From Methanocaldococcus sp. 16A (GTDB taxonomy: Archaea > AGJL01 > Methanococci > Methanococcales > Methanocaldococcaceae), in the NCBI GenBank assembly GCA_049860595.1, contig CP187551.1: DNA of 64,000 nt. One strand, 5' to 3'. Numbering within the stretch: the stretch's first letter is position 1; each line of letters opens with the position of its first letter. Positions 1 to 64,000 of the stretch are shown piece by piece. Below the pieces are notes generated by a model that had not been told where the DNA came from, ran no database searches, and saw only the letters and a list, made by a program, of their open reading frames with translations. The translations under genes were made by a program, and so were the position numbers.

Positions 1-731
1 TCTCCAACCTCAGCATTTCTTCTTGCTGTTGGTTCTCCTTCTTTAATAACTCCTATAGCCCCTACAGCACTAACCAACCTGTCTCCAATTACCATATCTC
101 CTCCAACTCTTAAAGTGCTTCCCCCTATTAAAGGGACATTAACCGCCTCAGAAACTGCACATATTCCTGCTGTGAAATCAAATATTTTTCCAATATCTCC
201 ATCATCAGCTAAATGCACATCACTAATTAAAGCAACAGCCTCAGCTCCCATAACATAAATATCTCTTAAAGCAGCTCTTGCTACATGAAAACCTCCTAAG
301 AATGGGAAATCACTAAGCCTTGAATGAGTACCATCTATTGCTGCCACTATATATTTGGCATCAGCCTTAACAATTCCAGCATCATCTTGCTCTTCAGCTG
401 AAACATAGGCTTTAACTTTAGTGCTTTTAACTATCCTTGCTATCTCTCTATGAACAAAGAAATCTCCTTCTCCTCTACTTCCAACTCCCATTTTTCCCAT
501 TGTAACTTTTGATTCTGGATATTTCAACAGGTTTTTTAAATTCTCATCATCAATTTCTTTAAATTTTTCAGTAGTTTTTACCTCTTCCAATATTGCTTTT
601 ATAAACTTTTTGGCAAATTTCTCATCCACATCTTCTTTAATCTCTAATATTCTCTTAAATCCATCTTCAATAATCTTATTTTCTGGAATTTTTTTTCTTA
701 GACATCTTCTAACATATCCTTCTAAGTCCAT
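1..731 (-). CDS. AIR synthase/HypE-related protein, 5' part (runs off window start)
   Basis: Manual translation from ATG at 731: MDLEGYVRRCLRKK...GVGSRGEGDFFVH...QDDAG...AAIDGTHSRLS...RDIYVMGA...LIGGSTL, with PurM-like motifs; GGTGA RBS upstream; absent from the ORF track because truncated. Confidence 0.8.
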   Translation of the reverse strand, partial: MDLEGYVRRCLRKKIPENKIIEDGFKRILEIKEDVDEKFAKKFIKAILEEVKTTEKFKEIDDENLKNLLKYPESKVTMGKMGVGSRGEGDFFVHREIARIVKSTKVKAYVSAEEQDDAGIVKADAKYIVAAIDGTHSRLSDFPFLGGFHVARAALRDIYVMGAEAVALISDVHLADDGDIGKIFDFTAGICAVSEAVNVPLIGGSTLRVGGDMVIGDRLVSAVGAIGVIKEGEPTARRNAEVG

Positions 732-892
732 TTTTTCACCAAATAAAAACTTATAAATATTAGCTTCTGTATTTTCAATATTAGTTTTACTATAATTATA
801 GATTATGAGATTATAAAAATTATTTATTTAGATATTTTATAAAAATTTACAGTAAAAAAATAAATTTTTAACTAAGTTTAAGGTGTAGAGTC

Positions 893-2851
893 ATGTTTTC
901 AATAAAATTTAAAACCACTGAAGAACTGCCTGAACCTTCTCCAAGATTGATTGACCAGGTTATTGGGCAAGATGAGGCTGTAAAAATTGTTTTATCAGCT
1001 GTAAAAAATAAAAGAAATGTTATTTTATTAGGGGACCCTGGAGTAGGAAAGTCAATGATAGTTAAAGCAATTGGAGAAATTTTACAAGATTTTGGAGAAT
1101 TTAAACCTTATTATGTAATTGCAAAACCAAATTTAAAGAATATGGAGAGACCAATAGTTGAGGTTATTGATGGAGAATATAAAGAGGATTCAAAAGACGT
1201 GGCAAAATTAGACTTTAAAACTCCAAATTCAACAACCTTACTTTTAATAATGATTATGGCAATTTTATTATCAGAGTTTCTTTTAAGAGATATGCCTAAA
1301 GAATATCTACTCGCCGCTGTAACTATAACATCTCTTATAGTTTTAATTTTTGGATTTGTAATTATATTAACTACTATAATGGGAGCTTCAAGGGCATCTA
1401 TGTCAAATAATTTAAACCCAATGGATTTAAAGCCAGTATTACTGTACGAATGCAAAAAAAGACCTCTTGTAAGAGCAAGTGCTTACAACGTAACAAGGTT
1501 GTTAGGAGATATAAAGCATTGTCCATTAGGAGGAAGACCTCCATTAGGAACTCCTCCACATAAGAGGATAATTTTAGGAGCGATTCATGAAGCACACAGA
1601 GGAATTTTGTATGTAGATGAAATAAAGACAATGCCATTGGAAGTGCAAGATTATATCTTAACAGCATTACAAGATAAAAAGCTCCCAATTAGTGGAAGAA
1701 ATCCAAATTCAAGTGGGGCTACTGTAGAAACAAATCCAATACCTTGCGATTTCATCTTAATAATGTCTGGAAACATGGATGATGTTTATAATTTAAGGGC
1801 CCCATTGTTAGATAGAATTGACTATAAAATAGTTTTAAAGAACAAGATGGATAATACTTTGGAGAATAGAGATAAGTTATTGCAGTTTATAGTTCAAGAA
1901 ATTAAAAATAATAACTTAAACCCAATGACTTATGATGGATGTTGTGAAGTTGTAAAAATTGCTCAATACTTAGCTGGTTCTAAGGATAAATTAACCTTAA
2001 GACTAAGATTGTTAGCTAATATAATAAAAATGGCTAATGATGTAGCAATGGGTAAAGATATTGAGGAATTATTGGGTAATTTTGATGATGAAGGTAACTA
2101 TAAACCTGAAACTCAAAAAGATAAAAATAACGAAGTGTATATAACAGCTGAGCACATAAGAAAGGTATTTGAATCTGGAATCTACAGTATGGAGAAACAA
2201 GTGGCATTAAACTACATTAAAAACTTCAAGAGATACAAGCATATAGTGCCAAACGATAAGCCAAAGGTTGGAGTAATTCACGGCTTAGCAGTTTTAGGAG
2301 CTGGAGGGATTGGAGATGTAACAAAGATTATAGTTCAAATATTGGATTCAAAAAATCCTGGAACTCATCTACTAAATATTTCTGGAGATATTGCAAAGCA
2401 CTCAATAACTTTAGCTTCAGCATTATCAAAAAAACTTGTTAGTGAGGGTAAATTGCCACTACCTAAGAAGGATATTGACCTAAATAACAAAGAGATATAT
2501 ATCCAATTCAGCCAGTCATATTCAAAGATTGATGGAGATAGTGCTACAGCTGCAGTTTGTTTAGCAATAATCTCAGCTTTATTAGATATTCCATTAAAAC
2601 AGGACTTCGCTATAACTGGAAGCTTAGATTTAAGTGGAAATGTTTTAGCAATTGGTGGAGTTAATGAAAAAATAGAGGCAGCAAAGAGATATGGGTTTAA
2701 GAGGGTTATTATTCCAGAGGCAAACATGGTAGATGTTATTGAGACAGAAGGAATAGAGATTATTCCTGTAAAAACTTTAGATGAAATAATTCCTCTCGTA
2801 TTTGATTTAGATTCTATAAAAGATAAAAAAGAAGATATCAAAACAAATTAA
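893..2851 (+). CDS. lonB: Archaeal membrane-anchored Lon protease (LonB)
   Basis: Walker A GDPGVGKS, two TM helices, Walker B LYVDE, protease motif IDGDSA with downstream Lys (EKIEAA). Confidence 0.95.
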   Translation: MFSIKFKTTEELPEPSPRLIDQVIGQDEAVKIVLSAVKNKRNVILLGDPGVGKSMIVKAIGEILQDFGEFKPYYVIAKPNLKNMERPIVEVIDGEYKEDSKDVAKLDFKTPNSTTLLLIMIMAILLSEFLLRDMPKEYLLAAVTITSLIVLIFGFVIILTTIMGASRASMSNNLNPMDLKPVLLYECKKRPLVRASAYNVTRLLGDIKHCPLGGRPPLGTPPHKRIILGAIHEAHRGILYVDEIKTMPLEVQDYILTALQDKKLPISGRNPNSSGATVETNPIPCDFILIMSGNMDDVYNLRAPLLDRIDYKIVLKNKMDNTLENRDKLLQFIVQEIKNNNLNPMTYDGCCEVVKIAQYLAGSKDKLTLRLRLLANIIKMANDVAMGKDIEELLGNFDDEGNYKPETQKDKNNEVYITAEHIRKVFESGIYSMEKQVALNYIKNFKRYKHIVPNDKPKVGVIHGLAVLGAGGIGDVTKIIVQILDSKNPGTHLLNISGDIAKHSITLASALSKKLVSEGKLPLPKKDIDLNNKEIYIQFSQSYSKIDGDSATAAVCLAIISALLDIPLKQDFAITGSLDLSGNVLAIGGVNEKIEAAKRYGFKRVIIPEANMVDVIETEGIEIIPVKTLDEIIPLVFDLDSIKDKKEDIKTN

Positions 2852-2875
2852 TAGTTAATAAAAAGAAGGGCTACT

Positions 2876-3169
2876 ATGGATGATAAGGAAATTGAAGAGA
2901 GATTGGAGGTATTGAGTAAAAAGATTTTAGAAATTGAGAAAAGGGTGGATGCAAAACTAAAGGAAAATGATAAAAGATTGGTGGAGAAAGCTGAGAAATT
3001 ATTAAAACCAGAAGTGTTATTGGCTTTAGGGATATGTTTAAAAACTATGGATGATATAAAGAAAATTTTAGCAATAATTCGTGTAAGTATTTTGGTTTTA
3101 GGAATATTGATGGTATTTTTATATTTCCTTGTCATTGCTCTAATGTTAAAAATAGCAAAAATATTTTAA
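2876..3169 (+). CDS. Small coiled-coil protein with C-terminal TM helix, hypothetical
   Basis: 97-aa ORF filling the gap between lonB and fucA; purine-rich RBS; host-like codon usage. Confidence 0.7.
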
Positions 3170-3177
3170 GTGAGATT

Positions 3178-3738
3178 ATGGATAAAAGCCAGTTTATTGA
3201 AATCTGTAAAAGATTGTATGACAGGAAGTATGTTGTAGGTAGTGGGGGAAATGTATCAGTTAGAGAAAAAGATAAAGTATATCTAACTCCAACAGGCTCA
3301 ATCTTAGGATTTTTAAAAGAAGATGACATAGCTGAAGTTGATTTAGATGGTAATGTTATAAAAGGAAAACCTACATCAGAAAAAAATCTCCACTTAATGA
3401 TTTATAAAAAAAGAAAAGATATAAATGCAATAATTCATACTCATTCACTTATTTCAACTTTTTTATCAACAATAAATAAGGAAATTGAGCTTTTAACACC
3501 GGAGGGAGAGATATTTTTAAAAAAGATTGGTTATGTAGATTATTTTGAAGCAGGTAGTTTGAAATTGGCTGAAGAAACTGCAAAAAGAGATGAGGATGTA
3601 ATTATATTAAAAAATCATGGTGTTGTGTGCTTAGGAAAAGATTTGATGGATGCGTATGTAAAGGTAGAAGTTTTAGAAGAACAGGCAAAGCTCACACTTT
3701 TAAAGTATTTATCAAATAAATTATTTAACCCTCTCTAA
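3178..3738 (+). CDS. fucA: L-fuculose-phosphate aldolase (class II aldolase)
   Basis: GSGGNVS, PTSE, HTHS and NHG Zn-binding motifs. Confidence 0.9.
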
Positions 3739-4002
3739 TTCACTAACAATGCTCCATATTTGAGTTCTTGTGTGAAGTGGCATGTTTGGGTCGTTACTAA
3801 TCTCATCCAATATATGGATTGCTGTTGCACTTCTAACAATTGGTTCCTCCCCCTCTTTTAAAACAGCTTCCTTAGCTTTTTCTGCAGCAGCTCTAATGTT
3901 TCTTGGAACTGTTGTATCATTAATTATCTCATCCAACATTAAAGCTACTCCTTTTAATATTTCTTCAGGTGTTTTCTCTCTCGCTGCACTACCAAATACC
4001 AT
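3721..4002 (-). CDS. UPF0147 family protein
   Basis: DTTVPRNIR...[18 protein letters not shown] signature; start moved to the ATG after GGAGGTGA RBS. Confidence 0.9.
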
Positions 4003-4127
4003 AACTCTCACCTCCAAACAAAGCATTATGATATTTAAAAGAGAAAAAGTTAATAGTTAATATTATTGTTTAGTAGGCTTTAACTATTTATTACTTTAGG
4101 AAATATTTAGGTTTATCGGTGGAATAT

Positions 4128-5930
4128 ATGTGTGGTATTATTGGGTATATAGGTGATGATAAGGCTTCAAAAATCTTATTAAATGGTTTAAGAAGGCTAG
4201 AATATAGAGGATATGACAGCTGTGGAATTGGGGTTATTAATGAGGACAGATTAATTATCAAAAAAAATGTGGGAAAAGTTGAAGAGGTTGCCGAAAAAGA
4301 AGATTTTTTAAGCGTTTGTGGGAATATAGGAATAGGACACTCCAGATGGGCCACTCACGGTAATGTAAGCAAAGAAAACGCTCATCCTCACACTGACTGT
4401 AAAGAAAATATTGCGGTAGTTCATAATGGAATTATAAGCAATTATAAAGATCTAAAAGAAGAATTAACAAAGAAAGGTCACAAATTTAAATCAGAAACAG
4501 ATACTGAAGTTATTCCACATTTAATTGAAGAAGAATTAAAAAAATTTGAAGAAATTAATGAAGAAAATTACATAAAAGCTGTTAAAAATGCAATTAAAAG
4601 ACTAAAAGGAACTTATGCATTGGCAATAATAAATAAAAACTTTCCAAACCTATTAATTGGAGCAAGAAATGAAAGTCCATTAATATTAGGTGTTGGAGAT
4701 AACTGCTATTTTTTGGGTAGTGATATAACTGCATTCTTAGATTACACAAATAAAGCAATTCCTTTAGAGGATGGAGATATTGTTATAATTAAAAAGAAAG
4801 ATAACGGCTATGATGTAGTTATAGAAAACAATGGAAATGTTGTAGAAAGAAAAATAATTGAAATTAATTGGGATATTACTTCAGCTGAAAAGATGGGATA
4901 TCCTCACTTCATGCTAAAAGAAATTATGGAACAACCAGAGGTTTTAAAGGTCTCTGCCAAGATATCTGCTGAAGAAATTAAAAAATTGGCTGAATGCATT
5001 AAAGATTATGATAGGGTTTATCTTGTAGCTATGGGAACTTCTTTACATGCAGCAATGGTTGCAGAATACTTATTTGCAAAGCTTGGGAAGTTAGTTATTG
5101 CATGTGATGCCTCTGAATTTTTAAATAAAGGGGTTGTTGATGAAAAAACATTAGTTATTGGTATTACACAAAGTGGAGAAACTTATGATACATTAAAAGC
5201 TTTGAGATTTGCTAAAAGTAAAAAAGCTAAAACTGCAGTTATAGTAAATGTTTTAGGGAGTACAGCTACAAGAGAGACAGATATAACTATAATGATGGGG
5301 GCAGGAATAGAGATAGCAGTTTGTGCAACTAAAACATATACCTCACAGTTAATGATACTCTACAGATTGTTTATTGAGTATGGAAAGCTTTTAGGCAGAG
5401 ATATGAGCAAGTATGAAAAAGAGATTGAGAAGATTCCAGACTATATAAAACAAGTTTTAGATGAAAAAGATATTATTAGGGATATAGCCAATAATTTAAA
5501 GGTAAATAACTATATATTCATCTCTAAAGGGATAAATATTGCAAGTGCTATGGAAGGAGCGTTAAAATTTAAAGAAATAACTTATTTACATGCAGAGGGA
5601 ATGAGTGGAGGAATGTTAAAGCATGGAACTATATCTTTAATTGATGAAAACATGGATACTGTAGCAATAGTTCCTCCAAGAGATTCTGCTGTATTTAACT
5701 CAATACTGTCAAATATAGAGGAGGTTAGAGCGAGAGGAGGGAAGGTAATTGCTATAACTCCAATTGAAATAGATGGAGCTGAAAATATCTTAGTTCCAGA
5801 AGTTATTGAGGAGATTTCTCCAATTGTTTATGCTCCAGCTTTCCAGTTATTGGCTTATTATAAAGCTGTTGAACTTGGGAGAGATGTAGATAAGCCAAGA
5901 GGTTTAGCTAAGAGTGTTACTGTTGAATAA
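4128..5930 (+). CDS. glmS: Glutamine-fructose-6-phosphate transaminase (isomerizing), intein-free
   Basis: MCGIIG N-terminus, GHSRWATHG, SQSGET-like TQSGET, C-terminal PRGLAKSVTVE. Confidence 0.97.
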   Translation: MCGIIGYIGDDKASKILLNGLRRLEYRGYDSCGIGVINEDRLIIKKNVGKVEEVAEKEDFLSVCGNIGIGHSRWATHGNVSKENAHPHTDCKENIAVVHNGIISNYKDLKEELTKKGHKFKSETDTEVIPHLIEEELKKFEEINEENYIKAVKNAIKRLKGTYALAIINKNFPNLLIGARNESPLILGVGDNCYFLGSDITAFLDYTNKAIPLEDGDIVIIKKKDNGYDVVIENNGNVVERKIIEINWDITSAEKMGYPHFMLKEIMEQPEVLKVSAKISAEEIKKLAECIKDYDRVYLVAMGTSLHAAMVAEYLFAKLGKLVIACDASEFLNKGVVDEKTLVIGITQSGETYDTLKALRFAKSKKAKTAVIVNVLGSTATRETDITIMMGAGIEIAVCATKTYTSQLMILYRLFIEYGKLLGRDMSKYEKEIEKIPDYIKQVLDEKDIIRDIANNLKVNNYIFISKGINIASAMEGALKFKEITYLHAEGMSGGMLKHGTISLIDENMDTVAIVPPRDSAVFNSILSNIEEVRARGGKVIAITPIEIDGAENILVPEVIEEISPIVYAPAFQLLAYYKAVELGRDVDKPRGLAKSVTVE

Positions 5931-5989
5931 GTTAAATTTATATAATATAGTATAAAATAACATTTTAAAATTTGGAAGAGGGAAGAGTT

Positions 5990-6472
5990 ATGGTTATTAA
6001 AAAAATTATAAAGAAGATTAGAGGAAATAAGGACATACCAAAACCTGTTGAAGTTCCTGATGATGAATATATAGTTATTGGGGAAGAAAAACCTGCTTAC
6101 ATCTTAGAGAATGAGACAGAAGTTGAGTCAGAAGTTTTAGAACCTAAAGAATCTAAAGAAGAAGTAAAAGAAATAGAAGAAGTGGTTAGAGTAGAAAAAA
6201 TTCTACCAAAATTGTATGTTGTTAGGATTAAACATCCTTTGGACTTTGAAAATATAAAAGATAGGGTTTCAGAATACGATGTTGTGATAGTAAATTTTGA
6301 GGAAGTGCCATTTGAATCTATTTTAAAAGAACTTAATGAGTTTAGGGATTATATGAATGTTTTAAATTATAAATTGGGATTTGTTGCTGAAAATGTGTTG
6401 TTAGCTTATAGGGATGACGTAATGTTGGATAAATATATTTCAGAGATTACTGATGATGCTGAAAATGTATAA
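5990..6472 (+). CDS. Possible SepF/DUF552-like protein
   Basis: Basic N-terminal helix, acidic linker, C-terminal alpha/beta domain (VVRIKHPLDFE...VVIVNF); family assignment is inference. Confidence 0.5.
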   Translation: MVIKKIIKKIRGNKDIPKPVEVPDDEYIVIGEEKPAYILENETEVESEVLEPKESKEEVKEIEEVVRVEKILPKLYVVRIKHPLDFENIKDRVSEYDVVIVNFEEVPFESILKELNEFRDYMNVLNYKLGFVAENVLLAYRDDVMLDKYISEITDDAENV

Positions 6473-6497
6473 TTCTTTATTTTATTTTGGTGGTTAA

Positions 6498-7028
6498 ATG
6501 AGAATAGCAATAACTGGAACTCCAGGAGTTGGGAAGACTACAGTTTCAAAAGTTTTAGGGGACAAATTGGGACTAAAAGTTATTGATATTACAGAAGTTG
6601 TAAAAAAATATAAACTATATACTGAAAAAGATGAGGATATGGACTCTTATGTTATTGATTTTGAGAAATTGGAAAAATTTATTGATGAGATTGAGGAAAA
6701 AGAAAAAACCATAATATTAGATGGTCATGTATCCCATCTTTTAAATTCTGATTATACAATAGTGCTTAGATGCAATCCTGAAATTATTAAAGAAAGATTA
6801 GAAAAGAGAGGTTATAAGCCAAAAAAGGTTTTAGAGAATGTTCAAGCAGAGATATTGGATGTCTGTTTATGTGAAAGTAAAGGTAGAGTTTATGAGATAG
6901 ATACAACAAATAGAAGTGTAGAGAGTATAGTTAATGAGATTATTGAAGCAATAAAAAATAAAAAAGAAAGAAAGGGGATTGTAAATTGGATGGAGGAATA
7001 TTTTGATTATTTAACTACAACCTTTTAA
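6498..7028 (+). CDS. Adenylate kinase, AK6/Fap7 family
   Basis: ITGTPGVGKTT P-loop, DGHVSH motif, RLEKRGY...ENVQAE. Confidence 0.9.
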   Translation: MRIAITGTPGVGKTTVSKVLGDKLGLKVIDITEVVKKYKLYTEKDEDMDSYVIDFEKLEKFIDEIEEKEKTIILDGHVSHLLNSDYTIVLRCNPEIIKERLEKRGYKPKKVLENVQAEILDVCLCESKGRVYEIDTTNRSVESIVNEIIEAIKNKKERKGIVNWMEEYFDYLTTTF

Positions 7029-7080
7029 GAAAAGGTTGATCAAAATGGATGCATTGCCTCGCTTCGCTCAGCAATGCCTC
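7018..7080. repeat. Palindromic repeat (two hairpins), same family as 21394-21457
   Basis: CAACCTTTT-AAG-AAAAGGTTG followed by ATCAAAATGGATGCATTGC..GCTTCGC..GCAATGCCTC; contains the AK6 stop codon. Confidence 0.85.
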
Positions 7081-7105
7081 TTAGATTATTAAAATTAAAA
7101 GAGTA

Positions 7106-8656
7106 TTAAAAAGTTCGATTTTGTTTAGTTATTAAATAATTTCCTAACAACAAAGCATCAAAATCTGCCTTTAAAAAGCTTTTTATAGCATCTTTTTCAT
7201 CACAAACTATTGGCTCGCCATGTAAATTAAAAGAAGTATTTAAAACAACTGGAATGCCTATAGAATCATGGATATATTTTATTGTTTCGTAGTATGTTTC
7301 ATTTGCTTCTCTTTTTAATGTTTGTGGTCTTGTTGTCTTATCTACATGGATAACTCCCTCTATTTCTTTTATCTTATCCTCTTTAACCTTAAATATTTGA
7401 GTCATAAATGGAGAGTATCTTGGGCTTATTAAATAATCTTCAATAAACTCATATAGTATTGTTGGAGCAAATGGCATAAACCAACTTCTTTTTAACTTTT
7501 TATTTATTTTTTCTTTATTTTCTTTTGTTGGTAATGCTATAACGCTCCTATTCCCCAAAGCTCTCGGTCCAAACTCCATTTTTCCTCTTGATAGACAAAC
7601 AATTTTATTCTCTAAGATTAGATTTCCAACGACTTCTGGAATATCCTTTTCTTCAATGAAATTTATTTTATAGCCATTAAGTTTGTTTTTTAGTTCTTCC
7701 AAAATTTTTTCAGCTTTTTCATTCTCTATTTCATATCCAAAGTATGTATTGTTTATATTTATTCTATTTATTCTTTTATCGGCCAAACTTGCTCCTAAAC
7801 AAAGGCCTTCATCTCCCATAAAAGGTGGGACAAATAAATTATATTTTTCAGCAATTTTTGAGTTCAACTTAACATTTTGAGCTACTCCACCAACAAATAC
7901 AACGTTATTTATATCATATTCATAAGCTAAATCGTTAATTGCCTTTAAAACAACATCCTCCAAAGTTCTTTGAGCAAATTTTGATATCTTAACTTTATCT
8001 TCAAAAGATAATTGGCTTTTATTCTTAATTAATAATTTTTTTAATGCTTTGGTAGCTTCATAACCAATAACTCCAAGATAGTTTTTAAATGATTTTAATT
8101 CTTTTACATAGTCAATAGTTGTTAATGTTATATCGTCTTCTCCATCATAAGATGAGAGAGACATAACTTTACCTTCATCTTCCATTGGTTTAAAACCTAA
8201 AAGTTCAGTTATTGATGCATAAAAATCTCCAACAGAGTCGATTAAATCACTTTGAGCTATAATCTCTAAATTATTTTTGTTTGCTATAGATGCTAAAAAA
8301 GATAATCCATCCCCTCCCCCATCTATTGAAATAACTAAAGCTTCTTTAAATTCTGACAACTTAAATAAATACGAATGGGCTATATGGTGATAAAAATAGA
8401 GAAATTTTTTATTTATCTTGCTTTGAAATTCTTTTATTTTTTTTATTCTTTCTCCTCTTCTAAAAACTCCACCAATAGAAATATATTCAATTTCATCAGC
8501 TTTAACTCTACTTAAAATATAATTTATTGAGTTTTCTGGAAAACCTCTTTGATTCTTTTTCCTTGTAAATCTCTCTTCACTCATTGCAAATAAAATTTTA
8601 TCTTTATCTATTAATGAGGAGCTTGCATTATGCCCATCACAAATACCTAAAATCAT
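7106..8656 (-). CDS. NodU/CmcH/TobZ-family carbamoyltransferase
   Basis: MILGICDGHNAS, EERFTRKK, HHIAH, DGGGD, EGKVM, EFGPRALGNRS, NTSFNLHGEP. Confidence 0.92.
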   Translation of the reverse strand: MILGICDGHNASSSLIDKDKILFAMSEERFTRKKNQRGFPENSINYILSRVKADEIEYISIGGVFRRGERIKKIKEFQSKINKKFLYFYHHIAHSYLFKLSEFKEALVISIDGGGDGLSFLASIANKNNLEIIAQSDLIDSVGDFYASITELLGFKPMEDEGKVMSLSSYDGEDDITLTTIDYVKELKSFKNYLGVIGYEATKALKKLLIKNKSQLSFEDKVKISKFAQRTLEDVVLKAINDLAYEYDINNVVFVGGVAQNVKLNSKIAEKYNLFVPPFMGDEGLCLGASLADKRINRININNTYFGYEIENEKAEKILEELKNKLNGYKINFIEEKDIPEVVGNLILENKIVCLSRGKMEFGPRALGNRSVIALPTKENKEKINKKLKRSWFMPFAPTILYEFIEDYLISPRYSPFMTQIFKVKEDKIKEIEGVIHVDKTTRPQTLKREANETYYETIKYIHDSIGIPVVLNTSFNLHGEPIVCDEKDAIKSFLKADFDALLLGNYLITKQNRTF

Positions 8657-8675
8657 ATAAACACCAAATACATAT

Positions 8676-8969
8676 TTATAGCTCTCCAATTGCCTTTAAT
8701 TTTCTTTCAATTGTATTTTCTTTATCCTTCCTTTCATCAATTTTTAATTGACTTACCACTCTATCAACATCATTTAAAACTGTTGAATGAGCTTCTTTAA
8801 AAGCTTTTAGAATTTCATCTAAATCTCCTTCCAACACAGTTCCCATAGCGTTTGTCTCAACTTTTAAGTTAAATTTTTTAAAAACTTCAATTGCTTTTTT
8901 AACATATTTTGAGACGCTTGCTCCTTTTCCTAATGGGATTATAGAAACTTCAGCTACTACTTTTCTCAT
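8676..8969 (-). CDS. MTH1187/UPF0045 thiamine-binding family protein
   Basis: AEVSIIPLG..SVSKYV, NAMGTVLEG, KIDERKDK. Confidence 0.9.
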   Translation of the reverse strand: MRKVVAEVSIIPLGKGASVSKYVKKAIEVFKKFNLKVETNAMGTVLEGDLDEILKAFKEAHSTVLNDVDRVVSQLKIDERKDKENTIERKLKAIGEL

Positions 8970-9029
8970 TTTAACCACCTAAAAATATATAAAAATGACA
9001 AAATGAAGATAAAATAGAAAGTTTATCTA

Positions 9030-9521
9030 TTATTCTAAATCACTTAATAATTCTTTTAATTTCTCTTTAACTTTTTCTAACTTGTTAGCTAATTGTTCAT
9101 TTTCTTTCTTAAGTTTTTCAATCTCTTCTTCTAACTTCTTAATATCAGCCAACTTTTTCTCTAAGTCTTCTTTTCTAACAACAGCTTCTAAGAATTTTTC
9201 TACCTCTTCAATATTTAATTCTCCTTTCTTTATCATCTCATAGGTTTCTCTAACGAGCTTTCCAGCCTTAGTTTCTCCTTTTAAGTGCTTTCTAATAGTT
9301 TGTTCAGTTCTTCCCAACTCATCCGCAATTTCTCTTATTGTATATCCTGCTTTCTCTCTTGCCAAAGCTCCTGAAGCAATAGCTAAGGAATCTACCCATG
9401 TAACTTTCTCTACTGGGTCTTTTATTAACTCTAAGATTTCTGGTCTGAATAATGTTCCTAAAATTAAAACATGCTCTAATTTGTCTATTTCTGTCTTTGA
9501 GGTTGGAACTAATGGTATCAT
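9030..9521 (-). CDS. HTH regulator of the KaiC-associated type with C-terminal coiled coil
   Basis: WVDSLAIASGALAREKAG..IADELGRTEQTIRKHL HTH; next to KaiC-like ATPase. Confidence 0.8.
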   Translation of the reverse strand: MIPLVPTSKTEIDKLEHVLILGTLFRPEILELIKDPVEKVTWVDSLAIASGALAREKAGYTIREIADELGRTEQTIRKHLKGETKAGKLVRETYEMIKKGELNIEEVEKFLEAVVRKEDLEKKLADIKKLEEEIEKLKKENEQLANKLEKVKEKLKELLSDLE

Positions 9522-9629
9522 ACTCATCCCCCACATAAACTATTATTTTTATTTTTTCTAATATTATTTTATAATTTACTTAGTATTTAAAGTTTTTGCG
9601 AGTTTCATAAAAAATATTCGCAATTAAAA

Positions 9630-9712
9630 TGAAGCTATAGGCTTCAAAATATTCTTAATACATATAAAAAGTGCATTCAAACAGTTATTATTTATTCCTG
9701 CAAAAGTCCTAT
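9630..9712. mobile_element. Partial TAGGACTTT-family MITE-like element (right half)
   Basis: TGAAGCTATAGGCTTCA hairpin, TGCATTCAAACAGTTAT and TGCAAAAGTCCTA in the same order as in 19506-19678. Confidence 0.7.
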
Positions 9713-9789
9713 ATTAAATACAGTCCAAAAATAATTATTTCAAAAAATAATAAAATTAAGATAAATGACTTATCTTATCCATTAAAATT

Positions 9790-10518
9790 TTATCTAAGCT
9801 TTAACACTTTATCTGAATATACAATAATTCCTTCATCAGTTATATCAAATGGATGTCTCTTTAATGAGTGGCTTGTTCCTCTCATCTTCCACACAATTAA
9901 GCTTCTCTTTAACTCTCCATTAATCTCATCTAAATCTAATCTTATAATCCCATCTACTGCATGCTCGACTCCTGGCCCTCCAAATCCTCTCTCTCCAACA
10001 GATATTTGAGATGTAAAGATGGCAGTGCATCCTAAGCCAGAGATAACCCTCTTTAATAAAAATACTGTTCTCCTTGCCATCATTGGCTTGTTTATATATA
10101 ATGTTGTTACTGAATCAATCCCTATTCTTTTAGCTCCAATATCATTTATTGCAGTTTTTAAAACATCTATTAATTCTCTTTCATCATTTGGGTCATTTAC
10201 AACATACTTCTCTCTTTTTGCAGCACTACCAATTCCATAAGTGAAGGCATCAATTATGGCAAATTTTCCTTCTTCTTCTAACTTTTTAACATCCCATCCA
10301 AATTGTTTCATATTCTCTCTAATTTGTACTGGATGTTCTTCTAAAGCTACTAAAACACTAGGTTCATTGTATTCTACAGCCCCTTTGTATAAAAATTGCT
10401 GGCAGAATATAGATTTTCCAGTACCAGGACCTCCAGATAATAGAACAACGTTTCTTTCAGGTATTCCTCCATGTAGTATATCATCCATTCCAGGAATTCC
10501 GGTTTTTACTTTTTTCAA
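9790..10518 (-). CDS. Single-domain KaiC-like RecA-superfamily ATPase (UPF0273)
   Basis: [31 protein letters not shown]; TTG start after AGGTGA. Confidence 0.92.
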
Positions 10519-10540
10519 GTTATCACCTTTTTTATCCTAC

Positions 10541-10619
10541 TTAGGACTTTATCAGTTTATAGTATTATAAGATTTGGTATTTTTAATAAATAAAATATTT
10601 ACTCTTGCGAAAGTCCTAA
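10541..10619. mobile_element. Short TAGGACTTT-family MITE-like element
   Basis: TTAGGACTTT (10541-10550) and AAAGTCCTAA (10610-10619) form a perfect inverted repeat; interior resembles 42395-42492. Confidence 0.7.
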
Positions 10620-10907
10620 TTAATCTCTCTCACTAAATGACCTCATTTCTAATTTCTTTTCAGGAATATCATCTAAGAATATTAATGAACCTTGTATCTC
10701 TACAGCACAAACTTTTGATGGGTCAATAATGGCAAATGATTTACTATCCATATTCCAAATAATTATTGGGTCTTTTTTTCCTGTCCATAGGTATTTTAAT
10801 ATGCCATTTTTTAAATGAGTAACTGCGTCAAAATCAAACTCGCCTTCTATTGTATTACCTTCGAAATAGACTTTTATATATAGTTTATCTACCTTCCTTC
10901 TTGGCAT
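10620..10907 (-). CDS. Hypothetical protein
   Basis: ORF with GTGGGGGAG RBS-like motif before MPRRK, co-oriented with the KaiC gene. Confidence 0.7.
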   Translation of the reverse strand: MPRRKVDKLYIKVYFEGNTIEGEFDFDAVTHLKNGILKYLWTGKKDPIIIWNMDSKSFAIIDPSKVCAVEIQGSLIFLDDIPEKKLEMRSFSERD

Positions 10908-11032
10908 ACTCCCCCACATACTTATTTTAATTTTATTCTAACAGAATAATACTTTGTCAATTAGGTATATTTATAAATATCCTCTCCAATTCAATATATC
11001 TAAGACAAAATGCTATTACAATATGTGATAGT

Positions 11033-11935
11033 ATGAAAGCTTATCCTATTAGAACAAAATACATAAAAAGAGGGGAAAATTTTATTCCAATTGTCGTTGA
11101 AGCAATAAAAAATAGTGGAATTAAATTGGAGGATGGTGATTTTGTTGTATTAAGTGAAAAGATGGTTTCAACTGCTGAGGGAAATTTTGTTGATGAAGGC
11201 AAATTTAAACCTGGAGTTTTAGCTTATTTTTGTTACTATTGGTCAAAATATATTTGGGGCTATATTCTTGGAAAGTTGTTGAAAGTTAAAGAAGATAAAA
11301 TAAAAAATTTAAGAAATATACCAAAAGAAGAAACTTTAAGGCATAAACAAACAATTATAGAAACTGTTGGGTTGAGATATGCTTTAAAACCTTATGCTGA
11401 GGGAGGAATAGATTTAACAAACGTTCCCGGAACTTATGCTTGCCCTTTACCAAAAAATCCAAAAAAATGGGCTGAAATACTATATAAAGAGATAAAAAAG
11501 GAATTGGGTGTTGATATAGTTGTTATGGTTGCAGATACTGATGCCACATATAAAGTTTTAAATTTTTATGTTACTGCTCTTCCCTATGCAATAGATGGAA
11601 TAATAAGCGGAATTGGTGTTTTTGGTTTTATTCTTGGGAGATTGGCTGATGTTTTAAAGATTGGTGGGTTTGCTGGATGCACACCATTAGCAATAGCTGG
11701 AAATGAAATTTATAAAAAATATACAATAGGTGAGCTTGTTAGAATAGCTTTTATCTGTGATAGAGTACATAAAACAATAAAAAACATCAATGAAGTTTTA
11801 GAAAAATATAACTCCTATATAATAACTGAAGAAATTTTAGAAAAGTTAGAGCATACACCAGTAGTTGTTGTTAAGATGAATGAGGAGTATTTACCACCCA
11901 AGCAAAGCAAAGATAAATCCAACAACTCCAATTAG
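11033..11935 (+). CDS. Coenzyme F420:gamma-glutamyl ligase (CofE)-like protein
   Basis: IRTKYI..G, DGDFVVLSEKMVSTAEG, GIDLTNVPG, VADT motifs. Confidence 0.75.
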   Translation: MKAYPIRTKYIKRGENFIPIVVEAIKNSGIKLEDGDFVVLSEKMVSTAEGNFVDEGKFKPGVLAYFCYYWSKYIWGYILGKLLKVKEDKIKNLRNIPKEETLRHKQTIIETVGLRYALKPYAEGGIDLTNVPGTYACPLPKNPKKWAEILYKEIKKELGVDIVVMVADTDATYKVLNFYVTALPYAIDGIISGIGVFGFILGRLADVLKIGGFAGCTPLAIAGNEIYKKYTIGELVRIAFICDRVHKTIKNINEVLEKYNSYIITEEILEKLEHTPVVVVKMNEEYLPPKQSKDKSNNSN

Positions 11936-12859
11936 TGTTGCTACAAATGAGATAGGATATATTTGTTTAAATAAAAGCACTGGAGAGAAAGTTCTAACAA
12001 ATGTGGCTAATATTGGAAATATTACAGCTATAGCAAAGTTCTCAATGATAGTTATTGGATTATTTATGTCAGGAGCTATTCCTAAATATAGAGTGGCAAA
12101 TAAACTTCCCAAAGCTATTAATAAAAGCTCCTTACTTGCTAAATATAAAGCTCTATACTTAGCCATCAACTCCATTGTAGGTCCTTCAATAACATCCGCC
12201 TTTGTGTGAGTTATTGAGAATGGATATTCTTTAATCATTATAACATAGCCAATGAAATAGCATATAGCTCCAAATATCCCAGCCAATGAGAATAAAAATG
12301 GCTCTCCAACAATATCTTTTAAGAATATACTCTTTTTTTGAACAAATGGAAGGAAAATTGCCAAATAAAATGGAAATGAACCAATTGTTATCATTTTAAA
12401 ACTTCTTATAGCTCCCAACTGCTCCAATGAAAGCTTTAAAGTCCCTAAAAAATTAGTTCCTTTACATTCATCTATGTAAGGCATTCTCCAACCCATAATT
12501 GAAAATGCTAAAGAGCCTAAAATTACATACATCATCTCTTCTAATTTTAGCAAACCTACAATACCAATTACATTAGATAAAATATAAAAAGATGTCATTG
12601 ATGTTATAGCCAATATAGCCCATAAAACAGCTATAGAAAGGAGAGGCAACAAATTATATAATTTTGGTAAGTTTGCATCTGGCGTTTTTGTTTCTTTAAA
12701 TAAAAACTTAAAAAATGCCCAAAATCCTGGGGCTAATATACTCGGCCCTATTCTTTGTTGTATTCTTGCCTCTATCTTTCTCTGAATTCCAGGAATGTAA
12801 GTGGAGATAGCAAAAGCTAATGCCGGAATGCCAATTATTGAAATTATTTTGTCAATCAT
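11891..12859 (-). CDS. ehbO: Energy-converting hydrogenase membrane subunit, NuoH-like (probably Ehb)
   Basis: GIQRKIEARIQQRIGP, K.LFKE, PFS...DVIEGP..E; multiple TM helices. Confidence 0.8.
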   Translation of the reverse strand: MIDKIISIIGIPALAFAISTYIPGIQRKIEARIQQRIGPSILAPGFWAFFKFLFKETKTPDANLPKLYNLLPLLSIAVLWAILAITSMTSFYILSNVIGIVGLLKLEEMMYVILGSLAFSIMGWRMPYIDECKGTNFLGTLKLSLEQLGAIRSFKMITIGSFPFYLAIFLPFVQKKSIFLKDIVGEPFLFSLAGIFGAICYFIGYVIMIKEYPFSITHTKADVIEGPTMELMAKYRALYLASKELLLIALGSLFATLYLGIAPDINNPITIIENFAIAVIFPILATFVRTFSPVLLFKQIYPISFVATLIGVVGFIFALLGW

Positions 12860-12890
12860 AACATATCCCTCAGAAAGATTTTAACGTTAA

Positions 12891-13337
12891 TTATCTACAT
12901 TCAACAACCTTAGGAATTGCTTTAACTATCCCAGCTATAATATCTTCAGGTCTTGGAGCACAGCCAGGCACTTTAACATCAACTGGGATTATATTTTCAA
13001 CAGGTCCAGCTATAAAATCTGAAGTTCCTAAGTCTCCTCCTATATTTTTATAAACTCCTCCCATTAACGCACAAGCCCCTACAGCAACAACAGCTTTTGG
13101 CTCAGGAATCTTTTCATAAATCTTTCTTAAAGATTCAGCAACAACTTTAGTAACACATCCAGTAACAACTAAAATATCCGCCTCTCTTGGATTAAATGTT
13201 AAAAAAACATTGTACTGCTCGGCATCATAAAATGGAGAAAAGATAGCATTAACAACCTCAATATCACATGCATTACATCCACCAGTATAAACAAGCATAA
13301 CATGAATACACTTCTTCCTTGCCATTTTTTTAATCAT
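12891..13337 (-). CDS. ehbM: Energy-converting [NiFe] hydrogenase small subunit, NuoB-like (probably Ehb)
   Basis: [32 protein letters not shown]. Confidence 0.85.
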
Positions 13338-13470
13338 AATGCCACCAATAATCTATCATTATTGTTAATGACAAATTGATATAATTAAAATATAAATAAG
13401 TTATGCTTCTTTAGATTTTATTAAATTTTTTAATATATTTATTAAGATTTTTTATTGGATATACCAAAAC

Positions 13471-14577
13471 TTATTCATTAACTTTTTTCCCAACAGCTAT
13501 GTAGATGTTGTTAGCTCCAATTTTATCTCCAAACTTAGAAAAAATCTCTATATTTTCCTCTTTACATAGATTCTCTACTTTCTTTCTACAAGCATCTCTT
13601 GTTTTCTCTCCAAAAGATATAACAACTATATTTCCGTCTATCTCTTCAAGACCTAAGACAGGTTTTTTTATTTTTTTGTATAACTCATCAAGGTCCTTTA
13701 AGTGGTTGATAATCATTTTAGCATCTTCAATAAATGGAAAATCCTTTAAATTTTTAGTTATAAATGAGATATCTCTATCTCTATCCTGTCCATATTTCTT
13801 TAAATCCACTTTATAATAATTGAGCTTTCCATCTTGATACTCTTTTATAATTGCCTTAGCTGTTCTAATTAAATCAACCTCCCCACCTTTAGTTAAATAC
13901 CCTCTTTTATTACCAATCCTCTTTAGCAACTCTTCATCAACTTTCTCATAATCAACACCAAAATACTCTTTTATTATTGTGTTATCAAAATTGTCTATCC
14001 TATTTAAAATTTTTAGAGCTGGGGGAATGGGATTTTCTACTTTTTCTAATCTCAAAGCTCCACTTATAACCAAATCATCCTCATCTCTCATCTCCAAAAC
14101 TCCTGGGGTGTCCATAAGCTTAATATTTTTTGTTAATTTAACCCATTGCTCTCCTTTAGTTAAACCAGCTACACTTCCAGTCAATGCTTTTCTCTTTCCA
14201 GTTAATGCGTTAATAATGGAAGATTTTCCAACGTTTGGATAACCAACAATCCCTACTTTTCCCTCTTTTTTACCCATCTCTTTTAAAGATTTTTTTATCA
14301 TCTCTCTTAAAATTTTTGTTCCTAATCTTCTTTTAGCAGATACAAACACAGTATTTTCTCCAAAAATTTTTTTCCATCTTTCCAAAATATCTTTTGGTAC
14401 TAAATCAGCTTTATTCAAAACATAAATTAGTTTTTTTCCTTTACCTTTAATTTTTTTCTCTAATTCTTTGTTTCTCGTCATTTCAGGGTCTCTCGCATCT
14501 AAAACTAATAAAATTACATCACATTCATCAATAATCTTATTGACTATCTTTTTAACGGGCACTTTCTTGTATCTCAT
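13471..14577 (-). CDS. Circularly permuted ribosome-biogenesis GTPase (RbgA/YlqF family)
   Basis: DARDP, NKADL, GYPNVGKSS, DTPG in permuted order. Confidence 0.92.
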   Translation of the reverse strand: MRYKKVPVKKIVNKIIDECDVILLVLDARDPEMTRNKELEKKIKGKGKKLIYVLNKADLVPKDILERWKKIFGENTVFVSAKRRLGTKILREMIKKSLKEMGKKEGKVGIVGYPNVGKSSIINALTGKRKALTGSVAGLTKGEQWVKLTKNIKLMDTPGVLEMRDEDDLVISGALRLEKVENPIPPALKILNRIDNFDNTIIKEYFGVDYEKVDEELLKRIGNKRGYLTKGGEVDLIRTAKAIIKEYQDGKLNYYKVDLKKYGQDRDRDISFITKNLKDFPFIEDAKMIINHLKDLDELYKKIKKPVLGLEEIDGNIVVISFGEKTRDACRKKVENLCKEENIEIFSKFGDKIGANNIYIAVGKKVNE

Positions 14578-14753
14578 AACCATCACCTAAAGAATGTTAT
14601 TATGTTATTTTCATTTATATTTTTTATCTATAAATATAACTAAATAAATTTATAAATTTACAAATTATAGAAAAGTATTTATAGAACTTCAAACACATTA
14701 TTATACCGTAAAACAAAAATTTAAAAAATATTAATTGAACAAAAGGTGATATT

Positions 14754-15455
14754 TTGGTTGTAGATGCAAAAGAAGTAGAAATAGTAAATACTTTAGTTTT
14801 TGAAACATTAGGAAATCCAGAAAAAGAAAGAGAATTCAAATTAAAATCATTAAAAAAGTGGGGGTTTGATTTAATATTTGGTAAAATAGATGGAAAGGAA
14901 ACATACTTTACTGTTGAGTTAGATGAAAGAAAAGCTGGGGATAAATTTTCAAAAGATGGAAAAGAGTATGAAGTAATAGAAGTTCTTGAGGAGTTACCAA
15001 AGAATACTGAATTATATGCACACATAGAAATGGAAATGGGTAGAGCGTATATTGTTTGTCAATTGAGAGATGAAGATGGACAAAATCTTGAAGTTTTGAG
15101 AGTTCCAGCCGCTGCTTTATTATTGGCTTTCTTTAAAAAGAATAAATTAGGAAATTTAATCAAAGCTATAAAAAATGTTGGAATTAGCTCAGAACTTTCT
15201 TTACAAAATGGTGTTGGAGGAAAACCACTATCTTATGAAGAACTTCCAAATGTTGCAAGAAGATTTTTAAGAAGTGTAAGAAAGGTTGAAAAAGAGACAG
15301 GTTTTGGAAGGTTGTCATTTGCTTACTATGGTGAAACAAAGGATGGAGAGCCAAGATTTTACTTTACTTGGTTACTTCCAACAATAGCATTATTTGACTT
15401 AGATATTGCTAAAAAAGCTAACGATACAATTGGAATCTTAAAAGTTTCTGAATAA
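14754..15455 (+). CDS. Conserved hypothetical protein
   Basis: 233-aa ORF, TTG start after AGGTGA RBS, host-like codon usage. Confidence 0.8.
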
Positions 15456-15485
15456 ATAAATTACAAAATAAAAAATTGAGGTGGA

Positions 15486-15737
15486 ATGATGATTTATGGT
15501 GTTCTGTTAAATATTCCTGAAAAACATGCTACAAAGTATGAAGATTTAATTAGAAGAATTATTGGGGAGGGAATAGCAAGAGGAGATATATTGTCATTTA
15601 CAGAAGCAAGATACAGTGGGGATGTTGCTTTTGTTATGCTTGCAAGGTCAAGAAGAGCAGCTGAAAAAGTTTATCAACAATTAAAAGAACATCCAATCTA
15701 TGTAAAAGTTATTGAGATTGAGGGTAAAGGTGATTAA
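15486..15737 (+). CDS. Small hypothetical protein
   Basis: GAGGTGG RBS, 83-aa ORF. Confidence 0.75.
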
Positions 15738-17401
15738 ATAAATAAATCTACCAACTCCATATTTTTAACTAAACCTTTATCTGTTATTTTTAGTTCTGGA
15801 ATCACGGGGAGGGAAAAGAAGCTCATACTTAAAAATGGATTCTCAAAAGAACTCCAATTTTCTATTTTTTTATACAAAGCGTTAATCTTATCAAATACGT
15901 ATTTTCCATTATCTCCCATTATTCCTCCAACTGGTAAAGGGAGATATTCAACAACTTCTCCATCTTTAACAGCTATAAATCCTCCACCAATATCTTTTAA
16001 TTTATTTACAGCTAATGCCAAATCTTTTTCATTATTTCCTATGGCAATTACATTATGGGAATCGTGGGCATAGGAAGATGCTAAAACACCTTCCTCCAAA
16101 AAGTTGTATATAAATCCTTTTCCAATGTTTCCAGTGTTTTTATGTCTCTCTATAACAAATATTTTATTTATTGCATTTTCATTCAGCAATATTTTTATTT
16201 CATCAGTGCTAAATATTAGCTCCTCAGTTATTAAAGAATCTTTTAATGGTTTTATTACTCTAACAAATCCATCTCTCTCTTTGTAATCAATTCCTTTAAT
16301 TAAAAAGTCACTTTCGTTTTTATATGAATATCTTAAAGTATTCATGAGTTTTTCAGGAATATTTCTTTTTTTATTTTTATTTAACTCATTTAAGACATCA
16401 TCTAAGAATCTTCCTTTTATAACAATATTACAAACTTTAAAATTATCTAAATCATCAAAAATTACAAAACTTGACTCATTTCCAGCTTTAATTCCTACAT
16501 CAAGCCCAAAATAATTTGCAGGATTGATAGTAACCATTTGTATAGCTTCAATTGGAGAAATATACTTTGTCGCTTTTTTTAAAATATTCAGCATATAACC
16601 ATCTAAATCTCTAACACAAACATCATCACTAACTAACATTATATTTCTAAAATCTTTTATCTTTTTGCATATATTAAGCAAATAAATATTTTTTGATGCA
16701 GTTCCTTCCCGAATCATTAATTTTAATCCTAACCTAAGCTTTTCTAAGGCTTCATCTTCATCAACACTTTCGTGGTCGCTCATTATTCCATGAGATATGT
16801 ATTTGTTTAACTCAAAACCTCTCAATTTTGGACAATGCCCATCTATCAATTTATTGTATTTTTTAGCTACTTCTATCTTTTTTAACATCTCTTCATCTTC
16901 ATTTATCACAGCGGGATAGTTCATAACCTCTCCTAAACCTAAGACATTGTCTAAAAGGATAAGTTCTTCAATATTCTCTGCTGTAATCTCAGCTCCACTT
17001 GTTTCTAAATCTGTGGCAGGAACGCAAGAAGGAAGCATAACATAAACATCTAAAATTTTGGCATCACTCAGCATAAACAAAATTCCTTCTTTTCCAGAGA
17101 CATTGGCTATTTCATGCGGGTCTATAACTACCTTTGTTACTCCACTCTTTAATACAAATTTTTCAAACTCTGATGGAATTAGATGGGACGATTCTATATG
17201 TATATGTCCATCTATAAATGTTGGGGATAAATATTTTCCTTTTAAGTCAATAATTTTAGCATTTTTTATTTTTTCAATTATTTTATCAATTTCATCATTT
17301 AAATCTACAAATAATATTTTATCATCTTCAAATCCAACATTTCCCTCTACGATTTCTCCAGTATATACATCAATAATCTTTGCATTTTTGAAAATAATCA
17401 T
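15734..17401 (-). CDS. ade: Adenine deaminase
   Basis: [39 protein letters not shown]. Confidence 0.95.
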
Positions 17402-17523
17402 AGAACTCTTCCCCTTAATTTATTTATTGTCAATCCAATAGGAAAAAACATTATTGAAATATTCCAAATATCTGCTTTATGCTTTAAAGATATGGGCATC
17501 TATAATACTTATCTATACTTAAT

Positions 17524-18180
17524 TTATAAAACCCTCCCTTTAACTTTATTTATGTCAAATTTTGCTGTTTCTGCAATAGCCATAACTGCTAAAACTCCTG
17601 CTTGTAATGGGTCCCCAACAACTAAATCAGCTACTTTTGGAACAGAGCCAAACATCTTTAAACTTATTACTGGAATACCTGTCTTTTCTTTCAACTCTTT
17701 AACTGCTTCAGTTATTTTTCCTCCCATTAGAGAGCCAGCTAAAACTAAAATCCCTACTCTTGGTAAGGTTGCTACAGCTTTAACAGCTTCATATAAATTT
17801 TCTTCACCTACAATTGGGAGAGTATCTACGCTAATCCTCTCCCCTCTTATATTATGCCTATCTGCCTCACTTATAGCCCCTCTTGCAACTTCAGCAACTT
17901 GAGCTCCTCCACCTATAATAATAACTCTCTTACCATAAATCTTTTTTAATGAGCTGTGAATCTCAAAGCTTTTTACATATTCACAGCTTTCCATTCTTCT
18001 TTTTAATTCATTAATATCTTTAATTCCTTCGACTTCCATATAAATAAATCCAATTTTGCCATCATCTTTAATAAATTGTTGAGTATAAGTTATATTTCCT
18101 CCCAATTCAGATAAAATGCCAGTAAGTTTATGCAAAACTCCAACTTTATTCTCAGCCTCTATGCTTATCCCTATCTCCAT
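17524..18180 (-). CDS. ACT-domain protein (DUF5612-type)
   Basis: N-terminal ACT (ENKVGVLHKLTGILSE), GGGAQVAEVARGAISEADRHNIRGERISVDT. Confidence 0.85.
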   Translation of the reverse strand: MEIGISIEAENKVGVLHKLTGILSELGGNITYTQQFIKDDGKIGFIYMEVEGIKDINELKRRMESCEYVKSFEIHSSLKKIYGKRVIIIGGGAQVAEVARGAISEADRHNIRGERISVDTLPIVGEENLYEAVKAVATLPRVGILVLAGSLMGGKITEAVKELKEKTGIPVISLKMFGSVPKVADLVVGDPLQAGVLAVMAIAETAKFDINKVKGRVL

Positions 18181-18189
18181 ACTCTCACA

Positions 18190-19473
18190 TTAAATTTTTC
18201 TAATTCTTCTTCTAACAGCTTCAGCATGCCCTAACAATCCTTCAGCTTCAGCTAATGTAATAACAATATCGGCAATATTTTTTAAACTCTCCTTATCTAA
18301 TTTTTGGAATGTTATTTTCTTTAAAAATGTCTCTACATTTAAACCAGAACTCATTCTTGCAAATTGTGATGTTGGCAAAACATGGTTTGTTCCAGAAGCA
18401 TAATCACCAACTGGAACTGGGCTATACTCACCTAAAAACACACTTCCAGCATGTTTAATTTTATTTAAAACTTCTTCTGGATTTTTAGTTAATATCTCCA
18501 AATGCTCTGGGGCATATTTATTTGAGAACTCAATACACTCTTCTAAATCACCAATCAATATGGCGGAGTTTTCCAAAGCTTTTAATATAATCTCTTTTCT
18601 TTCAGCTTTTTCTACCTCTTCAAATATTTTATTTTTAATTTCTTCTGCCTTCTTTTCAGATGTTGTTGTTATTATGCAAGAGGCATTAGGGTCGTGCTCA
18701 GCTTGGGCTATGAAATCTAAAGCAACAAACTCTGCATTAGCAGTTTCATCAGCCATAATTAAAACTTCTGAAGGACCTGCTAAAAAATCAATTGCTACAT
18801 CACCATAAACCATTTTTTTGGCTGTTGTTACATATATATTTCCAGGTCCTACAATAATATCAACTTTTGGAATAGTTTCTGTTCCATAAGCTAAAGCTCC
18901 TATAGCCTGAACTCCTCCAACTTTAAAAATGGCATCAACTCCCACAATGTCTCCAGCTATCAATGTAGCTGGATTTCCCTTCCCTTCTTTTGTTGGTGGG
19001 GAAGTTATATAAATCTCCTTACAACCAGCAACCTTTGCAGGAATTGTTGTCATTAAAACAGTTGAAGGATAAAATGCCCTTCCTCCAGGAACATAGCATC
19101 CAACTTTTTCTATTGCTCTAACAACCTGTCCTAAAATTATTCCGTTATTTTTAACCTCTAAGTCTTTAATTTGCTCCATTTGCTTTTTGTGGAAGAAGTA
19201 AATGTTTTCCTTAGCTTTTTCTATTGCCTCAATAATTTTGTAATCTACTAAATTATATGCCTCTTCTATCTCCTCTTCACTAACTTTAAAATCTTCTATT
19301 TCAACACCATCAAACTTTTTTGTGTAATATTTTAAAGCTTCATCTCCCTTCTTTTTAACATCCTTCAAAATCTCCATTACTGTTGGTAAAATTTCTTCAA
19401 AGTTTGTTTTATTTCTATTAATTATTTTTTCCTCCTCTTCCTTAGATAAATTCCTAATCTTTTTAATTATCAT
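18190..19473 (-). CDS. hisD: Histidinol dehydrogenase
   Basis: YVPGG, GPGN, AGPSE, QAEHD, APEHL, GDYASGTNHVLPT. Confidence 0.97.
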   Translation of the reverse strand: MIIKKIRNLSKEEEEKIINRNKTNFEEILPTVMEILKDVKKKGDEALKYYTKKFDGVEIEDFKVSEEEIEEAYNLVDYKIIEAIEKAKENIYFFHKKQMEQIKDLEVKNNGIILGQVVRAIEKVGCYVPGGRAFYPSTVLMTTIPAKVAGCKEIYITSPPTKEGKGNPATLIAGDIVGVDAIFKVGGVQAIGALAYGTETIPKVDIIVGPGNIYVTTAKKMVYGDVAIDFLAGPSEVLIMADETANAEFVALDFIAQAEHDPNASCIITTTSEKKAEEIKNKIFEEVEKAERKEIILKALENSAILIGDLEECIEFSNKYAPEHLEILTKNPEEVLNKIKHAGSVFLGEYSPVPVGDYASGTNHVLPTSQFARMSSGLNVETFLKKITFQKLDKESLKNIADIVITLAEAEGLLGHAEAVRRRIRKI

Positions 19474-19505
19474 AATTTATCACCAAAATTTTGACTAACA
19501 AACTT

Positions 19506-19678
19506 TAAATAGGACTTTTACACTTTATATAATAATAAGGAGAATATAATGCCAAAGGCATCAATAACTGTTCGAATGCAAGAGAACCGATTGAGGCTAT
19601 AGGCTTCAAAGTTATAGATATTTAAAATGCATTCAGACCGTTATACCTTTCAATATTTATTAGCAAAAGTCCTATTTA
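19506..19678. mobile_element. Longest TAGGACTTT-family MITE-like element (173 bp, nested palindromes)
   Basis: 14-bp perfect inverted repeat TAAATAGGACTTTT / AAAAGTCCTATTTA; inner inverted repeat 19564-19580/19628-19644; hairpins ATGCC-AAA-GGCAT and GAGGCTATAGGCTTC. Confidence 0.8.
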
Positions 19679-19731
19679 TATATAGTTAGTGCTTATAATA
19701 TTTACTATTAAGAAAAATTTAAGGTGAGAAA

Positions 19732-20646
19732 ATGATACTCTTTGAGTGGGGGACATATAACGCTTTATCAACATTAAAACAGGCAGCATTATTAGGGACA
19801 AGAATTACAGAAATTCCACCAGCAGTGTTATCAAGAAGATTACCTTCTGGATACTATGAGAGTTATAAAAAGTTAAGTAATGAGTATTTTACATCTATCT
19901 TGGCTCATGGTCCATATTACAGCTTAACATCAGAGAAAGGGTTAAATGCTCATCTTTCAGCCATAGAAAAAGCTACATTATGTGGGGCTGAAATTTATAA
20001 TTATCATCTTGGTAAAAGAGTAGGGGATGATTTGAACTACCACATAGATGTCTTAAAAAAATTCAGTGAAGTTAATAGTGAGATGATTTACTCTCCAGAG
20101 CCAGCGACAAATATTGGCGAGTTTGGAACATTGGATGAACTTGAAGAGTTAGTAAAAGCAGCTAAAGAGGAAGATATAAAAGTCATTCCTTCTCTGCAGT
20201 TGGAAAACATCTTCTTAAATGAATTAGAGGTTTATGAAAAGGATGATTTAGATGAAGCAGCAGAAAAGGCTGATGTTGATTGGTGGCTAAATATTTTCAA
20301 GAGAATGGATAAAATATCAGATTATATAATGCATTTCAGATTTTCACAGGTTATAGGATTGAAATATGGAAAGAGATTTTATAAGAAAAGAGTTCCGTTA
20401 GGAAAAGGTTATCCTCCAATTGAACCACTAACTGAAGCTTTATCTATATATTTAGTTGAGAACGCAACAAGAGGGGGCTTTAAGAAAGTTCTATTTGTCT
20501 ATACTGGATTGCCAGAGGTTAAGTATAGAGATTTAATTGACTTATACGCAATGATTATGAAGAAATCAGTTGATAAGTTAATGAGCAAAGAGAGTCAAGT
20601 AGAATATGGAGAGTTCTATAAGATTATGAGTTCAGAGGAAGAATAA
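19732..20646 (+). CDS. Hypothetical protein, probable TIM-barrel (AP-endonuclease/xylose-isomerase-like)
   Basis: AHGPYYSL, NYHLG, PEPAT..GEFGTLDE resemble endonuclease IV-like barrel motifs; inference. Confidence 0.6.
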   Translation: MILFEWGTYNALSTLKQAALLGTRITEIPPAVLSRRLPSGYYESYKKLSNEYFTSILAHGPYYSLTSEKGLNAHLSAIEKATLCGAEIYNYHLGKRVGDDLNYHIDVLKKFSEVNSEMIYSPEPATNIGEFGTLDELEELVKAAKEEDIKVIPSLQLENIFLNELEVYEKDDLDEAAEKADVDWWLNIFKRMDKISDYIMHFRFSQVIGLKYGKRFYKKRVPLGKGYPPIEPLTEALSIYLVENATRGGFKKVLFVYTGLPEVKYRDLIDLYAMIMKKSVDKLMSKESQVEYGEFYKIMSSEEE

Positions 20647-20724
20647 ATTTTATCTATTTTTTATTTTTACACTTTATATTGGTTCTGTCCTTATTTTTTT
20701 AATAAAACAAAAAAGGTAGAGAAT

Positions 20725-21387
20725 ATGATATGTTTGCCAGTAGTTGAAAATAATGTGGAAGATGCAATAAAAACAGCTGAAAAGTATTTGGAAATAGCAG
20801 ATATTGTTGAATTTAGAATAGATATGCTTAAAGAAGTTAGTGAAGATGATATGGAAAAATTTACTAAATATCCTTGTATAATAACAGTTAGAGCAGATTG
20901 GGAAGGTGGCTATTGGAAAAAATCTAATGAAGAAAGATTAAATCTAATAAAAAAGGCAATTGAATGTAATGCTAAATTTGTAGATATTGAGTTAAAAGAA
21001 GAGAAGAATAAAGAACTTGTAAAATTTAGAGATGAGATTGGTTCAAAAACAAAAATTATAATTTCATATCATGATTTTGAAAAAACTCCTTCAAAAGATA
21101 CATTAATTGATATAGTTGAAAAATCTCTTAGCATTGGAGATATAGCAAAATTTGCAACCATGGCAAATAGTAAAGAAGATATTATCAATATTTTGGATGT
21201 GATAAACAAATATCCGGGAAAAATTATTGGCATTGGAATGGGAGAAAAAGGAAAACTAACAAGAATCTTAGGGGTTTATTTTGGTTCAATATTAACCTTT
21301 GCCTCTTATAAAGGGAAGAGTTCAGCTCCTGGACAAGTTGATATAGACACTCTAAAAGAGATTTGGAGACTTATGGATTTAAAGTAA
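20725..21387 (+). CDS. aroD: 3-dehydroquinate dehydratase type I
   Basis: EFRID, TVR...EGG, DIE, SYHDF, K, MG..G..TRI, SAPGQ. Confidence 0.96.
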
Positions 21388-21393
21388 TCCTAA

Positions 21394-21677
21394 ATGAAAC
21401 TTTTAGAAAAAGTTTCATCAAAACGGATGCATTGCATCCTAAAGAAAGCAATGCCTCATAATGGACATTAATTGCCCCTTTTAGGGGTAACTTAATGGAC
21501 GAGGAGTATCCCGAACCATAGGGCTTCGCCCTATTGGTATACCCATACATGGGGAGTATAGCAATAGAGGGGCTACGCCCCTCTATGCGAGTAGAGCAAT
21601 AGAGGGTTTCCCTCTATGCTTAGAAAAAGGTTCATCAAAAATTTTGGGGTATACCAATAGGGGCGTAGCCCCTATGG
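21394..21677. repeat. Mosaic array of about 8 palindromic units (REP/BIME-like) between convergent genes
   Basis: GC-rich island of hairpins with 3-nt loops, e.g. ATAGGGC-TTC-GCCCTAT, ATAGAGGGGC-TAC-GCCCCTCTAT, ATAGAGGG-TTT-CCCTCTAT, ATAGGGGC-GTA-GCCCCTAT. Confidence 0.92.
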
Positions 21678-22247
21678 TCCTAAATTTTTAAGCATAGTTT
21701 CAGCCAATTTTTTATGCTCTTTATTGCCAACTTTTTTAATTATTGAAAAATATTTTTTCATCTCTTCCTTCATATTTTTTTTCTCATTTTCATCAATTTT
21801 TATACTTTTATTTATTAATCTTGAGTAAATAACTGCCATCTCAACCAACAAGCCATCTGCTCTATTATATGGCTTTGGAATATTGTTTAAATATATTCTT
21901 TTTATCTCTTCCCCTTCTATAATCATCAATCTGTTTTTTCCAAATTTATCTTCTCTATCAACAAACTCTCTTTTGATAACTTTGTAAAATATAACATAAT
22001 AAGAATTTTTTAAATAGGGGATGTTGTTGTAATAAAGATATTCGTCATTATCATCTAAAACTGCCTTCGCTATCTCTATTGGTGGAACTACATTAACTGA
22101 AAAATAATCTTCAGTTAAAAGATTTTCATAAGTATGAGAGCCAGAAAAAAGATGCATAATAACTTTTTTATCTTTAAAATAAACACCAATTGGAGCTTTG
22201 TTATCATTATCATTTTTTCTTGTTGCTACAACCACTTCATTTATCAT
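21672..22247 (-). CDS. DUF447 family protein (flavin-reductase-like barrel)
   Basis: EVVVAT..NKAPIG..GSHTYENL..PYNRA..LVE.AV..SRL. Confidence 0.8.
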   Translation of the reverse strand: MINEVVVATRKNDNDNKAPIGVYFKDKKVIMHLFSGSHTYENLLTEDYFSVNVVPPIEIAKAVLDDNDEYLYYNNIPYLKNSYYVIFYKVIKREFVDREDKFGKNRLMIIEGEEIKRIYLNNIPKPYNRADGLLVEMAVIYSRLINKSIKIDENEKKNMKEEMKKYFSIIKKVGNKEHKKLAETMLKNLGP

Positions 22248-23029
22248 AGGTATCCCAAATTCACTTTTATACTTTCTAAATCTTTTCCTCTTCCATAAGA
22301 TAAATTTATCTTAACTTTTCCTTTATTTGCCTTTTTGTTTAATGGAATTACTAATGGAGGGTTTAACATTGGCGTCTGTCCAGCTACATGTTTATCATCT
22401 AATATTGTATATGTTCTCAATTTTATTCCCAAGTTTTCACAGCTTTTTTCAAGCTCTAACTCTATATTATAGCTTACTTCAATAGGATTTATCTTATAGA
22501 AATTAACTTCCTCATAAATAATCTCTTCAGAAACTTCCTCTGATTTAATATCTTCATCATAATAGATATGGCTCATCTTTGCCTCTACAAGTTGTATGGT
22601 AGAGATTGCCTTAGCTGGAATAATCTTAGCATCTTCTTTTAAAAAACCTCTCTCTATTATTGAGTTCATAACCTTAACTTGTGGTTCAGTAATTAAAGCA
22701 GTGTCTAAAAGCTCGGCTATAACTACATCAGCTTTTTCTTTAAATTTGTATGTTGTAGCATCTCCTTCAATAATCTCAATGTTATTGAATCCATTAACTT
22801 TTATATTTTCCTTTGCATAATCATATGTAAAACTATCTAACTCAATAGCATAAACCTTCTTAGCCTTTTTTGCCGCAATCATTGCTAATATTGCTGAACC
22901 AGTCCCTAAATCAAAGACTATATCATCCTCATCTACAGCATTTTCTATAGCATTTTTAAAGATTGCTAATCTTTCATAATCTGTTAATAAAGAATAGTGC
23001 CACTGTGGAACTTTCAATTTTAGCTTCAT
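22244..23029 (-). CDS. SAM-dependent methyltransferase with PRMT-like motifs
   Basis: HYSLLTDYER, DLGTGSAIL, YAIE, ELLDTALITE, LKEDAKIIP. Confidence 0.85.
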   Translation of the reverse strand: MKLKLKVPQWHYSLLTDYERLAIFKNAIENAVDEDDIVFDLGTGSAILAMIAAKKAKKVYAIELDSFTYDYAKENIKVNGFNNIEIIEGDATTYKFKEKADVVIAELLDTALITEPQVKVMNSIIERGFLKEDAKIIPAKAISTIQLVEAKMSHIYYDEDIKSEEVSEEIIYEEVNFYKINPIEVSYNIELELEKSCENLGIKLRTYTILDDKHVAGQTPMLNPPLVIPLNKKANKGKVKINLSYGRGKDLESIKVNLGYL

Positions 23030-23324
23030 GTTATCACTTAATTTATATATTTACATATAATTTATAATATTTAATTTATTGAAAATTGTGTAATTTATGA
23101 ATGTTAATTTTTCACATCTTTCGAAAATGAAAAAATATATATAGGGGTTTGGTTAATAATATTACTACGTGGGGGCATTAAAATATCTATTTTTAATTTA
23201 AATGTTCGATATTGGGGATATTTCATATAATAATGGGGGAGGGGTTTTACGCCCAAACAACCTTTAACTTTTTACAGAACAAATTTTCAGAATATAAAAA
23301 TTAAAGACAAATTAATTTTATCTG

Positions 23325-24779
23325 TTAATCCCTTATCATCCCCCTTTCTTTTTGCCATTTCCTTCTTAAACCTAATATACATCCTCCTCCTCTAACGCCC
23401 CCAATAGGTACTTGTGGAGTACCTAAACAGTTCATACATCTAGCCATAACTGAGGCTCCTAAAGCTAAACCATCCTCGACAAACACAACATTCTCCTCAA
23501 CTTTATCCCAAATTTCTAAGGTTTTAAGTTTTTCTATAATTAACTCTGGTTTTTTTCCAGTAATTCCTGCTCTTCCAGTGATTCCAATAGCTGATTTTTC
23601 ACAAATTAATCCTTTCTCATAAGCTAACTCTACCAATCTTCTAACTACCTCACTCATAACATAATCTAAGCAACACATCAATGTTGGAATATCACTTTTT
23701 TCAACTAATTCTCCCCCCAATTCCTCCAATTTTATTAAGTCACTACCATTTTTACCAACATCACATCCAAGTAATGTTGTGCCAGCTTTTTCAGCAGATT
23801 TTGGGTCTACTGGGACCGTTCCAAATCTTTCCACATTTTTTGGAACTTCTTTAATTATTATATATTTGTGAATCTCTTCGGCATATTCTCTTGCTAATTC
23901 TTCATTTGGTTTTCCTTTAATATTTGATAAATCTAAAGCCGCTCCAGTCTTTTTATTTATTTTTCCAGAACCTCTTGCAATTGCATCCGCTATACCCCCT
24001 GCTAACCCACATAAATTACCAATAACCTTTGCATAAGGTAGAGTATCATTAGTTATTCTTCCCGCTAAGGTAGTTCCAAAGTCAATACTCATACATGGGT
24101 TTCTGAAATCAACATCAGTCCATTTACTTCCAACTTTTATTCCCGCAGTTACAAGCTCTCCTTCCATCTCGTTAGCTACAACTTCTTTTCCTGTAGGAGG
24201 AAGAACTCCAGTAACCGCCCCATCAAAGATAATTTTATCTAAGAAAGAATATTTGTCAAATGGTTTTGGTAGTTGCTCTTTACTCATTGCTGGTGTCATC
24301 TTTGCTGGTGGAACTCCTGCTTTCATACAACCTTGTGCTAAAGCTATAATCATCTCTCCAACTTCTTCTGGAGATGCAAAACCAGCAGTAACTCCAGTAC
24401 TTCTAACTACAAAGTGTAAATCATCAACAGTTAGCCCAGCTTTCTTTAAACTTTCCAATAACACATCTTTAACCATATCTGCAACGGCATCTCTTGTTAA
24501 TTTAACACCCCACAAGGTTTCTCCAAAAACTTCCTCTCCTTTTTTAGGTTTTCTAACATCTCTTGTCATTTTTACAGCTTTGCTAATAATATAGGTTTTT
24601 CCAGTATCCATATTTGTTGCTGTAATAATAGATTTTGTCGTTGTATTTCCTAACTCAACTGATGCTACTATATAATATGGCTGCTTCTTTAGCTCAATTA
24701 AATCAACACTCTGTGATTTTGCATAAGCTATTTTTGGCTTCTTTTTAAATATCCCTGAAATGACATCAAAAATTCCCAT
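23325..24779 (-). CDS. Methanogenesis marker protein 14 (ASKHA-like)
   Basis: VASVELGNTTTK, FVVRSTGVTAGF, ANEMEGEL, DFGTTLAG, EDGLALGA..MARCMN. Confidence 0.85.
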   Translation of the reverse strand: MGIFDVISGIFKKKPKIAYAKSQSVDLIELKKQPYYIVASVELGNTTTKSIITATNMDTGKTYIISKAVKMTRDVRKPKKGEEVFGETLWGVKLTRDAVADMVKDVLLESLKKAGLTVDDLHFVVRSTGVTAGFASPEEVGEMIIALAQGCMKAGVPPAKMTPAMSKEQLPKPFDKYSFLDKIIFDGAVTGVLPPTGKEVVANEMEGELVTAGIKVGSKWTDVDFRNPCMSIDFGTTLAGRITNDTLPYAKVIGNLCGLAGGIADAIARGSGKINKKTGAALDLSNIKGKPNEELAREYAEEIHKYIIIKEVPKNVERFGTVPVDPKSAEKAGTTLLGCDVGKNGSDLIKLEELGGELVEKSDIPTLMCCLDYVMSEVVRRLVELAYEKGLICEKSAIGITGRAGITGKKPELIIEKLKTLEIWDKVEENVVFVEDGLALGASVMARCMNCLGTPQVPIGGVRGGGCILGLRRKWQKERGMIRD

Positions 24780-24834
24780 GTTATCCCCACCTATGAAAAT
24801 ATATAGATTATATGTATTCAATGTATTGTATCAT

Positions 24835-25950
24835 TTATAAAATTTCTCTTGCGAATTTCTTAGCTAATGCGATAATAGAAATTATAGGTGGAACTCCTAA
24901 GGCTTCCTTGAATATAGAAGCGTCGCAAACATACAGCCCTTCTTTAACTTCAAATTCATCAACAACTAAACTTAAACTTCCTCCAGGATGTGAGCCTCTT
25001 GGTATAGTTGTGAATATATCATCAACACCTAACTTATATAAATATTTTGTTGCTTTGCCTATTCCCTTAGAAAGAGTTTTAAAATCTTCTTTGGTTATCT
25101 CTTTTTTAACCTCTTTATCTAAAACTTCTCCATTATTTTCATCCTTAATCTTTATCATAATCCCTACAATATCTTTCTCTTTCACATCTTTATAATCTTT
25201 TTTTATTTCATTATAGAGGAGTTTTGAATAATGAGTGGCCAATATAAAATTTTTGTATCTTTTATAAACAAGCATAGAAACGTCTTTATTTAAATAACTA
25301 TCTTCTAAAATCCCTCCAACAGTAACAAAAGTATCAACAAAAAGATTTTTTCCAATATTTTCATCATCAATTAATTTTTTTAAAATCCTTGGGCTATTTA
25401 TTCCACCAGCAGAGATTATTATATTTCTACTTTTAATTTTTCTACCATTTTCATCTAAAATTTCATAATTCCCATCATAATTTATTGCTTTTATATTAAA
25501 TTCAGTAATTATATCTACTTTTGACTCTTTTAGGTAATTTAGAGGAGTCCATTTTGCATCACATATCTTCCTTGCACAGTTTCCACACTTATTACATTTA
25601 TTGAAATCAATAAACTTTTCCATCTTTTTAAACCCTAATTCAATAAATTTTTTGTCAATATCATTTAAGAAATCATCATCTGGGGCTTTAATATTTAACT
25701 CATCCCAAATTTCTTTATATATTTCTTTATCTATTTTGTATCCCTTAATATCTATCTTCATAGCATTTCCTAAGGAATAAACTGCACTTCCCCCTAATCC
25801 ATAGGCATAATTTATTTCTATATTTTTACCTTCTGAAGCATAAATTGGATTTTTTCCCTTTTCTATTACTGCCACTTTATACTTTTCACTTAATTCTTTA
25901 GCTACTGTAGAACCAGCAACTCCTGAACCAATAATTGCAAAATCATACAT
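24835..25950 (-). CDS. GMC-family FAD-dependent oxidoreductase
   Basis: GSGVAG Rossmann motif, GLGGS, CNKCGNC, SAGGINSPRIL, HPGG, LYVCDAS. Confidence 0.85.
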   Translation of the reverse strand: MYDFAIIGSGVAGSTVAKELSEKYKVAVIEKGKNPIYASEGKNIEINYAYGLGGSAVYSLGNAMKIDIKGYKIDKEIYKEIWDELNIKAPDDDFLNDIDKKFIELGFKKMEKFIDFNKCNKCGNCARKICDAKWTPLNYLKESKVDIITEFNIKAINYDGNYEILDENGRKIKSRNIIISAGGINSPRILKKLIDDENIGKNLFVDTFVTVGGILEDSYLNKDVSMLVYKRYKNFILATHYSKLLYNEIKKDYKDVKEKDIVGIMIKIKDENNGEVLDKEVKKEITKEDFKTLSKGIGKATKYLYKLGVDDIFTTIPRGSHPGGSLSLVVDEFEVKEGLYVCDASIFKEALGVPPIISIIALAKKFAREIL

Positions 25951-25958
25951 AGTTATCC

Positions 25959-27074
25959 CTATTTTTGAATATGTTTATTGTATAGTTCTAATATCTTCAA
26001 TTTCCTGTTTTCGTTATATTTATTATTGTTAAACATTGAATTATTAATTAGTCTTTCAAAAGTTCTTCTATCCTTTGGATGTAATTTTAATGTGCTCATT
26101 TCTTTTACCGCTTTAGCACATTTAATTTCAGAATATAGATTCCACTCTTGAAGAATTTCAATATATTTTTTGAATTTTTCTTCATCAATGGCTTCTTTAG
26201 TATATAATTTATCTTGATTAATGAATGGAAATGTATTTATAAAATCAAACTTCTCTTTAAAATCAGGTTTTGCTATAGAATTAATAATTTCCAATATTTT
26301 TTTCATAGTATTTTTCTCTTCAGATAAAAAACTCCATAATTCTTCTGCAATTAAAACTTCTTTTCTGTCAAAATACTTAGAAAATTCTATCAAACTTTTC
26401 ATAAATCTTTCTTTGTCATATCCACAAGGATTTTTTGGATTTTCTGTTGGGTCATAAGGAAAGCCAATAAAATAATACACTTCCTTATTTGGATTTCTTT
26501 GCATCATAAGGGCTTTTCCATAAAGAATTTTCTGTTTTTCTCCTCTTGCCACACCAGAATTTGGTTTAACTGTCTTTAATTCAACCATAACTATTTTATC
26601 TTTGTCTTCAAAATAAACATCTGCCGTAAATTCTAAACCAATCACATATTCAGAATCTTCTAAAATCGCCTCTTTTAATTCTTTATTTTCTTCTTCTACA
26701 TTTGGTAATCTATCACCACTTTTTAAATCATTTATAATTTCTGATATTTTATCTCTAACATTTTTTTTAATCTTATAATTTTTAAATGTCTTTTTTTCAC
26801 CGTTAGATAAAATATGTGCAATATTTTCGAAATAACTTTGCCCTAACGTTGTGCTTAGACCATGAAACCACTGTGATAGAGTTAAAAACTTTAATGCTTC
26901 ATCGTCATCATTTATATTAAGTTTTCCATAAAATGCTCTTAAAAAAGCAATGTGGAAGGGCATATTTCTTATTTTTATATCTTCATCAGGGATTGTTTCA
27001 AATCTTGATATCAATACTCTTATTGTCTCAATACTAATTTTTTCTATAATTTCTATACTTAGTGTCATAATCAT
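25959..27074 (-). CDS. Type II restriction endonuclease, TdeIII/MjaII-like
   Basis: GLSTTLGQSYFE, ADVYF...ELKTVKPN PD-(D/E)XK core; translationally coupled to MTase; GGNCC target inferred by homology only. Confidence 0.8.
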   Translation of the reverse strand: MIMTLSIEIIEKISIETIRVLISRFETIPDEDIKIRNMPFHIAFLRAFYGKLNINDDDEALKFLTLSQWFHGLSTTLGQSYFENIAHILSNGEKKTFKNYKIKKNVRDKISEIINDLKSGDRLPNVEEENKELKEAILEDSEYVIGLEFTADVYFEDKDKIVMVELKTVKPNSGVARGEKQKILYGKALMMQRNPNKEVYYFIGFPYDPTENPKNPCGYDKERFMKSLIEFSKYFDRKEVLIAEELWSFLSEEKNTMKKILEIINSIAKPDFKEKFDFINTFPFINQDKLYTKEAIDEEKFKKYIEILQEWNLYSEIKCAKAVKEMSTLKLHPKDRRTFERLINNSMFNNNKYNENRKLKILELYNKHIQK

Positions 27075-28663
27075 TCCCCCATTTTTAATTCAAAGATACT
27101 CTCATAGTATGGGTTTCTATCTCTCTCTGTTCTATTTAGGACAGGTCTTTTAAACTCTTTAACTAAAATAAGATTGCTTTTTTCAAAAATCTCTTTATAC
27201 AAGTTCTTTTTATCATTAACAACAATAAAAATCTTTGCATCTTCTTTTAAAAATCTCTTCATATTTATTAAAACTTCTGACATACTCTCAATATATTCTT
27301 TCTGAGCCTTCTTTGAACTACCTTTAAATTTAGGTCCTATTTCTAATTCATCTAATCTTGGAATATCAAAAAGCTCATAGGCATAGGCGTGCTGTTCATG
27401 ATAGTCAATCTGCCCTAAGTAGGGGGGTGACGTAAAAATACCATCAATTTTCTTTTTTTTATAAAGTTCATAAAAGTTTTTGTGTTTTTTTAACTCTTCT
27501 TCAACATCAACGGTTCTTGAATCCCCATTGATGATTAAATAATAAGCCTCTTTTCTAATCTTTGAAAATTCTTCTATTCTATTAATCACATCCTTTGTAT
27601 ATTCCTCCAAGTGTCTTAAAATTGTATGAACAGGTTTGCAAATTTTTTTATGCTTATAGCAATAGTATGGGTCAAATACCGGCTCTTTTAGTGTAGCCAA
27701 ATCAAAGTGTGTAGTTCCTCTAACAGACCTTGCTGTTCTACTTAAAATTATCATTGCTACTTTTTTTATAGTTTCATCATTGCAATCTTTAATTAAATTT
27801 AGATAAAAGTTTAATTCTGCCCTAATTCTTGGAGAATACCATTTATATAAAAACGGTTTATCTTCAAAAATGTTATCGAACTTATAATCATTTTTGCAGT
27901 ATTTTTCTTTAAGTTCTTTATACTCTAAATAGAACATCTCCATAATGTCTTCAGAATATCTTTCTTCATCAATCTCCTTTTTTGATAATTTTCTTCTATA
28001 TTCTAAGGTGAAGTATTTTTTGTTGTATTTTTCAATTAACTTATCCACTTCATTAATAAATTTATCATTTCCTAAATTTTTAGAAAATTCCTTTGTTTTA
28101 TTTAGCATATTTAGCAATTCTTCCTTTAATTTTTGAATATCATATTTTTGTAATTTTACTTCAGCAATTAAGCAGTTAAATGGAGAAATATCTATTCCTA
28201 TAGAATGAATTCCCATTTCAAGACACTGAACTAATGTTGTTCCAGAGCCCATAAATGGGTCTATTATAATATCCCCTGCATTAAAATGCTTCTTTAAAAA
28301 ATATTCTACCAATTGTGGAATAAATTTTCCTTTATATGGATGTATTCCATGGACATGCTTAGTTCTTTCCTTTTCAGATAATAAATCAAATGCTAAATCC
28401 CAATCTAATTTAAATCCTAACTTTTCTTCCCATTCTTTCCTTTTTTCAAAAAATAGTTTTTTGTAATAGTTTTCAATCTCATCAATATCCACATAAACTC
28501 TATTTTTGATTTTATACTTTGTAACTCTTCCATATTGCACTAAATAGGAAATATTATGCTCTTTAATTTCCTTACCAAACTTTTTTGTTAATATCCTTGA
28601 AGCCTCTTTTATTGTGTAAAGTCTTTTTGTTGGTTGAATATTTAGCCATACATCTAAATTCAT
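27071..28663 (-). CDS. N4-cytosine DNA methyltransferase (M.MjaII-like) with N-terminal HTH
   Basis: HPYKGKF, DPFMGSGTT (motif I) before TSPPY (motif IV), i.e. alpha order; YTIKEASRIL HTH-like N-terminus. Confidence 0.9.
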   Translation of the reverse strand: MNLDVWLNIQPTKRLYTIKEASRILTKKFGKEIKEHNISYLVQYGRVTKYKIKNRVYVDIDEIENYYKKLFFEKRKEWEEKLGFKLDWDLAFDLLSEKERTKHVHGIHPYKGKFIPQLVEYFLKKHFNAGDIIIDPFMGSGTTLVQCLEMGIHSIGIDISPFNCLIAEVKLQKYDIQKLKEELLNMLNKTKEFSKNLGNDKFINEVDKLIEKYNKKYFTLEYRRKLSKKEIDEERYSEDIMEMFYLEYKELKEKYCKNDYKFDNIFEDKPFLYKWYSPRIRAELNFYLNLIKDCNDETIKKVAMIILSRTARSVRGTTHFDLATLKEPVFDPYYCYKHKKICKPVHTILRHLEEYTKDVINRIEEFSKIRKEAYYLIINGDSRTVDVEEELKKHKNFYELYKKKKIDGIFTSPPYLGQIDYHEQHAYAYELFDIPRLDELEIGPKFKGSSKKAQKEYIESMSEVLINMKRFLKEDAKIFIVVNDKKNLYKEIFEKSNLILVKEFKRPVLNRTERDRNPYYESIFELKMGE

Positions 28664-29805
28664 AATTCCTCCCCTACATCTTCATCTTCATCAAAATAAA
28701 GCCGATAAGTGTCTATATCATAGCCCATCTTATTTATAAACATTCTAATTACTCTTCCAGGGTCTCTTGATTTTGTAATTGCTCTACCAACAATTAATAT
28801 TTGATATTCTTTCAATAGCTCTTCAACATTTTCTACACCAACTCCTCCAGCAATTGCCAATAAGCAATCTCCTTTAAACCTCCACTCTTTTTTAATTCCA
28901 AAAGTCTCCTCATCAATCCCTCTATGTAAAATAACAACATCTGGCTTTAATTTTAATGACTCAAATAATTTTTGAGGTTCAGAGACATTCATCATATCTA
29001 AATAGCTAATTAAACCACATTTTTGGCATTCGTGAATAGCTTTAATTATTGTTGATTTTGGTGCTACTCCACTTATTGCTACAGCATTAGCAGTTGCTTC
29101 AAAAGCCAATCTAACCTCAACCCTTCCAGTATCTAATGTTTTTAAATCAGCAACAATAAAGCCATCAAAATAATCTCTCATTATCTCAATAACTTCCAAG
29201 CCAAATTTTTTAATTAATGGAGTTCCTGCCTCTAAGATAATGTGGTCGCTCTTTGGAATTGTTTGTAATAAAAACTCCAAATTCTCCATTGTTGGAACAT
29301 CCAAAGCAATTTGTAGATATGGAGGATACTCTAATCTAACATCTCTAAACCCAACTAATGGATGCAAAGCCCTATACTTCTCTTTCTTTACCTTTTCTTT
29401 TGATGGATATTCATTTAAAGCTCTGTTTATAGCTAACTTTGTTGAAGCATAAAAGTATTGGAAGAGCTTTCTTTTTGTTAAATTTGTTATTGGAAGCTCT
29501 GGAACATTGACAGAAACAACAACCTTTAAATCCTCATCTAAATCTAAATCAGCAATAGCCTTAGCAACGGCATATTGAATAACTCCTTGAAATAGCTCAT
29601 CTTGTATATTGCTCTCAATATTATGCCTTGGAACTACTAAGGTTAATGGCTTAACTATTAAATTAGGTCTTAAGTTTGCAAAAACACAGTTACCTCTTGT
29701 TAGGGCATTTGTGAAAACACTCTCTATTTCTTTATCTTTTCCTAATGCAACATTAACGATTGCTTTAACTTCATTTCCCAAAACTGCTTCACCAAATTTT
29801 ATCAT
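28660..29805 (-). CDS. fae-hps: Bifunctional Fae/3-hexulose-6-phosphate synthase
   Basis: N-terminal Fae-like domain (LRPNLIVKP.TL.VP) and HPS domain (LQIALD, EAGTPLIK, DLKTLD, HRGIDE, VGRAIT). Confidence 0.9.
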   Translation of the reverse strand: MIKFGEAVLGNEVKAIVNVALGKDKEIESVFTNALTRGNCVFANLRPNLIVKPLTLVVPRHNIESNIQDELFQGVIQYAVAKAIADLDLDEDLKVVVSVNVPELPITNLTKRKLFQYFYASTKLAINRALNEYPSKEKVKKEKYRALHPLVGFRDVRLEYPPYLQIALDVPTMENLEFLLQTIPKSDHIILEAGTPLIKKFGLEVIEIMRDYFDGFIVADLKTLDTGRVEVRLAFEATANAVAISGVAPKSTIIKAIHECQKCGLISYLDMMNVSEPQKLFESLKLKPDVVILHRGIDEETFGIKKEWRFKGDCLLAIAGGVGVENVEELLKEYQILIVGRAITKSRDPGRVIRMFINKMGYDIDTYRLYFDEDEDVGEEL

Positions 29806-29842
29806 GTCAATCCCTTTAATTTATTAATTTATTATTATAAAA

Positions 29843-30616
29843 TTAAAATTTAACAATTTTTCCACTTGCATCCCTCTTATATTTCCCAAATTCTTTAATA
29901 AATCTCAACTTATCTCCCCAAAATACCGGCCCATCCTTACAAACACAAAGCCCTTCATCATCTACACAACACTGCCCACAGATGCCAATACCACACTTCA
30001 TATATCTTTCCATTGAAACTTGAACTGGAATATTATATTCATTGGCAATATCAACAACCTTCTTCATCATTATTTCTGGCCCGCAAGTAATGATTAAATC
30101 AAATTTCTCTTCTTTAAGAACTTCTTTCATTTTTTCAGTTGTAAAGCCTTTAAATCCAAAACTACCATCATCTGTACAAATCTCTAATCTCCCAGATTTT
30201 TCAAATCTATCTAAAAATAACAATTCTTCTTTAGTCCTTGCTCCCAATATAGTTGTTATTTCAATCCCTTGCTTTGAAAATTCTTCAACTGCTGTTATAA
30301 TTGGTGCAGCTCCAATACCTCCAGCAACAGCTAAGATTTTATCTCCCAACGGCTCAAAATATGTTCCATAAGGCCCTCTAACTCCTATTATATCTCCTTC
30401 TTTTAATTCATGCATTTTTTTAGTAAATTCTCCAACTCTCGCAACGCTAAAACTGTTTTTGGAAGAGAAACCAAATGGTTTCTCATCAACTCCTGGAATC
30501 CAAAGCATTGCAAACTGTCCTGGCTTAAAATCAAAATCTCTATCTATTACAAATGTTTTTACTGTAGGACTTTCTACTATTATCTCCTCTATTCTACAAA
30601 TAATTGGTTTTTCCAT
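29843..30616 (-). CDS. pyrK: Dihydroorotate dehydrogenase electron transfer subunit
   Basis: PGQF, RGPYG, GGIGAAP, CGP, MKCGIGICGQC...CKDGPVF. Confidence 0.93.
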   Translation of the reverse strand: MEKPIICRIEEIIVESPTVKTFVIDRDFDFKPGQFAMLWIPGVDEKPFGFSSKNSFSVARVGEFTKKMHELKEGDIIGVRGPYGTYFEPLGDKILAVAGGIGAAPIITAVEEFSKQGIEITTILGARTKEELLFLDRFEKSGRLEICTDDGSFGFKGFTTEKMKEVLKEEKFDLIITCGPEIMMKKVVDIANEYNIPVQVSMERYMKCGIGICGQCCVDDEGLCVCKDGPVFWGDKLRFIKEFGKYKRDASGKIVKF

Positions 30617-30661
30617 TATATCACCTATATTTTAAAATAATAAAATATAATAATTTAAATT

Positions 30662-31186
30662 TTACAAATCATTTATTGTTCTAACAACTTTTCCTTTCTC
30701 TATCAACTTTATAATCAAATCCAAACTAACTGGCTTATAACCTAAAACCTCAACAGAAACATTAACTCTATTTCTTTTAGGATTTATAAATGGATATTCA
30801 TCTAAGTGATTTGCGTGGTGATGCCCATGAATAACCCAACCTTCGAAGTTTAAAGCATAAGAGCTATCTGGATTATGAACTAACATGAATTTATAGCCAT
30901 CATATTCAATTATTTTAAATTTTTCACCAAATTTGTCATGATTTCCTTTTATAAAGATTATTTCACCATTTAGTAATTCCATAAGCTCTTTAGCTCTTTT
31001 AGCTTTATTTTTACTTAAAATAAAATCACCTAAGAAATAAACAACATCTTTATCTCTAACAATATTATTCCAATTTTTTATTAGAGCTTTGTCCATTTCT
31101 TCAACACTTGAAAATGGTCTATTGCAGTATTTTATAATGTTTGCATGGTTAAAATGTGTATCAGAGATTAGATAAATTTTTCTCAT
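30662..31186 (-). CDS. Calcineurin-like metallophosphoesterase
   Basis: SDTHFNH, LGD, GNHD, HGHHH. Confidence 0.9.
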   Translation of the reverse strand: MRKIYLISDTHFNHANIIKYCNRPFSSVEEMDKALIKNWNNIVRDKDVVYFLGDFILSKNKAKRAKELMELLNGEIIFIKGNHDKFGEKFKIIEYDGYKFMLVHNPDSSYALNFEGWVIHGHHHANHLDEYPFINPKRNRVNVSVEVLGYKPVSLDLIIKLIEKGKVVRTINDL

Positions 31187-31207
31187 AATTATCCCAAAAG
31201 TATAAAA

Positions 31208-32188
31208 TTATTTAAACCATGCATCTAATGTTTTCTGCTTTGTTTTATTTGTAATTAAATTATAGAGTTTATCAACATGCTTTTTAACTCTCTCATAGTT
31301 AAAATCATTTTCATCAACTAAAAATTTAATTATTCCTTCTTTATTAGGCAATTTTAAATTTAATGAATAATCATCAGTAACATTTGGTTTTTTAAATATC
31401 TCTCTAATTTTTTCATAGTTTTCAACTTCTTTTTTCAAAACATCTTTAGCTACTCCACTTCTAACGAGCTCGTAAGCTCTTTTAAATCCAATCCCCTTAA
31501 CACCTCCTGGATTGTAATCAGTTCCCATAAATATGGCTATATCAATCAAATCATCTAAAGAGATACTTAAATCTTCTAAAACCTCATTTAATTCAATGAG
31601 TTCTGGCATCTCCTTTGTTGTTGTTAAATTTCTAACAACCCTTGGTGAACCATACAACAAAGCATCATAATCTTGGCTTACAACTGCCCAAACGTCTCCT
31701 TTCTTTGCCATGTAGCTTGCTTGTGCCTCTCCCTCAGAAGGAGCTTCAACATAAGGGATCCCCATTAAACTTAATAAATATTTGCAATTCTCAACAATTT
31801 TTGGAGTTAAATAACTAACTCTCTTTGCATATTTAGCCGCTTCTTCAAAATTTTCTTTTTTAATTGCCTCTTTCATCTTACTCTCAGCTTTCTCCTTCAT
31901 CTCTCTTCTAAATTTTCTTGTTTTTTCCTTTAACTTTGGTGGCTCGCCATCAAAAACCCAGATTGGTGTTATATCATTTTCTAACAAATGGATAGTTTTA
32001 TAAAAAACCCCATTATAAGCAGAAGTTATCTCTCCCTTTCTATTTCTTAATGGTGAGCCATCTTTTAACCTTATAGAAGTCAAAAATTGATATAAAGCAT
32101 TCATTCCATCAATAGCAACCTTTTTACCTTTTAAATCTTCAAAAGAGATAATTTTTTTTGGTATAAAATCACCAAACTGCACTCCCAT
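31208..32188 (-). CDS. fen: Flap endonuclease 1
   Basis: MGV start, VAIDG.N.LYQF, EGEAQ, SQDYD, GTDY, PIP box QKTLDAWF. Confidence 0.97.
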   Translation of the reverse strand: MGVQFGDFIPKKIISFEDLKGKKVAIDGMNALYQFLTSIRLKDGSPLRNRKGEITSAYNGVFYKTIHLLENDITPIWVFDGEPPKLKEKTRKFRREMKEKAESKMKEAIKKENFEEAAKYAKRVSYLTPKIVENCKYLLSLMGIPYVEAPSEGEAQASYMAKKGDVWAVVSQDYDALLYGSPRVVRNLTTTKEMPELIELNEVLEDLSISLDDLIDIAIFMGTDYNPGGVKGIGFKRAYELVRSGVAKDVLKKEVENYEKIREIFKKPNVTDDYSLNLKLPNKEGIIKFLVDENDFNYERVKKHVDKLYNLITNKTKQKTLDAWFK

Positions 32189-32391
32189 GCTATCCCTCAC
32201 AGTAATCTTAATCATAGTTTATATTTTACTGTTTAATTTACTTAAAAAATTTGAATGTCATTAAAAATTTATTCTTGAAAATCTTTTTATTTAAAAATTA
32301 ATATAAAAATTTAATAAAAATAGCTAAGGGCTTAAATCTTTAAAGTTTTTCCTTCCAAGTCATATCTATATTAATACTTCCTCCCTGGAAT

Positions 32392-35300
32392 TCACCAATG
32401 TTCTGATATATTGCTATAGCTTTCTTCAATGTCTCCTTCAATCTCTAAATAAATCATTTTAAGTTCATCAATGTTTTCTTCACTAGTCTTCCATAATCCT
32501 CTTTGATAAGCTTCCAATAACCTTCTTGCAATCTCTTCTAAGGCATATATGTTGTGTTCTTTAAAGAACTTCCTATTGTTTTCATCTTTTACAAAGGTAT
32601 TAAAGATTTCATCAAATATCCAATTATCAACCTCTTTAGTTGTAGCACTCCAGCCATAAACCCTTCCAATTCTCTTAGCTATATCACCAGCCCCTTTATA
32701 TCCATGTCTCTTCATACCTTCAATCCATTTTGGATTTAGTAATTTCGTTAAAGTAACTCTCTCAATCTCCTCTTTTAACGTTCTTATCTCAACATTATTT
32801 GGATTTCTTGTGTCTCCATAATAGGCTTTAATATCTTTACCTTTTAAAACTTTTGCAGCATTTGTTAAACCTCCATGAGTTCCAAAGTAGCAACAACAGC
32901 CAAATAAGTCATATTCATCAGTAACAACTTTGTTGAATGTTAAATCAACAGTCTTTAATATATTCTCAAAGGCATTAATTGCCTTTTTTCCATAAACTCC
33001 CTTTCCATAGGCATAAGAATTCCAGTGGATGAATGCATCTTTCAAATCTTCATCATTCTCCCATGCACTTGCATATACAGCATATTTAACTCCATTTCCA
33101 TAAGTTCCTGGAGCAGAGCTGAAAATTCTAAATGTTGATTCTCTAAATGATAATCCTTTATTTAAATTCTCAACAACATGTTTCTTTACAAAATTCATCT
33201 CCAATGGCTCATCTAAGTTAGCAACTTTCATTATTGCTTCATCAATAAGCTCTATACAGTTTGGAAACATATCTCTTGTTATAGCACTAACTCTTATAGT
33301 AACATCAATTCTTGGCCTTCCCAATTCTTCTAATGGAATTATCTCTAAACCAACAACCTTTCCTCCTTTATAAACTGGTTTAACTCCTAAAAGGTAGAGT
33401 ATCATTCCCATTCCTTCTCCATCAGCCCACATTATGTCAGAAGCCATCCAATATAGAGCAATATTTTCAGGATATTTATTTTCTTCTTCTAAGTATCTGT
33501 TGATTAATTTCTCAGCTAATAAAACCCCAACTCTGTAGGCAGATTTAGTAGGAACTCTGTATGGGTCTAATGAATAAAAGTTTCTCCCAGTTGGTAGAAT
33601 ATCATAATTTCCTCTTGTTATTAATCCAGAGGGGCCGGGTTCGATATATTTAGCGTCAATACCTCTCAATAAAGAGCCAATTTCATCAGATTTTTCAATT
33701 CTTTGATTTATATCCTTGATTTTTTCTTCTAATTTTTTATCTTCTATACTTTTTCCTTTCAACACATTATAAATTCGTTTCTTTAAATCTTTGTCTTTAT
33801 ATTCAAATTCCAAAATACTCTTTATAAACTCAACTCTCTTCTCTCCACTTGGAAGTTCTCCAAAGATGTGCATTCCATCGTTGCATTTTGAGTTTTTTAT
33901 CATCTCTAAAGTATTTCTTATCTCATCAAATATTTCTTTAAATTTCTCATGTATTTTTCCTTCTTTTTCCAACTTCTTGATTTTTTCTTTTATTTTTAAT
34001 AAATTGGTTTTTTTAACTTCCTCAATTATCAAATGCTCTAACTGATGCCTTCTTGAAGCATCCATCTCTTTTAAATATTCTTCTATATGGCTATTTAGAG
34101 TTTCTAACTCTTCATAAAAGGCATCTGTCATAACTGTTTGCATGTGGTCTATAATGGTTGCATAGCTCCTTCTTTTAGCTATTGTTCCCTCTGGTGGATT
34201 ATCTGAATTGTAAATATATAAGTGAGGAATATCCCCAATGCAAATATCTGGATAACACTCATTAGATAAACCAACATTCTTTCCTGGCAAAAATTCTAAA
34301 GTTCCATGCGTTCCAACATGAACTATAACATCTCCAATATCATTAAAGTATTTATAACTTGCAAGATATTGATGAGTTGGTGGGCAATATGGGTCGTGCA
34401 AAATTTTACAAACTCTTCCATCACATCTTGCCCCTGCACATCCTCTCTTTGGTTGAACACAAACATAGACATTTCCAAACTTTAAACCAGTTATAACTAT
34501 CTTGTTTTTTCCATTTACCTTATAAACCATTCCAGCTGGGATATCTTTTCCTTCTAAATTGCCCCATGTCTCTAAAACCTTATTTTTTACATTTTCTGGC
34601 AGTTTGTTGAAGTATTCATAGTATTCATCTTCATCCATTAAATATAGGTATCCACCCTTAGCAATAATCTCATTCACCGTTGTCCATCTAAACTCTGAAA
34701 TAGCCTTTTTTTGCAAAATTAGTTGAGCTAATTCTTCCCCATTTTTTGGAATATTTTCTACGAGATAGCCCTCATCTTTTAACTTTTTCATAATATTTAC
34801 AACACTCTGAAAACTGTCTAAATGTGCGGCACTACCTACAGTAGCCTCAACAGAAGCACATGCATTATTGTGCAAGATAAATATAACTTTTCTATCTTTT
34901 TTTGGTTTATATTTTAGTTCAATCCATCTCTTTATTCTTCTAATAACTTTTTCTATTCTCTCCTCAATACCAAACTTCTTTTCTAAACCATTTTCATTTT
35001 CAGTAGTTCCAATGATAATTGGCTCTATAACCCCTTCAAACTCAGGTAAGGCAATAGTCCAACCAATATCTGCCGATAAACCCTGCTCATCTTCTTTCCA
35101 ATCTTTATAGCTTTTATAGTAACTCATTATTGGATGAAATACTGGAACATCTAATTTTTTAAGTATCTCAACTCCAGAGATTTTATTTAAATCTCCTCCA
35201 TCTTTTACAGTTCCCAATGGAAATGATAATAAGTTAATTAACGCATCTATTATTGGCATATCATCCTTAAAGAAGTATTTTAAAATGCTTTCTCCCCCTC

Positions 35301-35898
35301 CTAAGGCATTTAGCTCCTCACACTTAGCTCCATAAGAAAATACTGGAATTATGTTAAATTCTTTTTTTAGTTTATCTAACAGCTTATCAATTACATCCAT
35401 ATCCTCATTAACTAAATAATGCCTTGAAAATAAAACTCCAACTGTGTATTTTTTATTAAACTCTATATCTTTCAAAAATTCATCCAATTCATCATAAATC
35501 TTCCCTTTATAGTAAATACCTTGGAGAGGATGCTTTATAACATCTTTATCTTCTCCCATCAAATAAAGAACCATATTTTTAAAGTTATCTAAACCTCCAT
35601 AAGTTGTAAATAAATAACATTTAGCAGATTTTTCAGAATTCCAAAAACTTGGGTCTTGAGCAACAACTAAAACATTTTCATTTAATTTTTTTATTTTCTC
35701 TAAATCAATATCATCTGATGATGTTTTATATATAAAAACTAAATCAGAGTTTTTAACATCTTCTAAAAAGCTATCATCGATAGGATTTCTATTAGAATAT
35801 ATTCTATATTCAATATCAATTCCCTCTTTTTTTAACTCATCCAATGCTTTTTTTAATATTGAGCAGTATGATGCCCACATATAAAATGTGATTTTCAT
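32392..35898 (-). CDS. cobN: CobN/magnesium-chelatase H family cobaltochelatase subunit; last ~20 codons appear frameshifted
   Basis: LPEFEG, QPKRG, HVGTHGTLEFLPGK, AKRRS, LPTGRNFYSLDP, LGRPRIDV, LLNPKWIEGM. Confidence 0.9.
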   Translation of the reverse strand: MKITFYMWASYCSILKKALDELKKEGIDIEYRIYSNRNPIDDSFLEDVKNSDLVFIYKTSSDDIDLEKIKKLNENVLVVAQDPSFWNSEKSAKCYLFTTYGGLDNFKNMVLYLMGEDKDVIKHPLQGIYYKGKIYDELDEFLKDIEFNKKYTVGVLFSRHYLVNEDMDVIDKLLDKLKKEFNIIPVFSYGAKCEELNALGGGESILKYFFKDDMPIIDALINLLSFPLGTVKDGGDLNKISGVEILKKLDVPVFHPIMSYYKSYKDWKEDEQGLSADIGWTIALPEFEGVIEPIIIGTTENENGLEKKFGIEERIEKVIRRIKRWIELKYKPKKDRKVIFILHNNACASVEATVGSAAHLDSFQSVVNIMKKLKDEGYLVENIPKNGEELAQLILQKKAISEFRWTTVNEIIAKGGYLYLMDEDEYYEYFNKLPENVKNKVLETWGNLEGKDIPAGMVYKVNGKNKIVITGLKFGNVYVCVQPKRGCAGARCDGRVCKILHDPYCPPTHQYLASYKYFNDIGDVIVHVGTHGTLEFLPGKNVGLSNECYPDICIGDIPHLYIYNSDNPPEGTIAKRRSYATIIDHMQTVMTDAFYEELETLNSHIEEYLKEMDASRRHQLEHLIIEEVKKTNLLKIKEKIKKLEKEGKIHEKFKEIFDEIRNTLEMIKNSKCNDGMHIFGELPSGEKRVEFIKSILEFEYKDKDLKKRIYNVLKGKSIEDKKLEEKIKDINQRIEKSDEIGSLLRGIDAKYIEPGPSGLITRGNYDILPTGRNFYSLDPYRVPTKSAYRVGVLLAEKLINRYLEEENKYPENIALYWMASDIMWADGEGMGMILYLLGVKPVYKGGKVVGLEIIPLEELGRPRIDVTIRVSAITRDMFPNCIELIDEAIMKVANLDEPLEMNFVKKHVVENLNKGLSFRESTFRIFSSAPGTYGNGVKYAVYASAWENDEDLKDAFIHWNSYAYGKGVYGKKAINAFENILKTVDLTFNKVVTDEYDLFGCCCYFGTHGGLTNAAKVLKGKDIKAYYGDTRNPNNVEIRTLKEEIERVTLTKLLNPKWIEGMKRHGYKGAGDIAKRIGRVYGWSATTKEVDNWIFDEIFNTFVKDENNRKFFKEHNIYALEEIARRLLEAYQRGLWKTSEENIDELKMIYLEIEGDIEESYSNISEHW

Positions 35899-36021
35899 AA
35901 CACCACCATAATAATAAGAGTTTATAATCACTACTATAGTGTTAATTTTTTATAGATTTTATTACTATTTATAATTTATCATTAAAAATCATGATAGATT
36001 TCATAAAAATAAAAAATAGAA

Positions 36022-36870
36022 TTAGCAAATAGAAGCACCTTTATTGTTTGGTTTGGTTAAAATAACTCTTCCATATTTCTTTAATTTCTCTTTTACCTTC
36101 TCAATATTTTCATCTTCAACTATAGCTATATAACTCGGTCCAGTTCCAGATAAGCCAGCCGTTATAGCTCCAGCTTCTAAGGCATCTATAGCTATATTTG
36201 TTGGAAAGTTTAAAGCTGATGCATAAAGAATACCATTCAAAAACAAAGCTTTGAAATAATTTCCATTCATAGCTTCATTAAAGGCAATTTCAACATAATC
36301 CTTTATTAATTTCATTCTATGGACATCAACATTTTTTTCTAAGTTTGGGATTAAAATTAAGACATTTAAATCCTCTGGCATTTTATCTCTTTTTAAGATT
36401 TTTCTTTCTATGTTGTCAGTTATTGTTATTCCTCCATAGTATGAGGCTGTGGCATCATCATAAGCTCCAGTAACCGTTAATTTCTCATCAAAACTTGACT
36501 TTATACCTAAATTTAGTATCAGTTCATCATCTATTTTTTCTCCCAATGCGTCAAATGTCGCTAAAATAACAGCGTTAGATGTAGCTGAACTACTGCTCAA
36601 ACCTGATTTTATAGGAATTTCAGTTTTTGTTTCAACATAGGCAGAGTAATCCAAATTAAAATAATTCAATGTATTTTTAACACATCTAATTATTAAATTT
36701 GGCTTAATATTTGGATTATCTAACACTTTCCCTTCAATTTTATTTTTTCCATCATCTATTAACTTAACTCTTGCATAGACTTTCAAATTTAGCCCAAAGG
36801 CTGAACCTTTACCTGTTGCTATAGCGTTTATTATTGTTCCAGATGCTAACGCATAAGCTTTTCCTTCCAT
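36022..36870 (-). CDS. aroK: Archaeal shikimate kinase (GHMP)
   Basis: [37 protein letters not shown]. Confidence 0.95.
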
Positions 36871-36894
36871 TAAAATCAACCTTCAATAAATTGT

Positions 36895-37479
36895 TTAATT
36901 ATTACTCCAATTCCATAAGCCAATTCTATGTTCCTTTGCATTTTTCTCAACTTCTAAGAATTCATTTTTTAACTCAAAATTACTTATATAAACTCTTGCA
37001 TAACCATATTTTAAAAGCTCTTCATTGAAGTTTATCAAATTATTACTATTATTTATAAAGATATAAGCTAAATATCTTCCATATTTGTCTTTTTTTGGAG
37101 CTTCATTATCAAAGACAATAATAACTGTTTTATTTTCTAATTGCTTCTTTGCAAAGTTTTTAGCTTTAATTCCCCAGATTTTTAGATAGGTAATATTTGT
37201 TATTGGTGTTCCATCCAATAAATAATATTCATGAGGATTATTTTTTCTATAAGTTTCTGGTGTGTCAACTCCTAATAACCTAATTTTCCATAATTCTTCA
37301 TTAACATTTACATATACAGTGTCTCCATCAACAACTTTAACAACCTTCCCATAATAATGTTCATGAGTTTGAATAAAATTATTATAATTATAAGAATTAT
37401 CATAGTTAAATCCAATACATCCGCCTAAGAAAACAAAAATAATTAACATTAAAATTATTGGAGATATTTTAAATTTCAT
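36895..37479 (-). CDS. Thermonuclease (SNase family), probable lipoprotein
   Basis: Signal peptide with FLGGC, VVDGDT, RLLGVDTPE, DKYGRYLAY, AKE.RIGLW. Confidence 0.92.
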   Translation of the reverse strand: MKFKISPIILMLIIFVFLGGCIGFNYDNSYNYNNFIQTHEHYYGKVVKVVDGDTVYVNVNEELWKIRLLGVDTPETYRKNNPHEYYLLDGTPITNITYLKIWGIKAKNFAKKQLENKTVIIVFDNEAPKKDKYGRYLAYIFINNSNNLINFNEELLKYGYARVYISNFELKNEFLEVEKNAKEHRIGLWNWSNN

Positions 37480-37506
37480 AATTTCACCAAAATAGTATTT
37501 AGTTGA

Positions 37507-38007
37507 TTAAGTCTTTTTTAAAGCAATGGTTGAGATTATTATTAGAGTTAGAATTATAGCTAATGGAGGAATTGGCGTTTTTGTTGTTGGGTTTGTTGTT
37601 GGAGTGGTTAATATAAATATATTAGTTATTTTATAATAGTTTCCTTTTATATTATTACCCGTTACTTTTAGTTCAAGAACATTATTTCCATTCTTTAAGT
37701 AATTAGTTATGGTTATAGATGCAGTTTTTTTATTAAATGGTGCCGCATTATTGGAGTCATTGATTGTATAAATTAAATTGCCATTTAAATACAAAGAGAC
37801 ATTAAAATTTCCACTAAAACTAAACGTTCCATAATGTTGAAATTTTAAAATATATTCTTGATTTTCAACTTTGTCTATATTAAATGTGATATTATCTACA
37901 TGTTTATTTTTTGTTACTTCTAATTCGCCTGGTATGGGTATTGTTTCTCCATAAACCACACCACACAATAACAAAATCCCTACTAAAAAAATCATTTTTT
38001 TTAGCAT
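37507..38007 (-). CDS. Secreted beta-rich protein with PIP-CTERM-like sorting signal
   Basis: N-terminal signal peptide; Thr-rich linker then KTPIPPL + TM helix + KK. Confidence 0.75.
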   Translation of the reverse strand: MLKKMIFLVGILLLCGVVYGETIPIPGELEVTKNKHVDNITFNIDKVENQEYILKFQHYGTFSFSGNFNVSLYLNGNLIYTINDSNNAAPFNKKTASITITNYLKNGNNVLELKVTGNNIKGNYYKITNIFILTTPTTNPTTKTPIPPLAIILTLIIISTIALKKT

Positions 38008-38111
38008 ATTCTCATCCTAATATCTAAATATGGATTATAACAACATATTCTATTTTGTATCTCCTATTTTAAACTATTTTAAATTATTTAGTACCTAATC
38101 AATTAAATATG

Positions 38112-38867
38112 CTAAATTATTTGATATAACTTACTTGAGGCAATAATAACTATTAGAACAACAACTCTTGTTATTTCATTTGAAGCCCCTAATATATCAC
38201 CATTAACTCCGCCAAAATGCTTTTTAGCTATCTTAGCCATGCATAAACCAATAATTATTGCCGTTATTATAGCTATTATAACTATTTTCCTTTCAATCCC
38301 TTCAAATATTAAAAGTAATGGAAGAGTTAAGATAACACCAATAGTTAAAAACTTTTCATCACTTTTCTTAACGAAATATCTTCCAGTTCCTTCAATTAAT
38401 GGATTACCAAAAGTTGAACAGCTCAACATCCCAAGCTTTGCACAAATCTCTACAACCAATAGATATAAGATAGAAATCTCTAAAATTTGAGATATAGAAG
38501 TAATTGCTAATAAATTAACAAATATTGCGAAAACTAAACCTCCACAACCAATATATCTATCCTTCATAGCCATTAATTTTTTTCTTTTATCTCCTACAGC
38601 CATCCACCCATCTCCAAAATCAATTAAGCCATCAATATGGTGAAAACCGTTTAAATACTCAATAAGAAACAAAATTAAAATAGCGGCTAAAAGATTAGGC
38701 AACAAAAAACTAAAAACATAGCCAAATATTAAACTAAAAATTCCAAACACATAACCAATCAATATAATTAAATAGAAATAATTTGCAATATCTTCAAAAT
38801 TAAAATCTTCTACATAGATAGGAATCCTTGTAAAAAATGATAACAGTGCTTTAAACTCTTTAAGCAT
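38112..38867 (-). CDS. cobS: Adenosylcobinamide-GDP ribazoletransferase
   Basis: [35 protein letters not shown]. Confidence 0.95.
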
Positions 38868-38877
38868 AGTCTCATCT

Positions 38878-39564
38878 TTAGCTCTTTTTTAATTCTTTAA
38901 CTATGTCTACGAGCTCTTGAAGTGAGTTTATAGTATAATCGCTATAACCGTTATCTTCTATGTCTTTATATTTTCCTTTCAATATTCGAACTGTTATCAT
39001 CCCCAGTTCTTTTGCTGGTTTTATATCTTTATCTACTCTATCTCCAACATATATAGTTTCTTCAGGTTTTAAACCCATTCTACTTAGTCCATATTTAAAA
39101 AACTCTAAATGGGGTTTTCCTAAACCAAACTCCTCTGAAGTAATAACATCATCAAAAAATGGATGTATCCCCAATCTAATAAGTTTTTCCCACTGCTTTA
39201 TAGTTAATCCATCAGTTATTACACCTAACTTCAATCCCATTGCTTTAAGCTCTATCAATGTCTTTATTGTGTGTGGATAGGGTCTTAGTAATGCTACTTT
39301 AACATTATGGTAAGTTATTATTCCAGTGGTTATTATTTTTGGGTCATATCTTCCTAAAACCGCTTTAACTAAGTCATCAAAATGCTTTCCATAGTTTGAA
39401 CCTTTATCCCTAATAATTTTATTTAATATATTCATTGCTTCTTCAAAAGATATATTTAAACCAGCATCTATCATTGATTTAACTGCCTCTCTTCTTGCAA
39501 TTTCTACAAATTCTGATGAATTGTATAAGGTATCGTCCAAATCAAACAAAATTCCCTTTATCAT
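38878..39564 (-). CDS. HAD-family phosphatase (MJ1437-like)
   Basis: [22 protein letters not shown]. Confidence 0.9.
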
Positions 39565-39598
39565 AATGTTTTCCCTTTTGGCATTTTTACATATATTT

Positions 39599-39883
39599 TT
39601 ATGATTTCTTTACCTTCTCTTTAACCATCTGAAACAATCCAACAAAATCATCATCCTCTGTAACTGGAACAACAATTAATCCTAACTTTTTATGTCTCTC
39701 TATCCAACCTTCATCATAAGCAGGAACTTCTATTTTTATTGGTTCATCAGTAGGATTCCCTACTATAACATTTCTGTATGGGAAGGGCTTTACTTCCTCA
39801 TCTTCTTCATAAGGAAATGTTGTCTCTCTAATATATCCACCTAAAGCCATAGTCATTCTTGGTAATAAAACCATCTTTGGCAT
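39599..39883 (-). CDS. ehbP: Energy-converting hydrogenase B subunit P
   Basis: LGGYI.E...FPYRNVIVGNPTDEPIKIEVPAYDE.WIE.H..LGL, recognised from memory. Confidence 0.8.
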   Translation of the reverse strand: MPKMVLLPRMTMALGGYIRETTFPYEEDEEVKPFPYRNVIVGNPTDEPIKIEVPAYDEGWIERHKKLGLIVVPVTEDDDFVGLFQMVKEKVKKS

Positions 39884-40040
39884 CTATATCCCCTTTTTAT
39901 TGCTTACTAAATAGATGGTGTTAATATATTCTTACTTTCTATTAGATTTAAACTTAACTGAAAATAAACAAAATTAACTAAATAAATAATAAATCTAAAA
40001 CCCACTATTGAAAAATAGAACAATAAAAAAAGAGGAAGAA

Positions 40041-40256
<216 letters not shown>

Positions 40257-40398
40257 TTACTTCACCTTTTAGTATCTTTAATAGGTCTTTCTTAAGAAAT
40301 TCAACCTATTATAAATATCAACCTTCTATAATTTTCAATCACCTATATATACTTTTTTAAGGTATCGTAAAAATCACGGTAAAACACACCATTTTTTA

Positions 40399-40508
40399 TA
40401 GTTGTGTGCAAAAGTATCTTAATTGAAATAAGGAATTAAAGAATGCCTTCCTTTTGGAAGGCATTCAAATTGTCCTTATAAAAGCTTATTTTGTTTTGCA
40501 CACAACTA
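40399..40508. mobile_element. 110-bp MITE with 15-bp TIRs and TA target-site duplication
   Basis: TIRs TAGTTGTGTGCAAAA / TTTTGCACACAACTA, TA at 40397-98 and 40509-10, central hairpin GAATGCCTTCC-TTTT-GGAAGGCATTC; removal restores an in-frame gene end. Confidence 0.85.
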
Positions 40509-41148
40509 TAATTGGGCAGTTATCACATAATGGTTTTTTCTTACAAAATTTTTTACAGTGTTCAACAATTAATGCATGATACTCTTTGTATATCTCTAAA
40601 TCTTTTGGTAATGATTTTTCAAATATTTCTTTAATTTCATCGTATTTGGCTTTTTCATTAATTATTCCTAACCTGCTAAACATCCTTTTTGTATATGCAT
40701 CAACAACAAAGCTTTCTCTATCTAAGGCATACAATAAAATGCTATCAGCTGTTTCCTTTCCAACTCCATTTATTGATAACAACTCATTCCTTAAAGTTAA
40801 AGTGTCTTTATCTGTTTTAGCCATTTTTTCAGTGTTTCCATAATTTTCTACAATAAAATTAGTTACATTTTTTAGACGTTTAGCTTTTAAATTATAAAAT
40901 CCAGCAGGTTTTATAAGCTCTTTTAATTTATCTTCATCTATGTTTAGTATTTTTTCTTCTTCCAATAAATTTTCATTTTTTAAGTTATTAATGGCTTTTT
41001 CTACATTTTTCCAGCTTGTATTTTGAGTTAAAACTGCTCCAACAACAATTTCATACCTTGTTTCAGCCGGCCACCAATTTTGATGTCCATAGTAGTTTAA
41101 TAAAGTTTTATAGATTGTATATAATATTTCAAATTTGTTTTCTTTCAT
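40486..41148 (-). CDS. Endonuclease III-like HhH-GPD DNA glycosylase
   Basis: WWPAET, GAVLTQNTSW, GVGKETADSILLYA, VVDAY, C-terminal Cys cluster. Confidence 0.92.
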   Translation of the reverse strand: MKENKFEILYTIYKTLLNYYGHQNWWPAETRYEIVVGAVLTQNTSWKNVEKAINNLKNENLLEEEKILNIDEDKLKELIKPAGFYNLKAKRLKNVTNFIVENYGNTEKMAKTDKDTLTLRNELLSINGVGKETADSILLYALDRESFVVDAYTKRMFSRLGIINEKAKYDEIKEIFEKSLPKDLEIYKEYHALIVEHCKKFCKKKPLCDNCPIIVVCKTK

Positions 41149-41885
41149 TTATCATCCCTTATGATTACAGATTTTCCATTAAATGGATTTGCTCTCAAAC
41201 ATAACGAGTAGAGATATGGGTAGTTATCTTTTAAGTGTATTAAGTAGTTTAACCATTGGACGACCAATAATTTATAAACTCTAATAATATCGTTCTTTAA
41301 GTGGTCTAAATCGCTTTTTGGAAGATTGCTTAAATCTTCCCTTTTATGTAATTCATCTGCTAAATGAAAAACCGCTAATAACAGCTCAGTAAAGTCTTCA
41401 TGCTCCAATAGTAAAGGATTTTCCATCAATCTTAAAAGAAATTCTTTATTTTTTTCTAATAGATTTTTAAGCTCATATAAATCAATTTTCTCTATATCTA
41501 TGTTGCACTCATAATTCTTTAACAATTTTTTAGTATTTTCATACATTTTGTTGTCCCAATCTTCTGATATTTTTAAATAATCTTTTATATTTCCTAAATC
41601 CGCTTTTAAGATTATTTTTAAGAGCTCTTCACCAACACTATTGAAAAAAGAACCAACGACCATATTTAATTTTTCTAACTTTTTCATTTTCTCTCTATGG
41701 TCTAAAATGCTCTCAATAATTAAACTTACAATTAAAACTTCAATAGGAATGAACGCCAAATGTAATAAAAAATAGCTTAATATGTAATCAACTTTTCCAA
41801 AGATTAAAAAATGTATTGAGTAAATCAATATGGACAAAAAAATTAAACAAATACCTATTATTAACATATACCTTTTATCATTCAT
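41145..41885 (-). CDS. Hypothetical membrane protein
   Basis: Two N-terminal TM helices; KLNMVVG.FF, LMENPLLLEHE.FT, YPYLYSL. Confidence 0.8.
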   Translation of the reverse strand: MNDKRYMLIIGICLIFLSILIYSIHFLIFGKVDYILSYFLLHLAFIPIEVLIVSLIIESILDHREKMKKLEKLNMVVGSFFNSVGEELLKIILKADLGNIKDYLKISEDWDNKMYENTKKLLKNYECNIDIEKIDLYELKNLLEKNKEFLLRLMENPLLLEHEDFTELLLAVFHLADELHKREDLSNLPKSDLDHLKNDIIRVYKLLVVQWLNYLIHLKDNYPYLYSLCLRANPFNGKSVIIRDDK

Positions 41886-41886
41886 T

Positions 41887-42375
41887 TTATCCCCTAAAGT
41901 TCCAAATCTTATCCCCTACATAGTGAAGGTTTTTAATAGCTTTTCCTTTATCTGCTTCTTTCATCTCTTTTCCATTCATTAATGCAATTCCTACACATAT
42001 TGGTTTTTTGTGATTCTCATCTACAACAAAAACAATATCTTCCTCTTTAATATTTTCATCTGCCTCAACAATTCCCGGAGCCATTACATCTGCCCCGTTT
42101 ATTAAGAATTTTATAGCACCCATATCAACTACAACTAAATTTTTGTTAGGAAGGGATTTTAATAATAATTTTAATGTAGGAATTACTTTATCATCTTTTT
42201 TAAACGCAATTGGCTCTTTATCAACTAATATTATCTCAAAATCATCAGTTATAGCTATCTCCACATTACTTTTTTTTGGAATTATTTCATCAACATTTTC
42301 AAAAAAATTTTCTAATTCTTTTTTTATTTTTTTGACATCTTTTTTGCTTAAATAGTATCTCTTCTTTATTTCCAA
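41887..42375 (-). CDS. PUA-domain RNA-binding protein (MCT-1/Tma20-like)
   Basis: PTL, VVDMGAIKFLINGADVMAPGI, HYVGD.IW; TTG start after AGGTGA inferred. Confidence 0.9.
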   Translation of the reverse strand: MEIKKRYYLSKKDVKKIKKELENFFENVDEIIPKKSNVEIAITDDFEIILVDKEPIAFKKDDKVIPTLKLLLKSLPNKNLVVVDMGAIKFLINGADVMAPGIVEADENIKEEDIVFVVDENHKKPICVGIALMNGKEMKEADKGKAIKNLHYVGDKIWNFRG

Positions 42376-42394
42376 ACTCATCACCTTTTTTGAT

Positions 42395-42492
42395 AATAAA
42401 CCTTTTGCAGTTTATAATATTAAAATATGATATTTATAATGATTTTAGCACCATTATTCCTTTAAAAATTATTACTTGCGAAAGTCCTATTA
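42395..42492. mobile_element. Degenerate TAGGACTTT-family element
   Basis: Right end TGCGAAAGTCCTA; decayed left end CCTTTTGCAGTTTATA; interior aligns with 10541-10619. Confidence 0.6.
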
Positions 42493-42495
42493 AAA

Positions 42496-43575
42496 TTACT
42501 CTAAAATTTTATATAAAGTAGTTCTCTCCTTGGGAATTAACCCAACCCTTATAATCATATCTTTAATTTCTTCAACGCTCATATAAACTCCATGCTCAGC
42601 TCCAGCACTTCTTGATATATTTTCCTCTATTAAAGTTCCTCCAACATCATTAGCTCCACATCTTAAAGCAACTTGAACCATCTTTTTTCCCAATTTAACC
42701 CATGATGCTTGGATGTTTTTTATTAATCCTTTAAATATTATCCTACTTATTGCATATACTTTTAAATCTTCAATCCCAGTAGCTCCTGCTCTTGCTTTTC
42801 CTTCTTTATATATTGGAGCAAATTTATGCATAAAAGAGAGAGGAACAAATTCAGTAAAGCCATTAGTTTTTTCTTGAATCTCTTTAATTATAAAAAGATG
42901 ATTAACTATATGTCTATACTCTTCAATATGTCCATACATAATAGTAGCTGTTGTAGGAATTCCTAATTTATGAGCTTCTTTAATTATATAAATCCACTCT
43001 TTAGTTTTTATTTTATTTGGGCAAAGTTCAGCTCTTATTTCATCATCTAAAATCTCTGCCGCAGTTCCTGGCATAGAGTTGAGACCATTTTCTTTTAATA
43101 TTTTTAATGCTTCTTTAATATCTAATCCAGCATTTTCAGCTCCAAAATAAACTTCCATTGGAGAAAATGCGTGTATGTGTATGTCACCATAAGGTTTTGT
43201 AGCTTCATGAACAGCTTTTAAAATCTCTGCTTGATAATATGTATCTATCTTAGGATGCAATCCTCCCTGAATACATACTTCAGTACAACCAAATTTTTTT
43301 GCCTCTACCGCTCTTTTAGCAATTTCATCAATATCTAAAAAATACGCATGTTTGTCATTTTCATTAGCCCTGAAAGCACAAAATTTGCAGTTTCCAATAC
43401 AAATGTTTGTGAAGTTTATATTTCTATTTACCACATAGGTAACTACATCTCCAACTTCTTCTCTTCTCAGAGAATCTGCAAATTTAAACAGCTCAAATAT
43501 ATTTTCATTATCTTCAAACAACTCTAAAGCTTCTTTTTTTGAGATTTCTTTTTCTTTAAATTTTTCAAAATCCAT
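42496..43575 (-). CDS. cofH: FO synthase subunit 2 (radical SAM)
   Basis: NRNINFTNICIGNCKFCAF, QGGLHP, HAFSP.E, MPGTAAEIL, GANDVGGTL.EENI. Confidence 0.93.
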   Translation of the reverse strand: MDFEKFKEKEISKKEALELFEDNENIFELFKFADSLRREEVGDVVTYVVNRNINFTNICIGNCKFCAFRANENDKHAYFLDIDEIAKRAVEAKKFGCTEVCIQGGLHPKIDTYYQAEILKAVHEATKPYGDIHIHAFSPMEVYFGAENAGLDIKEALKILKENGLNSMPGTAAEILDDEIRAELCPNKIKTKEWIYIIKEAHKLGIPTTATIMYGHIEEYRHIVNHLFIIKEIQEKTNGFTEFVPLSFMHKFAPIYKEGKARAGATGIEDLKVYAISRIIFKGLIKNIQASWVKLGKKMVQVALRCGANDVGGTLIEENISRSAGAEHGVYMSVEEIKDMIIRVGLIPKERTTLYKILE

Positions 43576-43620
43576 AGTTTCACACTTAAATATTTTTAAT
43601 AATATAAATTAAATTATTTC

Positions 43621-44013
43621 TTATTTTTCATTTTCATTGGAATAATATTCTTCAGTTATTTTTAATTCTCCATTCTCTATTTTGTAATGGAAGCAGGAAT
43701 AATAACCCTCATGGCATGCTACTCCTTTCTGTTCAACGATAAATAATAAAGCATCTCCATCACAATCTCTATAAAATCTCTTTAATTTTTGGACATTTCC
43801 ACTCTCTTCTCCTTTTTTCCATAATTTTTTCCTACTTGTTGAATAGTAGTGCATATAACCTGTTTTTAATGTTTCTTTTAATGCCTCTTCATTCATAAAT
43901 GCAGTCATTAATACATTTTTGTTTTCATCACAGGTTATTGCTAATATTAATTTTTCTCCCTCTATATTTCTAAATTTTAAATTTAATTTTTTAATTATTT
44001 CTTCCACATCCAT
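43621..44013 (-). CDS. hisI: Phosphoribosyl-AMP cyclohydrolase
   Basis: [27 protein letters not shown]. Confidence 0.96.
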
Positions 44014-44018
44014 AAAAA

Positions 44019-45521
44019 TCACCAGTCATCTAAACCCAACCATTCTCCAACTATATTTATATCTTTTCCACCATATATTCCATCAAATTTATCAATTTTA
44101 ACTATTGATGGAAGAGATATTGCAGCTCCAACAATAATCGCTTCCCCAATACCTAAAGAAGCTAAGTCTTTCACTAAGTCTTCTCCCAATTCTTCTGAAG
44201 CTCTCTGAATATATTTTTGGTCTTCGGGTTCAACTATCTTTAAGATTATTTTAGTGTTTGTTTGAGATAAGACGTCAGGATGTAGTTGCTTAGGTCTTTG
44301 AGATACTAATCCCAAACCAATTCCAAATTTTCTACCCTCTCTTGCTATTTTTCCTAACCATAAACTTGCTGAGGTTTGTTCATTTATTGGGATGAATATG
44401 TGGGCTTCTTCAACTATAAGTAATAGTGGTTTTATAACAATTTTATAGTGCTCTTCAATAGTTTTTAAATTAGATAAAGCTATTGTTTTTATTCTTTCAT
44501 TTGGACAATTGACATCTTTTAATGATTTTAAATATAATACTCTTTTTGATAGAATGTGTTTTGCTATAAAGCTTACAAGTGTTATCATCTGATGAACCTC
44601 TAATCCGCTCAAATTAACAACATTTATTTTTCCAATTTCAAATTCTTCAATCATATCTTTGTCTCCAATATACAAAGCAAAATCTATCATAAATTTTCCA
44701 ATAATATCATATAAAGAAATAATAGTAATAAAATCTTTTTCTCCAGCTTTTCTTCTGTCATATTTTCTTTTTAGAGGGTTGTAGTATTTAATTTCCCATC
44801 CAACTTCTGCTGATTTACTCCATTCGTACAACAAATTTTCTAATTTTTCAATAAACTCCATTCCCCTAATATTTGGGAAGTCTTTTTTTATTGTGTAATA
44901 TGCATATTCAAGATAAACTCTTTTATCAAAATCATCTTTTTTTAAACCAATTAAATCAGAAAGTTCTTCTGGTGATAATATTGAAGGATTTATTATAGGA
45001 TGGATTACTTTAACCTTTCCTTCTAAATCTTCATGATACAAAGTAGAATATTCACCATGAGGATCTAAAATAATCAAACTAGCGTTCTTTTTTCCTAATT
45101 CTTTACATAATATAGCAACAGTGTTTGATTTACCTCCCCCAGTAATAGATAAAACAGCAAAATGTCTTGAAATAAGTTTATTTGTGTCTAAATAAACTCT
45201 AACATTTTCCCTTGTTAATAAATGTCCAATATTTAATCCATTTTTAGCATAGAAAATATTATTTAAAATTAGGTCATCACAAAATTTAACTTCTCCATTG
45301 GGTTTAATTGGACTTCTATTTACAGATATTTTATTGTTATTTAAAACGCCTATAACTTTTGCTTCACAAATAAACTTATCATTTTCAGCAACAACATTTT
45401 TTACAATTGCCAAGACTTCCTCATCATCAGTATTTTTTGCAATAACATACTCCCCAAACTTTACTTTCTCTAAAGATTCAAAGGTAAAATTTGAAATTGT
45501 TGTTTTTCCAATTACTTTCAT
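44019..45521 (-). CDS. HerA/FtsK-superfamily ATPase with N-terminal HAS-like barrel
   Basis: [38 protein letters not shown]. Confidence 0.9.
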
Positions 45522-45663
45522 AGGTATCTCCTTATAATTATAATAGAATAAATTTAGGTTATAAATTATACATACCTAACTGTCTAAATGAAGAAATAAT
45601 ATTTATTATTGAATTACTTGAGCCCCTGGCTTTAAAATTTCCTTGACACATATTAAAGTGTAT

Positions 45664-47382
45664 TTAGATAGTTAATGTTCCAAGTTCTCTTTTATATATT
45701 TCTATAATTTCCTCGCTTGGTTTATAATTGTTTGGGGATTCACAATACTTGTACATTTCAATAGGTAGCTTTTCTTTCAATTCTTTAATAAGTTTAAGAA
45801 TAGCTTTTGATATTTCTTCATCTTCAATTTCTGTAATTATCTCTGACGTTTCAAGGTATGAAATATATATAAATGCTCCAATCGGATTTATATTAATATA
45901 TCGGTATAAGGTTGAAAGATGATATTGGATATGGTTTGGTTTATAATACATTACTGGAACATTTAGCAGTGGGGAAGGAATTTCTAAGTTTGTTGGCTCT
46001 CTATTCATTAATTTTTTAGATATTTCCTCTGCATCATTGTTTTGCAGTAACTTTTTTAACTTCATAGCCATTGAAAGAGCGTCATCAAACTTACCTGATT
46101 TTTCATAGAGGACTATTAGAGATTTTAATATATTAATATCATTTGAATCTATCCTTAATGCATTTATAAAGCATTCATGAGCTTCTTTGTAATTTTTTAA
46201 TTTGTAATATATATATCCTTTAATTTTCCACCATTCGCTATTTTCTGGGTCCCTATCTAATAAATTATTTATATATGATAAAATTCCCTCATAATATTTT
46301 GAAATTCCAGTAGTTTCTCCCAATCCAATTAATGAGTATATTGTTAAAACATCTGCATCCCTCTTAGATAAATCACTGGTATATGATTCCAATACCTTAT
46401 CAAAAAAAACTGATGCTTTTTCAAAGTCTTTTCTTTTATAATAAAATATTGCCAAACCAAAATAGGCATAAAGGTTAGGATATAACTCTATAGATTTTTT
46501 ATAACAATCCACAGCCTCTAAATTATCCATTTTGCTTAAAATATCTCCTTTCTTAGCATAATATATACTTTTTTTTAATATAGATATTGTTTCATCTATA
46601 TATTTAAGTGCTTTCTGATAATCTTCAAAAATCTCAGATATTACGCTTTTGTAATAATAAGCAAAATCATTGGTATTATCTGTTGAGATTACTTTATTAA
46701 AATGTTTTAAGGCATTTATATAATCCCCTTTATCTAACATTCTAATTCCAATCTCTATATTTTTATAAATATCAGTGTTTATAATTTCAATAATATTTTC
46801 CATATAATCAACAATTTTCTTACATTTATGATTTGGCTCTTTTTCTAAAATTTCTTTAAATAATTTATAAGATTTATCTATATTTCCCAATAGTAAAGAT
46901 ATTTTTCCAGCCATATACAATGCATCAATATTATTTTCGTTTAATTTATATGCTTTTAAGTAGTAGTTTAATGCATCATCATATTTTTTAAATTTTAATG
47001 AGAGTTCTCCTAGTATTTCATACAAATCACTTTTCTTTATTTTCTTTGATGCTTTAATAAAGCATTTATATGCTTCTTCAAAATTTTTAAGTTTGTAGAG
47101 TATAGAACCCCTCAAATACAAAAATTCCGGATTTTCAGAGGATAGATGTAATGCTCTATCTATTGCTTCAAGGGCCTTTTCATAATCATTTAAATGATAA
47201 TAAGCATAAGAGAGATTAGCCCAATCTATTGCCCTCATATTATTTCTTTTTAAAGCTTTCAGATAACATTCTACAGCTTTTTCATAATTTTCTTCATCTA
47301 AATATTTTTCTGCATCTGTAATCCAATTATACGAATTTCCATTAGATATTAATATATTCAAAAATTTTTTAAGTGGTCCCAT
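45664..47382 (-). CDS. TPR-repeat protein
   Basis: Many 34-aa repeats such as YEKALEAIDRALHLSSEN and WWKIKGYIYYKLKNYKEAHECFINALRID. Confidence 0.9.
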   Translation of the reverse strand: MGPLKKFLNILISNGNSYNWITDAEKYLDEENYEKAVECYLKALKRNNMRAIDWANLSYAYYHLNDYEKALEAIDRALHLSSENPEFLYLRGSILYKLKNFEEAYKCFIKASKKIKKSDLYEILGELSLKFKKYDDALNYYLKAYKLNENNIDALYMAGKISLLLGNIDKSYKLFKEILEKEPNHKCKKIVDYMENIIEIINTDIYKNIEIGIRMLDKGDYINALKHFNKVISTDNTNDFAYYYKSVISEIFEDYQKALKYIDETISILKKSIYYAKKGDILSKMDNLEAVDCYKKSIELYPNLYAYFGLAIFYYKRKDFEKASVFFDKVLESYTSDLSKRDADVLTIYSLIGLGETTGISKYYEGILSYINNLLDRDPENSEWWKIKGYIYYKLKNYKEAHECFINALRIDSNDINILKSLIVLYEKSGKFDDALSMAMKLKKLLQNNDAEEISKKLMNREPTNLEIPSPLLNVPVMYYKPNHIQYHLSTLYRYININPIGAFIYISYLETSEIITEIEDEEISKAILKLIKELKEKLPIEMYKYCESPNNYKPSEEIIEIYKRELGTLTI

Positions 47383-47388
47383 AATTCC

Positions 47389-48378
47389 TCACCAAATTTT
47401 ATGCCCAACGTTATTTGCCTTAGTTATAATTATATCCCTATAAATCCCATGTCTATCAAAAACTTCATTAGCTTTTTCAATAATTAATTTTTTATCCCCA
47501 AAGGCATAAATTGTTGGGCCAAAACTTGAAAGTCCTGCATAAACATTTTCATTATGTAATTCCTTAATTAAATCTTTAACAATATCTGACTGTAAATTAA
47601 GTTCAACTTTTTTAAAGCCTAAATATTGAAGTTTATTAACAACTTCTCCAAAATCATCTAAATTTTTTTCAACAATTGCAGGCATCATCTTCATTAAAAC
47701 TAAATGGCAGATTTTTTCAACTTCATTTAAAGGAACTGGACAGTATTTTTTAAATATATCTACCTCCTTTTTTCCGTAGACGTGTTCTCCTTTTGGTATT
47801 ATTAACATAACTTCCCAATCAAAATCATGTCTAAATATTATCGGTGCTGGTTTAACTCCTTTTGAAGCTGAAGAAGGTTTAAATTCTTCTTTATCTTTAC
47901 CTTTACCAAAGCTATGTCCCCCGTCAATTAAAAATCCTCCATATTCAAAAGCTCCTATTCCAATGCCTGACGTTCCTCCCCTCCCAGTAATTTTAGCTAT
48001 CTCATAAGCGTTCATTTCTTTGTTATAGATTTTTGATATCAATTTACCTACAGCTAAAGATAGTTGTGTTCCACTACCTAAACCAGAATGAGCTGGAAAT
48101 AATGATAAGATTTTTAAATCAATCCCTTCCCCATTAACAACTTCTAAAACTTTCGTAGCTGTGTTGTATATCCTATCTTTAATAGATTTTAAATAACTGT
48201 AACCAAACTTTTCAATCAATTTTTTATCAAACTCAATATTTATTTCATCACTTTCTTTTCCCTCAATTTCTATATTTGGCTCTTCTAAAGCTAAACCAAT
48301 ACCTCCATCTACTCTTCCAATTGAACCATTTAAATCTATTAATCCCATGTGAATTCTTGATGGTGTTTGAATTATCAA
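47389..48378 (-). CDS. mptG: Beta-ribofuranosylaminobenzene 5'-phosphate synthase
   Basis: PSRIHMGLIDLNG..GRVDGG, HSGLGSGTQ, RGGTSGIG, DGGH, SSFGPT. Confidence 0.93.
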   Translation of the reverse strand: MIIQTPSRIHMGLIDLNGSIGRVDGGIGLALEEPNIEIEGKESDEINIEFDKKLIEKFGYSYLKSIKDRIYNTATKVLEVVNGEGIDLKILSLFPAHSGLGSGTQLSLAVGKLISKIYNKEMNAYEIAKITGRGGTSGIGIGAFEYGGFLIDGGHSFGKGKDKEEFKPSSASKGVKPAPIIFRHDFDWEVMLIIPKGEHVYGKKEVDIFKKYCPVPLNEVEKICHLVLMKMMPAIVEKNLDDFGEVVNKLQYLGFKKVELNLQSDIVKDLIKELHNENVYAGLSSFGPTIYAFGDKKLIIEKANEVFDRHGIYRDIIITKANNVGHKIW

Positions 48379-48612
48379 AATCTTCACCTTTAAAGATTGT
48401 TATAATTTAATAAAAAACAGAATGAAAATATCTTTATAGACAAATTAATATCTTTTCTAAATCTTAATAATTTTTTCGGTTTTCATTATATTCAATGTTA
48501 TTATTTCAGTCATTAAACTTTAAGAAATAATAAATCACATCATCAACATCTTTAAATAAATGTTTTAGGTATTTAGGTATAGTAGATGTTAGTTTATAAG
48601 ATGTGGGGAAAC

Positions 48613-50352
48613 ATGATAAAAAAGTATATAACTAGAGATAAATTTATTGATGAATTTATAAAATGCTTAGAAAGTGGAAAGGATTTTGAATTGTCTAATG
48701 CAACTGTTGGAGGGGATATCTCTATTAAAGATATTTATGAAAGAATTAAAGATAAGGAACTAAAAGGCTGTAAAATTTATAAAGAAATTGATGAAGGTAT
48801 TGGTACTATAGTAATATCTATTAATATAAATATTTACATAAATAATGTTAAATTTAATGGAAAGTTTGAAGTGCACTATGAAATGTCCGATATTAAGGAC
48901 ATGGGCATGTTAATAAAAGTAATATTTAATAAAGATGTAGAATTTGGAAAATCTATATTTAAAGGAAAAGCAAATTTTGTGGGAGGTGAATTTAAAGGAA
49001 AAGTAGATTTTATAGATACTATATTTGAAGGAGAAGCATATTTTAAGGATAATAAATTTAAAAGAGGAGCCTATTTTTTGGATGCTAAATTTAAAGGAGG
49101 AGCATGTTTTAGAAAAACCATATTTGAAGGAGAAGTAATGTTTTTAAAAGCTATATTTAAAGAAACAGCAGATTTTGAGGATGCTATATTTAATAAAGAT
49201 GTAGAATTCAAAAATTCTATATTTGAAGGAGTAGCAAATTTTAGGAATGGTAAATTTGAAAGAGAAGTTTATTTTAAGGAAACTAAATTTTATGGAGAAG
49301 TAATGTTTTTGAAGGCTAAATTTAAAAAAGAAGCATATTTTGAGGAGGCTATATTCAAAAATGCAAAATTTATCAAAACTACATTTGAAAAAGATGCCAA
49401 TTTTAAAAATACAAAAAATTTAAAATTATTATTTGGTGAATCAACTTTTAATGGCATTGCAGATTTTAGAGATATTTATTTTGGCTTGTTATCTTTTGTA
49501 GATTGTACTTTTGAGAATTTAGCGTTATTTAGAAAAGGTAAAATTAAATTTAAAAAATCTAAGAAATTTGAAATTAGTTTAAAAAAACCAGATATACATT
49601 GGATACATACAATAGTCAATGTAATTAATAATACAATTAAAGATAAATGCTTAGCAATCTTTCTTAATGTCCAATTTTTAAATAAACATTCAAAAATAGA
49701 GAACTTTCCATTATCAAAAACTTCATTTTTAAAAACTGATGTTAGAGATGTAATGTTATTATGTGAAATAAAAAAAGAGAAGATTTTAAGTCATAAACTT
49801 TTTAAAAATGGCGAAAATAATAAAGGAATATACAAAGAAGCATATACAATCCTCAAAAATCACTTAAATTATAACTCTATCCTTGCAGAATATAGGAATT
49901 TAAGAATATCCATTGAAAACAACAGAACTTATGAGGAAGCATCTGATTTATATAAAATGGAAATGGAATTAAAAAAAGAATATTCAAAATGGTATGAAAA
50001 ATTTGCTATTATATTATATGGACTAATATCCGACTACGGAGAGTCAATACATAAACCAATATTTGGGATATTCTTTTTAATATTCGCAACACCATTTGTT
50101 TTAACACTTGTTTATTATTTGGATTTGAATTCTTTTATAAATAATCAAATTTCAAATATAATTCCAGAATTTTTATTGCCATACATACCGATATATATAG
50201 AACACCTAAAATCAGTATTAGGAGCTAAATTTTATAGAGGAAACAGTAAATCTTTATTAGAAGTAATAATATATTGCCTATATAGTGTTTTTTTAATGAT
50301 TGTAATGGGTAATCTCTATATAGCCCTTAGAAGAAGATTAAGTAGAAAATAA
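48613..50352 (+). CDS. Pentapeptide-like (11-aa) repeat protein with C-terminal membrane domain
   Basis: About 15 xFxxxxxFxxx repeats, then LYGLISDYGES and TM helices. Confidence 0.85.
   Translation: MIKKYITRDKFIDEFIKCLESGKDFELSNATVGGDISIKDIYERIKDKELKGCKIYKEIDEGIGTIVISININIYINNVKFNGKFEVHYEMSDIKDMGMLIKVIFNKDVEFGKSIFKGKANFVGGEFKGKVDFIDTIFEGEAYFKDNKFKRGAYFLDAKFKGGACFRKTIFEGEVMFLKAIFKETADFEDAIFNKDVEFKNSIFEGVANFRNGKFEREVYFKETKFYGEVMFLKAKFKKEAYFEEAIFKNAKFIKTTFEKDANFKNTKNLKLLFGESTFNGIADFRDIYFGLLSFVDCTFENLALFRKGKIKFKKSKKFEISLKKPDIHWIHTIVNVINNTIKDKCLAIFLNVQFLNKHSKIENFPLSKTSFLKTDVRDVMLLCEIKKEKILSHKLFKNGENNKGIYKEAYTILKNHLNYNSILAEYRNLRISIENNRTYEEASDLYKMEMELKKEYSKWYEKFAIILYGLISDYGESIHKPIFGIFFLIFATPFVLTLVYYLDLNSFINNQISNIIPEFLLPYIPIYIEHLKSVLGAKFYRGNSKSLLEVIIYCLYSVFLMIVMGNLYIALRRRLSRK
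48922..49413 (+). repeat. Degenerate 33-bp coding tandem repeat
   Basis: Recurring ATATTT/AAATTT-NAAGGA units; ATATTTAATAAAGATGTAGAATT and GGAGAAGTAATGTTTTT each occur twice. Confidence 0.8.
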
Positions 50353-50356
50353 AAAA

Positions 50357-50821
50357 TTAAATTAACGCCTCTATTAAATCTCCTCTTGTAATTATTCCAA
50401 CTAAATTACCTTCATCATCTACAACAGGCAATCTTTTAATGTTATTTTCAACCATTAATTTTGCTGCGTCATTAATTGTCATGTCTGGCTTAGCAACAAT
50501 AACTTTTCTTGTCATTACATCTCTAACCTTTGTTTTTAGTGCATTTTCTAAATCTTCCTTAAACTCCTCAATCTTCAATGCAGTTTTTAAAGGCAACTCT
50601 ATTAAATCCAATGGTGAAGGTAAAATAAGGTTTAAATCCTCATTATGTGTAACAATGGTTTTCACTATATCACTTTCAGATATTATTCCAACTAACTCTC
50701 CATTTTTATTTAATACAGGAGCTCCACTTATCTTATTTTCTCTAAATAATTTTATTACATCGATTAAATCATCATCTTCATAAACTACAATGGGTTTTTT
50801 CATAATATCTTTTATTAACAT
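50357..50821 (-). CDS. CBS-domain protein
   Basis: Paired CBS motifs ISGAPVL..LVGIISESD and IKRLPVV..LVGIITRGD. Confidence 0.92.
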   Translation of the reverse strand: MLIKDIMKKPIVVYEDDDLIDVIKLFRENKISGAPVLNKNGELVGIISESDIVKTIVTHNEDLNLILPSPLDLIELPLKTALKIEEFKEDLENALKTKVRDVMTRKVIVAKPDMTINDAAKLMVENNIKRLPVVDDEGNLVGIITRGDLIEALI

Positions 50822-50838
50822 TAATTTCACCATATATT

Positions 50839-51873
50839 TTATTCCACATAATCTTCAATATTTAATTCCAACTCATCACAAATATCTTTTAGTTGATTGT
50901 ATAAATTTTCATCAATCTCAAATCCATTCTTTCTTTTCATTTTATTTCTCTCTTCTATTTCCCCAGGAATTAAAATTTCAAATCCTTCTGCAGGTTCTGA
51001 TGTCTTAATCTCTTCTAATAACTCATCAACTTTCTTCTTAAACTCTTCCTTTCCCATAAAAAATTCTGGATTTATAGCTATAAATAAATCTCCTTTAGTG
51101 CATCTTTCTTTTGGATTTGCTGTCCCTCTAACTTTAGTTCCAACCTCAGCCCCACCAATAGCTGATAACATTTCAATAGCTAATGCTAAACCATATCCTT
51201 TAGGCCCCCCAAATGGTAATATACATCCCTCCAATGCTTTAGCAGGATCTGTCGTTGGCTTTCCATCTTTATCTACTGCACAACCTTCTGGAATTTTTAT
51301 CTTTTTCCTTAAAGCTTCTAAAATTTTTCCTCTTGCTATTGATGCAGTAGCCATATCCAATGAAAATTTATATTTATTCCCTTTAAATGCTATAGCAATT
51401 GGATTAGTTCCTAAAATTTTCTCTTTTCCACCAAATGGTGCCATAGCTGGCTCTGTATTTGTTATTGTTATTCCAATCATATCTTGATTCATAGCCAACT
51501 CTGAATAATAGCCTGCAATACCAAAATGATTAGCATTTCTTGTAGCAACAACTCCTACTCCAACATTTTTTGCTTTTTCTATAGCCAATTCCATAGCTTT
51601 TTTTCCAACCACCTGCCCTAATCCAAAGTCACCATCTACAACTGCCGTAGCAGGGCTTTCTTTAACTATCTTTATATCCGGCTTTGGATTTATATTACCT
51701 AATTTTAGAGCAGTTATATATTGTGGAAACCTTCCAATTCCATGGGATGTGAAGCCTTTCAAATCTGCATCAACAAAAACTTCAGCGGTTATTTTAGCAT
51801 CTTCTTCTGGAACATCAAATTTCTTTAAAACATCAATTATTAGCTTTCTTTCATTTTCTGGCTTTAAAATCAT
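50839..51873 (-). CDS. comC: L-sulfolactate dehydrogenase (coenzyme M biosynthesis)
   Basis: Ldh2 family: SHG, NHFG, GTNPIA, DMAT, KGYGL, PGE. Confidence 0.9.
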   Translation of the reverse strand: MILKPENERKLIIDVLKKFDVPEEDAKITAEVFVDADLKGFTSHGIGRFPQYITALKLGNINPKPDIKIVKESPATAVVDGDFGLGQVVGKKAMELAIEKAKNVGVGVVATRNANHFGIAGYYSELAMNQDMIGITITNTEPAMAPFGGKEKILGTNPIAIAFKGNKYKFSLDMATASIARGKILEALRKKIKIPEGCAVDKDGKPTTDPAKALEGCILPFGGPKGYGLALAIEMLSAIGGAEVGTKVRGTANPKERCTKGDLFIAINPEFFMGKEEFKKKVDELLEEIKTSEPAEGFEILIPGEIEERNKMKRKNGFEIDENLYNQLKDICDELELNIEDYVE

Positions 51874-51891
51874 TTTCCCCCTCCAAAATTT

Positions 51892-52431
51892 TTATGGTCT
51901 TACATATTCCATATTGTAATAAACAATGTCCCCATCAGCATCAACTATTGCTATAAGCAGTTTTTTTCTAACTGAGTGGGCTACTCTAACGAATCCTGTT
52001 AGCTCACTTAATTGAATAGAGTTATCTTCAGTAAATACCTTAACCAAATAAACAGAGTGTTCTTTTTCTATATTTGCTCCTCTTTCATAAAGCCTGAAAT
52101 CAGCTCCATATTTTAGGCCGGTTTTTACTATGTAACCTCTTGTTCTTAAATCTTTATAAACCAAATATTTTAAGCAGAGCCTCTCTTCAATATTTTTTGC
52201 ATATTTATATAGCTCTTCAAAGCTCATAATCTTATTATCTTTGTTTTTAACTTCCAACCACCCTAAGTTTATTAAATAGAGAGCTTCAACTAAAGATAAC
52301 GATAAAAAGTTCTCTTCAACGTTCCCATAATGCTTTGCTGATAGCTTAGATATTCCATTTTTGTCAAAAACTATAATCCTATCTCCATCCAATAATCCAA
52401 TGATTTTTTTGCCCATTTTATCTCTCACCAA
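51892..52431 (-). CDS. endA: tRNA-splicing endonuclease (alpha4 type)
   Basis: [42 protein letters not shown]. Confidence 0.96.
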
Positions 52432-52539
52432 ATTTATTTTATAATCCTAATCTTAAAACATATTGTGAGCAATGAAATAAATAACATATGGTTTGAGTTA
52501 TTTAACAAAATTAATAAATTAATTAATTGAGGTGAATCT

Positions 52540-53598
52540 ATGATATTTCATCCAAGACCTTCACCTATTGCTGCTGCTATGTATCAGCTTAGAGATTTGG
52601 GTGTTGATGCCATAATTTTACATGGACCGAGTGGATGTTGCTTTAGAACCGCAAGATTATTAGAATTAGATGGGGTTAGAGTATTTACAAGCAATATAGA
52701 TGAAAATGCAATTGTTTTTGGAGCTTCAGAAAATTTAAGAAAAGCTTTAGATTATGCAATTGAATATTTAAAAAATGTAATAAAAAAAGAAAAGCCAATG
52801 ATTGGCATTGTTGGAACTTGTGCAAGTATGATTATTGGTGAAGATTTGTGGGAATTTGCTAATGATGAGAGAGCTATAATTATTCCAGTTGAAGTGCATA
52901 GTGGTAGTGGAGATAACACAATAGGGGCAATAAAAGCTATGGAATCTGCCTTAAAATTAGGGATAATTGATGAGAAGGAATTTGAGAGGCAGAAATTTTT
53001 GTTAAAAAAAGCTACAGAGATTGAAAAAAAGAGGGGAATGGCAAAGAAAGAGTATATAAAACCAACATATGATGATGACTTAAATGAAGCTATAAAAGTT
53101 TTAAAGGATTTGAAAGAGAAGGATGGAAAAATAGCTTGTGTATTAAATGCTAAGAAAGAAACCGCCTATTTATTTACTCATCCTCTAATTGTTTTAAATA
53201 AATATTTTAATTGTGTAAATATTGCTAACTTGGATGTAAATAAAGGACTTCCAAAAATAAAAAGAGATGCAAAAAATATATCTAATAGATTCAAAGCAGA
53301 TTATATAACTGGAGGTTTGGATGAGTATCCAATAAGTGGAGAAAAAGCTGTTGAAATATTAAAAGATTTGGATGTAGATGCCATTGTTGTTTCTGGAGTT
53401 CCTCACGCTCTGCCAGTTGAAGAGTTAGATAAAGATGTAATAAAGATAGGAATTAGCGATGGTCCAAGGACCTATCATCCAATAAAAGAAATTTATGATT
53501 TTGCAATTGTTGAGTTAGATGCTCATGCAAAGGTTTTAGGGAAAAGAGATATAGTTAAGTCGAGATTTGGTGAGATTTTAGATTACGCATTAGAATAA
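52540..53598 (+). CDS. cfbD: Ni-sirohydrochlorin a,c-diamide reductive cyclase subunit (NifD-like, F430 biosynthesis)
   Basis: HPRPSPI.A..Y.LRDL, HGP.GCCF, GTCASMIIGED. Confidence 0.92.
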   Translation: MIFHPRPSPIAAAMYQLRDLGVDAIILHGPSGCCFRTARLLELDGVRVFTSNIDENAIVFGASENLRKALDYAIEYLKNVIKKEKPMIGIVGTCASMIIGEDLWEFANDERAIIIPVEVHSGSGDNTIGAIKAMESALKLGIIDEKEFERQKFLLKKATEIEKKRGMAKKEYIKPTYDDDLNEAIKVLKDLKEKDGKIACVLNAKKETAYLFTHPLIVLNKYFNCVNIANLDVNKGLPKIKRDAKNISNRFKADYITGGLDEYPISGEKAVEILKDLDVDAIVVSGVPHALPVEELDKDVIKIGISDGPRTYHPIKEIYDFAIVELDAHAKVLGKRDIVKSRFGEILDYALE

Positions 53599-53673
53599 AG
53601 TTTTAAAAACTAAAAACTTCATGAAAATATAACATTAATAAGACATAAACTGTGAGTAATTTGTGGTGAGATA

Positions 53674-54624
53674 ATGGAAAAACCATGGGTAGAAAAGTAT
53701 AGACCAAAGACATTAGATGATATTGTAGGGCAGGATGAAATCGTAAAGAGATTAAAGAAATATGTTGAAAAAAAGAGTATGCCGCATCTTTTGTTCAGCG
53801 GACCTCCAGGAGTTGGAAAAACTACTGCTGCTTTATGTTTAGCAAGGGATTTATTTGGAGAAAATTGGAGAGACAATTTTTTAGAGCTTAACGCTAGTGA
53901 TGAGAGAGGGATAGATGTTATTAGAACAAAAGTAAAAGATTTTGCAAGAACTAAACCTATTGGAGACGTTCCATTTAAAATTATATTCTTAGATGAGAGT
54001 GACGCATTAACTGCAGATGCTCAAAACGCTTTAAGAAGAACTATGGAGAAATATTCAGATGTAGCTCGTTTTATCCTCTCTTGCAACTATCCGAGCAAAA
54101 TTATTCCACCAATCCAATCAAGATGTGCTGTCTTTAGATTTTCACCATTAAAGAAGGAAGATATTGCCAAAAAATTAAAAGAAATTGCTGAGAAGGAGGG
54201 ATTAAACTTAACTGAAAGTGGTTTGGAGGCAATTATTTATGTCTCTGAAGGAGATATGAGAAAGGCAATAAATGTTTTACAAACAGCAGCAGCTTTAAGT
54301 GATGTTATAGACGATGAGATTGTTTATAAAGTCTCATCAAGAGCAAGACCTGAGGAAGTTAAGAAAATGATGCAATTGGCTTTAGATGGAAAGTTTATTG
54401 AAGCGAGAGATTTATTATATAAACTTATGGTTGAGTGGGGAATGAGTGGAGAGGATATATTAAACCAGATGTTTAGAGAATTAAATAACTTAGATATTGA
54501 TGAGAGAAAGAAGGTTGAGTTGGCAGATGCTATTGGTGAAACTGACTTTAGAATAGTTGAAGGAGCTAACGAAAGAATACAGTTGAGTGCTTTGTTGGCT
54601 AAGATGGCGTTAATGGGGAAATAA
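53674..54624 (+). CDS. rfcS: Replication factor C small subunit, intein-free
   Basis: [34 protein letters not shown]. Confidence 0.97.
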
Positions 54625-54648
54625 AAATTTAATTTAGTTTAATTAAAT

Positions 54649-57261
54649 TTAACTCCTCTTTTTCATGAATAATTTTATTATTTCCATAAAGATAGATGTT
54701 GAAAATGCTCCCACCAAACAAATAATCCATTCTTTTAAATTTAATGGGGTAAATTTAAAAATTTCCTGCAGAAATGGAATATATACAACAAATAATGTTG
54801 TTAAAGCAATAATTGTAGCTGATAATATTAGCAATTTATTTGCAAAAATACCAATTTTGAAAATGGATTCCTCTAAAGACCTGAAGTTGAAGGTATTAAA
54901 TACCACCATGCCCACTATAGTTACAAAAACCATTGTTCTTGCTTTTTCTATGCTAATTGTTGGATTGGATATGATAAATATTAAAAAAGCCACTGTTGCC
55001 ATGAATAATGCCAAACTAAAAACTAAAATGGAATTTCTCCTTGTTAATATTCCTCTCCCAACTTCTCTTGGTGGTTTGTTCATAATATCTTCTCTTGCAG
55101 GGTCTAAACCTAACGCTATTGCAGGCATCTCCTCATCAAACATATTTATAAATAAAATTTGTAATGGTAGTAATGGCAAAAATTCAAATCCTAATAAAAT
55201 TATGCCTAATCCTATAAGGATTACCTCTGTGAAGTTTCTTGAGATAAGATAGCAAGTAAATTTTTCAATATTTTCATATATGGCTCTACCATTTTTAATT
55301 GCTTCAACTATCGTAGCAAAGTTATCATCTTGCAAAATCATGTCACTTGCTTCCCTTGCTACATCAGTTCCTTTAATGCCCATTGCTATGCCAATGTCTG
55401 CGTTCTTTAATGCAGGGGCATCATTAACACCATCTCCCGTCATTGCTACTATATGCCCCTTTTTCTTTAATGCATTCACTATTCTCAACTTTTGTTCTGG
55501 AACTACTCTTGCATAAACAATAATATCTTCAACAATACTCCCTAATTCCTCATCCCTTAGCCTATTTAATTCACTTCCAGTTATAACACCTTTTTCTAAA
55601 AATTTTTTAAGTTTTTTATTGTTTATTGTTTTTTTATTCTCTTCAAATAGTCCAATTTTCTTAGCTACTGCTTTTGCCGTCTCTTCATTATCTCCAGTAA
55701 CCATAATAACTTTTATATGTCCCCTCTTACATGCTTCTATTGCTTCTTTTACACCTTCCCTTGGCGGGTCTATCATAGCAATTAAGCCTAAAAAAACTAA
55801 ATTTTCTTCAATATTCTTTGGAGTTATTTTAGATGTTTCTTTATATGCAACACCAAGAACTCGAAAGGCAGAACTTGCAAAATCTTTATTTATTTTCAAT
55901 ATCTTTGTCTTTTCATCATCACTAAATTCCTTTATCTTATCTTTTTTCTTTATGAATTTACATTTTTTTAAAATAATCTCTGGAGCCCCTTTTGAGAAAA
56001 TTAAGAATTTCCCATCTTTTTTATGTATGGTTGTCATCATCTTTCTTTCAGAGGTAAATATAATTTCCCCTACTCTTGGATACTCTTTTTCTAAATCTTC
56101 TTTCCATAAATCCGCCTTTGTTGCTGCAACAATTAATGCCCCTTCTGTCGGGTCTCCAATAATCCCCCACTTTCCCTCTTTTTCTTCAAGAACAGAATTA
56201 TTACATAAAGCAACTGCTTTTAATAGCAAAATTAAATTCTCCTCTTTATTAATATCAACTTCTATCCCATTATAAAAAAATCTCCCTTTTGGCTCATAAC
56301 CAATTCCAGTTACATCAAAAATCTTGTCATCAACAAAAATCTTCTCAACTGTCATCTCATTTTTTGTTATTGTTCCAGTTTTGTCTGCACAGATTATTGT
56401 TACTGAGCCAAGAGTCTCAACTGCAAGTAATTTTCTTATTATAGCGTTTTGCTTGGCCATACGGTTCATGCCAAAGGATAACGTTAAAGTTAATGCTAAG
56501 GGCAATCCTTCAGGAACAGCGGCAACTGCCAACGCTAGAGCAACCACCAAAATCTCAAGTATTGGGATTCCTTTAACTACTCCAAAAATGAATATAATCA
56601 CACAAGCAATTAAGGCTATTAATGCCAAAATCTTCCCTAACTTTGTTATTTTTTCTTGCAGTGGTGTTTTTTCTTCTATATCTTGAATCATTCTTGCTAT
56701 CTTTCCTAACTTTGTGTTCATCCCTGTTGCTACTACAACAGCTTTACACTTTCCATGAACAATTTGTGTTCCTGCAAAAATTAAATCTCCGTTTTTCTTT
56801 TCTATTGCCTTACTTTCTCCAGTTAGAATTGATTCATCAACTTTTAGATTAATTGCTTCAATAACCTCTGCATCTGCAGGGATTTTATCTCCCATCTCCA
56901 AAATTAGTAAATCTCCTGGAACAACTTCCCTACTAAGAATTTTTCTTATCTTCCCTTCTCTTATAACTCTTGTTGTTGGTTGGACAATTTTTTTCAACGC
57001 TTCCATTGCACTCTCTGCTTTATACTCCTGAATAAACCCTAAAAATATAATAAAAAATAGAAGAAAAATAATAACCCAAAAATTTAAAATTTCTCCAATA
57101 AAAAACGATATAATAGCAGCTACAAAGAGAATCCAAACTAAAATATTGGAAAATTGTCTCAATAAAATTTTGACCCATGTAACTTTTTTCTTTTCTTTAA
57201 GTTCATTGTATCCATATTTTTTTATTCTTTCTTCTACTTCAAGATTTGATAAACCATTCAT
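54649..57261 (-). CDS. P-type (P2-like) cation-transporting ATPase
   Basis: TGES, PEGLP, DKTGT, GDPTE, KGAPE, DPPR, TGDN, TGDGVNDAPALK; 10-TM layout. Confidence 0.93.
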   Translation of the reverse strand: MNGLSNLEVEERIKKYGYNELKEKKKVTWVKILLRQFSNILVWILFVAAIISFFIGEILNFWVIIFLLFFIIFLGFIQEYKAESAMEALKKIVQPTTRVIREGKIRKILSREVVPGDLLILEMGDKIPADAEVIEAINLKVDESILTGESKAIEKKNGDLIFAGTQIVHGKCKAVVVATGMNTKLGKIARMIQDIEEKTPLQEKITKLGKILALIALIACVIIFIFGVVKGIPILEILVVALALAVAAVPEGLPLALTLTLSFGMNRMAKQNAIIRKLLAVETLGSVTIICADKTGTITKNEMTVEKIFVDDKIFDVTGIGYEPKGRFFYNGIEVDINKEENLILLLKAVALCNNSVLEEKEGKWGIIGDPTEGALIVAATKADLWKEDLEKEYPRVGEIIFTSERKMMTTIHKKDGKFLIFSKGAPEIILKKCKFIKKKDKIKEFSDDEKTKILKINKDFASSAFRVLGVAYKETSKITPKNIEENLVFLGLIAMIDPPREGVKEAIEACKRGHIKVIMVTGDNEETAKAVAKKIGLFEENKKTINNKKLKKFLEKGVITGSELNRLRDEELGSIVEDIIVYARVVPEQKLRIVNALKKKGHIVAMTGDGVNDAPALKNADIGIAMGIKGTDVAREASDMILQDDNFATIVEAIKNGRAIYENIEKFTCYLISRNFTEVILIGLGIILLGFEFLPLLPLQILFINMFDEEMPAIALGLDPAREDIMNKPPREVGRGILTRRNSILVFSLALFMATVAFLIFIISNPTISIEKARTMVFVTIVGMVVFNTFNFRSLEESIFKIGIFANKLLILSATIIALTTLFVVYIPFLQEIFKFTPLNLKEWIICLVGAFSTSIFMEIIKLFMKKRS

Positions 57262-57362
57262 CAATATCACTACAAAGAAGTAATATAGTAACGTTTATAA
57301 TTCACAACTTATAAATCTTTTTTGACTAAGCTATTTTGGACATAAAGAAGTAGGAGATAGTT

Positions 57363-58688
57363 ATGAAAAGAATTGTGCTTGCTGGAACATCAAGTGAAGT
57401 AGGGAAAACAGTTATTTCTACTGGAATTATGAAAGCTTTATCAAAAAAATACAACGTTCAAGGCTATAAGGTAGGGCCGGATTATATAGACCCAACTTAT
57501 CATACAATAGCCACTGGAAATAAATCAAGAAATCTTGACTCATTTTTTATGAATAAGGAGCAAATAAAATATCTCTTCCAAAAACATTCTAAAGATAAAG
57601 ATATAAGCGTCATTGAAGGAGTTAGGGGACTTTATGAGGGAATATCTTCAATAGAGGATGTTGGAAGTACTGCAAGTGTAGCTAAAGCTTTAGAAAGCCC
57701 CATAATTCTGCTTGTAAATGCAAAGAGCTTAACAAGAAGTGCAATAGCAATGATAAAAGGTTTTATGAGTTTTGATAATGTGAAAATTAAAGGAGTTATT
57801 TTCAATTTTGTTAGAAGTGAAAACCACATAAAGAAATTAAAAGAGGCTATGAGCTATTATTTACCAGATGTTGAGATAATTGGCTTTATTCCAAGGAATG
57901 AAAATTTCAAAGTTGAAGGAAGGCATCTTGGTTTAATTCCAACACCGGAAAATTTAGAGGAGATAAAGAATAAGGTAGAATTATGGGGAGAGTTAGTTGA
58001 GAAGTATTTAGATTTAGATAAAATTGTGGAAATTGCCGATGAGGATTTTGAAGAGATTGATGATGTCTTTTTATGGGAAGTTAATGAAAATTACAAAAAA
58101 ATAGCTGTTGCTTATGATGAAGCATTTAACTTTTACTATTGGGATAACTTTGACGCCTTAAAAGAAAATAAAGCTAAAATAGAATTTTTCAGCCCATTAA
58201 AAGATATTGAAGTTCCAGATGCTGATATATTGTATATTGGAGGGGGATATCCAGAACTCTTTAAAGAAAAACTAAGTAAAAATAAAGAAATTATTGAAAG
58301 TATTAGGGAATTTGATGGCTACATTTATGGAGAATGTGGAGGCTTGATGTATTTAACAAAATCTATAGATGGAGTTCCAATGGTTGGCTTATTAAACTGC
58401 TCTGCAGTTATGACAAAGCATGTTCAAGGGCTTAGTTATGTTAAAGCTGAATTTTTAGAAAATTGCTTAATTGGAAGAAAAGGATTAAAGTTTAAAGGGC
58501 ATGAATTCCATTATTCAAAGCTTATCAATATAAAAGAAGAGAGATTTGCTTATAAAATAGAGAGAGGGAGAGGTATTGTTAATAACTTAGATGGAATTTT
58601 TAATGGGAAGGTTTTAGCAGGTTATTTACATAATCATGCAGTAGCCAACCCTTATTTTGCTTCATCTATGGTTAATTTTGAAGAATAA
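57363..58688 (+). CDS. cfbB: Cobyrinate/Ni-sirohydrochlorin a,c-diamide synthase (CbiA/CfbB)
   Basis: [43 protein letters not shown]. Confidence 0.9.
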
Positions 58689-58817
58689 AACTTTTATTTT
58701 TTAAGATATTTGGCATTATAACATAATTTTTAATTTAATTTATTATTCATGGTTTTAAAAAACTATTTATAGAAAGTTTGGTAATTAATTACATAAAATA
58801 TGAAATTATGTGATAAT

Positions 58818-59663
58818 ATGTTAAGAGGTAAAGAAGCTACTTTAGCTGGGATAATAAGAGTTATCATTGAAGAAGAGCCAGAAACACAGGATGAAATAGC
58901 TGAGAAACTTGGAATTAGTAGAAGATACGTTGCTAAGCTTTTAAAGCCATTGATTGATGAGAAGATAGTTAAACATCCTTATGTTGTAGATATGAGTAAA
59001 TTGCATAAAATAAATTTAGAATTTGATGAATATATCTTAATGAAAGAGATAAAAACAACCTTAGAAAAGATGGAAAAAACTCTTTTAAATAACTTGGATT
59101 TAGTTTATACTGCTTTAAAAAATAACGATAAAAAATTAGCTGAAGATATAATCATTAAAGATTATGCCCTAAACAAAATGGAGGAAGAAATTAGAATGCT
59201 CTTAGGACTGAATGCTTTAAAATATTTGCCAGGAGCTTATGCCAATGCCTTTGCCACTATAGCTTCAAATCTTGAAAGATTGGGGGATTATATAGCAAAC
59301 ATTGCTGAAGAGGTAGTTCATGGGCTTAAATTAGATGATGATATTGAGAATGAAGTTGAAGAAATCTTTAATATCCTTAGAGAGATGCTAACTGAGGCAA
59401 TAGATGTTGTTAAAAGTAAGAGGAAAGAAACAAAAATACATGAGCTTGAAGAGCAGTTGCATAAAAATCTTGAGCTATTGTTGAATAAAGTCCTAAAAAA
59501 CAAAAGAGAGGACTTAAACTTCTATGTTCAATTTGGTATGTTTTTAAAAGATATTGAGAGATTTGGAGATAGATGTGTGAATATTGTAGATATTGCTTTA
59601 GAATTATATCATAATATACCAAGAAGTCCTATACCTGAGAGGTTGAAAAGGGGAATGTTATGA
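58818..59663 (+). CDS. HTH-PhoU domain regulator
   Basis: [19 protein letters not shown]; two PhoU repeats (LERLGDY..NIAE, IERFGD...NI). Confidence 0.85.
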
Positions 59664-60280
59664 GGGAGTTTATATTTAAAGCAAATAAAACTATAACCTC
59701 ATCAAATATAAATTTAAAAGATTTACCAGGAAGTTGTGGAAGGTTGGATTTACTTTGCAGATGTGTTAGCGATGCCTTCTTTTTATCTCATGATATAAGA
59801 AAGAATGTAATTTTTTATGCTGTATTGTATGGGCAACCAAATCCACCAGTTTGTATAAAGTTTGTTGGTAGTGAATTAAAAAAGGTTTCTCCAGATGAGA
59901 GAAATATAGCCATATTTATAAAAAAAGCCCTTAAAAAATTTGAAGAACTTGATGAAGATGAAAAAAAAAGCTGGAATCTATCAACACCAGGAATTTATGT
60001 AAAGAGATTAGGATTTAGAGATTTAATTTTAGAAAAAATCAATGAAGGAAAGAACATTTATTATTTACATAAAAATGGAGAAGATGTTGAAAATGTTGAG
60101 ATAGAAAATCCAGTTTTTATACTTGGAGACCACATAGGAATTGGAGAAGAGGATGAGAAATTTTTAGATGAAATTAAAGCTAAAAAAATATCTCTATCAC
60201 CATTAGAGTTGCATGCAAATCATTGTATAACTATAATACATAATGTTTTGGATAAAAGAAATACACTAAACTCATTTTAA
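59660..60280 (+). CDS. trmY: tRNA pseudouridine54-N1 methyltransferase
   Basis: [35 protein letters not shown]. Confidence 0.93.
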
Positions 60281-60291
60281 TGGTGAATACA

Positions 60292-61419
60292 ATGAAATTC
60301 TTTGATAGAGAAAATGAGATAGAAGAATTCATTAATATAATAAATAGAGAGCCAGATGACGTTTATTTTATTTTTGGACCGATAAATAGTGGGAAATCTG
60401 CTCTGATAAGAGAGATTATAGCCAATAAATTAGACAAATCCAAATACATTCCATTTTTTATTGATTTTAGGACAAGGAATATTGTGAATGTTGATAACTT
60501 TATTGAATGTTTATTTGAAGTGGATGAAAAATCGAAAGTAGATGATTTTAGAGAGTATGCTAAATCATTGGCTGATTTATTAATTAAAGGTTCAGAGGAA
60601 TTAACTAACTTCTACTTAGGCATGCCTATAAAAATCCCAAAACCATTTTTTGATAAGATTTTCAATAAAAAAGATAAGTCAGGAGATGTTTATCAATATA
60701 TTGAATATTTATTCGCTAAATTAAATGAAAAGGGAAAAAAGCCAATACTAATATTTGATGAACTGCAGATGATTAGAGAAATAACTTTAAATGGAAATAG
60801 GTTATTATTGTGGAGTTTGTTTCAATTTTTAGTAGCTTTAACTAAAGTTCAACATCTATGCCATGTTTTTTGTCTAAGTTCTGATAGTTTGTTTATTGAG
60901 TATGTTTATAACACTGGAGAGTTAGAAGGAAGAGCTAAATACATATTAGTGGATGACTTCGATAAAGAAACTGCCTTAAAATTTATTGATTTCTTAGTTA
61001 AAGAGAATAATATTAATTTAACTAATAAAGAAAAAGAATTAATCTATAATTATGTTGGAGGAAAAGCAAAGGATATAAAGTATGTTGTTGAAGAAAGTAA
61101 ATTTAAAGATTTAAAAGATGTTTTAGAGTATATGCTTAAAGAAGAAATGTCAAAATTAGATATGTTTTTAGATATGTTGGATTATTCAAAACCAAAGGTA
61201 AAGATTGGTGATGAAATTATTGAAATAAAAAAAGAAGATATAGTAAATGCTTTAAGGTTATTCAAAGAGAATTATGAGATTAATAAAAAAGAAATTCCAG
61301 TGCCAGTTTATACTTATTTAATTAAGAAAAACATCCTTTTCTTAAATCCAATAGAAGGTACTTTAAAGCCACAAAGCTTTTTAGTATGGAATGCAATAAA
61401 ACAATCAAAATTATTATAA
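60292..61419 (+). CDS. Archaeal (MJ-type STAND) ATPase
   Basis: [31 protein letters not shown], wHTH-like C-terminus. Confidence 0.88.
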
Positions 61420-61429
61420 GGTATAAAAC

Positions 61430-62212
61430 ATGGAATTTGAAAAATTTATTGAAGATAAAATAAATAAAAAACTTAAAGAATTGAGATTAAAAAATTCATT
61501 GGAAATTTTAGAAAGGTTAGATATTAGTATAGAGCTTAAAGAAGCTCTAAGATGTATGGTTATGAAAAGATTGGATGGAGATAAAGAGTTTTATAAGGTT
61601 TCTATTGATAAAAAGCCAAGTGCAGTTGTTGCATTTAGTGGTGGAGTTGATAGCTCAACATCCACAATAATAGCAAAGCAAATTTTTGATGTTAAGGCAG
61701 TTTCTTGTTATTCAGAATATATAATGACAGATGAAATGAGAAAAAATGCTGAAAATGTTGCTAAAAATATAGGAGTAGATTTAGAGTTTATAGACGTTGA
61801 TTTAAAAGAGATTTATGAAGGAGTTATTAAAGGGAGGTTTCATCCTTGTGGTAGATGCCATAAAATTGTTGAAAATGCTGTTATGAATTATGCTAAAAAA
61901 ATTAACGCTGAGTTTGTTATATTTGGTGATTTATTAGCTTTTGGATATTTAACTTTATATAAAAATAACAATTTATTTAGGTTTAATTTGCCATCTTTTT
62001 TTGCCTTAACAAAGGATGAAGAAAGAGAAATATTAAAAAATAATGGCATTGAGATTAAAGCATCTTATGGTTGCCCATTATTAAAAACTTATCATAAACA
62101 CAATAGGGGATATAAATTTACCATTCAAAGAATTTTAAGAGAGGTTAGGGGAAGAGTTATTAGCTATGAGGAAGGTGTTAAAAATATAAAAGATATAGTT
62201 GGTTTAAAATAA
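61430..62212 (+). CDS. PP-loop (adenine nucleotide alpha hydrolase) family protein
   Basis: AFSGGVDSS, HPCGRC, YGCPLL. Confidence 0.85.
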   Translation: MEFEKFIEDKINKKLKELRLKNSLEILERLDISIELKEALRCMVMKRLDGDKEFYKVSIDKKPSAVVAFSGGVDSSTSTIIAKQIFDVKAVSCYSEYIMTDEMRKNAENVAKNIGVDLEFIDVDLKEIYEGVIKGRFHPCGRCHKIVENAVMNYAKKINAEFVIFGDLLAFGYLTLYKNNNLFRFNLPSFFALTKDEEREILKNNGIEIKASYGCPLLKTYHKHNRGYKFTIQRILREVRGRVISYEEGVKNIKDIVGLK

Positions 62213-62229
62213 AAAATAAAATTCAAATT

Positions 62230-63201
62230 TTATAACTCAATCCATCCCAAAGACTTTTTAAGGACTTCTGCGTTAATCTTTCCAGCTCTATAAACTTTGC
62301 CTCTTGTTATGTCATTAATTACAACTACTGCTGGAGCAAACATTCCTTTGTCAATTTTGTAGAAATCATAGTCAGCAGCTTTGAATACTTCCATAAATGG
62401 TTTTCCATAATCTTTTGATGTACATGAAGGTAATGCTTTACATAAAGCTTCAATGTCATCGTTTTCATCGCTCTTAATGTAGTAGTAGGTTATTCCTCCA
62501 TATAAAACCATATCATTTGTAGCTCCCATCATAGCGAAGTCATCGCCAATTATTGGAGCAATTGGAGCTAAACCTGCTGCATACTTAACCTTTGTAACAT
62601 CAAACTCTAAAACTTCTAACATCTTGTATGTTCCATTCTCTACAACTCTACCACTAATCTGGATTGAACCAACTAATGATGCTGTTGGAGCTACTAATAA
62701 ATAAACATTCTCTGGCTCAACGCCACATTCTTTAGCTATATAATCAGCAACTTCTTCATTTGGTAATTTTGATGCCTCTAAACACAAAACAGCAACATCA
62801 GCATCATCTTCATATCCAATTTCTTCATAAGTTTTCTTTGGTTTTTTAGCTAAAGCTCTTGCAGGTCCTGAACCCATAGCAAAGTACTTTCCAACCTTAA
62901 CTGCCCATCCTGCCTTTTGAGCACCTAATGTAGCTATTGCTGGATGTGATGTTTTTACTTTAACAAAAGGAAGGTTTATTCCATCAAAACCAGCTGGTGA
63001 TAATGAGATGCCAACGTGAGCTAAACCTCCCAAACAAACTTTTGTATATAATTTCCCAGCTTCCCAGCTTCCAGGAACATTAACTCCACAATCTAAAACA
63101 GTAGCTCCGTTTTCTAATTTTATGATATCAATATTTAACTCTTCTTTATTTTCAATCATTTTATTTACAATCTCTAAGGCTTTTTTATTTACACTCAACA
63201 T
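62230..63201 (-). CDS. mch: Methenyltetrahydromethanopterin cyclohydrolase
   Basis: [43 protein letters not shown]. Confidence 0.97.
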
Positions 63202-63338
63202 TCTATCACCAAATAAAACATATAGCTTTATATAGCTTTTTTGTGGCTATATCCTATATAAGTTGTAGTCATATCGTTTTTATAGTTTATGATTTGAATT
63301 TGTTTAAATATAGTAACCAAATAACCAAATGTGATAAT

Positions 63339-64000
63339 ATGGATATGAGAGAGTGGGAAATATACTATAACAAAATTATAGACGATTTTGGATTTGATAA
63401 AAGTAAAGATGTTGAAAGTGCAGTTATTTTAAATGATATTTTAGAAAAAGCCAATAAAGTATCTATTAGGAAACTTAAAGATATTATCAAAGGTAGAGAA
63501 GTTTTTATTTTTGGTGCAGGACCGTCAATAAAAAGACATATTAGAATTATAAAGGAATTAAGAAAAAATTTTCCTGTAATAGTTGCTGATGGGGCATGTA
63601 AAGCATTTTTAGAAGAAGGCATAATTCCAGATATTATAGTTTCAGATTTGGATGGTGATTTAGAGGCACTAATTGAATGTAATAAAAATGGTTCTATAAT
63701 TGTAGTTCATGCACATGGAGATAACATTGAAAGAATTAAAGAATATGTTCCAAAGCTAAAAAATATCATTGGAAGCTGTCAAATACCAAATTATAAAGAG
63801 CTAAATTTAAAAAATGTAATTAACTTTGGTGGATTTACAGATGGAGATAGATGCTGTTTTTTAGCTTATTATTTTAATGCTAAGAAGCTAATATTGGGGG
63901 GAATGGACTTTGGAATCTATGTAACTAAATATTCAAGACCGAATATAAAAAATTATATAGAGAAAGGAGATGAAATAAAAATTAAAAAGTTAAAATATGC
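63339..64000 (+). CDS. mptE: 6-hydroxymethyl-7,8-dihydropterin pyrophosphokinase, 5' part (runs off window end)
   Basis: Manual translation: MDMREWEIYYNKIIDDFGF...FGAGPS...VADGA...PDIIVSDLDG...VHAHGDN...NFGGFTDGDR...GMDFG. Confidence 0.9.
   Translation, partial: MDMREWEIYYNKIIDDFGFDKSKDVESAVILNDILEKANKVSIRKLKDIIKGREVFIFGAGPSIKRHIRIIKELRKNFPVIVADGACKAFLEEGIIPDIIVSDLDGDLEALIECNKNGSIIVVHAHGDNIERIKEYVPKLKNIIGSCQIPNYKELNLKNVINFGGFTDGDRCCFLAYYFNAKKLILGGMDFGIYVTKYSRPNIKNYIEKGDEIKIKKLKY

Follow-up and report, generated by a model that had tools for sequence, protein, structure and literature searches.

What becomes of a protein whose gene has been hit, within its last codons, by a mobile element? 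The question is raised by a locus in the window, i.e., the 64,000-nt stretch of the Methanocaldococcus sp. 16A genome that was analysed as a whole, where a glycosylase gene now ends inside a MITE. A sequence-only reading of this DNA had described a 110-bp element with perfect 15-bp TIRs, flanking TA dinucleotides and an 11-bp central hairpin at the end of an endonuclease III gene, and had proposed that the TIR replaces the fourth cysteine codon of this gene in register. All these features of the element were verified on the window sequence; they are listed in Table 1 together with the neighbouring genes.

Table 1. Coordinates of the MITE, the glycosylase gene end and the adjoining hfq region in the window
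Feature	Position	Strand	Basis
Palindromic non-autonomous MITE, 110 bp, no ORF of its own	40399..40508		TIRs, fold, related copies, empty sites
Left TIR TAGTTGTGTGCAAAA, non-coding arm	40399..40413	+	Motif search
Right TIR, codons V215-V216-C217-K218-T219	40494..40508	minus	Motif search and ORF
TA duplication, gene-distal copy	40397..40398		Filled versus empty sites
TA duplication, gene-proximal copy, across codons Ile213/Ile214	40509..40510		Filled versus empty sites
Central hairpin, 11-bp stem 40441-40451 / 40456-40466, 4-nt loop 40452-40455	40441..40466		Fold
7-bp stem flanking the central hairpin	40428-40434 / 40473-40479		Fold
HhH-GPD DNA glycosylase gene, 220 aa	40486..41148	minus	ORF; MpgII/MagIII-like, MJ1434 type
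TGC codon of Cys217, within the TIR	40498..40500	minus	Aligned with the fourth EndoIII cluster Cys
Displaced original gene 3' end, K-K-W-C-V-L-P-stop with the A of TA	40374..40396	minus	Window sequence
Hfq/Sm-like gene, downstream of the glycosylase gene	40041..40256	minus	Pfam Hfq, E 5e-8
Likely BRE/TATA AAAAAAGTATATATA	40344-40358	minus	Block conserved in 8/8 aligned congeners

The element and the rewritten gene end

The glycosylase ORF terminates with ...LCDNCPIIVVCKTK at a TAA stop codon (40486-40488). Its final seven residues, from Ile214 onward, are encoded by the TA and the TIR of the element, which read I-V-V-C-K-T-K-stop. Deletion of 40399-40508 together with one TA yields TGC CCA ATT AAA AAA TGG TGT GTT TTA CCG TGA; the stop codon of the reconstructed gene is located at 40374-40376, and the protein ends with CPIKKWCVLP. 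Both the reconstructed and the present proteins are 220 aa in length. Direct reading of the sequence confirmed the present gene end C-P-I-I-V-V-C-K-T-K-stop and the intact displaced tail C-P-I-K-K-W-C-V-L-P-stop, as well as the C-x2-C-x5-C spacing that had been reported for the old and the new versions alike.

The TIR TAGTTGTGTGCAAAA occurs in the 64-kb window without mismatch only at the two arms of the element. When up to three mismatches are allowed, four matches are found against 3.7 expected, so the signal lies only in the two perfect TIR matches. The complementarity of the TIRs reaches 18 nt (40396-40413 / 40494-40511). As a whole, the 116 nt from 40396 to 40511 form an imperfect palindrome, whose two arms of 56 nt are 71% complementary and separated by 4 nt. 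The predicted fold of the element consists of stems of 18, 7, and 11 bp. Its energy is -50 kcal/mol for RNA (z = -12, with none of the 200 shuffles as good) and -31.7 kcal/mol for DNA (z = -8.5).

The 220-aa ORF contains an HhH-GPD domain (Pfam, E 1.9e-24). The closest PDB match of the protein is MagIII (1pu6, E 3e-29), and EndoIII structures come next; the 1pu6 structure is that of an H. pylori protein without a cluster. In the NCBIfam ranking, the top model is PRK13913 (3-methyladenine glycosylase, 140 bits versus a cut-off of 192), and the nth model TIGR01083 is second (85 bits versus a cut-off of 211.7). In the phmmer alignment, the position of the catalytic Lys of EndoIII 1orn (GVGRKTA) is occupied by Glu (GVGKETA). 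PMC11754123 lists Glu at the Nth-Lys position as a trait of MpgII, MagIII, and the M. jannaschii protein. Given the nth score below the cut-off and the replacement of Lys by Glu, the gene was assigned to the MpgII/MagIII type. The name endonuclease III in the sequence-only reading thus holds for the superfamily, but not for Nth proper: by its sequence, the gene appears to encode an EndoIII-superfamily HhH-GPD glycosylase of the MpgII/MagIII type. By gene order, its probable M. jannaschii orthologue is MJ1434, which is located next to hfq. MJ1434 was once reported as a uracil glycosylase. In PMC2926615, it is placed in the MpgII family, uracil is not processed by it, and its substrate is given as unknown.

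The element family and the history of the site

Apart from the element under study, the TIRs and core of the MITE recur throughout its own genome (1.62 Mb), where about 31 related loci were found. Of these, 22 are full length and each bounded by TATAG...CTATA; their identity to the window copy is 72-91%. The TIR pattern gave 59 matches versus six for the reversed control. The genus panel comprised 17 Methanocaldococcus genomes, among them the window genome (G000), the others being labelled likewise (G001, G005, G007, G012, G014 and so on). MITE copies were detected at E<=1e-5 in nine of the 17, so the further TIR copies looked for in related genomes do exist. The number of TIR arms is 139 in G014, 47 in G001, 35 in the window genome, and 24 each in G007 and G012, and the family is rare in G005 (12 arms), a genome with an empty site; control matches numbered 0 in these five relatives. 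The dominant TIR subtype differs from genome to genome: TTGTGTGC in all listed matches of G014 (139 arms in total), TTTTTTGC in 37 of the 47 arms of G001, GTGTTTTTC in 15 of the 24 arms of G007, and mostly TTCTTTTC among the 24 arms of G012. Of 41 copies, 31 have T immediately 5' of the TA, and 27 of 40 have A immediately 3' of it, which indicates a TTAA-like preferred target. Most copies in the window genome are intergenic, and 4 of the 31 touch the 3' end of an ORF. With these related loci and with the filled and empty sites described below, the element is indeed multi-copy and mobile, as had been claimed.

A profile search of the window genome for an IS630-type (DDE_3, PF13358) transposase, the cognate enzyme that had been looked for, found none. 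Such a transposase is present only in G012 among the 17 genus genomes and in 3 of 40 genomes of the class Methanococci. A parallel search with the mariner profile PF01359 carries no information, as its control matched nowhere. No long element with these TIRs was seen in the window genome either; pairs of arms 756-3710 bp apart are, judged by coordinates only, neighbouring small copies or solo arms.

The G012 insertion sequence (L066:885-2039) is 1155 bp long, is flanked by TA, and has two overlapping frames with an A7G slippery run. Its orfB product scores 159.9 bits with the IS630 NCBIfam model NF033545 (cut-off 100). The left and right ends of this IS, TATAGTGTTTTTCAAAA and TATAGTTCTTTTCAAAA, recur as TIRs in MITE subtypes of G007, G001, and G012. 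One G012 MITE is an intermediate: 26 of its 26 terminal bases are identical to those of the IS, and it also carries the core of the window copy (ATAAGG...GAAnnCCTTCC-loop-GGAAGG...TTCA...CCTTA). Together with the TA duplication, these data agree with the earlier assignment to TA-targeting, IS630/Tc1-like elements, and from sequence comparison an IS630 origin of the MITE family is well supported. The window MITE would have been moved by an IS630-family transposase. The TIR of the window subtype matches the end of the G012 IS at 14 of 17 positions only, so the transposase of this IS is no more than a candidate for the mobilising enzyme.

The site itself was compared between congeners. The filled site of the window genome reads ccaatTA[element]TAaaaaatgg. 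The orthologous site of G005 is empty, ccaatTAaag (ccaatTAaagaattctgc...), and that of G014, located in a gene remnant, is empty as well, caaatTAagg, without a footprint; it follows that 2 bp, TA, were duplicated on insertion. In the locus alignment, five congeners have no element at the glycosylase site. The CPIKKWC-type end expected at an empty site was found in G005, whose protein ends with CPIKEFCLSK-stop and not with IVVCKTK. In principle, the empty sites of G005 and G014 could be precise losses.

At 4-fold sites, the identity to the window genome is 87.4% (332/380) for G014, 72.7% for G001, and 68.9% for G007, by which G014 is the sister genome. Of the glycosylase gene of G014, only about 190 nt of the 3' part are left beside hfq, with a frameshift; this remnant has the derived tail end TTACCGTGA in common with the window genome. 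As the TA is empty in this sister genome, the window insertion occurred after the split of the two. The window copy has three private substitutions in 116 positions. Its nearest relative is a G014 copy, 94% identical. The insertion, which had been called recent, is so on the scale of the genus, but no identical copy exists. The nearest-matching G014 copy is located 250 bp from the dead gene remnant; this was treated as a coincidence, since the copy is only 1% better than the next one.

The same TA is also filled in other species. In G001, the protein ends with CPIIVFCKTSLNK-stop (IIVFC), the old tail KKFCLSQ-stop is located behind the element, and the right junction has an extra TA. In G007 and the metagenome contig L076, the protein ends with CPIVFFKINKIY-stop, which lacks the fourth Cys; this element has the same TIR as the G012 IS and a left junction shorter by 3 bp, and no old tail is present. 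L076 comes from a metagenome scan that yielded at least 80 loci and, among the matches listed, one close relative, which is of the G007 type.

We consider it highly probable that the window element belongs to a Methanocaldococcus-wide MITE family, was moved in trans by an IS630-family transposase now lost, and inserted at a preferred TA after the sister split, with the TIR replacing the tail and supplying a Cys in register. In this course of events, a MITE of the palindromic family, mobilised in trans by a Tc1/mariner-type enzyme since gone from its own genome, would have inserted at the TA of AATTAA between the codons of the third and fourth cluster Cys. The insertion duplicated the TA and cut off the final seven codons, KKWCVLP. 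Translation now enters the TIR and reads IVVCKTK-stop, leaving the length unchanged and a Cys at the same C-x5-C position. Falling after the split from the sister species, the insertion hit what appears to be a preferred target, with other subtypes at the same TA elsewhere.

The fourth cysteine, site re-use and the hairpin

Cysteines C202-x5-C208-x2-C211-x5-C217 are aligned by phmmer to the four cluster Cys of EndoIII 1orn, with cpiivvck of the query opposite cpllhlcr of 1orn at C217. These four residues are presumed to be the [4Fe-4S] ligands, Cys217 would bind the cluster, and it may have helped the inserted allele survive. The sequence-only reading had gone further and explained the tolerance of the insertion by the ligand supplied from the TIR. 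The alignment bears out the in-register Cys217; the causal part of the statement remains a hypothesis, somewhat weakened by the homologues with three Cys, the G007-type allele, the congeners with C-x7-C, and the loss of the gene in the sister genome.

The alternative is that the Cys match is without significance for selection and that this clade can do without the fourth ligand, the C-terminal tail or even the whole gene; we regard it as almost as probable as its opposite. There is only one TA between the codons of Cys3 and Cys4, and TGC is part of most TIR subtypes, so that the register is set by the site and any family member inserted at this TA in frame would provide a Cys automatically. 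Conservation of the residue argues against this: the fourth Cys is present in 99 of the 120 closest homologues, 84 of which were binned at x5 and 15 at x6-x9 (the bins come from a greedy pattern; on visual inspection, a Cys is also found at x5 in three or more of the x9 cases). However, 19 of the 120 have three Cys only, and two have no motif. Published data also point both ways. In PMC2926615, MJ1434 is the only one of four homologues compared that has all four Cys, while according to PMC11754123 the fourth Cys of Sis-HhH-GPD (C219) is needed both in vitro and in vivo.

The gene itself is under purifying selection: each of the 10 pairwise comparisons among five orthologues (codons 1-205) gave a dN/dS of 0.04-0.14. 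This also argues against dispensability; on the other side, the orthologous gene is present in 13 of the 17 genus genomes and absent at E<=1e-20 in four, and in G014 only the frameshifted remnant is left. The C-terminus varies among congeners: the spacing is C-x7-C in G012, G013, G008, and G016, where the ORF runs into the TATA block of hfq, and the G002 protein ends with CPISH-stop. Apart from G007 and L076, a 14-member protein cluster has the Cys-less allele of the G007 type. The genes of G007 and L076 differ by 12 substitutions within codons 79-150, with dN = 0. The dN/dS of this pair was considered as proof that the Cys-less allele works and was given less weight, as the dS values of 1.38, 0.33, and 0.06 along the gene reveal a recombination mosaic. 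Little divergence has thus accumulated after that insertion, and the comparison says little on selection since then. Besides, TIR-derived tails may also be present in eight metagenome proteins (P0002-P0006, P0008, P0009, and one variant), which end with CPIRTFCKLLSR/H.

The second feature to be explained is the repeated filling of one site. At the glycosylase site, identity to the window copy is 60% for the G001 copy and 62% for the G007 copy, which is below any paralogue in the window genome, and each copy at this site carries the dominant TIR subtype of its own genome. Co-occupancy was surveyed for the window locus and four more copies of the window genome, two of which are at sites filled in this genome only. 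The third is located inside AAATTTAATTAAAC, where G001 has an element at a neighbouring TA, 4 bp away; the locus is empty in G014, G005, G007, and G012 (filled AATTA[...]TAAAC versus empty AATTAAAC). As the two TAs differ, the insertions of the window genome and G001 in AAATTTAATTAAAC are certainly independent. At the fourth, a 170-aa ORF ends with YSCVQKYI-stop read from the TIR, and the same TA is filled in G014 with an element that is 78% identical (90/116), the flanks being 96-98% identical.

Re-use of sites by different subtypes is a property of this MITE family, which we read as a strong target preference, and it points to the TA in the glycosylase gene being an insertion hot spot. Site specificity for an AATTAA-type sequence far above that for any TA would explain why three of the five examined sites of the window genome are filled, with other subtypes, in another species. 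The strongest form of this idea is that a true hot spot was hit independently in two or three lineages, that the TIR was taken up twice as a metal-ligand codon (IIVVC in the window genome, IIVFC in G001) with Cys-restoring alleles kept by selection, and that few AATTAA-type gene-end sites are chosen; as a whole, we hold it to be unlikely.

Less likely again is a single insertion in the common ancestor of the window genome, G001, and G007, followed by intragenomic homogenisation (ectopic conversion or replacement), with precise losses in G005 and G014. The same TA filled in three species, the dominant subtype of each genome at this site, and the same variant always being present in both TIR arms would agree with it, as would the copies at shared sites having diverged far more than their flanks. 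Among about 24,553 TTAA sites, with tens of copies in each genome, co-occupancy would hardly arise by chance, and the tree of the 2.3-kb locus (2343 columns, nine genomes), which is unresolved with support of 40-55 and was left out of the ordering of events, leaves room for a single event. However, the sites of G014 and G005 are clean, and in AAATTTAATTAAAC different TAs were used while four genomes are empty. The G007 element is in a short gene-end form with its different left junction, and the extra TA at the right junction of G001 does not fit either. In addition, the tail end TTACCGTGA common to the window genome and G014 implies that the tail diverged before the insertion. Several insertions into a preferred TA, the window one being younger than the sister split, remain the preferred reading.

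Another possibility, which we rate slightly lower still, is that the element is kept for its hairpin, as a transcript end or as an insulator before the hfq promoter, and that the coding change is a by-product. The element had been described as lying upstream of hfq, and an Hfq/Sm-like gene is indeed found there; about 40 bp separate it from the intact AAAAAAGTATATATA block, which by its sequence may be the hfq promoter, and this site upstream of the block is the one filled in three species. The fold is very stable, and most copies are intergenic. Compensatory double changes were observed in 7 of 30 predicted pairs across 28 copies, and four of these pairs are in the central stem, which is no transposase end. 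One terminal-stem pair is G-C in 18 and U-A in 10 copies and is broken in none; one central-stem pair is C-G in 18 versus U-A in eight copies. These counts, however, go back to few events in subfamilies, which many copies then inherited; they indicate that palindromy is maintained and do not give the reason, and palindromy is typical of IS630-type MITEs anyway. Moreover, there is no T run after the hairpin, the five congeners without the element manage without it at this locus, and an Rfam scan of 39000-42000 at E<=1 revealed nothing beyond two chance-level matches.

Intron-like removal of the element from the mRNA, by which the KKWCVLP tail would still be made, was rejected as scarcely credible: the archaeal splicing endonuclease needs a bulge-helix-bulge, and the fold has no such shape, its terminal stem being a perfect 18-bp helix, while the displaced tail, although its Cys codon and stop are in frame in the window genome and G001, has only eight codons, for which an open frame means little, and is lost in G007.

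Relation to known systems

The locus is a clean natural example of a mobile element that rewrites a protein end without breaking it, with the ancestral state beside it and empty sites in relatives. It also offers a natural series of mutants at the fourth Fe-S ligand, consisting of the original tail, two TIR tails with Cys, one without, and the C-x7-C variants, and this series falls in an orphan archaeal glycosylase. A palindromic repeat family of Methanocaldococcus is tied to an IS630-family transposase, and the re-use of insertion sites across species is brought to light.

IS630-type MITEs are common at gene ends, and RUP with IS630-Spn1 is an example of an IS630-family MITE. The window family resembles such elements in its TA duplication, short perfect TIRs, hairpin body, tens of copies, and the lack of a transposase in most carriers. 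It differs in being archaeal (Methanococcales), in a TIR that is 3/17 off the sole intact IS found, and in the strong re-use of sites across species.

Palindromic repetitive elements of Methanocaldococcus jannaschii, MJRE, were reportedly described by Suyama, Lathe and Bork in 2005 (FEBS Lett 579:5281). According to two citing papers, MJRE are short palindromic repeats of M. jannaschii, some of which are fused into coding genes without destroying them (PMC2229807, PMC2996958). The similarity, which was judged by these citing-paper descriptions only, consists in the same genus and in short palindromes within protein genes. The window case, in contrast, comes from another species, concerns a C-terminus that was replaced with its metal-ligand position restored, and is documented by filled and empty orthologous sites.

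Rickettsia palindromic elements (RPE) are presented in PMC2996958 as selfish palindromes tolerated and translated inside housekeeping genes. They are in-frame internal insertions that are read right through, whereas the reading frame of the glycosylase stops seven codons into the element, which takes the place of the tail. With MJ1434, the window protein shares the HhH-GPD domain, the Glu at the Nth-Lys position, and the four-Cys C-terminal loop, and it differs from MJ1434 in that its final seven residues come from a transposon end. A prior report of a MITE in an archaeal endonuclease III gene was not found in the literature searched. As far as the consulted descriptions go, mobile DNA turned coding is already known from the translated Methanocaldococcus palindromes of 2005, and the locus described here is a new and unusually well documented example of it.

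Recombination and decay of the glycosylase gene

The glycosylase genes of a metagenome contig (L076) and of the Methanocaldococcus genome G007 (locus L055) form a mosaic when compared with each other. The dS values are 1.38 for codons 7-78, 0.33 for codons 79-150, and 0.06 for codons 151-222, and no gap-free alignment of the 600 nt upstream of the gene is possible. The uneven dS, together with the unalignable upstream region, indicates recombination between Methanocaldococcus lineages inside the glycosylase gene.

In the sister species G014, only a frameshifted 3' remnant of this gene is found beside hfq, and the former neighbours of the gene are located 260 kb from it. The remnant is adjoined by a fragment of a DUF234-like gene, which is itself broken by the MITE family copy closest in sequence to the window copy. 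The coordinates of this remnant and of the other features described here are listed in the table.

Coordinates of the features discussed in this part
Feature	Location	Strand
Glycosylase remnant in G014	L196 (G014:C1:429500-432500), about 905-1090	
170-aa gene ending YSCVQKYI*	G000:C1:1288985-1289497 = L006:1587-2099	minus
Second palindromic family, arms inside the window	9698, 10542/10605, 42476	
Palindromic stretch in the hfq leader	window 40279-40310	
G012 site orthologous to G000 copy c294759	G012:C89:23656-25908	
IS630-family element of G012	L066:885-2039	

Gene ends and the hfq leader

The glycosylase ORFs of four congeners (G013, G012, G008, and G016; loci L058-L061) lack the 39-bp long tail and extend into the hfq TATA block, ending in CPIKKVYICD(GDYKR). 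A single stretch of DNA therefore serves there as both coding sequence and putative promoter, and the last Cys is consequently shifted to the x7 spacing, with seven residues between the third and fourth cluster cysteines.

The hfq leader in the window contains a 32-bp palindromic stretch, which occurs once in the genome of strain 16A and was not found in the compared congeners G001, G005, G007, G012, G013, G008, and G016. A related stretch seems to be carried by G014.

A second gene with a C-terminus read from the TIR of the window MITE family encodes 170 aa; the TIR supplies its last eight residues and is read in a frame other than that used at the glycosylase gene. The same TA is occupied by an element in G014, whereas G001 lacks an element at this site.

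Other palindromic and IS630-family elements

The 4-nt loop of the central hairpin varies among the aligned MITE copies: some have TTTT, others have AAAA (or TTAT/ATAA). Both the TTTT and AAAA types are present among copies of one orientation; the tip of the hairpin appears to flip. At the G012 site orthologous to copy c294759 of strain 16A, about 2.2 kb of extra DNA separates the two flanks.

The 16A genome also contains a second palindromic MITE-like family with the ends TAGGACTTTCGCAGG, which is far commoner than the window family and is directly adjoined by several copies of the latter. Its arms, paired at a spacing of about 60-95 bp, have 229 matches genome-wide with up to 2 mismatches.

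An intact IS630-family insertion sequence was found in G012, and degenerate relatives are present in G038, a genome of a different genus. The G012 element contains two overlapping frames, and the A7G run located at their overlap suggests that programmed frameshifting is used.
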